Assembly (NCBI GenBank): GCA_020137815.1
Contig: CM035361.1
Span: forward strand, 5,394,001-5,458,000
From: Hormiphora californensis
Taxonomy: Eukaryota > Animalia > Ctenophora
Length of the DNA stretch: 64,000 nt
Reading direction: 5' to 3'
The notes under the pieces: model-generated
What the model saw: the letters and a program-made list of their open reading frames with translations, nothing else
Told to the model about the DNA's origin: nothing
The model's database searches: none
Program-made: the position numbers and the translations under genes
Shown: positions 1 to 64,000 of the stretch, one piece after another
Numbering within the stretch: the first letter of the stretch is position 1
Layout: every line of letters begins with the position of its first letter

Positions 1-11
1 CATGAATCAGA

Positions 12-159
<148 letters not shown>

Positions 160-622
160 ATTAACAGAACAAGGGGGTAAATGAGTAAATAAGAGATCTG
201 TTGCAAGAGGGAGGATACCGCAAGCATTAGGAAGCAGGTTTACTATACCAAAAACCGGGTCAGAGGGTCTACATATTTGGGCACTATACCAGCTACATTG
301 CTGCATCTTTGAATTTCTAAAACTAACTTTTTCAACAACAAAAAATACCACGACTCTTTGATAGCCACTAATATAATAATAATAATAATATCCGTACTTA
401 TATACACGCTCATACCACATAGGTTACCAGAACTAAAAAACTAGTAAACTACACGGCAATCAGAGCGGTTCACCATTGCAAACATAACTATAGTCTTAAA
501 AATGAATAAAATGTTCTAAATCCCAACTAAATGTCCGGTGCTCTGATGCCCAAAAGACCAGTTCAAAACCTAGCTTAATTTGTAAATACACAAACTCAAA
601 CACAGCAGTCTCGTACTGTCTC

Positions 623-1536
623 TCACACTTCCTCCACCTTGCCCCCTCGAATCCCAAATGTCTTCCCCGGCTCCGCCTCCTTCCTCTCCTTCAGCGCTAC
701 CACCAGCTTCCTCCTCTCCTCCGGAGAACGGTCAGGGGAAATATAGACATCTTTGTGCCTATCAGAGTTTTTCAGAGATTTCTTACTGGATAGTATTTGA
801 TCTCGGAAGTCTTTGCCACATAAACGTAGCTTACAGGCCTGTCAGAAGCCATCCTTATACTTCCCAAGTCGCTTCATACTGGAAATACCAGTAATACAAG
901 CACCCATACTGTTAAACACTCTCTTGATCTCGCTCTCCAGATCCTGATCGTTCTCAGCTTGTCATCAAACAGACCGTGAACAATAACATTGCTCGTCCTG
1001 TCCTCTGTCGCTACAGCAATAGCCTGACGTACTCGCTGCGGTGCTAGGGCAGTCTCACAATTCTTCTGGAGAACATTAGCAAATGATTTCATCTCCCTCT
1101 CAGCGGTAGTCTGCACAGCACTGATTTCACCGTCTCTCTTCTCCAACAGTTGACACTGTAGCTTAACTAAGCGGTCCTGTGCCTCAACTAACAAACGCTG
1201 CGCGGGTGATCAGCTCCTCTTGGCAGTCAATGATTCTCCTCTCACACTCCTCAGTTTCAATAGAAAGCTTATCAATAGCTGGGGTAACACCGCTCAACTA
1301 GCAAGCGACATGCCTTCTCTGCAAACTCAGCAAGTTCAGGTTTTCCCACTGGCCTTGATCTTACTCTTACTAGGACACTTCAGATTGTCCCAGAAACAGG
1401 AAGCTGAACTAGCAGACCAATTCTTGGGAAAGAATCTGCCCTCCTTCACATGAACGAAAAGTTCTCGCACTAGGTCCACAACTTCACTCTGAACCTCACG
1501 GTATACCCCCTTTGTCACTCTTTCATCACTGTTCAC
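623..1536 (-). pseudogene. Frameshifted non-LTR retrotransposon (CR1/L2-like) ORF1 remnant
   Basis: Joining minus-strand frames gives a coiled coil (LVEAQDRLVKLQCQLLEKRD), then EDRTSNVIVHGL, then MKRLGKYKDG..RPV.LRLCGKDFRDQILSSKKSLKNSDRHKDVYISPDRSPEERKLVVALKERKEAEPGKTFGIRGGKVEEV* (TGA at 623-625). This is the typical ORF1 RRM/CTD motif order (NxIxxGL, RLG, RP, VYIxPD, EER). Several frameshifts; no ORF2 follows. Confidence 0.75.
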
Positions 1537-2064
1537 TCTGGCGGTTAGAAAAGTACCATCATGAGGGGAGAGGGTGACCAGGGGGGTTTTAAAATTTGGG
1601 GAGATGCTTCAAACTTTACGATAAGGGAGGTCACAAAAACGACACAAATGCTGCAACTAATTTTGAAATAAAAGTAGCAATAAAATTTTGTGCGTTGCGG
1701 TCATTAGAAAAAGGAGCAACACATAAATAGCTGAGGCTAACTTTTCTTTTCCCCTTCCCCTTTTTTTTCCCCCCTTTTTTTTTCCCCCCCCCCCCCCGCC
1801 CTCCCGGGGCCCCCCCTTTTTTTCCCCCGGGGCCCCCCCCCCCCCCAACGAAAAACTTTTTTTTAACTTTTTTTAAAAAATAATGGGGAAAAATATATGG
1901 TTAATTAGTTTACCTAAAAATTAGATTTAATTTTATTCCCCAATCCATTTTAAAAAACCAAATTAAATGGACCCCCCCAAAAAACAAAAATTAAAAAGGG
2001 GCAAATAAAAAAAAACAAAAAATGGTACTGAATATAAATGAATGAGGGTTTTAAAAAAACCAAG

Positions 2065-2236
2065 AATGGAACTGAGTGACGGGGTATGGAGAAAGAATCC
2101 GGCCCAACACCTCTCTTGTCCACTGCACAGCCAACACGAGACAAGATCACCACAAGACAAGAGTGGTCAATTGGGGTTGGATAGAATCCGTCCCCTCTTG
2201 CGTCCACGTGCCAGAGAGGGAGACACGCGATCACCC
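2065..2236 (+). mobile_element. Degenerate zf-RVT-like C-terminal fragment of an L1/Tx1-type ORF2
   Basis: Mixed frames read GVW.K...H...KTRVVNWGWIESVPSCVH..ERETRDH, resembling the W..W....P.H...T.DR...WG....CxxC...ETxxH zinc-binding motif of L1/Tx1 RT proteins. It is flanked by low-quality sequence. Confidence 0.4.
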
Positions 2237-3415
2237 CAAGGGCCTTGAAAAACCCTGGGGGGGCCCCCCCCTTTTGGGGGATCTTTAAACTTAAGGGGGA
2301 AGGGAAAAAACTTTTGTATAAAAAGGGGGGGAAAAAAACCCCCTTGCGCATTATCCCCTTCTCTCTCTAAATTTCCTTTTTCTCCCTTTCTTCTCTCATT
2401 TCTCCCCCGTTTTTTCTCTCTCCTCCCTTCTCCCCCTCTTCTTTTTTTCCTTCTTCTTTTCTTTTTCCCCTTCCGGTTTTGCAAAAAAATTCTTCTTTTT
2501 TTTTTTCCCCCTGTGAAAACAGAAGAAACAAAGACAAAAAGGAGAAAAGAAAAAAAAAGGGGGGGGTTTTTTTTTTGTTAATTTTTTTTTTTTAAAACCC
2601 CCCCCCCCCTCCTTCCTTTTTCCCTTTTCCCCCTTTCTCTTCTTCTTCCCCTTTTTTTCCCCTCCCCTTTTTTTCCCCCCCTTTCCCACTTCCCTTTATA
2701 AAAGGATGAATTGCGGTGTTGCCCTTGGGGCCCGGGGGCTGTGGGGGAGGGGCTTATCAGGGGGTGAATGATTTCCCGGGGGTGCCCTATCGTTTTGAAA
2801 ATTGCCGACGTGTCTAGCATCGCTGCCCGCCTAGGGGGTTTTATTCCAGGGGCGGTGGAATGCACAAATTTTTCCAAAAGGGGAAAGACCTTTTTAGTCT
2901 GTTAGTTGAGAGTTGTTAATTGTTAATTCATACTGTGACAAGTGCTCTAGCATGCGCTGCCCGCCCTAGGGGGCTTATTCAATGAGAATGCACTAATTTC
3001 CCCCTCGGCATTAAGTTAACACCGGTGGGATGATTTGAGATTAAAATTAAAACCGTTAGTCATTTTGGATGCATATGATCGTCATCAAAACGATCTTCAG
3101 TTTCAATGCCTGAACGTAGATTAAATTAAAACGATGGCGATTTTATCCAAATTAACGCGATTGGATGATATATGAGCAAAGTAAGCTACGGACAAAAATG
3201 CCATTCCAAGTTACTGAACGACATATCTGATCGTACTTTGTTTTTTGTCCGATCTCAAATGATCAACGAGTGACGGTAAAGTGCTCCCTGCTGCAGATGG
3301 AGGCCTGCTAAAAAAAGAAGAATACATGCCTCTCGGAGCGGAGATAAATATATTGAAGAGGGCCGGGGAGCTCTGATCGGACAAAAGTGCAGAGAGACAA
3401 TCAGGTGATTCAGTC

Positions 3416-3543
<128 letters not shown>

Positions 3544-3746
3544 CTTTCTCTTTCTCTCTCTCACTCTCTCTCTCCTTCGTAGTAGTGGACAAAGGGAACA
3601 TAAGGATCAGGGACAAAAGCGCAGCACGGGGGGAGATGCTGATCGCTTATATATATGTGATCACAGCTCCACTCGTACTCAGTTGGCAATAAAATCAGGG
3701 GACACAATCACGCGTTCTTTTCTTGTGAGTACAAACCCTCTAGAGT

Positions 3747-3826
<80 letters not shown>

Positions 3827-4105
3827 TGTACGCCCCTTACCCATAAAGCGTACCCTGTCAATAGCCGTACCATTATTAACAGCACGTGCAAATGTCTCTT
3901 GAACCACGTGACCTGCATCTTTGGTGCACGTGCAAGATAACGCTGAATTCTGATTGGTCGAGGGGTATGTCACGTGACCACCCCCTTGCACTCCCAAAGC
4001 AAGAGGGACACATTATTACGAGTAGAGATTGACACGAGCCCACACACAAGAACCATAACGGATGCTCTATTGCTCTCCCCCCCCCTCTCTCTATATATCT
4101 CACTC

Positions 4106-4146
<41 letters not shown>

Positions 4147-4324
4147 ATCTCTCTATCTCTCTATCTCTCCTTCCACCTCTATACGACTGTAGAGAAGACA
4201 TTACCAAGTGTCAAAAACATATGGCTCTTCCCTTCGCCCCGATAGCGACATAGAAAGATTCGAGTCAATAAAGAGAGGTTCCTAGAAATAAAAAGATGAG
4301 GAGAGTGAAAAATGGTCGACATTG

Positions 4325-4402
4325 CCCTGCTAAAAGTAGAACGCTTAAACCAACGATATCGGTCGTCGAACGATCGTTACGAGCGTTCTACTTTTAGTAG
4401 GG
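4325..4402. mobile_element. 78-bp mini inverted-repeat element with CCC termini
   Basis: ccctgctaaaagtagaacgct ... agcgttctacttttagtaggg form 21-bp arms with 1 mismatch, flanked by TG on both sides. CCC ends with a 2-bp TSD are compatible with an animal EnSpm/CACTA-type MITE (inference). Confidence 0.55.
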
Positions 4403-4630
4403 TGGCGGCTCAAGCATGATAAAACGGTCACTAAAAAATTATGATTCCTCTTATATTTTTCTCCTGATTTATACGCGTACGGCTATTTATATTTACGATA
4501 TCAATTGTTTGTTGAAATTTATTACCTCAATAGTCAATAGTCAATACATTGTTCGAAATTTATTATGACAATAGTCAATAGTGAAATTTATTACGACCTA
4601 TCATAAACTGCTGCCACGACCTTGGCTTTA

Positions 4631-5100
4631 GGACTGTAACTCACCTGGAAAATAACTCGAAAGTGAGTTATTGCCCGAAAATTGGCATCGAGTTCTTTTT
4701 TTCTGGTGACTTTCTGTCCGCATTTTTTTGACTTTTTGCTAGGACAAAATGTCGATAGCTAAGACAAAATGTCGAATTTCAAACTCACCTGGATTTTACC
4801 GTAAAACCCAACTAAACCCAACCCTAATACAACCCTAACATCGAACCCAAACGACAACCCTAACACTACTAAGACGAATACAAACCAGTGAACTCTCGTA
4901 TCCGGCCTATCGGCCGAATTCTCGAGTTCCCATGAGAGGTGAGTTAATGTCCATCTGGACTCTAACTCACCGTAAACAGTGGGGCGGACAGAAATTCACC
5001 AGATCCGGACTATAACTCACCTGAATTCGAGATTTTCAAAAGTGAGTTATAGTCCGAAATTTTCGAGTTCGAGTTATCGTCCGTTCGAGTTTCTGTCCTT
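4631..5100. mobile_element. Helentron/DINE-like non-autonomous element (putative)
   Basis: The motif ggactNtaactcacc occurs at about 4632, 4957 and 5007, with inverted copies (gtgagtta...). There is a hairpin ggactataactcac...gtgagttatagtcc at 5007-5055 and an internal aaccc(t)aa-rich tract at 4805-4865. Confidence 0.4.
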
Positions 5101-5534
5101 TACGACATTAAATGATTTCACTTGGTGCAAGCTGTTCCGAGTAACTATCCCATTATTTTTGTTGCTAAAGCATATTACGTCAATTAATCTCTTATACGAA
5201 ATTGAATATACTATTAATATCACTCGGCAAGAATAAATTAAATGAATGAATTAATGAATTAAGCCCTGTAAACAATACCACAAAGCTCAAATATTCAATT
5301 AAACCAGAATTCTTTTCCAGGTATCAATATCTTCCCACCCAATTGCATCTTCCCATGGTGTGATTGTTTAATTAATTTTAAATCTATTATAGACTATACA
5401 CAATCATTTTCCACTGTTTTGTGCTTTATGTTAACTCTTGAATTCCCACGGTCAGTGCGTAGTTGTTTTGATTCGGTGATCATGAGACCATTTGACAACA
5501 ATTGCTGATCTCTCAGTTGTATTTATGCAGACGT

Positions 5535-5598
<64 letters not shown>

Positions 5599-5757
5599 AA
5601 AGAAAGGAAAAACAGTGAGAAAAGATAAAACAAGAGAGAATACGATATGAGTAGCTAGTAGGTCGTGATTTTAAATACTTGGGTTCAGGAAGTTACAAAG
5701 ATTCTCACTGGAATGCAGTTTTAAACATTGCTTACCCACTACCAACCCAGAATTATA

Positions 5758-5801
<44 letters not shown>

Positions 5802-7924
5802 TTCTCTCATCACCAGTACATGACCGGTGCAATTTCTGATCTCACGTGATTTTCAGTCATCAACAACAAATCAAACTCCGGACGAAAAACCGGAAGTTAA
5901 AATGCCCCCAAAATTTTTTTTTTAGAAAAAAAAATTGGCATTGCAAGTTCCATTTACTCACCACATTTATGGGTTGGGGGTTTAACCCAACCCTCCAAAA
6001 CCATCTTATAGATTTACAGTAATTAAATGGGAAAAATTTAAATTTTTTGGAAAGATCCCCCTGATAAACATCCCAAAATTTTTTTATTTAAATTTAAACA
6101 CAATTTTCTGCCAATTTTCAATTATTTAAATTGATTTTCTAAAAATTGTTAGATTTAAATTTCGATAAATTATGCCACTAAAAATCCAGGTTTTGGTTTT
6201 AAATTTTCTTGAATTTCCAGATGGAAGTCAATTTTTCTTCACCCAATGGGGATTTCCAACAATTGGTAAACCTCAGGGGTGAAAAATTTGACCCGTTGTA
6301 AAAATGAAAAGGAAAAAGGCCAGCGAAAAAAGGTTTTAAAAACGGGGGAAAAACGGAGCTAATAAAGGTTCCAAGGCTAAAGGTGGGTTTTAAAGCTTTT
6401 CAAACATCTCAACATCTGGAAATTTCTTTGGTTTTAGGAGCTAATAGGTGCTTTAATTGTCGAACCCAGGAAAGTTAAAATTTCTCCGAATCTTTTTAAC
6501 ATTTTTCCCCCTACAACCAAAATTTTCTCTTTTCTTTCTCCCCTCCCCTCCTCATCTCTCTCACATATTCTCATCACCGTAAAACCAAATTAAATTTTGG
6601 ATTTCTAAGGATTTTTCACACAAAAAACAAATCGAACTTCGAATGTTTTTCCCACAGAAACACTGATCACCCCCAACCCTAAATCTAAATACAAAATTGG
6701 TTTAAATTCTTGCCCGTGAATTTAGTCATTATTTATTAAAGTTATAATAAAACACACTAAAATTCAATAGCTGATAAGAAAAAGGCACAAAAAGAGAGTG
6801 ATTTTAGTCCCCACTTGAAATCTAAAAAACACAGATATTATTTTTTCCTCTAGTCAAATCGATATGATCAACCAATCACAACTCAGCTAAAAAACGGACC
6901 AATAAACGTTCAAAACATCACGTGTGTTTTGCAGTGCCCCTATAACAATACCTCACACCTGTCTCTTGCCATCACCCTTTAGTGTTTTATTTAGTACGTA
7001 TAGCTCTCGACATGATCTCGCCATGTAGACGCCAAAAAACGATATGGGGTGTCAACATGGGCCGCTGGGAAAAACTTCGCACATCTTAAACAATACAGCT
7101 CGGGCCGTGATTCGCACCTGTTGGAAGTTTAATGTGAAATTTAGAGGTGCTGCTGGGGAGAGGATAAAGAGCTTTAGGGAGGAGAGGGGGAATTTTAATA
7201 TTGTTTGTTTCAAAAACAAAATCGGATAACACTTGACCGTGAAAGAGTTCGGAGGGACAACAATAGACAATAGACATCATGGAGAGAAGAAGATCTTAAT
7301 GGAGTCTCTAGTTCTTCTCAGCTAGAGTGCAGAGACATCACGGAGAGAAGAAGAAGATCTCTAATTCTCCTCAGCTAAAGCGCTGATCCTCTCTCTAGGA
7401 GAAGGGGTTGAAGTTTGAAGTATCAAATACCCCTGTCCGAGCAACTTTTTCGAAGCTGGTGGGTTGTTCATTACGTAGGTCGCCAATGTCAACCGGGGGT
7501 TGTTGGCTCCTTAGTCCTTATCTCTAAATTCTGGGAACAAAGTGGGTGTGACAGGAATCCACATGTAAGGAGATTTTGACCTCTCAAGGAGCCCCTTTTG
7601 GTTCCATTGTTATGTCAAAAAAGAATCATATGATTAGCCAATCAATGTGGTTCTCACCCATGAACTGACTATAAGCATGGTATCTTATTATTTGTTGAAG
7701 TATTTGTGTTCTACAAATTTCAAAGTGTTTCGGACAATTTTCTGCTCTCACAAGATCTTTATGTGGTGGAAATGTGTATGACGGACTGTTACTATTGGAA
7801 GTTGGTGGTGCAATATTTCCCCAGATTGCTTACCCTTTTCCAGCTCCAATCACACTGATCCTAAATTCCGTGATCAGGGAAAGGGAGAGTGAGAAAATGA
7901 TCATGGTATAATGGGCCATTACAG

Positions 7925-8420
<496 letters not shown>

Positions 8421-8530
8421 GTTTGTGAGGGTATAAGAAGGTCATGGCATTGCCACCATTTTCAGAGCTTGAGACATTGTTATTTTGTATGTGTTAACTT
8501 GATCAGCAGCTCCGCCAACCATCTCAATAC

Positions 8531-9877
8531 ATGATGAGCCCGGTCTCCAAGTCAGCCGTCGCCCTACTTCTCGTGTAAGTTTACTATAATAGTAAATAGG
8601 GTTTATTGGGGGTGTAGTGAACAGGGTCGAGCAAGACAAGCTTTATTGATTATGTAACGTCCCGAACGTTCGGTGAATCCATGAGGTTCCTTGTTTTATT
8701 TTTTGCCGGGTGACGTACGGCGGGCGGTAATAGGTTTAGGTGTATCTAACCCTAACGTCAAAATACAGGCCTCTGATTGGCTCACCAATTCCTTATTTTC
8801 AGGTTCACGATATTCTCAACGTTAGTGGAACAGTCACAAGCCCAGTCATGTAAGTATAGTTCACTAAATCAGACCCATGTAGCATACAGTGTATTCAATG
8901 TTTACACTGTATAATAATATAGGACGTGGTTTAGTTGTCCAAACCCGGCGGCTACCTCTTCACGACTTAACAGTTGGGAATCTTGATCGGCATTCAAATA
9001 GGGGAAAATTCGTGCCTGAACCTCAGGTTCAGGCCACGGCTATTTTCCACTGAGATCTGATATCTCCGCTTTGAGTGACGGCTATAATTCTTAGGGAATA
9101 GCCGTCACTGAAACCTGGGATCTCAGGTCTCAGTGGAAACTTGCCTTGGCGTTCGCGTTCAGGTACGACTGCTTTTTCCCCATAGGTATAATTTTTGCAA
9201 AGTGACAACAAGAAATGTTGGGCGAAATTTGTCGACAAAAAGCTTCCGAAAAGAGCTTGTTGTCGAATGTTCGACTATTCTCTTTTAGATAATTTGTCAA
9301 AAATCGTCTAGCTGCTTCAAAAATAGTCAGCGGTTATTTGGTAATCGTAGTCAGTTGGTGAGCATAGTGTTGTGCAATTTTCAATGAACTAATTCAAGGG
9401 GTAGTGAGTGCCGAGCGGAAAGTTCTACCGACTACCATTGGTAATCAGTACCCTCCCCACCCTTTAAACCCGAACCCCTTAAACCCAAACTTTAAAATAT
9501 AACCGTATTTATCCAAACCAATAACTTTGCAGTTCTGATAGTGGCTACACCCGCTGACAGTGGTGCTGGTAACATGAGACGGAAGAACAGGATTCAGAAG
9601 GCTAAGGAAGCCCGAAGAAGTAGACCCAAACGGTTCTTTGCCGGGGACGAGGTTGAAGATGCGGAGGCTGACGAACTAGCTCTAGCTGAAGATACGGCCG
9701 ATCTTGAATGTAAGTGCAGGGAATAGTCGATCAGCGTGCGAGATGTGACAGTTAGTGGGGGAAACAGTCGTGCCTGAACCTCAGATTCAGCCCATTTTTG
9801 ACGATCCCCATTTCCCCTCTCGCATTTTACATTGAAGTACCACGTAATACCATGATAACAAGTCTATCGTTTCAGGA
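8531..9877 (+). CDS. Small secreted peptide (neuropeptide-like) precursor, 89 aa, 4 coding exons
   Basis: Exons 8531-8574, 8803-8849, 9533-9709 and 9876-9877. All three donors are gtaagt, acceptors are tttcag/ttgcag/tttcag, phases are consistent, and the stop is split T|GA. Protein: MMSPVSKSAVALLLVFTIFSTLVEQSQA-QSFLIVATPADSGAGNMRRKNRIQKAKEARRSRPKRFFAG-DEVEDAEADELALAEDTADLE*. It has a hydrophobic signal peptide with a small-x-A cleavage site. Confidence 0.85.
9001..9181. mobile_element. MITE family with GGGG...CCCC termini and cctgaacctcaggttcagg core
   Basis: ggggaaaattcgtgcctgaacctcagg ... ttcaggtacgactgctttttcccc. Related full or partial copies lie at about 9757-9815, 15906-16036, 16820-16890, 26766-26815, 30120-30295, 46083-46288 and 56964-57003, often TA-flanked. 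Confidence 0.75.
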
Positions 9878-10613
9878 TCCCACTACATCCTTGGTTTCTG
9901 AGTGGACACCTGAGGGAACACACATGAGACTGACTCATCTGGATTGGCTATTTTACGGGGCTGAAATCCCATCATCATCCATTTGACGAAACGTGTGTTC
10001 CACATATCTACCAAGAGATACCCCTCCCCGTGTATCGAGTTCTGGTGGACGGATTTTTTACGGACTGCACATAATTTCTAGTCCAGGGCTTACTTTTTAT
10101 AGGTCACATGTCATGTGATTCTGGCATCTAGGGTATGATGTCTAAGCCGAGAGAGTGTTTTTGAAAGAGAGATGTGTGAGAGAGAGAGCGACTCACAAAT
10201 TGTGGATTCGATATCAGGCAATTTTGCAACCTTTAAAATATATTGCGTGTTTATGATACAGCTGGAACAATTCGAACTTCACGATTCATAATCATAACAA
10301 TCATTCAATGTCAATAGTTTCTCCATCTCTCTTCCATTCTTTACCTGTCAGAGCACTGGCCTGACCCATTCTCTCGGAGCGCGCGAGAACTGTGGTCAGA
10401 GCATTGGCCTGACAGTTCTTTACTCCGTTTCAATGCCAAAGTGGGCTTTTATATGACTCTGATCAGGTAGATGGACGCCATCGTTTTCACCATTATATCG
10501 ATACTGCTAATTGGAGAACGAAATCTCGGACCTCACTCTTATAGGAGAGATCAGAAGCCAAAACGAATTCATGTTATAAAATATTTTACCAAAACATATA
10601 TACAGCTCACAAT

Positions 10614-10722
10614 CAGGAACCGACCGAAACAAGTAAACAACCAATCAGAACTCGTTGTTTAGGTCACGTGACTGGTTATCAGCCAATCAGGGACCAGTAT
10701 TTCCTGATTCGGTCGGTTCCTG
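10614..10722. mobile_element. hAT-type MITE (109 bp) with 8-bp TSD
   Basis: TIRs caggaaccgaccgaa / ttcggtcggttcctg, with TSD ctcacaat on both sides. Other copies: 46442-46552 (TSD gtacataa), 54132-54228 (TSD gtcattat), 55045-55153, 16221-16319, 13401-13455 (partial) and about 23631 (noisy). An 8-bp TSD is typical of hAT. Confidence 0.9.
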
Positions 10723-10752
10723 CTCACAATACAATATCCCACAAACAACACA

Positions 10753-13700
10753 TCACCTTTGGAGTGTCCTATACTGTACAAACCCGTTATTATTCCCATG
10801 AGCTGTAGACCCCTTCAAACTTTGCACAAGTCCGTTTCCACCTTTTAGACTCTGCACAAGTCCATTGCCAGCCCTCGTCTCCCCTTTCAAACTCTCTCCG
10901 TATAACCGTATCCGTGTGTTCATGATCCCAGATTTGTCAAGCTGATCCCGCCGCTCCGAAATATGGTCTGGGTTTGCTCGGTGATGGTTGTGGTGGTACC
11001 TGCATGGAGAAAGGGGATATCATCATGGTAACAACTGATTGTTGACAGTCAGACCCCAATAATTTACCGGCCGGATTAACAATAAAAATGAACTTTATTT
11101 CTAGAAAATTAGCGGGGGAAGGCGAAGCTTCTGGGAAGGGTTATAAGTATTCAACTGGGGTTTCACCACGTACCTGACTTGTTCATGTTCCTTTGATCGA
11201 TCAGCAATGATGTCTCTTCGGGCGGGAGATCCTAGCCGTGCTCTCACCTGGCAATAATATCCCGTTTTAATCGGCCAAAATAATGCAAAAATTAGTTAAG
11301 TTAGCTAAGTTAGTAAAGCTCTATAACTTAGCTAACTTTGTTCACTATTTTTTGCATTATTCTCTAGAAAAAATGTCACCCACCTTCGGACGGTGGTTGT
11401 ATACGCAGGTGCTACTTTTATCACTCCAAACTACTTTCGGTTTTATTGGAACCACTTCCTGTTCCGGTAACCTGGGAGATACGTACAAAGAGGGGATGGA
11501 GATAAAGAGGGCCGAGGGGGAGTGGGAGATATAAGGAGGGGGCGTGCGGGATACAAAGAGGGGCGTTTGGGATAAAATGATGGGGTGAGAGATAAAGACG
11601 GGGTGATCGTGAGAGATAAAGATGGGGTGGGGGATATAAAGATGGGGTGGGGGATATAAAGATGGGGTGAGAGATAAAGATGGGGTGAGAGATAAAGATG
11701 GGATGATCGTGAGAGATAAAGATGGGGTGGGGGATATAAAGATGGGGTGAGAGATAAAGATGGGGTGAGAGATAAAGATGGGGTGAGAGATAAAGATGGG
11801 GTGAGAGATAAAGATGGGGTGATCGTGAGAGATAAAGATGGGGTGGGGGATATAAAGATGAGGTGGGAGATATTGGGGAGGAGGGCGATATATTGGGGAT
11901 TTTTTGTTTCGAGACGTTTTTTAATATTGCAGTCCGTCATACTGACACATTTCCACCTGCAACCATTTCAAAATTTCCTCGGGGGAAAAAGTCTTGCCAC
12001 TAAATCGGGGTGCCACTAAATCGGGGTCAAATAATGTTAATTTCCTATATCGGGGGGAAAAATCCTGCCACTAAATCGGGGTGCCACAAAATCGGGGTGC
12101 CACAAAATCGGGGTCCGACTGTAATAATTAATAATTAATTATGTAATTACAAAACCCACCACTGCGAACTAGACGGCTCAGCAGCAGCTGTTGATGAGCC
12201 CCCAGTAACACCGTTAGTTGGTAAATGCCATCTCCTCCAGGCAGTATCATGCCGGAAATACGGGATGTTGGCGGGAGCAGAATAGGGACGCTCGGTTAGA
12301 ACCGGCCCCGTTGGTATAGTTACTGTGCCCGCTGAGTTACTCTCTATTATTCGTATCTGGTATATGGTGGTGGGATGTAAGGAGTTTATCTGATGATGAG
12401 ATCAGGAACAGGATTTATAATTTAGTTAATTATTTAATAAATTAATTATTTAGTTAATTAATTATTTAGTTAATTCATTGTTGGAGTTGAAACTGAGTTT
12501 CTAATTCATATCATATTATCAATGTTGTTATTGTCTGATAATTTGTAAGTTATAAGTTTGTTGTATTTTGTTCCAACTATGTCTTGTGTTGTTTGAACAA
12601 TTCAGTTTTTCCGTCACCTACCTCTGGCTCTGCTTTGAACCTCACATGCTTCTTTTTGTTTTCAACTCCCCCGTTTTGATGTCCTATCTTGTCTGATGAC
12701 CGGACCTACAGGAAATTAAATTTTATTGGAATTATTCATCAAATTAATTAATTGGTAAAACATCCATTTATGGGGACTTCGGTGGTAAATCGGGGTCCTA
12801 TAAAATAGATGGCCTAACTGTCCAGAGAGAAACGGAGTTCGAATCGGCATCCCCCAGTAGGATAGGGGTTAAGCTGGGGATTTCCACACCACACAGTCAG
12901 ACACTACTATTAAAGTATACACGTATAAACTAAACTAACAGTGCTGCTTGTAGTCGCATTACCGTAATGGAAATACAGTAATGAGACGCGCACATTGCAT
13001 AACACGCGGCAAAAAGTGCATGTGTTCAGCACGTACTAGCGCCCTGATTGGCCACGGTTGCGCGTCGTCTTACTGTATCTCCGTTTTCCATTACCGTTTT
13101 CCCACTACAAGCGACCGTGTAAAGTGTATAAACTCTACTACTGCAGTCGGACCCCGATTTAGTGGCATCCTCCCGGGAAAAAATCCTGCCACTAAATTGG
13201 GGTGCGACTAAATCGGGGGCCACTAAATCGGGGTCCGACTGTATTTCAGATATTTTGTTAACTCACAATAGTTTCCTCGGAGTTGACTCCATTAATTCGG
13301 GGCTTTCTCGTTGTTTTGATGAAATCAGAGGTGCTAGAATAACGCACAAAGGCCCTGGTGGATTGAACGTTATTTGTTACATAATAACTGCTGAATAAAT
13401 CAGGAACCGACCGAATCAGGAAATACTGGTCCCTGATTGGCTGATAACCAGTCACTCTCCGAAAGATATTTTACGCAAAATAGGTATACAGTCTGAACTC
13501 GGACCCCGTAATACCAGGATGCTTGGTGGGAAAGGGTTTTGCCCGGTAAATTGTGGTTCCGGTAAAACATGACAGGGCCCAACTGTATAGCATTGTATTG
13601 GGTATCGAGGTTTTGCTTACTTTTTCCTACAGCTCCTGTTTACCGGGGAAGTTTGAGGTCGTGTTGTAGTTTTTATCATCGGAGGAGAGTCCTGAAACAC

Positions 13701-14797
13701 GTGGAATGTTGTTAATAATTCTAATTAATTAATTATTAAATTTTGTTATCAATAGTGTGACATTTCATAATTCATATTATATGCCCGCCCCACATTGTAA
13801 TTATCAATTAATTAATTTATTAAACTAATTAAAACTAAAAGTAATTATTCATACCTCAATATTGCAGGATATTCCTAAAATATAGCCCATCAAGGTGGAC
13901 ATGTCTCTATCAAATACCCTGGCCTTCCGCTCCTGATCCTTTTTCAGATACCTAATTAATAACATGTTAATTCATGAAGTTAATTAAATCAACAAAATCC
14001 TTCGGAGCTACGATTACTCTAATTAGATTAAATTAAATCGGAAAACAGCCACGCTCTGAACTGAAATTCAGTAGCACGACTCTATGGTTTCACGGATCCA
14101 TGATTCCATGATTCAGTATTTTCAGTAAACAGCCGGGCGTGTACTTGTAGAAATGAATAAAGTGCGATTTTTAATAAAGCTAACCGCTTGCGCGCAAATC
14201 AGAGCATTTCACGCGCACCACACGTCGCACGCTACCAATTTTATTTCAAAACTCGAATTCGTGCGCCCCCGGTTCGCTTTCTTAAAAATCGGACTTTAAA
14301 TTAGTATCGTGTGATTTGCCTCAACATAAGCAAATTTTGTCTAAAATGAGACCTAAAGTCCGATTTTTAATAAAGCGAACCGCAAAAAATTCCCACGCAC
14401 CGTGGGAAAGTTTTTTGTTGGTTGTTTCGATCATATCTCTGGCTCCTGATAAGATAAAGACTTGATCCTGGTTGCGTTGGAAAGAGAAAAATGTTATCTT
14501 TCCAATGCGACCAATGACAAGTCTCTATCTTATCAGGAACCGGATTGAGCACGCGCAAATAGAATTATATTATTATTAATGCGCGTGAGCGGTTCGCATT
14601 ATTAAAAATCGCACTTTAGACTCTTTTTCATACATTCAAATTGAATCTATTGTCAGCTGTGTCAATTGCGTTCAAAACGTTCAATAACAGCGGGTTTGGG
14701 CCAGAAATTGAAAAAATATATTTTTATTTTATAAATGTATAAAGACATTGTACCTTGTGTTTGTCCGAGTTGAATAATTCACATAATTGTTAGTCAT
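10753..14797 (-). CDS. Orphan low-complexity/disordered protein, 352 aa, 9 coding exons, with RVxF-type motifs
   Basis: Exons (minus strand) 14754-14797, 13855-13951, 13621-13691, 13267-13390, 12622-12705, 12160-12389, 11384-11471, 11174-11247 and 10753-10999. All introns are GT-AG and all phases match, giving 1059 nt with no internal stop: MTNNYVNYSTRTNTRYLKKDQERKARVFDRDMSTLMGYILGISCNIEDSPPMIKTTTRPQTSP...ENKKKHVRFKAEPE...ERPYSAPANIPYFRHDTAWRRWHLP...KPKVVWSDK...GNGLVQSLKGGNGLVQSLKG...YRTLQR*. The start codon is less certain than the exon chain. Confidence 0.8.
11560..11862. repeat. 18/21/24-bp minisatellite (gatggggtgagagataaa)
   Basis: Tandem units with length variants, inside an intron of the orphan gene. 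Confidence 0.9.
12915..13130. mobile_element. Degenerate foldback MITE
   Basis: gcttgtagt...cgtaatggaaa..tacagtaa..gacgcgc is mirrored by gcgcgtcgtcttactgta...tttccattaccg...actacaagc. Confidence 0.55.
13144..13241. mobile_element. Tc1/mariner (pogo/Tigger-like) MITE, TIR cagtcggaccccgattta
   Basis: cagtcggaccccgatttag ... taaatcggggtccgactg|ta. Other copies: 48956-49084, 56307-56396 and 63572-63704 (mostly TA-flanked), degenerate copies at 13488-13585 and 43057-43132, and a partial copy at 11977-12121. Internal taaatcgggg subrepeats. Confidence 0.85.
14159..14618. mobile_element. Inverted-repeat element with four arms
   Basis: aaagtgcgatttttaataaagc (14159) pairs with attattaaaaatcgcacttt (about 14618). 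Internal arms are cggttcgctttcttaaaaatcggacttt (about 14270) and aaagtccgatttttaataaagcgaaccg (about 14355). Confidence 0.65.
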
Positions 14798-15397
14798 ATT
14801 ACTGTCTTTCTAAAAAAACAGAAATTATCTACATCATAAATCTAAGCGTAACTAAAATTCAGTAACTAAAAAACAAACAACATATGGACCATATTGTAGG
14901 CTACACAATGCAAAGGCCACCAACAATAAAGCCTGGGAATATATATTTCTAGATGACAATAAATATATATGTACAATATGATATCATATCACATGTGCAT
15001 GTGTTATACAAGAACAAACACTCGCTGACTCGCTGAGCTCATCACCTAGCTTACAGAAATTCAGATCATACAGAACCATGATAGATCTAGATGGTTGAGA
15101 AAAAACATAGTGTTTCTATTATATTTGCTAAATATAGCTAAAACTTTAACAGATTCTAACCACTATTATATAGACTCACGGCTAAAGATTCTCTCTATCA
15201 GCTGCACAAGCTTACTACATTCCTATCACAAGTGATCTGTGTGTGAGAGAAGCCTTTAAATCAGTTTTTAATTAAAGAATAGCACAGAGGGCCCCCTGTT
15301 TCTCCGTTCAAAAAGTCACCGCCTCCACCCGACGTGTAAAATACGCACCGATGTGTACACTTTTTCAGAAGCATCTTCTTGGTCATCCGTCTATCAT

Positions 15398-15465
<68 letters not shown>

Positions 15466-15470
15466 CCTCG

Positions 15471-15615
<145 letters not shown>

Positions 15616-15617
15616 CT

Positions 15618-15701
<84 letters not shown>

Positions 15702-15754
15702 AAACTCATCACATGTGCAAGCATCGAGCACACCACGTTGAGCGCATGAATTCA

Positions 15755-15812
15755 GTCAGCCAATGAGCGTGAAGTATTCTGTATCACGTGACCTGCTTTT
15801 AGCCAATCACAA
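15755..15812. promoter_or_regulatory. CCAAT / E-box / CCAAT cluster beside a long CT tract, upstream of the minus-strand orphan gene
   Basis: agccaatga (about 15758), tcacgtgac (about 15784) and agccaatca (about 15801). Candidate 5'UTR donors on the minus strand at about 15179 (gtgagt) and about 15054 (gtaagc). Confidence 0.4.
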
Positions 15813-16513
15813 CTCGTCAGTTTATCACCAGTAGTTTTGTTGAAAAAGCGTGCCGGAGTTAAAAGTAAAATGTGAAATTCCGCAATATCTTTAGTCGATA
15901 TAATAGGGGGAAATGTAGTGACCGTGCCTGAACCTCAGGTTTAGGTCATGGAATAGCAGAGAAGAGCCCTGAGACCTCAGGTTTTAGGAGTAAATAGCTG
16001 TGATCTGAACCTGAGGTTCAGACATTACCGTTTTCCCAATAAAGTTTTAGCATTGATTAAAACTAAAATACACAGTTGTAAAACGGATCCATGAATTTTG
16101 AAACGGGGCCTGGTGTGTGGAGCAAGCACACCATGTATACTTGTAGAGAAAATGACGCGCTCTGTGAGCTGGTACTCGGCAGAGTAGATCATGAAGATCA
16201 GGTTCGGACAAGGCAAGCAGCAGGAACCGACCGAATCAGGAAATACTGGTCCCTGATTGGCTGATAACCAGTCACGTGACCTAAATAACAAGTTCTGATT
16301 GGTTATTTACTTGTTTCGGACAAGGCAAGCACGGACAGTATTATGCCAGGAATATATTTATTATGTTCAAGGATCCAGCTTACACCACCACCATGAGACA
16401 GCTCTGTGTGCGACTCGAGATAGCACTCTGTCATTAGTATTCGAACACCTTGCCACGAGTAAATAATGATCTGAAACACGTGTCCGACAGACACTGTCTG
16501 CATGTTTTTTACT

Positions 16514-16633
<120 letters not shown>

Positions 16634-17613
16634 GGGAGAGAACGTTATGAAAATAAGAATGAAAGTAGGATGCAAGATCGATAGATTGTTTGATAGAGGT
16701 CAAATAATATGATTCGTGAACTCAAAGGTGTTTAGTGTTTATGTGGTTCTATATCTGCATCATCACGTTGGTATCGAAGACACGCGCTGGCAAGGGGTAA
16801 CTTCGTAACCAAATCATCACGACTGTTTTGGGTCCAGCATTGGGCGAAATGGCTGTGGCTTGAACCTGAGGTTCAGGTACGACTGTTTTCCAAATTCTCT
16901 GTATCCGGATCAGTTCTAAATTTGTAGTCACGCACTTGAATTATAGTGCAGGGGACACATCATGGTGTCAGGGGACTCAGCACGTCTACACGTGGTATAC
17001 ATCCGGGACTTGATCTATTGTTCTCAACACTGTTGTGTAACAACTAAAAAGAACGCTAGTGTGTAAAAGAGGGCGGTGCCAGCTCTACTCGCCATTGTGG
17101 CAGGGGGCCCTTTGTTTTGAGTAGTAGTACCGTGCTTATATATTAGTAGATTTATAGTACACATTTTGTTCAATTGACTAAGTTTTGCTGAACTTGATCT
17201 CTTCGCCTCTCTGATCTTTACTGTAAGTTCATGTAATGACTGTCGGGTCCAGTGTGATTTTATTTTGTTGCCGCTTACGTCTAATCCCATGAGGGGAACA
17301 CCCTTGGAAACATTCCGATCTACATTCTCTCTCTCTCGCTCCCTCTATATCTCTCTCTCTCTCTCTCTCGCGCTCGCTCCCTCTATATATACATCTCTCT
17401 CTATCTCTCTCTCTCTCTCGCTCCCTCTCTATATCTCTCTATCTTTCTCCCTCTCTATCTAGCCCCTGATCTCTATCTCTTTTATACTAGCAAATTCTTG
17501 TAATTGCCCTCTCTTTTTCTTTTCAGGTTCCAGCTAGGCTATTCGCATCCATAAAACACACGGAAAGGAGGACTCTCAGTCTCCCCGAACTTTCACCGGC
17601 CTTTCTCTCTCTC

Positions 17614-17757
<144 letters not shown>

Positions 17758-19148
17758 TTGTGAATCCCATGTGTTTTCTAACATACACGCTCCACATCCA
17801 GACACACTAATGCTTTGTTAAATTGCTCTTTAAGTACAATGGAAAATGATATCTGATATAAATTTTAGTAAACTGCTTTAGTCAGGCTGAGTATTGATAA
17901 GATTTGTTTTTGTTTTTGAAATTTCAAAAGAATTGTTTCAGATGAAAGTACAAAAAACGTTACATTTGTTGTTGATTTAATTATTAAGCTGCAGCTGCGA
18001 GCATATCCGCTAAGTATGTGAGTAAAATGCCATGTTGTAAATGATTATTTCTCCCCAGCTATTTCTCGTGCTTTTCTAAGATCTTTCTCTGCCTCTCTCA
18101 GTCTGTTTTTCCCCCCTTATCTCGACTCTCTACTCTCTGTTCCCCTCTATGTGAAAAATCTCCCCAGCCAGCGTTGAAAACTTGAAATAATTTTAAGGGA
18201 AAAATTTAAACAGTCAGGAAACCCAGCACGTCTCTACAAGTGTTTAATTACCGATAATTATTGTCAAACTGTTTAAAATTTTGTCTAACTTTAAACCCAA
18301 AAACCCTTTTCTAAGGGGTTTGGTAAACGTTTTTTCCTCGGTAAAAAAAATATGTTTTTTAAAAATTTTTTTAGAACTTAACAAATAAAATCATAGTTTG
18401 TTTCCGGGAGGATTTTTCCGCAAAATTTCGTTTCCCCTGTTTCGACATCTGTCCGTTAGCCAAATTTTTTTTTTTTTTTTTTCCATTTTTTTCTTTCTCT
18501 CTCTCTCTCTCTCTCAATTTTCCCCGGCCTTTTCCTCCCTCTCCCCCTCTCCCCCCTCTCTCTCTCCTCTTTTTCCCCCTTCCAGATTTTTTTTTTCTCT
18601 CTTTTCTCTCTCTCTCTCTCTCTCTCTCTCCTCTCTCCTCTCGCCCCCCTCTCTCTCTCTCTCTCCCCTTCCCTCTTTTCTACCCCCCTCTCCCGTCTCC
18701 CCTCTCTCTCTCCCCCCTCTCTCCCCTCTCTCCCTTCTCTACCCTTTTCTCTCTCTCTTTCTCTCTCCCCTTTCTTCTCCCTTGTTTTTTCCCCTTTTTC
18801 TCCCTTTTCTCTCTTCTCTTTTTCTCTCCCCCTCCCCTCCTCCCCTTTCTTCTCTCTCTCTCTCCTCTCTCCTCTTTTCTCTCTCTCTCTCTCCGTTTTT
18901 TTGTGTATAATTTTTCATAAATATTTTTATAACCCTCCCCCGGTATTTTTTTCTGTTGTCTCGTTTATAAATTTGAATATATAACTTTCCCTAAATATTG
19001 CTTTTAATTTTAACGAAACAAAATCTAAATCCTAAACTCTCTTCAAGCTTCGAGAGGCATATATGATATCTATGTTTGGATACCGTTGACGATTAGATAA
19101 ACTGCTCTAACCCACTACACGTGGTACAAAACACGCGGTGGTCTATAA

Positions 19149-22100
19149 ATGCCCCAAAAAACAGCAGGGAACATTCTTCCCCCGGGCTTTGGGTTTCCCC
19201 TTTTCTGTGGGGGCCCCCTTCACTGGGCAGGGTGTGTTACCCTTTATTTTTACATGTGCCTTCGTGGTGGAGATGATGAAAAACGTACGTTGTTATTATA
19301 CTGCCGTTTCCGAGTAGAATGTAGTAAGTCCAAAAATCTCATACCATTCAATTGTTTATATTTCAAATACTTGCGAATGCCGAATGCTCATGGTCTGCAC
19401 TAATTACCGGATTTGGTGACAACATTATTGTGAACAATACTTCATTTCTCCTCAGAAAACCACAACAGAACTCTAAAACGAAAGGGTGGGAGGAGGAGGT
19501 GTACTAGAACCGGTCAGGCACCACATTTAGTACAAACTAAAGGAGGGCTCGTCAAAGAGAAAAGAAAAAGCTGAAAAATAACTTAAGGGAACAATTTTTT
19601 TTATTTTAAACGATCAGGTGTCTTTTTTTAGCCTGGGGGTAGGGTCTGGGGAAGGGTTTTTTGGGAAAAATGGTGTAAGGGATTTGGAAATTTCAAAATA
19701 AAAACAAAATAATTCAAACCAAAAATCCAAATTTTCCAGGCATCCCAAAAACCCAAAACCCCAAAACCTGTAAAATGGTGGATCCCCCTACTCCCCCTGA
19801 AAACTTCAAAACCCCACAACCCCCACCTACCCTGGTGATGGAAATCTTTTTCGCCATCCAAAAAGGGCCCGCGTCCCTCCCCCCATCTTCTCCCCCTCCC
19901 GGGGAGTCAGCTTTTAGCGACCCCATTCTCTCGTAATTTACACGGGGGGATGGGAACAGTTCCCTTCCCCTTTTAGACCTGGCGGGGGGCATGTTTTGGG
20001 TGATTTTTAAGGGGTCTTTGACAACCCGGGTTTTTTTCCCTGGTCGGACCCCGGTTTAAACCCGGGAAACCCCCGATTTAAAACCCGGGGGAAAAAATTT
20101 CGCGCAGCATCCCGGTTTAAAAGGGGGGCCGAAAGTATTTTCTTTTAAGGTATAAGCAGCTCTGCTTTGGTCTTTTGAAAACACAAAAACAGCAAAGTTT
20201 TTTTACAAATTTTTTTTTTAAGGGTTTTTTAAAGGGTTTAAAAAATAACTTGAAAAAAAAACCTTTTTTAGGCGAAAAAGGAAACCCAAATTCCCAAAAA
20301 GGGAATTTTTGCGAAACTGAAAAGTGTCATTTTACTACGAAAAAAAGGAAAAAGAAAAACCTTTTTTTGGCCTATCAAGGGAAAAAAGGTTTTTACAAAA
20401 AATTTTATGACTTTATTTGGTAAATTTTTTATATTAAAAAGTGGGCTCATAAAGATGGGTTTGGGGCTCCCTGAAATCGATCCCGAAAAAAAAATGCCAT
20501 TGTGATTTTTTAAGAATAAAACCAAAAAGCATATATTAATTTAAACACACACTATAAAATAATAAAATTTATATATGAAAAAAAACCCCTAGTTTTTTTA
20601 TCATTTTTTGAAAAATTTTCGGGGGGCCCCATGAAAAACTGCTAGCTGGGGGGTTTAAACCCTGCTCGCGTTTATCAGGCCCGTGTCCTTTTTTACGGGG
20701 TTTTTTCTTCTTTTAATAACCAAAGGTGTAAAATTCTAAGTATTGAAAATGTGTGTAAAAAACCCCATTTTTGTCAAAAAAAGAAGGGAAAAAATTCTGA
20801 AAAAACGTTTTCCCAAAGTTTATCTCTCTCATAAAGGGGTGAAAAAAATCCATTTCCTTTTATTTCTTCTTTCTTTTTTTACTGTTCATTACCTCTGACG
20901 TGTGTATTGCCCCAATCTTTCTCTCTCTTTCTCAACTGTTGGAACAGTAACATAAAGTCCATTTTTTTCAACGTTCACCCCAACTCGGCCGTGTGATTTT
21001 TTTAATTTACCTGCGCGCGCTACACGTTAACATGGATAAAAAGCCAAAACCCGCCACACTTTGGGGGAAAATTTAAAAAAATGGGGTTAATTCCACCTTT
21101 TTTGGGGATCTGTTGAATTTTCCAACCGTTTTTATTGTTTCCCTTGTTTTTTGTCTTTATTTGTGTGTAATTTCTATCGGGTTTTTTATAAAAATGAACG
21201 TTTTTAGCCCCTAAACGGGTTATAGGTTTAAACCCCTCCCCCTCAAACCCCCGGCTGGCGCCTCGATCGGATCGGGATTTAAACCTTTTAATCGCCCTCC
21301 GGCGATTAAACTCCATTGGCTGTCCCCGCTCGCCTGGAAAAGCCAAATTTAAACGCCCTCTACAAACTCATCTTCATTATAGTATATATCCTTGCTGCAG
21401 GGGCCGTTCCCCCCGAGTCAGTAAAAGTCGTAGCGCTGCTTGGAATCCGACACTCAGAAACACCCAAGGAAACTGGTACCCCCCCACAGAAGTCCGAAAA
21501 ACGGGGCGTCTGTTGGAAAGATCAAGAGCTGGCCGTAAATTTGTTGAGAAATTTTTTGATTTGGGGTCAATTTTTCAAAGATTTTAATGATTCAAGATGG
21601 CTGTTATACTAGTTCTTTGAGTAACTTAAAACTCAGCAATGTGACTATTTTGAAGACCATAATTTTCGTATGAGTAGGAGTTAATTTGGTGTATGGATTA
21701 AATAATAGATCGGAGCTATCTTGTTACTCAGAATTTGGTACTCCAGAAAACTCCTTATAGCTGGGAAAGGTTTTTGTCAGTTTTGGGGAATTTTTTAAAA
21801 AATGACATAACGTTCCAATTTGACGAATAGTTGCGGTACGGAAAGTTGGGAATTGAGTAACTCCCGCACATTCAAAAGAAAAAGTTTTCCCGGGTTTTTT
21901 AATAACGAAAGTTGAATTTTTTCTGTACTAAATTAAGATTTGCTCACCCTCTTTCAGTAGCGGTAGCACTTAAATTCACTGTTGAGGCCAAAAAAGGGGC
22001 CCTTCATCGCGGTTCAGTTTTTTTTTCTTCTGGCCCCTGATGACAGGCCGGGGGGTTTTGTGTGTTTTTACATCCTTTTCCCCATTATAATGCTGCCCAT

Positions 22101-24544
22101 TATAATAGTGCTCCCCCATTTTAATACTCCAATTAGTGCTACCAAATTTGAAATGAAAAATTATAGTGCAACCCCAATTGTAACCGTTAAAACCCCGATT
22201 TACCGGGAATCCTTGGAAAAAGGGGTTTGCCAAAAAATTGGGTTCTAAACCTTATTCACTGCAGTAAATAAAGGTTCCGTAATCGGGGTTTTGACGCTTT
22301 TTTTTCGCATTGCGGGGAAAGAAAGTTTCCAGGGGCCCTCCTTGTTCTCCGCGCCAGGGGAAGACTCCCGTCTTACACTGACATGTTGGGGGAAACTACC
22401 GTGCCGGAATCCAGGGGTTTTGGGGCACGACTTTTTTCCCCCCACGAAAATTTGCCTCTCTCCATGACTTCGACTTTTTTCTCTCCCCCCAACTCGGATG
22501 TACCGGTTTGGAATTAAATTTTATCGTTCAAAGGAAAACCTGGGGAGTAAAGTGGATTTCAGATGTCGGAGAATGTCCACAATCGTACATCCGTTTCGGT
22601 ATAATAATGATCAAGGGGTGATCAATTGAATAATATCCCTTCATTGAGGGGGTTACTCAATTGATCATATATCAGATTTATTAATCTTTCCTCTGAACAT
22701 ACTGTATATTTAATATCGTCCCCCCCCGTAAAACCTCCTCCCTACCTCCCCCCCCCCCCCTTACATAGACACCCCATGTGTCTATGCATCACCAACCCTA
22801 CCCCTCCCCATTCACAGGAGAATGGAGCCTTCCCGAGATAGATTCACAGAATACTGCACAGAACCATAAAACCCGTGCACGTCACGGATCATAATATTCC
22901 TAAACTGGGTCGGGCAGTTGGGGAAGTACATATCTCAGGTCACTCATAAAGGTTTTTTTTTTTAAACTTTGGGTTGCCCTTAAAAAATTTCCCCTGTCAA
23001 ATTTTTAAACTTTTGTTCTTTTTTGTAATAAAATTGAAATTTAACTTTTTACTGAGCCTCATTTTTTCTTACAACTGCTTAAAACCCACCCACAAAAACC
23101 CCTAGAAAAACACCCCATAACACCCCTGAACCCCTTGGTGGCATGACACCGGGGCCAAACCCCCCGCCACGGGTCGGCTCCCCCCCAAAAAAGGTCGTTT
23201 TTTTTTAAAGGGGATGTTTCGCGATCCACGGACCGAATTACACCCCGCTTTTTTCATGGCTGAAAATTTGGGTCCTAGTTTTTCGGAAAAAACCCCGGGG
23301 GTGGGCAAAAACCCCGGGAAACCAGATTATAGATTTACTTCAGTGTCAATTTTGACCCACTTCCTGTTGAGACAAAATTTTCTCGGGTTTTTTCCATAAA
23401 CTAGGACCAAAATTTTCAGTCTCATGAAAAAAGCGGGGTGTAAACGGTCCCGTGGGTCAGTGCAAGATCTCTTGAAAGACCGACCCTATTTTAGGGGGGA
23501 GCCGACCCTTGTGGGGGGGGGGGGACAAGTAAAACCCAAAGTAAAACCGATTTTCAAGCCCACCCGCACGTTGAAATTCATTTGTTCATCCATGGGGAAA
23601 TCAGTGAGACCAAATTTAACAAGTATAATACAGGAACCGACCGCAAGTAAAAAACCCAAAAAACTGTTATTTTTGGCCCTGACGGTTTCCCTTGACTTTA
23701 GCACCAATCTGATAATTATCATTTGAATGGTAAATTCCTTCATTCACAGCGGATGATCTATCTTTTGGGATTGTATAAAAACAGTTTTCTAAAAGTTTTT
23801 TGTAAAAAGGGGATAAACCCATTTTTGTTACAAAATCAACCTAAAGACCCTTGGGAATTCTAACGAATCAAGTCAAAGTCACCGCTGAGCATACTAATTT
23901 TAAGTGAGTTTGAAGACTTATGTTATCTAAACTTTTAGATCTGAAAATACATTTTTTTTTTATTTTTTTTTGAAATCGGTGAACTTGTTTGAGCTCGGCC
24001 ACATTAAAAGAAATCCTTCGTCGAAGCTAAACATATTAAAACCTCATTTTGCAGGTTTGGTCACCATACAATAGGGAGGTTGGAGTTTAGTAGCCAAAGC
24101 ACAGGGGCCGAGGGAGAACACTGGCGCGATATGATCCAGGTACATATATTTTAGGTCAGCTAAATGATAGCTAAAAAACAATCGCTATTTGCAGAAATAT
24201 TAGCTAGCTAATATTCAATGCACAAAAACACCCACCAATCACAAGACAAAAGCTATAGCTTTTAGTCTGAAACTGCAGCACATTTCTGGCGATGACTTTG
24301 GAAATCGTTCGAGTTTGGAGGTTTTTGTGGAGCCTTTTCACGGATGCCCCCCCCCCCCTTTTTTGTAGTTTATGTTTTCACAGATGTTACGGTAATTGTT
24401 TCCATGTTTCAGTGTATAGCAAGTGATAGATCGGTGCTGAAGAGTCATTTTCTCCGGCCCCATATTAAAACAACGAAACAACCGAGATCTAAGTCCCGGA
24501 ACAACACAGCAACATCTTCCTCTTCGTCTATCACTAAACCTTAG
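19149..24544 (+). CDS. Synaptotagmin-like protein (TM + C2); 5' and middle exons corrupted by sequence errors
   Basis: The last three exons are phase-consistent: ...QVKVTAEHTNF K (ends 23903, gtgagt), 24055-24139 FGHHTIGRLEFSSQSTGAEGEHWRDMIQ, and 24413-24544 CIASDRSVLKSHFLRP...*. These match the synaptotagmin C2B end (VTV.DYD..G.N.AIG......TGAE..HW.DML...R.....H.L). Upstream candidates: a TM/Cys exon at about 19149-19283 (AGCVTLYFYMCLRGGDDEK), a basic exon at about 19455-19570, and a linker ...NIPKLG ending at 22908. Confidence 0.65.
23155..23525. mobile_element. About 370-bp foldback MITE (noisy)
   Basis: Arms gggtcggctcccc...acaccccgcttttttcatg.ctgaaaattt.ggtcctagttt and aaactaggaccaaaattttcag..catgaaaaaagcggggtgt...gggggagccgaccc. 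The ORF track shows MKKAGC on both strands. Confidence 0.7.
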
Positions 24545-25848
24545 ATATTGGATGATTTCCTATGAATATGAAGATAGGTAGATCAGTTTACACTAAATTG
24601 GACCATGTGCTATATGAATATGTTAAGTAAAGGTGAAATTAGACAATAAATGAAATCTCGATCACGGTGATATTTGACCCAATATACTTAACGATATCTG
24701 ACAGACTCTTTTTTAGTTTATAAATCACTCGAGTTTTGCCCTTTTTGTGCGTGTTTAGACGGAAATTAGGAAATTTTTTCGTGACTCCATGATCATGTAA
24801 AGAATAAGAAGAAGAGATATAGGAGCAAGAAAAGAAAGATAGATAATAACGAAGAGATAGATATAAGTGAGAGAAAAGAAGGTTGATTTATTGATGGCTG
24901 TTGATTCAATTAAGATATTTTCTATTCAACCAGAAGGCCTTTTGTCAATTCAGCAATCCGCAACATGTAGTGAAGAACACGAGACAAAGGGAGGAAAAAG
25001 GAGAGAAAAAAGGGAGAGAAAAAGAGAGAGCGATAGAGAAGAAGAGAGGAGGAGAGAGATGAGAGAGAGCGAGAGAGAGAGATAGATAGCTCTCTCTCTC
25101 CCGCTCTCTCTCTCTCTCTCCTCTCTTCTCTCGCTCTCTTCCTCCTCCTCTCTCTCTCTCTCCCTCTCTCTCTCCTCTCTACTCTTCTCTGCTCTCTCTC
25201 TCCTAATCCACTGCTCTACTTTGCGTCCCCCTCCTCATCTATCGTTCTCTCCTCTCTTCCTCTCTCTCGCTCTCGAGAAAGATAAATTTTCATTTAGATT
25301 CTGAAAAGATGGGTGTGTTGCAAGCTTTCAATTTTCTCTGTTGGAAAAGTTCATCATTTCTCAATCTGTCTGTGTATTTATTTCTAATTGATGATTTTAA
25401 ATTTTATTTTGTAAGATTCTTGTTTGATTTGGAATTAACAATTCACAACCGTAATCCGCAGTATGATCCACTTATAAATCATAAATGAAATCGGGTTTCA
25501 CCTTCGTCCTCCCTTTCTGTAAATGAACGGTTTCTTCTTTCTTCTCGTCTTCTTTTCTACGAAAAAATAACTAACTTTCAATTTTGAATATATAACATAA
25601 CATATTAGTGATAAAAAAACAGTTTTATTTGTTCAAAGTTTTGAAGTCTTAAATTAATTGAAATTGCATAACCTGGTGTTTTACTATAATAATTATAGAG
25701 ATCGCTGTCTTGTGTACCATCTAAAGAACATATATTAGTAGCGCGTGTGCATTTAGCATCATGAAACAATTGGAGGTTATCTCTCTCTCTCTCTCCCTCT
25801 ATCTCTCTGTCTCTCTCTTCTCTCTCTCTCTCTCTCCTCATCTTCTCC

Positions 25849-25879
<31 letters not shown>

Positions 25880-27754
25880 CGCCTATTCTGCCAATTACGT
25901 ACGGTGGAAAGCAATAAGCTTCCTCCTTGTTCATCATCGGATAGAAACATAAGGCGAGAGAGAGAGAGAGAGAGAGAGAGAAAAGAAGCGAGAGAGAGAG
26001 AGAAGAGGAGAGAGAGAGAGAGATATAGATATATATATAATATATATTATATATATATAGATATATATAACAGATATATATAAATCTATTTTAGTACAAT
26101 GATAACCATATCTAGCTGTCAATCGAAACATATTCTCTAGTTAATATATACTTTCAAAATTATTATCTCAATACAAATCACCTATTTACTACAATATAAG
26201 ATATCTAAGTCAAATATATCTTGAGAGAAGAGAATGAAGATAGAAATTTTAATAAACTATTACAAGCTACCTTTGGGTCCCCTCCCGTGACTCTAAGCCC
26301 TGTTACTAAATAGTGCGGAGGTACATACATAATTTATTGTTTTGACCATACCAGTGTTATACTTACAAGAGAAGCTGCATTGGGAATTAGGGAGAGAAAC
26401 AGAGACTCTCTCTTTCTCTCTTAATTCTCTCTCAGAGAGAGACACACATCACGGTAATTTGTTTTAGTGGTACAGAGACATGATTTTGAAGGTCAGTTAA
26501 GAAGATTTAAATATTTTCTTTCGTTCCTGTCTTTAATCTCTTTCATCTTATTTGCAGTTGCTGTATTTGGATCTCTCTCTCTCTACGCGTTGCTGTTCAT
26601 TTATGTATGAGAACTTAACCAACGAATCACGATCTATTGCCAATTATAAATAACTCATCATCAGCTCTTGTTGGCCGTGTTTGATATTAAATATTCGATA
26701 AAATGTACGATTGTGGCCATTATTGATTAATTTTTGTGTGTTTATACATCCCATATGTTCATGCTAGGGAAATAGCCGTGGCCTGAACCTGAGGTTCAGG
26801 CACGGCCGTTTCCCCTATAATAGCTGATTGAATTGGGCTTCATGGCTCATGCGTGTTTTCTAAGAGCAAGATTCTACGTTCATCTTCAGTGAGAGGTTAC
26901 CAATTTTACAAGTTGCACGGGGTAATTCAACATTGGCGGATATATATACAGACCCGGATCATATCCAAGACTGGATAAGGTGGATACTTTTAATCCACCT
27001 TCCAGGTCTGTATATTTATAACATATGGATATTCTGTAGGATAATTATATATTAAGTATTTATATCCATTTTTTCGCGGGTTAGATGCAAGACGCTTGTT
27101 CTCTTGCTGTTGTTTAAGCAATTCTTGGCCACCTTCCACAGCAGTATATCGCAGTCACATTATATATGTTGAATGTAAATATACTTATATATAAGTTTCT
27201 ACCGGCAAACGTCAAGCAGGCACACACATGTGTGTGTACATGCATACAGGCTAATTACACGTTGTGTGTGTGTGTCTAGGGAGGGAGATAGAGAGAGGGA
27301 GAGAGATAGAGATACGAAAGAGAGATGGTAAGTAATTCATATATAGTAGGAGAGAGGAGCGAGAGAGAGCGGAGCGTAGGAGAGAGAGAGAGCCTAGAGA
27401 GATAGATAGAGAAGAAGAGTGTGAGTGAGAGGATAGATAGAGATAATATCGTAAGACAGAAAAAGGAAGAGAGAGAGATAGAGCTAAAGGAACCATACAT
27501 GGTTTGCTTCTTTATTTTTTTGCTTCTTACAACTCTTGTCTCTTCGTTGCAATATATGTTTTGCTGGCGTGTTGCTACACCTTCAGCTTTTCTGAGGAAG
27601 GCACATAATCTGTCATGCGCAAACAGGGTCAGCTTTTTCCTGTCTTGCCCCGTAATCCGCTTTGTTATTAGCATCCAGTGCCATTACATTGAGTCTTCCC
27701 CCTTACTCAACAAGTGCCATTTATTGAGGTTCCTTGAGAATGAATAGAAGCAAA

Positions 27755-28470
27755 TTGATATATATACCGCGAGTGCACATATCACTCCCGCTCCGCGCGA
27801 CCATTTGCACGCTGCAATATGCACTGTGCTTCCGCGGGAGCGAGCATATATAGAGGTATCGGGATATCATTAAGAAAAGTGTTTCTCCGCAGTGTTTTAC
27901 ACCTTTATCAACCAAACACACATAATGCCGACTGACAAGGTACTACAAACGACAACGCAGTCTTCCTTTTTACCCACACTCATCCTCTCTCTTTCTCTTT
28001 CTACTTATCATCCCTTCTAATATCACGTTTTTGTTTGTTTGCCTATTTCCAAGAATTCCAAATCTCCCTCTCTCGTACCTCTCTCTTTATCTCTCTCTTC
28101 TTTCATTCATTCATCAACGTTTAAAACTGTCAAACGTGGTCCCCCTTGTGTGGTAAAGGTGGTACTAGTGTAAATTTTGGTGTAGTTTTGCTTAGTTTGT
28201 ACCTTGCTTTGTTCCTCATCTCTCTTTTGTAATAACCCAAAATTATGATTGTTTTGCTTTGTCATGTGTTTTCTCGCGGAATATATCTCAATAAGTCCTG
28301 CCCGGCAAGTGCAAGCGCTACTATAATCGCACTCGTTACACTCGTGCAATATAGGTGTGACCTGCACTCCACTCGCTGTCGTGCATTTTCACCTCCATAT
28401 CCTCTGCAGTGCAGAGCGTATATGGCGCGCTTTTGCCTGCGTGCAGAACGTTATGTACTATATATGCTTT
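27755..28470 (-). repeat. Dispersed repeat of about 700 bp, inverted copy of 46780-47460
   Basis: Shared blocks, e.g. tatataccgcgagtgcacatatcactcccgctccgcgcgaccatttgcacg and cacacctatattgcacgagtgtaacgagtgcgat. Matching ORF fragments MVARSGSDMCTRGIYIN and TPILHECNECD occur at both loci. Confidence 0.85.
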
Positions 28471-30381
28471 TGATAAAGAATACTTTAGATTCTTGAATGC
28501 AACAGAGATTACTATGAGAAACAGAGCTAATACAACTGATGCGATGATGTTGTTTTACTATTTTTTGATAAATCGTCCTTGTAGCCTGCAATAGTTTTGT
28601 CTTCCGTCTTTCTTCCCTTCCTCTCTAATCTCATTTCTCTCTCTCCCTAATCCCTGTATGTTTTTTCTCGTCAATCATCACAACTGATCCTAATCCCTCC
28701 CTTTCAACTTTTTCACTGATCTTTTATCTACGAACTGGTCTTTCTGCCTGTCTTTTGCCTCCACATCTCTCCTCTCCAACCACCGCTCCATCTCTCTCCT
28801 CATCCCGTCTCTCTCCTCTCATCTTCAATCTCTCCTCTCTCTCTCTCTCTCTCTATTATATATAATCTAATCTGGTTCATCACTCCGCTAATTCTCGCTA
28901 TAATGCAGCTCCCTTCAATTTATTTGTTGTAGAGCTTCTCTTGTGGATCTGAGGACCGTACGACGTCCTGGTTTTAAAGGACTATGATCAAAATGTAATA
29001 CAGATATACCAGTCCCCAAGAAAGGGAATTATGGTTTGAAGTACTTTAAAAAACTCGGGAAGAATCTCGATGTCCCAGATACGAAGTGTGACGGAAATGG
29101 TGCAACTAACAATCTAACTAGGAACGATTGACTGACTGTTTTTATGAATGAGTCATATACTTTAATTCTATATAATGCCAATTCATTCTCATTTTGATCT
29201 TTGTCTACTGATGATTGGTTGCCCTCCCCTCTTGGGGCATCATGAAACATGTGTAATAGACTTAAAAAAACTGCCTTTTGTTCTGGTTGTTTTTTGAATT
29301 ATTTGTATATATATATATATATATATAGGTTCGCTCTCTCTCTCTCTCTCTCTCGTCTCTCTCTCTCTATCTCTCTCTCTCTCTCCTCTCCTCTCTCTCT
29401 CTCCCTCCTCATCTCTCTCTCTCTCTCTCTCTCTCCTCTATCTCTCTATCCTCTCTCTCCTCTCTCTCTCTACTATCTTTCTCTCTCTCTCCTCTCCTCC
29501 TCCCTCCTCTCATCTCCCTCATCCTCCTCTCTCTCTCCTCTCCTCTCTCGGATCGAGAGAGAAAGAGAGTGAAAGAGCTCCCTCTCCGTTCGCTCCTCTT
29601 GTCTCTGGGATATCCGTCTATTCCTGCCCACAATTACCTCTCCATTAGCTAGTCACGTGCTAATTTTCCTGGATTCCTATTGGCTAGTTCAGATCACTAC
29701 CAAGTACTCGGCCCGTGTGATTGTTTTTGTTTTTAACAATCCTGTCACACCCAGACTTCTGGGGGGCCATGTGTATGTAAAAACATCAATCCAAAAACCA
29801 CCACGATAATGGACTGTGTGTGTGTGAAGCAGAGAGAGAGAGAGAGGTGAGGGAGATAGAGAGAGATGAATAATGCTGATTTTTCATTTTAATAAAAAGT
29901 AGAATTAATAGATCACTCATAAGTTTAATTATCGTCAAACAAATGATAATTGTAAAATTGCCTAGAATATAATCGATTACGAATGTTTGTGTTTAGTTTA
30001 CATCTGAAGACATCACTATTACTATCCTTTGTGGTAAATTATACATAGATTATAAAAGTAGTGGAAATTGATAGTTTCCGAAGCCGACACCGGAGAGTAA
30101 GATATTTGCTCCATTATAAAGTCGTAACTGAACCTCAGTTCAGTTTACGCTATAGTTTACTCCTTTAAAAAACCCCCCCCTCCAGGTTTCAGTAACATCT
30201 ACTTCTCGAAATTTCAGGGAAGTTTTCAGTGAACCATTATATACCTGAGGTTTCAGGGTTAAATAGCTATGAACCTTATACCTGAGGTTCAGACCCGATT
30301 ATAATAGATTATTGATTGCATTGTTATGTTTATTGATTTACTTATCACAATCAATGAATTGATTTTACTTTAGCCGCCTCT

Positions 30382-30440
<59 letters not shown>

Positions 30441-33400
30441 CTCTCTCTCACTCTCCCCTCTCTCCTCTCACCCTCTCCTCTCTCTCTCTCTCTCTCACTC
30501 TCATCTCTCTCAACTCTCCTCTCCTCTTCCCATTGTCTCAGTGTTGTGTCAATGACAGTGGATCAGCCGGATGTGCCACAATCACGTGAATGGTTTAGCA
30601 AGGGCTAAGTGAAGAGAGAGAGTGTGTGTATGTGCGAAGAGAGAGAAAAGGAGAGAGAGAAAAAGAAAGAGTGCGCTGAGAATATATATAGAGAGAAGAT
30701 ATGCATCTATATATAGCGATAAGAGAGAGTAGTATAGATAGACTAGGAGAGGAGATATACTATATCTCTCTCTCTCTCGCTCTCTATCGCTACTAGCTCT
30801 ATCGCTCTCACTCCTCTCGTCTCTCTCTCTCTTCTCTCTCTCTAGTCTCTATACGCTCCTCTCTCCTTCTCTCTCTCTCTCTACTACTCTCTCTCTCTCT
30901 CCTCTCGCCGCTCTCTCTCCTCTCTCTCTCCTCTCTCTCTCTCTAGCGCTCTCTCTCTCCTCCCTCATCTCTCTCTCTCTCTCGTCTCTCTCTCTCTCTA
31001 TCTCTCTCTCTCTCTCTCTCTCTTTCTTCTCCTCTCTCTCTCTCTCTCCCTCTCTCTCTCTCTCGCTCTCCTCTTATCCTCCCTTCTTTCTCTCTCCCCC
31101 ACGCCCACCTGGCCCCTCTCTCCCTCCCCCCGACAAAACTGAGGCCAAAGGATGCATGAAAATAGTAACCAGAGCAGGGAGCTCAGTAAGTGAATCCAGT
31201 GAGGCGTGATTAACAGCCATGCTGCTCGAGACAGTAATATACCAACATGGAAAAGTGTTTGTGAGCTGCATTGGGATTGCAGTTTGTTCCACCATCTCTC
31301 TCTTTCTTATGCACATAACAACATTGGAAGTTTTGACTGAAAACCGACATTTTTTGTGATTTTATACCGTTTTAGATTGAGCTTGATATCGTGCAAAAAT
31401 CTATGAGAAATAATTTTCACCGCAATTTTTTCTCAGTCCGTATTTATCTCTCTCTGCTCTCCATCTATCTCTCCCTCTCTCTTTCTGCTTTCTTTTCTGC
31501 TTTCTCTCTCTCTCTCCGCTCATCTCTCGTCTCCTCCTCCTCTCTCTCTCTCTCTACTCCCGTCAGCTCCTCTCCTCTCTCTCTCTCTCTCTCTACAGAC
31601 TCTCCGGCTCAATACACACAAGCCACTTCTCTTTCTCTCTCTCTCATCTTCCATCTCCCCTCCTCCTGTCCTTCTCTCATACCTTCCCTCTCTCGCTCCT
31701 GTGTTCTCTCCGTCGCTCTCTCCCTCTCTCACTGTCCCTTTCTTTTTCTCTCACCATCAACTGTCCTCTCTCTCTCTCTCACTCTTTTAGTTATCCTCTC
31801 ACTATCTCGTTTCCCGTTCTCAAGCTCCATTTTTAACTGGTGGTAACATGCAGTGAACGGGTCGATAAATCACTTTTTGCAGTGCTCTACCTACAATGAT
31901 TTTAAGTATAGATGTTCTGTAGGGTCTGACTGTGGTTTGAAACCCCCTAGGAGCACGGAGCTTTTTGCTGAATCACCTTTTCGAACGAATCCAGCCACAA
32001 CGCAACCGGGCAGATCCGTGTAGGACGAGATATTGATTATTCAGAATAAAGAGATTTACTGTTATTATACTTACCTTGAATTGCCGATTTACCGTGACTG
32101 CCATAATCAAGGTTATATTAATAGTTACCTCTGTCATGGGACAGACATGTAGAAAAAATTTCCAAAGAATTTTCTACCAAATTAATCTAGCTCGGCCAAA
32201 TTTTAATTAAAACGCGTGAGATAGTTTCAGCCCTCTAAACTTTTTCAGCCATAGAATTATACGGTACGTGCCTTAATTAATTGTACAAGGCCTAATACAC
32301 TTTCGTATTAAACTGTTTCCATATTTCGATACTGCCAAATTACTTCTCTCTTTCATTATCCTTTCACCTTCCATTCACGCATTACGATTCTGTGCTCCTC
32401 ACATCAGCATTCTCCTCCTTCACTGGCCCATTTTAAATTGTTTCCCTCTAGAAGAAGCTTCTTGCACCTCCAATTAGCTATGCAGACTATCTCTCTATCC
32501 TATGCCATACTATCTTCATCACATCTATCCATATAAAATATCCTGTCCATCTCGCTTTGAGGATGAATAGCGATGTAGTTATATGTAGTTTGTCAAGCTG
32601 AGACAAGCTAGTTGATATACATTGGTGTAATAACATTAGATATACGTTGGAGAATATAAGAGAGCATGATATATCTCCCTTTATCTTTTTTAACTCTCTT
32701 TGCATCCCTTTCTTTCTATTTTTTATTTTCCTTTTCTATCGCTTTTCATCTCTTTTATTTGTTATATGTACATCTCATTCTTTCTGCTATTTGTTTTGCT
32801 TTTCTTCGTTACAATTTTATGCTACGTTATATTATTATTTTCTCCTATTATTTAAATTCCATTTTCTCCTTTTATCATATGCCTATCTTTTGCGTTTTGT
32901 TCTATTTTTGTGGCCAGTACCGTACTTCATTTTTAGGAAAATAACATAGAAGAAAAAAGCGAAGAAAAAAGGAGAATCATGAACGAGAGATCACGTAAAA
33001 TGGGGATTCATAGGATTTAAATGAGAATAAAGATAGAGAAGGAGAGGAATAGAGATAACTTATCGCATTGTGTGTGTGTGTTAAATTTCCGCTTTATTTA
33101 TCCCATCTACCAAAGAGAGAGAGAGAGAGGAGAGAGATGCGAGAGAGAGCGGAGAGAGATATAGGAGATTAATATAGAGAGCAATTATAGATACAGATCG
33201 CTGGTAGCGAGATCGAGAGAGATAGAATGAGAGACTAGAGAGGAGAGGAGATCGAGTGAGGGGTGAGAAGTGGGAGCGTAGAGCTCCTCTCATCTCTTCT
33301 CTCTCTCTCTCTCTCTGCTCTCTTCTCTCTCTCTGCTCTCGCTCGCTCTCCTGCTCTCTCCTTCTCTCTCTCTCTCTCCTCCTCTCTCCTATCGTCTCCT

Positions 33401-33480
33401 ACTCTCTCTCTCTCTCTCTCTCTTCTTCTCTCTCTACTCCCTTGCCTCTCTCTACTTCTCCTCTCTCTCTCTCGCTTCTC

Positions 33481-33514
<34 letters not shown>

Positions 33515-34597
33515 CTCTCTCTCTACTCATCTTCCTCTCTCTCTCTCTCTCTCTGCTGCTCCTCTCCCTCTCTTCTTTTCTCCCCGGTCTCCCCCCCTCC
33601 TCTCCCCTAACTGGTTTTTCGCACTGTAAAATCGAGTTACCCGGATTATACACCTAGTTTTTTAATTTATAAAAACTCGGGCACTAACGTTGTGCTGTTA
33701 TTTGGATAGGTTTTTGAAATAATTAGAGTGGAAAATTAATTTGTTTGTTTATTTTCATAGATAAAGGATGAGCCATCAAATCGTGCGATTCCTTGTAGAA
33801 TATTGACATTAACTGCGCAACACCAACTGCAGTCGGATCTAGTCGATTTACCGAAAACAAAACCGAACTCCAATAATCCCGACGAATAAACTTCCCCGAT
33901 GTAGGAAATAACAACGTTTTTTACGATTATCATATAGTTATTGTGGGATTGTCAAATTTTGTGATGATCATACAACAATTTGTGAATTACTGTTGAAAGA
34001 AGTCAGGCCATCAGCCATCTAGAACTTTGTTGGCCCGTTTATACTTATCGAAATTTATGTATCGAGGTTTATATAGTATATCAAAGGTCGAAGTCTAACT
34101 TGATTTTTTTCTTACACATGAGAGGGATTTATGACAGAATTCCTATGTTAAAAGTTAAAAGTTCATTCCTTCACCATATCTCAGTATCTTTGTTGTGAAC
34201 AGGTTCCTCTACGCATCATACTGTCATAGTGTCATACATTCTTCGTATTTTATAGCTCATACCTAATTTTCAATTTGATTCTCTTCACTCTCTTCACTCT
34301 CTAATTTTTTCTTTCTCTTCACTCTCTCTTTCTTTCATTTCTTCTTACTTTTCCTCTCTTCATCGAGGGCTCGAAGTCTTCTCTCTATCATCAGACTTGG
34401 GTATTTTTACATCTACTATGAGTATTCACGTTCCGCGGAAAGAAAGAGTACCATTTGATATGTTGAGAGAGAGACGAGGAGAGAGATAAGAGAGAATAAT
34501 ATATATATTATGAATAAAGAGATCTACTTATCGCATATATATAGATAGATAGAGATATTATTTTCATATATATGCCATCTCTCCTCCTCTCTCCTCT

Positions 34598-34630
<33 letters not shown>

Positions 34631-37600
34631 CTGCTGCTCTCCCGAAATACTCTCATAGAATACGCTCTATCTTATCTTAATCCCCCTCGTTCATGAATTG
34701 CCCTCTTTTTCCTCTTGTTTTCTTTTTCCCTCTCCTTTCGCTACACACCACCTCTTCTTTCATTCCTCCTTTTTCTCTCTTCTTTTGCACGTCTTCAGGC
34801 AATTTGAGACACGGCTCTGCTGCTCGAGTACTGTATTTTTTTTTTATAAAAAAAAAATAATTAAAAAAAATAACAAAAAACAAAATTCCCTTGCAAAACA
34901 ACACACAAAAAAAAAACAAACTCCCTGAATACAAAATAATATAACTCGCTCCACTTTCTCTCTCACTCAATCTCTTCCTCTATATCTGAAAACCTCGCTC
35001 TCTCAGCTCCTATCTTTATTTCTATCAGCTCCCTCCTTTCTCTAGTCTGCCTATCTGTATTTCTGTCTCCCCTTATCTCTTCCGTTTCCCTAAAACTATT
35101 TTTATTTTGGAAAATTCTTACATAGAATGCAGACGTATAGGGCGTACATATGTAACGACCGATTTTTTAAATAGATTTTTGCATAGATTTTACATAATAC
35201 ATATAGACTTTTCATTTAATGTTAACTGTGTATGACATAATACATATGTATTGTTTGTTTTTCCTGTAGCGCATGTGCCAACATAATATAGTTGACATGG
35301 TTGTAGAATACCCGTGGGTTTTTAGAAATAGACTTTTGTTGATGAAGGGCATAGATCGATGCGATAAAAAAAAAAAAAAAGCTTTCATATAACATCTATT
35401 TGATCCTTTGGAGATATACATCTCTTTCTTAGATCGCTTTCAATTCAAATTAATCCAGCTTTTAAGCTATAATACTGTTCTTTGATATAGGCCGCTAATT
35501 TTGGGCCATGCGTGTGTATGTCAGCTGTTAGGTACAGCAAAGATATAATACTAACACAGAGATAATCATCACACCGAGGCCTGCAAGTGCACGTAGGTAC
35601 TGCAGAGACACACACGCATCCACACATACTACTGTATATCGCCGTCCTTTGGTGTGAAAACAGGTATTTTCCGCTTGAGTTCGCACTCTTTCGCAGGGAG
35701 CTTGAGATGGCAGGACTATCATAGAGTTGAAGCTGTCCTTTTTCTCAAGTTGGTGCATGAAAGGGGCTGAAATCTTCAAGTTTTAACCAGGAATTTTTTT
35801 AATTTTGATATTTTATATGGGAAAAAAAAAGGGCTTTTTTCATATTTGGTTTTTTCTCAATTTTCTTAGAATCCCAATCCCTTTTATATCCCAAAAATTT
35901 TGTGGCGGTTTACCGTTGACAAAAACTAACAATTATATTTAAACCCCAATTACCACCCTTTTCGGTTGTACACACTTTGCTTGCATCGATCAGTACCCGT
36001 TTATATGTCCCACATCCAAGTTTTTACATATATGGCTTAATTTTCATACGATCCCATAATTTCGGCACATATTCCGACCCCCGGGTTTTCATGTGTGGAA
36101 TTATCATTTCCCCCCGTCCCCTTTGTTAGGTCAGGGCCCCATCGGCAAAGGTCATTTGTCCCTTTCTCCCGTCATGTACTGCAATGTATTTAAATTTTTA
36201 TGATTTGCGAAAGGCGAAAAGAAAGGGAAGGGCAAAAAAAAGAAGGGGAGGAGACGGACCCCAAGGGGGAAATGGGGGAAAAGCCAAAAGAGAGAGAGAG
36301 AGAGGGGAAAAGGGGGAGATAGGGGGGAGAGGGGGAGAGAGAGAGGGAAGGAGGAGAGGGGGGAGAGAAAAAAGAGAGAAAAAGGGAAGAAAAGAAGGGA
36401 GAAGAGAGGGAAAGAGAGAGAGAGAGAAGAAAGAGAAAAGGAGAAAGGAGATAGCATATTGATGCAATATATTTCGCTGTTTTGAGACAAGAAGCCTTTA
36501 TGACTCCCCAAAGTTAATTTTTAAATGAGTGGGGCAAAAAGAGGAAAAAAATGTTTTTTATTTTTTTTCCCCGGGGAAAAAAAAAATAGGGTGGTATTTT
36601 TTTTCTTTAATTAATTTTTTTTAATTTTTTTTTTTATTTTGATAAAGAATTATTAATTAAAATTTTTTTTTTTTCTTTTCTTTTTTTTTCTTTTTCTTTT
36701 TTCTTTTTTCTTTTTTCTCCCCTTCTCTCTTTTCCCCCTCTATCCTTCCCCTCTTCTTTCTTTTTTTTCCCCCTTAAACCCCCAGCTTTTTCTCTTTCTT
36801 TTTTTTAGGGGTTTTCCATGCATAGTTAGCCCCGAGTAGGCCCTTAACACTATCAAAAATTATATAGTAATGCATTTTTGGGTCTCTTTTGTGCCCTCTG
36901 ACTTTTTAAAAACTTTACTAATGAGCAATTTATATGTACAGCTTTACAATTTTTTATTATGCCTGCCCCCCGATTTAAGTTAAAAATATAAATTAACGCT
37001 TAAAAAAGAAAGAAGAAAAAAAAAGACGAATGGCAAAAAAGAAAAACCAAAAAGAAAAAAAAGGGATTTTTTTGAAAGAATGGACATGATCTAGTGCCTT
37101 AGGAATTACGACTATATAAACCGTATCTATTTTTATCTTCTTCGAAAAACGTTTCGTTTAAAAACAGGTAGTTGTTGTTGTTTAAAATTCTATTTTTGCT
37201 TTTTTATTTTTTTTAAATCTATTATGTCAATAAACTAAACCACTATCATCGTTGTATTTAGCTCCGATGATATAACAAGGATCGGGATGGAAAAATCAAA
37301 TCGGTAAGAAAAAATTAAATCATAGATTAATTAAATAATTGATTAAAATAAGTGACCACTAAACTAAAATCCGAATTTCAAGATTTCCCTACAATACTAA
37401 CTACAGGTGAGAGAGAGACGAATCAAGGAGACGAGAACAATAAATCTCGGGGAGAGAGATAGTATCTCCTGTGTGTGTCAAGTGCTCCTCCTCCTCCTCT
37501 TATTCTCTCAGTCGGCAGACCAGTGTTCCGACGAGGGTGGTGAATAATGCCAGGCCATGCACACAAGTGAAAAAGACAAAAACCAGGTAATGATTCCGAT

Positions 37601-38502
37601 CAATTATTTGACTAGCTCAGTTTATCATCGTCTTCGGAATTTTTTTAGTGTCTACCGGATCAAATGTCAGACATTGTTTTGTTCGTGTGCCGGATCAAAT
37701 ATCCTTGTTTTCTGTTTGTGAGATGTTATGAGTTGATTCTCTTTCTATACCGGATCAGCGCCGAATCAGATGGCAGATTCAGATTCTTGATTCAATGCTG
37801 ATGCCTTTCTGTTGCATACTTAATAGCCTCACATCAATCTTACATGGATGGAAAGAGAAAAATTGGGAGAGAGAGAGAAATATAAAATGAGCAGTGCTGG
37901 TTAATGCATTAATAATCCGGGTATACTCTTTAGTCTAGTCATGCTCTTTGTCTCTAGGAAATATTCCAACGTAATTTAGAAAATAAATTAGAGCATGCCC
38001 AGCTGGGAGAAGAAGAGCACTCTCATTTCTCAAGAGAGAGAGAGAAAGAGAGAGAAAGCCAGGATTGGAAGCAAATTGAAATTTAAAATGATGTTCACTT
38101 TTAAAAGATTGAGACCATGGCCGCTCTACTGTAGAGTCTACACAAGGCTGTGCTGCAGCAGGTGCAGTGGTGAAAGAAGCATTTCATCACCCAACCCAGC
38201 AACCCTATAATTCAGCTAACACAGACAGTAAACGTACTCAGAATCACAACTTTCATGAACATGGGTATGAGAGAATTACAAAACGTGTGACTCACGTCAC
38301 TCGAGTTGATTCGCCTGACGCTGTGTGTATAAACTATATTCAAGTCACTCGTCGTGGGTTTTTTAATCCATGTTATTTCTATGTTCATCAAACTTCTTGT
38401 AAGCGACCATGTCCATTGGACATTGGTGAGATCAATTCCAATTAGTAGAAAAGGGATGCATATGTACTGGTCACAAGTATAAATCATCTGATCCAAGCAT
38501 TC

Positions 38503-38590
<88 letters not shown>

Positions 38591-39294
38591 TTCTCATTTA
38601 TGCAACTTATGCGTAAAATAACCCATTATTCCGCATTGACTGGGCTGTGTCACTACACACATCAATTTATTGAGCCTTCGTTTTAGCCCGTTATAAACCT
38701 CTCAAAGCTTGATCGTCAGTCAGTCCATCTCTCTCTCCCTCGCCTGATTCCCCGCTTGCAAGATCGTACTTTGCAGCTCTCCACCATTTTTCTTCTACAT
38801 TTCCCCTAAAATGCTATCTTTCTCTGCCCGACCGAAAAGAAAAGAGAGCATACACGGGTGTTTTATTATAGCTCTAGTGGTTTAGTAAACTCTTTTGTTT
38901 GTATACAGAATTAGAACTCTACTAGGAACTCTAGGAAATACAGTTTAAAGCTTGTATAATTTTTAGCCAAAAAGAGTGTCATGCGTCGTGCGAGGTACTG
39001 AAACTTATTATTATCCCAAAGGATTGCATTTACTTTTGGTATTGGTTTCCGTTTGGTGTAAATAAGCGAGAGTTTGTTTCAGTTTTGCTGGTTCTGTACG
39101 TCACACACAGACGCACAGACACACACACACACACACATGAAAGACTTATTGGCTACATGTAATTACACTTGCGCACATAGAGCTGTGTTCTATACACAAT
39201 GTATCTGCCAATGCATGGGCTAATAATAAGTGAGGGAGAGAAGGAGAGGGAGAGAGGTAGAGAGCGAGAGGGAGAGAAAGAGAGAGGGAGAGAA

Positions 39295-39373
<79 letters not shown>

Positions 39374-39941
39374 TATATATAGAGAGAGATAGATAGAGAA
39401 GGTAAGAGAGAGAAAGAGAGGGAGAGGCTGAGAGACATAAAGGGAGAGACATAGAGAGACAAAGAGAGAGACCTAGAGAGAGAGAGAGGGGGTAAGAGAG
39501 AAATGCTAATAGTGCTCAATGATCGACGCTATTGTCCTCTTGCATCGCCACACCCTACACGGTTCACTAAACCTACTTATTAGTGTATTATAGGGACACT
39601 CGGCCTACTTATTAGTGTATACACTCGGCCATCAAAACATTGTGACCGGTGAACGTTAAATAATTTCTCCTCAATATCATCTACTAATACATAGGATGGC
39701 AATTTAGCCTATAATACTAGCTGCTATACTTTCATCTACCATTCTTCTCTTTGTGTTCCACCCTCTCCTTCATCTCATCTCTCCCTATGGTTCATGCACT
39801 CTCTCTCTCTTCTTTTTCTAAGTAACAACTATAATATCTCGTCCATCGTCTGTATGCGGCTGCAGCAACCCTGTAAGCTCTCTCGTCCTCCCCGCCCCAT
39901 TCTGTCTCGCTCCCCCTCTCTCTCTTTCTCTCCCGGCACAT

Positions 39942-39972
<31 letters not shown>

Positions 39973-40080
39973 GTACCACCACAATGATCCACTAGCTACT
40001 ATTTGCGTTCGAGTTTGTGTACAATAAGCTTGCCTTATAACACTACTACTCTCCCTCACCTCTCTATCCCTCTCTCTCTT

Positions 40081-40120
<40 letters not shown>

Positions 40121-40121
40121 A

Positions 40122-40152
<31 letters not shown>

Positions 40153-40849
40153 TCCCTCTCCCTCTCTCTCTCTCTATCTCTCTCCCTCACGGCCTCCCTA
40201 AATTGCATGTCTCGCTGATTGTATGAACTTACTATGGTACAATTCACTGCGATAGATGGGTCTATTGCAATGATTATCATTTCTGTATCTGCATACAGCT
40301 GTATCGAAATAGTTTCAATCATAAATTGTAAATGGTCATCAATATTATTCTGAAGTTTTGGCTGTTGATTTGTGTTTCTTTTGTTCCTGGAAGCCTTGCA
40401 TCTTTTGCCCCTTATTCGAGGAATTTTGTAAGATTGTATATGATTTGTAGGTATACAAGCAGAAAGAGAAGTAAAGAGAGGAGGATATGAGAGGGGGAAG
40501 CAGAGAGAGAGAGAGAGAAAGAGAAAGATAGCTAGATAGAGGGAGAGAGGTAGCAGGGAAAACAAAGAAGAAGGCTCAGCTTGCTTGGGATGCTTTTCCT
40601 GAGGCGAAAGAGCTTGGGTTTGTCTTCAAGTGTACACACTCAGTTTTTCTTGGCGTGTATTTTTTATTGAATCGACTCTTCACATCTCATAGCTCAATCA
40701 ATTATCTATATCAATTTCCTAAAATAAGCCCGAATATATCTCGCTATAATTGATATACTCCTGAGTTGCTTGCTTTACCGGAATTTTATTGATCTAAACC
40801 GTGAAATATATAGTTTGCCGATAAAGTGGTATAAAGATGCGAAACTGCT

Positions 40850-44348
<3,499 letters not shown>

Positions 44349-44429
44349 AAACAAATATGATTTGACAGACCAGAATAGGATCATGGTAAATTAACAGGCA
44401 GCATAATTTAAACTTCTTTCACTATAGTT

Positions 44430-44835
44430 TTTCCCTCGTACACATCGATATACCATGAACATTAGTCTCGATATACCGTGAACATTGGTATCGATATACC
44501 ATAAACATTGACATCGATGTACCGTGAATATTGAAATCGACATACCATGAACATTGGCCTGCAAGATATACCGTGACCGGCTGACTTTACAAACATATTA
44601 TGTCGACTGATCAAATTTAATTTGCCCTTTGTGTCATTGGTTTCTAACACACATTTCCCCCTTTCAGAAAAAGAACATGGTGGTAATGGCCCTCGCTCGA
44701 ATGAAACTCGGATCCCGAAAGTAGAAATATAATCCGCTGTGTGGTAACCATGGTAATCCGTTGTGTGGTAACCGTGGTAACCATGGTAATCCGTTGTGTG
44801 GTAACCGTGGTAACCATGGTAATCCGTTGTGTGGT
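44430..44835. repeat. Two short minisatellites downstream of the Kv gene
   Basis: Units of about 23 bp (gatataccrtgaacatt..) at about 44445-44575, and 30-bp units (aatccgttgtgtggtaaccgtggtaaccatggt-like) at about 44730-44835. Similar gtggttaccatggttac arrays occur at about 53240-53310 and 53635-53745. Confidence 0.8.
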
Positions 44836-44960
44836 GTTGGAGGTAGTTTGTGTGGAGGGCGAACTGTTGCTATATTGTTGGTATATATAATATTTACTAT
44901 ATCAGGGCTTTTCGAGAAAGATAGTTGTGCTATATAATACCTTGGTCCCCTTTTATATAT

Positions 44961-45299
44961 AGGTAGGCGGTAAATGTTAACCAGATCTGAGAGAAAACGT
45001 ACGTGCAAAACCACGTTTTTGTCCATAACTCAGTCATTTCTTGACCAATTTGCAAAATTTTGGGCGCGTTGGAAAGAGGACATTGAGCTCTTTCAAATGA
45101 GCCCAATAAAACTAAAATCGGCGCAAAATGCGCGGCGTCATGGCGCAAAATGCGCGTTTTCGCCACCACGCCGCGCAATTTGCGCCAATTTTCATTTTCC
45201 AATGAGCCAAAGATTTTGAAAATTGGTCAAGAAATGGCTGAGCTATGGCCAAAAACGAGCGAAATTCTCACAGATCTGGTTAACATTTACCGCCTACCT
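44961..45299. mobile_element. Mutator-like foldback MITE with 9-bp TSD
   Basis: TIRs aggtaggcggtaaatgttaaccagatctg / cagatctggttaacatttaccgcctacct, with imperfect pairing continuing for more than 100 bp. Flanked by tttatatat at 44952-44960 and 45300-45308. Confidence 0.8.
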
Positions 45300-46779
45300 T
45301 TTATATATGGCCTGAAACCATGAAATCTAGCATCTCAGGGCTGTGGCTATAAACTGAGGTTAATTGATCATATTTTCTCCCAGTATAGGAACATACATTG
45401 CACTGAGCAATCCCATATGTTATACATTTCCTTCAATATTATACATGCAAATTGCCTAAATATACACGTATAAACGGGAATTAGTTATAATTTATTATTT
45501 ACACAGAGGGATCGAGATCTGTAATTGTAGCTAGAGAGAGAGAGCGTCAGTGTGGCGAATGGTATACGATCTGAGATTGGTAACCATAGTAACAACATTG
45601 GTTGCTATAGTAACACACTGTACATTATACACACATGCAAGCTATTGGCCATGGGTTCAGAAACACTGTGGCTTGCATAATAGTATGATAATAGCGACCA
45701 CAGGAATTACATTCACTGCGGCGTGTAATTATATATCAAGTGATGTATGTCACATATGTTTGGTAATGTTCATAATTCACACATATAGTGTAGTGTAAAA
45801 CTCCGGTGTAGATATAAATTGGAGAAAGAAAAAGAAAAAAGAGAGGGAAAGAGAAGGAACAGAAAGAAAGAAAGAAAGAGAGGGGGAGAAAGAGAGCGAT
45901 CATGAGGGAGAGAAAGATAGATATCATATAGTTGTTGTACAGTGTGTGATTTTGAAAGAGATCGATAAAGCGAGACGTGCAGGCGAAACTTAACTGTTGT
46001 TTTATCAATTCCTATTTCTATAAATAAACTGAGTTTAATATTCTAGTTATACCATGACCTAAATTATTATCAGCCTTTGTGTGGGGGACGTATGGAAAAA
46101 ACAGTCGTGCCTGAATCTCAGGTCACGGCGCGGCTATTTAACCCTGATCGATCTCAGAATCTGAGACTCAGATCTTCTCTGAGATTTCAGGGAAGTTTTC
46201 AGGGAATAGCCAAAAATAGCCCTGAAATCTCGGATCTCAGGGGTAAATAATATTTACTAAATAGCCGTGAAACGAAGCTGTTTTCCCCTATAATAGAAGC
46301 AAAGAATTCTTGATGAGATGAGCAGGATTTCAGTTGAAATGGTAGGGAACCACTATTTTGGACGTAGAAACGCGTAAACTCTTTATTTTTGGACTCACGA
46401 TTCTCCCGCGGCTGATCAATGGCCAAGGATTTGGTACATAACAGGAACCGACCGAAACAAGTAAACAACCAATCAGAACTCGTTATTTAGGTCACGTGAC
46501 TGGTTATCAGCCAATCAGGGACCAATATTCACCATGGTTCGGTCGGTTGATGGTACATAACACGGAAGTTTCTTTTAACAGCTCTTGGTGACATATGGAG
46601 CGAGATCTTGCGCGGAGTGAACAGGTGGTAACATGGTGACAATTCTACAGGCGATGTATTCCGATACGGAATAATTTAATACCAGTATGTCACATACTAT
46701 GTGGGACTGTGTGTGTGTGTGTTTTGCACCGCCCGTCATTCCTCCCACTTTACTGCCCCACAATGGTCGGCAGACAACC

Positions 46780-47460
46780 TATATAGTACATAACGTTCTG
46801 CACGCAGTGCAAGCGCGCCATATACGCTCTGCACTGCAGAGCGTATATGGAGGTGAAATGCACGACAGCGCAGCTGGAGTGCATTTCACACCTATATTGC
46901 ACGAGTGTAACGAGTGCGATATAGGAGCGCTTGCACATGCCGTGCAGGACGTTATTGAGTATATATTCCGCGAGAAAGTACATGACAAGCAAAACAATCA
47001 TAATTTTGGGTGATTACACACAGAGAGATGTGACAAAACAAGGTACAAACTAAGCAAAAATACACAAAAATACACTTCTACACCTGTTACACACAAGGGA
47101 ACTCGTTCTGTTAGTTTTAATTAGTGAAAAGAAGAGAGGGATAAAGAGAGAGATACGAGAGAGGGAGATTGGAATTCTTGGAAATAGTGAACAACAAAAC
47201 ATGATAAGGGGATAATTAGTGAGAGAAAGAGGGAGAGTGAGTGTAATTTGACAGACTTTGTGTCGCTTGGCACTGTGTCAGTCATATTCTGTGTGTTTGT
47301 GTGTGAATAAGGTGTAAAAACACTGAGGGGACACTATTCTTACTTATATCCCACTACCCCTATATCTGCACGCTCCCGCGGAAGCAGAGTGCATATTTCA
47401 CCGTGCAAATGGTCGCGCGGAGCGGGAGTGATATGTGCACTCGCGGTATATATATTAATA
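46780..47460 (+). repeat. Dispersed repeat of about 700 bp (second copy; probably a non-autonomous transposon)
   Basis: Reverse-complement match to 27755-28470. Confidence 0.85.
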
Positions 47461-49896
47461 TCACTCTTCGCCACCGTCCCCCACACGTAGGGATAATGTT
47501 GATGTTGTTCCGGTTTGGGTCCTGGTATTTTGTCGAGCAAGCTCAACATTTCCCTCGAACCTTCCCCGGCATCACAAGAAGAGTATTTGATACAGTGAAT
47601 CTAATAGTAGACTGACATACCTATATTGTCAGGACAATGGATGGAATTTACCTGTCTCACAGACTGGTCTCTGGTTACTACTGCTCCAAGGAGCTGTAGA
47701 GGTAGGTGGGTTGCCGGATATGACAATACCGTGGGTTCACCATCTAATCGGTGACGGCTGAAATATCTTATCACACCTCAGGTCTTGGGTCAAAACCGCT
47801 AGCAGTACTTATCAGCATGCAACCTGGGGGTCCGGACAGCTAATTTCTTAGCAAGCACAGATAAGCATGAAAACGCTTATGTAAACTTCTGGTGAGCATT
47901 TGGCAAATTATCGACTCCCAGGGGTTGCACTATTGCGGTGTAATTATTTGCCATACGGCGGAGGTGGCCATTTGTTTGGCCCAGACCTGCCCTACCACTC
48001 TTGGGTCCCTTATTGCGTTGTTATAGAAGAAAAATCCCCCATAAGTAGCGTTGCCCTTTAGTTTGCCACTTGTTCCAGGTCGGGATAGTTAGGGATGGTT
48101 TAATCGAATAGGTTACTTTTGGCTATTAGTTTGGAGAATTTTACCAAATCAAGTGTGTTGCTTGATCTGTTTGTTAGTGAGGAGGATTGTTCTAGATATA
48201 TTGCAAAGGTAGTATGTGGCAAAAATTTGGGCAGAGGTTCCCCAGGGGAATAACCCCTATTTTTGCGAGAGAAGGTAACCTCCGTCCGACCAATATGGGA
48301 TGTTGGACAGGAGGGCTGTTTTAAAGGCTACAGCTGCCGGGTGATTACAAATCATGGGTTGCCATAATTGAGGGAGGCTAGTTCTCTGGCGTAGAATTTA
48401 CCCCCATAATTAAATGGGAGACAGCCGAAGGGTCATCAGGCATGCCTAGTAGGCAGAGGCCCTCGGTGATTACAAATCATGGGTTGCCATGTGTAACAAG
48501 GTTACTGGCTGGGGTGAGATTATCAGTTCAACCGGGATCCTCACTAAGACTCAGCCCGACGACCGACCGACAAACGATCGATCAACGACTGATATCAATC
48601 GTCAACCAACCGCTCATCAATCGACCGCCGAACCAAATCCCAGCAGGGACCAGCCGCACTGCAAGAGCTCGGTGCCATAGTTGAGTTCGGCAAGGTCTCT
48701 GGCAAAGTTTACTCCCCAAGATTGGGGAGAGAGCCGGTGTGATTTGACCGTAATCACTGGACCATCAGCCAACCAGGTCCACGGCAACGGGACTGAGCTC
48801 GAAGAACTCAGCTGGCACGAAGAACCTGAGTTCCCCCCGCTGTATGTGGGACTGTAATGCGATTATCTTGCGGGCGCCGGGCTGTCTCACCTCTGTCTCA
48901 CACCCCTGCTTCATGACATTGAACTATGTTTTAGTACTGCAGTAAACTATATATACAGTCGGACCCCGATTTACCGGGATCATGCTCGGGGGAAAGGGTT
49001 TTGCCCGGTATATCGGGGGAATTTTATCCTCCCGGTAAATCGGGGTTCCGGTAAATCGGGGCCCGGTAAATCGGGGTCCGAATGTACTTACAACTGATCA
49101 CTGTTGAGAGCTCGCTATATTCCACTTCAACAGTCAACACCTCAGTACTTGTACACACAGCTGAACCTACTCCAAACACTCATAATATACATCATCAATT
49201 ATTTACTTTGGAGCTTCTTGTAATTCTCCCCTTTGTCTTCCACGCGGACTCTCTCTCTTTGATAGCTCTCTCGTGTGTGTACATTTTGGTTCCAGCTACT
49301 TTGCATCAACTTCTTCAGAAGCTCTCGTGTGGTTCCCGCGTTGTTTAAACAACAGATAGAGTTCTGCGGAGCTCAGCAGTTCTGCGGAGCTCAGCTACAT
49401 CTTCATTTTCTTTGTTACACTCGATCAGCTTTCGAATTTCGCTGTATATATCAAGCATTATACCTTCCAGAATCGAAAGAGAGTCGAAGAGAGGCATGCT
49501 ACTCATTAGCATTATAAAGAGAGATCCTACGCACTACACACTACTCACTATGAGATATAACTAGTTCATAGGAAGAAGACAAATTCTTGATCGCCACGCG
49601 TGTATTGCACTTGTAAATCATCTTTGCGAAATCCCTCTCTATAGATTTTGTGAGATATAGTTATAATGCTGTTTGCTTCTTGAATTTTTTCCATAATTTT
49701 GAACTTAGCTGATATCCTTTTGCGTATCCATGCAGCAGCACTAAAAAAAGCACTAAAAATCTTTGAGACCCCCCCCCCTATTTTACTCATCTCCCCTACT
49801 ATTATATAGATACATGGCTACCACAACAACAAACTTCCAGAGCAGCGACTAGCGAGAATTCTCTTCCATCATTGTGACAACTGGATCAGCTCCATT

Positions 49897-52512
49897 ATGT
49901 TCCATCGTCCTGACTTGGAGAGGGGGACAGGGTTTTTACAAATTATGCGATCAGCTGCAGCCCACCGATCGCAACAGAAACAAGGAATCCGTAAAAAGCG
50001 ACCACCAAAACAGCCTAAAAATGAGCTGGATCGATTCAACTGTCCTCACTGTAGGAAACGAAAGTACTTGGTAAAAGATCTCCAGTTGCAGCACATTAAA
50101 ACGTGTGGTGGTAAAAGGAGGAGGGGACCCCCTGATCCAAAGTGCCCCACTTGTTCATTGGCGGTGTCACCCCAACAAGTTCACCGGTGTAAAATTGATG
50201 ATCCCGATGAAAATGTGTGTCAGCTCATCCAGCCAGCTGAAAGACTCGAGAAGATTCTAAAAATAATTGAAAGATCTAATGAAGCAACTGAACGTCTGGT
50301 TGAAAAGTATAAAAAGTCAGGGAAGGAACGATTGCCCCACAAAACCAATTCTCCAAAGACTCCCCGATCACAGCGCCCCGATACAGATCAAGGATTCCAA
50401 TCAATCCACGAAGATGGTCCAATATTGAGCGATTACCCAAAACTCAGGACTTGTACAAGGTGTAACAATCCACTATCAACACACAAGACACGTAGTGGAC
50501 TGAAAAAGCGGAAAAAGAAAACTGTCCCAGTGTACCGGTGTCCAGAAAGGAAGCGAAGGAAAAGAGTAACTCCCCGGACCATCAGACGCTACAGATTCTC
50601 TCGGCTTCGCTTTGAACTCTCCCAATATCAGAACATCCACAGAACTGGTATATCCAATGCGAATCTGAACGAGAGGTGTCCTCATTGTAACCAGTGGGTC
50701 AGATACTCCTATATGGATACACATCTCTATGAGATATGTCCAAAGCGTTCCACAGAATGCTGTTATGTTTATCACTGGGATTTTAAGTGTCGAAAGAAGC
50801 AGTTTATCAGTCGGCAGTTCACTGTTAGCCCGTTCAACCAACTCCCGGAAGCCTCATTTTCTCAGGATATCATTGTTTATACAGCGGGGTGCATGGTTAT
50901 GGACTGTAAATGTGGCTGTGCATGGGTGATCGTAAAACCCGGATCAGAGCCCGAGAAGTTTGCAAAACATCTTTCTCCTCGGGGCGTTGGGAGGTTCGGT
51001 GCGGACTTATGTGCCATACTTCTCGCGGTTAAGAGTTTCTTGTCTCAACCATCTCGGATGGGGCCTACAATTCATTTTGTTACTGAAAACAAGCAGCTGC
51101 TTGATATATTGAGGCTGGGTCCACTCTCCTCCACTAACCTTCTCAACACGGTCAAATCTCTGAACCAGTTGGCGGGGTATGTTGATGTAACGTTGAATGG
51201 TATGGTGCTGAAGGGAGTTCCAGGGGCTGATTTGGTGAGGAACATGGCCCGATCAGCTGCATCTTCTCAAGGAGCCGTGGGGTACCACTTCAAATACACT
51301 GGTCTGGATATCAAGGTAAACCTGCTGAAACCTGAGCGACCAACGAGACAAACGGATTTCTTTTGTATAATTTGCTATCAATGGATTCTTTTTGACGAGT
51401 TCCCGCAACACCGGAAAACGTGTACAAAACCTCCTAAAAATGACACTGACGAAGATTCTGATGGAGCCCTTGAATCTTGGGAGGATTTGGACCGTTTTGA
51501 GGACTGTCCGCTATGCCATGAAGCGTTTCATTACAAAGAGTTATCCCAGCATATGGGGAAGGAGTGTGCTTGGAGAAGGGTTATTTATAACGTTTGTAAT
51601 TTCCGGGTGATCGCTCATGAGCTTCATTCCCACCTAAAGACAACTTGTATTGGACGAACTGGCCTGTTTCCGAGAATCCCAGTGAGATACAAAAAGAAGA
51701 AAAAGAGGGACCCGGATGAGAATGATTGTGAGAAACAAAATGATGATGTATTCGATCTACCAGAAGATTTACGAGCTATCCACACAGAGTTTCGCCCAAC
51801 TCGATATTTCATACTTCTACCCATAACCCTAGGAGAGTACCTCGCAGATGTCATCAGGTATCTGGATCTCTTCCGGAGAAGACGCCGTGAAAGTTACAGG
51901 TCGGCCCCATCCAATGATTCGGAGGTTATTGTTGCTTGCAGGAATCACGTTCGGTCGTGTGCAATGAACGTTAACCGTCAACAACTCCCACCAGTACCAG
52001 TTCCTCAGATAAAACCCCCGGTTTCGTCCCCAGGATCTTTTATTTTGTATTCAGAAGTTGTAGCTAAACAAACAGAACAGTCAGCAGTTAAACTGAAGAA
52101 GGATGTAACAAATCCAAAACGCTCCGAAGATCCTCAGCAAATGATGCCATGGGTCAATGAGGCCCAGTTCAAATCAGTATCTTCGCTTTGTTTTCCCAAG
52201 ACCAGTGATAAATTCATCGCTTTTGTTATGAGTATTGATAATCAGAGAAGTAGTGATAAGAGGTGTACAGATAATGCGGCCGATAATGATACGGTATTGA
52301 CTCTTGGGAAGTCAAAGTTTTCGATAAAGGGTCGGTTTAGTTCGGATCGGTTCCCTATTTCGTGCCGTTATTGTAAAATGCAGCTTGTGTCGAAAAAGGA
52401 AATGAGAAGACACGAAAAGAAATTCTGTGAATACCGACCTACCCGGTGTCAGTATTGTGACAAACTGGGAACTTTTAAAAAGATCAAAAAGCACACCGGG
52501 AAGTGTGTTTAG
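49897..52512 (+). CDS. Intronless 871-aa basic protein with multiple C2HC/TRAF-like zinc fingers and an RNase H-like domain
   Basis: Uninterrupted 2.6-kb ORF. Zinc-finger-like motifs: CPHC..HIKTC, CPTC..HRC, CPHC..HLYEICPKRSTEC, CIIC..HRKTC, CPLC..HMGKECAWR, CRYC..HEKKFCEYRPTRCQYC..HTGKC. The segment IIVYTAG..GCAWV..GADLCAILLAV..IHFVTEN..GVPGADLVRNMARSAA aligns by eye to the RNase H fold of non-LTR elements. Several basic NLS-like clusters are present. Confidence 0.85.
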   Translation: MFHRPDLERGTGFLQIMRSAAAHRSQQKQGIRKKRPPKQPKNELDRFNCPHCRKRKYLVKDLQLQHIKTCGGKRRRGPPDPKCPTCSLAVSPQQVHRCKIDDPDENVCQLIQPAERLEKILKIIERSNEATERLVEKYKKSGKERLPHKTNSPKTPRSQRPDTDQGFQSIHEDGPILSDYPKLRTCTRCNNPLSTHKTRSGLKKRKKKTVPVYRCPERKRRKRVTPRTIRRYRFSRLRFELSQYQNIHRTGISNANLNERCPHCNQWVRYSYMDTHLYEICPKRSTECCYVYHWDFKCRKKQFISRQFTVSPFNQLPEASFSQDIIVYTAGCMVMDCKCGCAWVIVKPGSEPEKFAKHLSPRGVGRFGADLCAILLAVKSFLSQPSRMGPTIHFVTENKQLLDILRLGPLSSTNLLNTVKSLNQLAGYVDVTLNGMVLKGVPGADLVRNMARSAASSQGAVGYHFKYTGLDIKVNLLKPERPTRQTDFFCIICYQWILFDEFPQHRKTCTKPPKNDTDEDSDGALESWEDLDRFEDCPLCHEAFHYKELSQHMGKECAWRRVIYNVCNFRVIAHELHSHLKTTCIGRTGLFPRIPVRYKKKKKRDPDENDCEKQNDDVFDLPEDLRAIHTEFRPTRYFILLPITLGEYLADVIRYLDLFRRRRRESYRSAPSNDSEVIVACRNHVRSCAMNVNRQQLPPVPVPQIKPPVSSPGSFILYSEVVAKQTEQSAVKLKKDVTNPKRSEDPQQMMPWVNEAQFKSVSSLCFPKTSDKFIAFVMSIDNQRSSDKRCTDNAADNDTVLTLGKSKFSIKGRFSSDRFPISCRYCKMQLVSKKEMRRHEKKFCEYRPTRCQYCDKLGTFKKIKKHTGKCV

Positions 52513-52925
52513 TTTTGATCCCAAGCAGAAAAATGGCTAACGATTTTAAATTAATTGTTTTTAAATGGAATTTACAACAATTACTTCTTTACTCAGAAAG
52601 CGATCGTTGCCACATATCAAATCACATATACAAACACCACCATCATTATTGTTCGTCAAATTTGATCAACAAAAAAGCACTGCGAATCATGGCAAATCTG
52701 TCTTTGTAGTTTGAACCCCAAAAAGTTTTCTAAAATACAGTTTTCAATCGATGAAACAGCTGGGTTCTCTGAGTAAAAATATTTTCACCGCATCTCGAAA
52801 TGCATTATTAATTGTCACAGACAATTCCAATTGATGTCAACTGTATAATATCAGAGCTTGCTGCCGCGGGTATGAATCACAAGAATCTATTTCCATAGTA
52901 ACGGGGTGTTGTCATGGTAACAACT

Positions 52926-55900
52926 TCACAGTTTCCTGGTTCGTCTCCACAGGCACATCAGTGAGAGGAGAGAAAGGAGTAGGCCAAGGAAAAGGTTGCA
53001 AACCACGTTGGGGAACCAAATTGTCTGAAAATGGGGGAGATAAAGGGGTTATTGAGTGTAATAAAGTGGGTAATATATTACGACCGCTAGTAAAGATGAT
53101 AATGAAAATGAAATGTGACCCGATGATCACAGAATCACAATGTGTACCTCTTGAATTCCATAGATTGACAGGATTTGTTTTCCGTCCGTGTAGATACAGT
53201 CAAACCCAGCAGTATCATCGTTACACTCTGAAAACATGTGGTTACAATGGTTACACAACATGCTTACACACCATGGTTACCATGGTTACACAAAGTGGTT
53301 ACCATGGTTATTCAATATTAAAAACGTACCTATGACTCGCATGTCAGCGAACTCGTTCACCATGAGTGCGTTCCAGCTGTATCTAATCCAACTAAGATAC
53401 TTGACAGGGTAGAACCAGTATGGGGTGGAACTGGGGAGAGAAGTTGATATTTAGATATATCAACATATATTATATGGGCTAGTTAGTTACATGGGCGCGA
53501 AAATGGGCTCGTTAATGGCCGTAAACGCGCCCATTTTCACCAAATCGAATATGCGAGCTATACTAGGGTACTTTTCTATGACTAGAAACCTATGTTTCTG
53601 CACCGAAGAAGGAAGAACGGTATGATTAGGGGTGCGTGGTTACCGTGGTTACATACGCGTGGTAACCATGGTTACAGACGCGTGGTTACCATGGTTACAG
53701 ACGCGTGGTTACCATGGTTACAGACACGTGGTTACCATGGTTACAACGTTTTGTGAGGCATATGTTTCTACTTACTTGTCATTCTGATAAAGTCCACCAA
53801 ACAGGAAAAACGGCATGATGAGAGGAGCGTTGAGGGCGTTTGCAGTTGGCACACTGCCCGTCATTGATCCGGCAAACAATCCTGAGGATAGTTTGGTATT
53901 TATAGAGTGTTTCAATTGAGTTTAGATTAAGTTTAGGTTGTTTTTTAGACACCAAGGCCTTGAGAGCTGAATGCTGATGAATGTCAACGCACTAGTGAAT
54001 CAATCATACAATATATTCCACAAGAATTTACCTAAATTTGAAGCCACCCAGGCGGTGCTCATACATATCACGTATGCTGTGAAGAAGCTCCCTGCTGATG
54101 TTTCCAGTCCTGTAATTTGCAAAGTCATTATCAGTAAACAACCAATCAGAACTCTTTATTTAGCTTAGGTCACGTGATTAGTTATCAGCCAATCAGGGAC
54201 CAGCATTTCCTGATTCGGTCGGTTCCTGGTCATTATACCACCGCGGGATAACTCAAACTATAGCTACACTTATATCTTTGAAAAACAGTGTCCAATTGGA
54301 AGGGAAATATGCTGCAAAGAACAAAACCTCATAATCTCTCACCTGTAAGGAAGTAACTGAGGAGTAGCTGGACGAATACCAACACTATTATCTTAGGTAT
54401 GTTCATTAGGATGATACTCCAGAGGTATGATGCAATTCCATACATCCCAACACGGTATTCTTTCAGTAGGATCTGTGGTGGTATGAGTTATTTAGTACGA
54501 ACTATTATAGTTGTTGGAACCTATCTCAACAACGTTCTCAACAACGTTACTCAGAGAAAAGTATGAGAAATTCATGTGAAAATGCTAAAAGCTGAGTTTA
54601 ACAAATAACCACGTGGCTTAGAGGTAATGGGACGTGGATTTTTAATAAATCTTTAATCAAATTCTTACCGGGAAATCATTGGGTAGAACAGACGTATTTC
54701 CGAAGCTGAAAGCAAAGGTGAAGTTGGTTGTAAAAAAGAAGAGGAGTCCTCCCTTGTTCTGAGCTACCTCCTGGTCATTGTTTACCATGAAAAACGAGAT
54801 TCCGATCAGAATACCCCAAACCTGTAGCAGGAAATATATGCATTGGTACATAGTAAACATTAATTAATTAATTAGTTAATTAATTGATTAATCAAATGAT
54901 ATATATTGGTAAGAAGAAGATTGGATTATCGAATGGAGGAGTAGATTTGAATATATTTTGGGTTGCCGGGATATTGGTACAATTATTTTCAGTAAAATGT
55001 GGTTTAATTATTCACTAAAATGTGGTTTACTGGAGGGTGTATGTCAGGAACCGACCGAATCAGGAAATACTGGTCCCTGATTGGCTGATAACCAGTCACG
55101 TTACTTAAATAAAGAGTTCTGATTGGTTGTTTACTTGATTCGGTCGGTTCCTGGAGGGTGTAGTAACTCTTACCAGTGTCTCAATCCATCTACTCTTTGC
55201 AAGAGAGGGAGATCTCTTCGCTATCAAATAAGCTCGCTTCACATTTTCTATCAGCTGTGTGTAGGATGTCGACTGCATCTTCCCTCGACTGAAAAAGGAA
55301 TTGTGTGTTATGCGGGGCTGCTGAGGAAAGAATTGTGTGTGCAGTCTGAAATTGATAAACAGCTAAATAAATCAAGAACATTGCATTTATAGATTGGTGA
55401 AGAAGTAAATATGAATCGAATAAAGGAAACATAAAGGAAACATTAAATAACTAAAGAATTAATTAATAATTTTATCAATTAATTAAATCCTAATTTGTAC
55501 CTGATAAAAGGTGCACACTGATTTATCTTCTCCTCCATGTGAACCTTATCTTTTATCTCTCTGTACTGCCCTGACTTCTTGTAAAATGAAACCATTTCCT
55601 GGAGGAATTGCAACCATTAATAACTAATTATCACAATTAAATATAATTAAATACACACATATCAATTAATCAATATATATATTTACCCTGATACTAGCTA
55701 GGCATTTCTCCTTAATGCATGGTTGGATGGCCAGCTGGAATACAAAGTGATCCGCGGGGTTGTAATGAGAGGGACAGGGCCGTTTCATCGCTTCAAAGTG
55801 GGCCAGGGCATCTGATCGGTCACCAAAGTAGGCTATGTGGCCATCTGCCAGCAGACAAATCCTGAAAACAAGAAATAAATATCACTTTTTGTACGTGCAT

Positions 55901-57682
55901 GTAGGGAATTTGGGGAGAGCTGGGGAGAACTCTTCTAAACACGTTATAGACCTACATGGATATATAAAATCCTGAAAACATGGATATAAAACATTCTATT
56001 TTTGTTCAAACTCTGTGGTGTATGTATGTCATGGGTAATATAAAGTTAAGGGTTTTGCCCGCGGTAAATGAATTGGTGAAAGATGATGTGTACCTGTCGA
56101 ATAGGGCAAACACCTCGGAGCTAGGTTGATGTATTGTCATGAGAATGGTCCTGTTCGCAGCTGCCAGTTTTGAGATCAACTTAACCATGTTCTGCGCCAT
56201 AAAGGAATCAAGTCTGAAACAGAAATGGTATATTTAATATAGGGAGATGAATAAGTAATTTAAGTAAGTGATTAAATAAGTAAGTGATCAGTTTAAATTG
56301 TATATACAGTCGGTCCCCGATTTAGTGGACACCCCGATTTATATTAGTGGACAAAATCCTTTCCCCCGAGCATCCCGGTAAATCGGGGTCCGACTGTGTA
56401 TATTTTCACCCAGTATAATAGTGAATGATCAGTTTTACCATGCACATGTCACCGCGTGAAAAACAATGTTCAATTGTATTATAATTATACCCGCTAGTTG
56501 GTTCGTCCAAAAATAGCAGTGGTGGGTCCATGAGAAGCTCAACTGCGACAGAAAGCCTCTTCTTCTGGCCACCTGAGATACCTTTCATGCCCGTCCGGGC
56601 GTTGCCGATAATCGTGTTCTCGCATGACTTCAAACATAACTGGAATTGAAGAATTGTTCAACTGAACTGCTACTAAGTACATACGTTTTCTTATGTGCTT
56701 ATGTTATACTGGAATAGCTTGTACGTTACTGATTACTGAATTTAAATTTATATGTGACTTTATCAAAGTCTGTACGTGATTATGTAATTTGTGATTATGT
56801 GATTTACCTTGTCCATGATAGCTTCCACTTTCCGCATCCTTGTTTCCATGGGAATATCTTTGTCCATTCGGAGAGTAGCCTACAGAAGTGGAGTTTCATC
56901 AAACTTGATAAACATTTAGTATCCGAAGTAACAATCTCGTGTCACACGACGTATAATCAGTGAGGGGAAATAATCGTGCCTGAATCTGACTGTAATTTCC
57001 CCCAGTCAAGTAAAGATCTGTCTGGCGGCGCTGAGCTGTTCTTAACAGACAGATTAGCTAATATATATAGGGTAGCGACTGGCTATTTGAAATGGCGGCT
57101 AATTTGAAACACCCCATCAACAGGCCAGTAGGTGCACCAGATTTGGATTTTTAGACATCGTATCAGTTGGCTTGGCATGAGTTCTGACTAGCCCAATGAT
57201 ATCCAAAAATCCAGATCTGGTGCACCTACAGCTGGCCTGTAGAGGGGGTGTTTCAAACTAGCCACCATTTCAAATAGCCAGTCGCTACCCTATTGAACAA
57301 TACAGTTACCAAACACAACTTATTACGTACGTGAAATATAAGTGTTTCCCTGACAGTTAGAACTCCAATAAAGTTGTCCTCTTGTTCCACATATGCGCTG
57401 ACAAGGGACATTTGGCGTCTTTCAATTGGCCAACCGTTCAAATGAATTGTACCTAAAATGAATTTTGATCAAGAAACATTTCTAAAAACAGCTCATACTA
57501 GTAATTACATAGTTAACATTGCATTTACTACATACTATAAAGTATTTGGAAAATGTCTGATATACCTGTTGTTTTGAAGTTACACATTTTCCTCTGGGCC
57601 AGGGTGTTGAGAAGTGTAGTTTTCCCGGATCCACTAGACCCGAGAATGGCAACAAACTGTCCTGGCTCCACATATCCCGATA
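52926..57682 (-). CDS. ABCG half-transporter (white/scarlet-like); 15 exons found, 5' exon(s) not located
   Basis: Exons 57566-57682, 57331-57452, 56808-56879, 56491-56639, 56094-56213, 55687-55861, 55501-55598, 55174-55288, 54669-54821, 54343-54472, 54032-54109, 53776-53881, 53330-53430, 53148-53227 and 52926-53024. Motifs: Walker [16 protein letters not shown], signature ISGGQKKR, Walker [53 protein letters not shown] precedes TMD. Confidence 0.95.
57068..57292. mobile_element. About 225-bp foldback MITE in an ABCG intron
   Basis: tagggtagcgactggctatttgaaatgg...taggtgcaccagat is mirrored by atctggtgcaccta...ccatttcaaatagccagtcgctacccta. Confidence 0.8.
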
Positions 57683-57690
57683 CTGAAATG

Positions 57691-58040
57691 TGTCATGTGT
57701 CACGTGATGCCCAAATATGGTGTCATGTGTCACGTGATGCCCAAATATGGTGTTATGTGTCACGTGATGCCCAAATATGGTGTCATGTGTCACGTGATGC
57801 CCAAATATGGTGTTATGTGTCACGTGATGCCCAAATATGGTGTCATGTGTCACGTGATGCCAAAATATGGTGTTATGTGTCACGTGATGCCCAAATATGG
57901 TGTCATGTGTCACGTGATGCCAAAATATGGTGTTATGTGTCACGTGATGCCCAAATATGGTGTCATGTGTCACGTGATGCCCAAATATGGTGTTATGTGT
58001 CACGTGATGCCCAAATATGGTGTTATGTGTCACGTGATGC
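57691..58040. repeat. 30-bp tandem array (11 full units plus a partial one): tgt(c/t)atgtgtcacgtgatgcccaaatatgg
   Basis: Nearly perfect units with a c/t alternation that gives a 60-bp higher-order period. It generates the [20 protein letters not shown] and CHVMPKYGVM ORFs. Confidence 0.97.
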
Positions 58041-58949
58041 CTTGGGCACGTCGCGCCCCCCATGTTCGCGCGCCCGTAGGGCGATCCCCTCACATAGGGG
58101 GCACAGTCACGACTAGGGCACTCGTAGAATGCTTCGTTCTGCTAAACGGCGCTAGTTAGCGTTTTAATTTTTGGTTTTTCTGATCGGTCATGTTCTAAAT
58201 GAATGCAACGAACATGTCTCGATTTGAAACTCTCAAAAACCGTGGCGTAATCGCCGATTTGCTCAAATCGGTTTTTTGGCAATTACGGGAGAACGGAATA
58301 TCCATAAAATCCCAAATTCTGGGATATGTTAGAAGAGACAATTTGACACCTTCGTGTCGAAGGATTTGTCTCTTATTCTTCTGGTCTTCAACTGACGGCC
58401 ATTTGAATTAATTTGACCTCTCTTCCCCCGACCCTTAGTCCCACTAAACGACAGCTTTATAAGTAACCATCTTTTTTTCCCAGGTAGAGAATCCCTTGAA
58501 CTGGTGCAACGTATAGGTGGATAAGCCAGAAACGATTTCTGGACAGAGGAATCGACTCTCAAAGTTGGATGATTTCAAACAGTGATTGGACTTTTTGGGA
58601 CACTTTGACTTTAAAAAGATTGATACATTTATCATTTTCCGACATAATTTTACCTAATTTGACCAACGAAAGTGTTTAATTAATCGTTAATTGCTTAATT
58701 AAGAAAATCGGACGCGCAAATATACAAACGCGCTTGTTTTGGACAGAAATTGCGCGCGCTGAAGAATCTTCAAAGTGAATCGTGACGGCGCGAACTGAAA
58801 AAGTTGCGCGGTTTTTTTTCGAAACTCGAAAAGTCAAGAATATTTTGCGCACGGATCAGGACCCATCCTCTTCTAAGGGCCTGCAGCAAAGACAAAACTT
58901 TTCCGGAACTATTGAAAATCTAAGCGATGAATTATTCTGAGGCTCGAGC

Positions 58950-59429
58950 GACCTATACACAGCGTATGTATGGCGACATTTAAAGGATTCTGACCTGAAA
59001 CGTCTACAGAAAGTTCAGAACGTCTACAGAAAGTTCAGAACAGTGCGACACGATACATATATGGGAAAAGAGGAAAACGCGGTGTAACAAAACTTCGCAT
59101 GAAATCACACTTCTTGCCTGTGAAACAGCGAATAGAGTACAAAATTTGCTCGATGGTATACAAGATTCTTCATGATCAATCCATACATGTCTGAGATGTT
59201 AGTGAAGCGGCCCCAGAAAGTGAAATCACTCCGAGTGGATAATGACGTCACCGCTCTGAAAGAGGCGCGGAGGAGTGAGTACCACTACGAGAACACTAGA
59301 GGCGCTTTCAGTATTGCTGCACCTAAATTATGGAATCAGCTACCACGATCAATCGGGGACTCAGAATCCCTTACTACTTTTAAAACATCCCTGAAGACGC
59401 ACTTGTTCTTTAGAGCATACAACCAATGA
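58950..59429 (+). mobile_element. 5'-truncated L2/CR1 LINE ORF2 C-terminal fragment
   Basis: LKRLQKVQN.ATRYIYG..HFLPVKQRIEYKICSMVYKILH..YMSEML..GAFSIAAPKLWNQLP..SLTTFKTSLKTHLF..* is the typical L2/CR1 tail. It carries a 20-bp duplication (aacgtctacagaaagttcag) and a frameshift. Confidence 0.9.
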
Positions 59430-59499
59430 CCGGCAAAATAACCCTCACTTCCCTACATCCACATGGATTCCTGAGTAACTACCGTCTCTAACTCCTATT

Positions 59500-59800
59500 C
59501 CTGATTCCTGGGCTCCCTTTTTCTCGTGTATTCCTTCACATCGATCCCTGGGTCCTTTACTCCTACTTCCACTCCACATCGATCCCTGGGTCCTTTACTC
59601 CAACCTCCTCCACATTGATCCCTGGGTCCTTTACTCCAACCTCCTCCACATCGATTCCTGGGTCCTTTCTCTACCTTGCTCCACATCGATCCCTGGGTCC
59701 TTTCCAACCTCCTTCACATCGATCCCTGGGTCCTTTACTCCTACCTCCTCCACATCGATCCCTGGGTCCTTTTCCTTGCGCTGCTCCATATCGAGCACAT
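59500..59800. repeat. 33-39-bp minisatellite (ccacatcgatccctgggtcctttactcc..)
   Basis: About 7 tandem units directly after the LINE fragment. Confidence 0.9.
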
Positions 59801-62326
59801 CCTCATTCCTCATTCTAAAAACTATTTACAACATCCCTTCTACACGCTACTCATCACCTGTTATCACGACAGTTGATTGATTCTGTTTTTTGTACATACA
59901 TATACACACTGTGATATTGAAGAGTGTTTGAATTAGACGAGACCCAGCTAGAGGTAGCTACGGGCGGAAACGTCCGCATGTTGGACATATATTTTTTTAA
60001 ATTTGTGAACCAATATGTTTAGTGTATTAGCGGGGTGTCAATAATTACATTTATTTAATTTATTGACATTATAAATATAATTTTAATCTTGTAATCTTGT
60101 AATCTTGTAATCCATTTCAACTGAGATAAAAATTTGGAGCTCAGGAAGATCATGTTTAGTTCTTATTCCTTAATGAGCTGAGGTGACATAAACGAACTTC
60201 AGTTGGACCTGCTCAAGGTATCAGAGTGTTGTCAGGCACTGACTGTACAGTGTACAGTGTACAGGTTGTGTGGTGTACACTGTACACCGCACAACCTCAC
60301 GTAGCCGCACCGGGCCTAAGGCTCGCTGCGAAGAGGACAGTTCACTTTATTGTATAAAACTTTTTATTTTTAAACATTGTAAACCTCTCTAGTGTGTTTC
60401 ATGGCGAAACGAGGAAATCTGACGAGTGACGAAATGGATAAATCTGAATGAACGGTACAAAAACCCAGGATTTGATGCCCTCCAAACATCAATTTTATCA
60501 CTTTTCTAATTGGATACTGCGTTCTGGATACTGTGTTTAGTATCCCATGCTTGGCACTCTCTCAGATACTCAGCAGGTAAGATATGCTATCACCACGAGA
60601 AGTGGGGGACACAAAGTCATAACCCAATTTGATCCAAGCGACAGTGCGCTCAGATGGGGTCGGCGGCGCAAGGCAGCACCCTTGACCCGTGATAACAATC
60701 TCCCCTATTTCAGAGAACCACAGCAGTGAGTAGCTGCAAGATACTTCCCAGTTTTATTCAACGTATCTTCCACAATGTCCACAGACCAGAACTTACAAGA
60801 AAGGAGAAGAAATTGAACAGCTACCATTACCCCCTGATCTCATCACCATCCCCTCACTCTGGTAGGTGATAGTTTTGTTTCTTAGTTAAAGTCCACCTGG
60901 AATTTGTACATAAACTAAAGATACATATATTAAACACTGCCATTACAACTATTTTAGAACCCCTTCTACTCATCCCCTTGCCCTATCTCCAGGTAAACAA
61001 ACATGAGTTTAGAAATCTGGTGTTGAGGTGACATGACAGCTGTGAGATGACAAGAGGGAATGGTGGGTGTGCCAGTCTCAATTCTCATCTCTGTAAAACG
61101 GTAGGCACCACTGAAGTTATACCAAATTTAATGCACAGTATTTTTACACAGTACAGTTATACACAGTATAACAGTACACACATACGTCATACATGTATTA
61201 CCAACACTGCGGGTTCGTCACCAAGGGAATCTCAAAACACAGTGGTTCACCAAGTTTACAACTGTTTCGGGAGATAGTTTTGGTGTGTATTTTGGGTGGG
61301 GTGATGTTCAAGAGGTCAGCCGAAATTTACACTGTAGTAGAGTCGATTAGCACACATGACTCTCGCAATTTTTACTGCCTCATCGTTATTGCCTGGCTCT
61401 ATCCTCTTTCCGTGCGCCCCGCCCTCTTTTACAAATGTAAAGGAGAGTTATAACATCGTTATGGGTCTTACGCAGCATGTTGAGAATTTATATATATATA
61501 TTTGCCAACCTACTCTTGACGTTATATCTGTAACCCACACACTCAATTCCAGGTGTTCAACGGTTGTCCTTTTCAAAAATAGTCCATCAGAGGATAACTA
61601 CTATCTCAGACCCTGCTAGTTATTGATGGGAAAAGTGGTTATGTTGCATGTCACGCTCCTCTGCTCGCCGTCAAGTGGTTATGGCATCGACATTATAAGG
61701 TGAGAGCAACCAGTAGTTTATACTTTGTAGTTCTCTATACTAGTAGTTGACAATTCAAAATATTTTAATTCTATATGTTTTCTCTCGCCCTACCTGCTAC
61801 CATTCTATGAATTCTCTCTCTTTCACCCTCAGTAGCTGTCAGTCTCTCCCTCACTATCTCTCTAGCTCTATCTACCTCTCTCTCCGCCTCTCTCAATCTC
61901 CCCTCTCTTTCTTGCCCGCGTAGCGAACATGAGGGGCGCGACGTGCCCAACTCTCTTTCGTTGTAGTACTGGATTTAAGATATCTCACATGTGATCCCAT
62001 CCTTCTAGTTGTGGGTGGTTGTCTTGCGGGTGGTTGTGTTGCGGGACCGGATCACTAGAATTGGATGTTAGGTTTATCAATTGTTTAGCAGACATAGCCC
62101 CTGGCAACCGTGTATCTTCCCTGGGTGGTATTAATTCCACAACCTTCTTTTTCCATTTTTGGTGACCCCCTGAAATTTATAAAACTTTCCTAGTAACCCC
62201 GTAGGGCTATTCCCAAGATAGCAGAAATGAAATCTAACCTATTCTCTCTACAGATAACTTTACGATAAGAGAGTCGAAGGATATTTTAAACTGCACTGGG
62301 GAATCAATAATGAGTTGTCGAACCGA

Positions 62327-63197
62327 ATGGTGAGTTTACAGCCGAGTATTTTACTAGGCAGCAAAATCGTCGATTTTTGGGACAAAGTTGGCAGCATATA
62401 ATTTGACTTTTGAAAATCGTATTTATCTAAAATTTTGAAAATCCGGGCACCGGGTACAGCCCTCTAACACTGTCCCCCCCCCCTTTACCAACCCTCTAAC
62501 ACTGTTCCTCCTCTAACACTGTCCCTTTTTACCAACCCTCTAACACTGTTCCCCCTTTACCAACCCTCTAACACCCCTTCCCTCTCAGGAAGGAGATCTT
62601 GAAGAGGAACAGTCAGGCCCAGCTGCAGTCAAGAGATCCCCACTGGAAGCTATGACCCAGACTGATAAGGAGCTAGATCGGCAGATCGCATCTCGACCTG
62701 AAGCTGATGATGTGGAGGATTACTGTGATAAGGTTTGTGTCCAGCTCTAACCCCATTTAGGTTGCTTTTTCAATCCCCTAACTGCTAATTTACACTCCCG
62801 TGTATGGTAAGCTGGGGCAAAAGTGGCCCATTTTTAATTTATACAGCAGGAGAAAAAAAATGTATAGGCTACCCAATGAAACGTTTTCCTTTCAGCCGGG
62901 CTAAATTTTAAAACCTGCAAGTTTTATTTAATGGGTTAGTTAATCAATTCAAATAATTTGGTGATGCTATATTTTATCCCACCCCAACACCCCTAACTCA
63001 CCCCCTAATCAACCCCTAACACCCCATCTCCTCCTCTCCAGGACCACTCAGAGCCGGAATCCGAGTTGAATGTAACAAACTGCACCACATGTTATTATGA
63101 CGGCAACTGTGGGTGCTGTTGTGATGTCTGCTGTGATGTCAGGACATTGAAGAAAAAAATTCCTTACTCCCCTAACACTGCATACATCATCTACTGA
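62327..63197 (+). other. Candidate spliced acidic/Cys-rich ORF (about 100 aa) or decayed gene
   Basis: ATG|gtgagt (62327-62329), exon 62589-62732 EGDLEEEQSG...DDVEDYCDK, and exon 63042-63197 DHSEPESELNVTNCTTCYYDGNCGCCCDVCCDVRTLKKKIPYSPNTAYIIY*. Splice sites are canonical and in phase 0. Confidence 0.4.
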
Positions 63198-64000
63198 CTG
63201 CAGTATTGATCCAGCTCCATTTTAGCTGGTTACATGGAATGGGAATAGAATTATAAATGCAGTGAATGGACTCATAAACAATACCGAACATTAGAAGGAT
63301 CCCGTGGTAAAAATAGGACACTGGACACTCTTTGTTGGACACACATTTTTTGGATCGAATAATTTTTGAGAATAGTATGAGCAGCATAACTGACCGTCCC
63401 ATGAGGTGTTTTAGGATGTTCTCAATTCTTACTCTGTGATATTAAAAACACAAATCTTAGGTATCCATTTCTATATATTACAGCGGATGGAAATTGGAAA
63501 ATTAGTTTTGAATATATAGAAATCATAAATATATTCCCCCCCCCCCAAAAAGTGTGCTTTTTGCTAATATACAGTCGGTTCCCGATTTACCGCGATGCTC
63601 GGGGGAAAGATATTGCCTGATAATTCGGGGTGCCCGGGTCAAATAATGTTAATTTCTTATCCCGGCTCGGGTATATCAACGACCGGTAAATTGGGGTCCG
63701 ACTGTAACTTAATAAATAGTTCTTTGTCCATCACAATCTTTTAACACTTATTTCCAGGTACTGATCATTGAGTTTCGAACAATGCCGTGTAAACTGTCCT
63801 CTATCAATAATTATGAAGCTCCCATCATCCGGTGTAGGCTTTTTCCTGACAGAGGTATGGTATAATGCTAATTAATAATCAGGTCATTATCAGGTCATCA
63901 CAACACTTTAGGGTGTGGCAAACATATGTTTGCCACAACCTAAAGTGTTTCAATTTGTATTCTGCTCCCTCTACACCCGGTCGAGCACTTTCGTGGCCGT

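Follow-up and report, generated by a model that had tools for sequence, protein, structure and literature searches.

Domesticated parts of transposons are common, and most are transposases, gag, env or integrases. Factors derived from transposable elements have been documented in the comb jelly Pleurobrachia, and a term search of that survey returned no mention of RNase (PMC10027918). RNase H enzymes are described as relying on a catalytic set of D-E-D-H/R-D residues (PMC4640811). The C-terminus of the retrotransposon L1Tc is reported to carry an active RNase H, then a pair of C2H2 fingers along with basic stretches, and to act as a nucleic-acid chaperone (PMC5814959). RNase H folds without catalysis are described as well, namely the RNase H-like domain of Prp8 and the connection domain of retroviral reverse transcriptase (RT) (PMC5603734). 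At the level of titles and abstracts, with few subscription papers included, the literature yielded neither a protein that joins TRAF fingers to RNase H nor a description of the gene reported here. At the same title and abstract level, no account was found of a restriction factor that a host had derived from a non-LTR RNase H.

The locus examined here lies in a 64,000-nucleotide stretch of the genome of the ctenophore Hormiphora californensis (hereafter the window), and is a real, selected and lineage-restricted gene that encodes a probable RNase H pseudo-enzyme. The original prediction of a clean 871-codon reading frame was borne out: 100 shuffles of the window between 43 and 60 kb gave no stop-free frame longer than 195 amino acids. 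Its further description as intronless holds in the sense of an unbroken reading frame only. The predicted protein is basic (160 Lys/Arg residues versus 93 Asp/Glu residues), and its Lys/Arg-rich stretch likely serves nuclear localisation or nucleic-acid binding.

Features of the reading frame and of its predicted protein, in window positions
Feature	Position	Strand	Basis or remark
Unbroken 871-codon ORF	49897..52512	+	ATG 49897, TAG 52512, 871 aa, stop-free inside
C2HC finger 1, residues 49-70	50041..50106	+	
Lys/Arg-rich stretch, residues 200-245	50494..50631	+	within region 85% identical to P. bachei
C2HC finger preceding the RNase H-like domain, residues 261-281	50677..50739	+	
Predicted type 1 RNase H fold, no basic protrusion, residues 323-458	50863..51270	+	profile, Atlas, seeded model
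Catalytic positions	A330 50884; D370 51004; E397 51085; V441 51217; R448 51238	+	33-domain alignment
Three C2HC TRAF-like fingers, residues 490-509, 537-557, 564-584	51364..51648	+	
Finger with 45-nt in-frame deletion in the window haplotype	51925..51966	+	intact in P. bachei and second-sample contigs
C-terminal C2HC finger pair	52363..52506	+	best zf-TRAF match, 18.8 bits (cut-off 27)

The surrounding genes had been characterized as finely split by introns. This is correct for the ABCG transporter gene on the opposite strand, whose exons reach down to about 53150 with the last exon not fixed, but not for the upstream Kv channel gene, which is on the same strand, is read in three coding stretches, one of them of roughly 790 nt, and ends near 42600. 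Given these limits, the possibility that the ORF is nested in an intron of a neighbour was rejected. Inverted repeats at 46442-46529 and 55066-55153 were also rejected as element termini around the ORF, since they are short and very deeply covered repeats, and the span between them takes in ABCG exons. The claim that RT and endonuclease sequences are missing nearby stood: none of 148 flanking frames of at least 45 amino acids (43.9-60.6 kb) matches an RT, endonuclease or transposase family of Pfam at E ≤ 0.05. Within the ORF, Pfam detects no RT or endonuclease domain, and the region from 46 to 56 kb has no Rfam matches.

Relatives of the protein are confined to a narrow group. Three length-binned searches over 5.8 billion proteins returned only P0002 (877 amino acids), P0003 (493 amino acids) and P0005 (365 amino acids), and none was detected in this collection outside the Pleurobrachia side of the ctenophores. 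P0002 and P0003 are EukProt entries of Pleurobrachia bachei, and P0005 shares their source and name format; two of the three models begin with the same MFHRP as the window ORF. P0005 covers the front and P0003 the back of the protein without overlap, and they are 88% and 87% identical, respectively, to P0002. They therefore probably represent one second P. bachei copy, so that the three models would correspond to two loci. HMMER with the middle domain against 1.84 billion representatives gave two matches, P0003 and the repeat protein P0004, the latter of which was rejected as a relative because the match spans 41 residues of a bacterial-type repeat and is put down to chance. A metagenome locus search gave 588 pattern matches, none of which was confirmed.

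Alignment with P0002 shows conservation of the gene in P. bachei that is strongest in the RNase H-like domain. Residues 301-480 are identical at 168 of 180 positions (93%), compared with 511 of 667 elsewhere (Fisher p 9e-8), with finger regions at 79-85%, the N-terminus at 74% and linkers at 59-76%. Among alleles, at least 50 differences were listed, affecting 46 codons (21 synonymous, 25 non-synonymous); pN/pS on this partial list, which may include paralogue differences, is ~0.34 rather than near 1 (p 3e-4 versus neutrality). Each of the four listed changes within the domain is conservative or brings back the P. bachei residue. As is demanded of a domesticated gene derived from a transposable element, the ORF is intact and appears to be under purifying selection across species, and its proposed status as a conserved host gene gains support from both the identity to P. 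bachei and the allelic ratio.

Copy number and transcription were assessed from assembled contigs. Contig depth, which is not a copy number, was 23-51 over the ORF (run X1) versus 24-39 for unique flanks, and most repeat bins exceeded 1000. By depth the ORF thus resembles unique DNA, but loose contig ends at 50873, 50928 and 50935 from three runs read on in frame, as judged by eye, as a diverged version of the domain, and therefore at least one diverged paralogue evidently exists. RNA contigs of 159 and 226 nt came from one oligo-dT metatranscriptome that also covered repeats and so count as weak evidence, and one run of the organism guessed to be RNA contained no ORF contigs.

These paralogous ends, the two similar P. 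bachei copies (87-88% identical) and two finger-breaking variants in the window haplotype (see below) are what might be seen if the ORF were an accessory gene carried by a mobile element of low copy number, or a fragment that was captured recently and is now in decay. We regard this as most improbable, given that the flanks lack transposase, RT and endonuclease sequences, that depth over the ORF is like that of unique DNA and that the domain-specific constraint holds across species. In addition, a weak search of 3080 candidates found no longer fused form of the protein.

Residues ~323-458 are very likely to adopt an RNase H fold, as had been proposed from the motifs YTAG, ADLCAI, TEN and GADLVRNMA, which begin at residues 328, 369, 396 and 443. 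A blind ESM Atlas feature search with residues 310-475 gave scores of 0.90-0.93 for the best five clusters listed, where shuffled proteins attain 0.9 in 4-10% of cases. Three of these five clusters carry RNase_H or RVT_3 families and four are named or annotated as such; likewise, the best 10 family-bearing matches all (10/10) come from one clan. Shared-feature counts ranged from 137 to 164, below the 170 typical of same-family matches. When the whole of P0002 was used instead, the nearest clusters were a diatom RVT_3+C2H2 cluster (0.88), two euglenozoan RNase_H+C2H2 clusters (0.83 and 0.78) and a plant cluster (0.76).

Sequence searches with the domain against Pfam, NCBIfam, PHROGs and the PDB returned no RNase H match, and the isolated domain matched no Pfam family at E ≤ 10, so that it falls below the RNase_H and RVT_3 cut-offs. 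A reference set of natural non-LTR-type RNase H domains was collected by motif, with 120 loci reduced to 47 that are in frame and stop-free and to 33 after a 70% identity filter, and all six of the domains tested pass Pfam RNase_H. An HMM of these 33 domains scores the segment at 11.3 bits, a value reached by none of 2000 shuffles (maximum 4.4) and by none of 2000 shuffles in which both anchor motifs were kept fixed (maximum 8.7). A second test with anchored shuffles likewise gave 0/300. When both anchor motifs were masked the pairwise signal was gone (z 0.5; 93/300 shuffles), and the evidence for an RNase H relationship is therefore real but thin. With a bacterial/viral RNase HI profile, 8 of 1000 shuffles scored at or above the real sequence, and hhalign against bacterial/viral RNase HI was not significant.

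Structure prediction, which had been proposed as a check on the domain, gave a divided answer. AlphaFold seeded with RNase H domains produced a model with a pLDDT of 84.6 that has a five-stranded sheet and helices A, B, D and E in RNase H order. This model matches type 1 RNase H closely (Foldseek E 2e-9; VIA Z 16.9, rmsd 2.6, 132 residues aligned), which shows compatibility with the fold in a manner dependent on the RNase H seed sequences. The unseeded single-sequence model had a pLDDT of 34.8 and was uninformative in Foldseek; its strands and helices follow the RNase H order except for strand 3. The uniformly negative blind sequence searches, the negative masked-anchor test and the seeding of the good model would suit an orphan alpha/beta domain that happens to contain a few similar-looking motifs, but a coincidental resemblance of this kind is very unlikely in light of the two Atlas searches that point to RNase H, the anchored shuffles (0/2000 and 0/300) and the element order kept by the unseeded model.

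In the alignment with the 33 natural domains, the D-E-D-H-D set reads A330, D370, E397, V441 and R448, where V441 was placed by hand, and P0002 has identical residues at the aligned positions. The original prediction held that all four acidic positions are altered. All four are indeed changed, but two are acid-for-acid swaps (E to D370, D to E397), and an acid is lost at two columns only (D to A330, D to R448). The predicted loss of catalysis is nevertheless supported by the set as a whole, in which the histidine of the catalytic loop is also replaced. Given the fold, two-metal cleavage has very likely been lost, because Ala replaces the first Asp and Arg the last. Residue D210 of human RNase H1 is the first Asp of the catalytic set. 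The substitution D210N alone is reported to inactivate the human enzyme, and the inactivated catalytic domain to retain binding to hybrids (PMC8266564). In the window ORF, conserved neighbours of the active site are changed as well (S to G365, S to N398, N to A444 and W to V437), and hybrid binding therefore cannot be assumed.

A retroelement origin, by reverse-transcribed insertion beside or inside a C2HC-finger gene, is moderately probable; such an insertion next to or within the finger gene would yield an ORF without introns. Pfam detects no RNase H1 N-terminal hybrid-binding domain in the protein, and the seeded model has only a five-residue loop between helices B and D, and so no basic protrusion. 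Together with the lack of introns, these two absences favour a retroelement donor. In a quick tree of 66 rows, whose reference set was motif-selected for the non-LTR type and includes neither eukaryotic RNase H1 nor RVT_3, the domain falls on the non-LTR side (SH-aLRT 97). The stem leading to it, 6.0 changes per site long, is flagged as a long branch, and the tips beyond it measure 0.015 and 0.054. This pattern fits large change followed by strong constraint, and would be compatible with co-option. A search of five prokaryote genomes for RVT_3 references gave none (0/5), and the non-LTR RNase H motif was found in no viral contigs.

The retrotransposon origin first proposed is thus plausible, but it is not distinguished from an alternative in which the source was an RNase H of cellular or archaeal (RVT_3) type. 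In the latter case the domain would derive from a retrocopy of RNase H1 or from an archaeal-type protein, and the gene would reflect gene duplication, not transposon domestication. The best whole-protein Atlas match, to the diatom RVT_3+C2H2 cluster (0.88), agrees with such a source, as do the top structural matches of the seeded model, which comprise archaeal-type RNase H and human RNase H1 within 1 Z unit of each other; the tree, moreover, contains no sequences of the RNase H1 or RVT_3 kind. We nonetheless consider a cellular source unlikely. A hybrid-binding domain is lacking, as is the basic protrusion in the seeded model, and the domain scores no better than shuffles with bacterial/viral RNase HI (z 0.0-0.6), versus a z of 7.5 with the motif-selected non-LTR set. 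Furthermore, the fifth residue is not the Arg described as marking archaeal-type RNase H (PMC4640811).

Outside this domain the protein is organized around Cys/His fingers. About seven had been counted originally; fingers of the form C-x2-C-x9-16-H-x2-4-C number six intact in the window allele and eight in P0002, two being broken only in the window haplotype. The finger at residues 564-584 has lost its first Cys in the window haplotype (C564Y), and other contigs read G at 51587, which specifies Cys564. The second carries a 45-nt in-frame deletion near 51941, where loose ends from the second sample, at 51941 and 51945, supply the 15 missing residues. In the first sample, too, contigs are interrupted here, which points to heterozygosity more than to faulty assembly. 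The window haplotype tolerates the loss of two fingers, an observation that we count against the functional reading preferred below.

The fingers follow the TRAF-like pattern, as anticipated, but their zf-TRAF (PF02176) scores of 18.8 bits for P0001, 15.3 for P0002 and 19.8 for P0003 are all below the cut-off of 27, and weak matches also occur to CEP104_ZnF and TRAFD1-XIAF1_ZnF. By these scores the fingers are TRAF-like, not members of zf-TRAF, and Pfam detects no RING or MATH domain in the protein. The range of weak matches raises the possibility of a TRAFD1/XAF1-like adaptor that acts in immune or ubiquitin signalling and whose dead fold would be a protein-contact or structural module that does not bind nucleic acid. 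The changed neighbours of the active site are in keeping with this, and the 136-residue domain is itself only mildly basic (14 Lys/Arg, 9 Asp/Glu) and contains five cysteines. An adaptor is unlikely, however, as the protein overall is strongly basic and has an NLS-like stretch, the finger matches are below cut-off, and RING and MATH domains are absent.

We tentatively prefer a reading in which this is a conserved comb-jelly host gene whose dead RNase H, likely captured from a non-LTR retrotransposon, serves as a non-cutting nucleic-acid-binding module of a nuclear protein. The dead fold, together with the Arg in the former active site and the basic stretch, would clamp RNA or an RNA:DNA duplex, and the TRAF-like fingers would recruit partner proteins. 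This combination of clamping and recruitment is possible, if somewhat short of probable. A more specialized role, which we consider quite unlikely, is that of a ctenophore decoy against retrotransposons. A LINE-derived dead RNase H would then bind the RNA:cDNA hybrid of target-primed reverse transcription, or R-loops, and the fingers would bring in the machinery of ubiquitination or silencing; variability among the fingers, linkers and paralogues would then be a sign of an arms race.

If the preferred reading of a co-opted, non-cutting module is true, a dead RNase H that stands alone and is strongly constrained would be a new donor domain for domestication, found among the earliest-branching animal lineages, and a natural parallel to the dead RNase H1 engineered for probing R-loops. 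The significance of the gene is limited by its narrow range, by an origin that is likely only, by weak evidence of expression, and by the recurrence of fusions between RNase H and fingers elsewhere. The domain, at 136 residues, should be easy to express and assay.

Compared with the RNase H of I-group non-LTR retrotransposons (PF00075; clades as described in PMC4640811), the domain has a similar order and spacing of motifs and a predicted fold that also lacks the basic protrusion. It differs in that all five D-E-D-H-D residues are changed, identity is 9-21% and no RT or endonuclease accompanies it, whereas an autonomous non-LTR element carries endonuclease and RT upstream of RNase H. In L1Tc/ingi elements, as here, RNase H, zinc fingers and basic stretches are present in one chain. 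The fingers of the window ORF are C2HC and TRAF-like and occur on both sides of the domain, whereas those of L1Tc are C2H2 and only downstream, and L1Tc has an active RNase H placed after an RT. The euglenozoan RNase_H+C2H2 clusters of the Atlas may be such L1Tc/ingi C-termini.

The diatom RVT_3+zf-C2H2 and plant RVT_3+zf-met clusters are also short RNase H and finger proteins with no RT in their labels, but they have C2H2 fingers, are 266-323 amino acids long and score under 0.9, and so serve as a lead only. The architecture, which was not recognized when the ORF was first noticed, is accordingly less unique than it seemed, since proteins with RNase H and fingers occur in diatoms, euglenozoans and plants and in the L1Tc C-terminus as described (PMC5814959). 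These known proteins differ in that their fingers are C2H2-type and their active site, in those cases where it is described, is intact. Prp8 and the RT connection domain resemble the window ORF in retaining a dead RNase H fold, but they are ancient, universal in their own groups and free of zinc-finger fusions, and they match the seeded model with a Z of ~7. Finally, the tandem C-x2-C-x11/12-H-x3/4-C fingers are shared with TRAF and with TRAFD1/XAF1, whereas in the window ORF these fingers score below the Pfam cut-off, stand without RING or MATH and are joined to an added RNase H-like domain.

The predicted RNase H-like domain of the ORF carries five cysteines in its first half (C332, C337, C339, C341 and C372; window 50863-51020), all of which are retained in the comb jelly Pleurobrachia bachei. 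These residues could possibly form a new metal or disulfide site.

Several stretches within window 1900-40000 contain long AG/CT microsatellites and homopolymer-rich sequence, and look like poorly polished long-read sequence. The ORF region itself agrees with short-read contigs. At window 49926-49972, contigs from a second sample (runs X5 and X6) depart in frame directly past codon 10 of the ORF, a pattern that would reflect either a strong between-sample difference at the N-terminus or an N-terminus derived from a paralogue whose upstream region is conserved.

The ORF and the ABCG-type gene are convergently oriented. Coding stretches of the potassium channel gene specify the T1 domain, S1-pore and S6, with S1-pore encoded by a single exon of ~790 nt. 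Palindromic repeats in the window reach contig depths of 10^4 to 10^6. Both LINE-like fragments are distant from the ORF, and a Pfam scan of frames flanking the ORF returned no match for the RT-like one.

Genes, repeats and LINE-like fragments in the window
Feature	Position	Strand	Structure or basis
Presumed LINE ORF1-like fragment	877-1209	-	
Shaker-type voltage-gated potassium channel gene	41240-42600	+	three coding stretches
Short palindromic MITE-like repeat	48954-49086		contig depth
Short palindromic MITE-like repeats	46442-46562, 54133-54228, 55045-55153		contig depth
ABCG-type half transporter	about 53150-57700	-	many short exons
Presumed fragment resembling LINE RT C-terminal end	59136-59426	+	

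Proteins joining RNase H to zinc fingers also occur elsewhere. A diatom RVT_3+C2H2 cluster (96 members, 323 aa) and a plant RVT_3+zf-met cluster (55 members, 266 aa) in the ESM Atlas suggest that such proteins have originated repeatedly.
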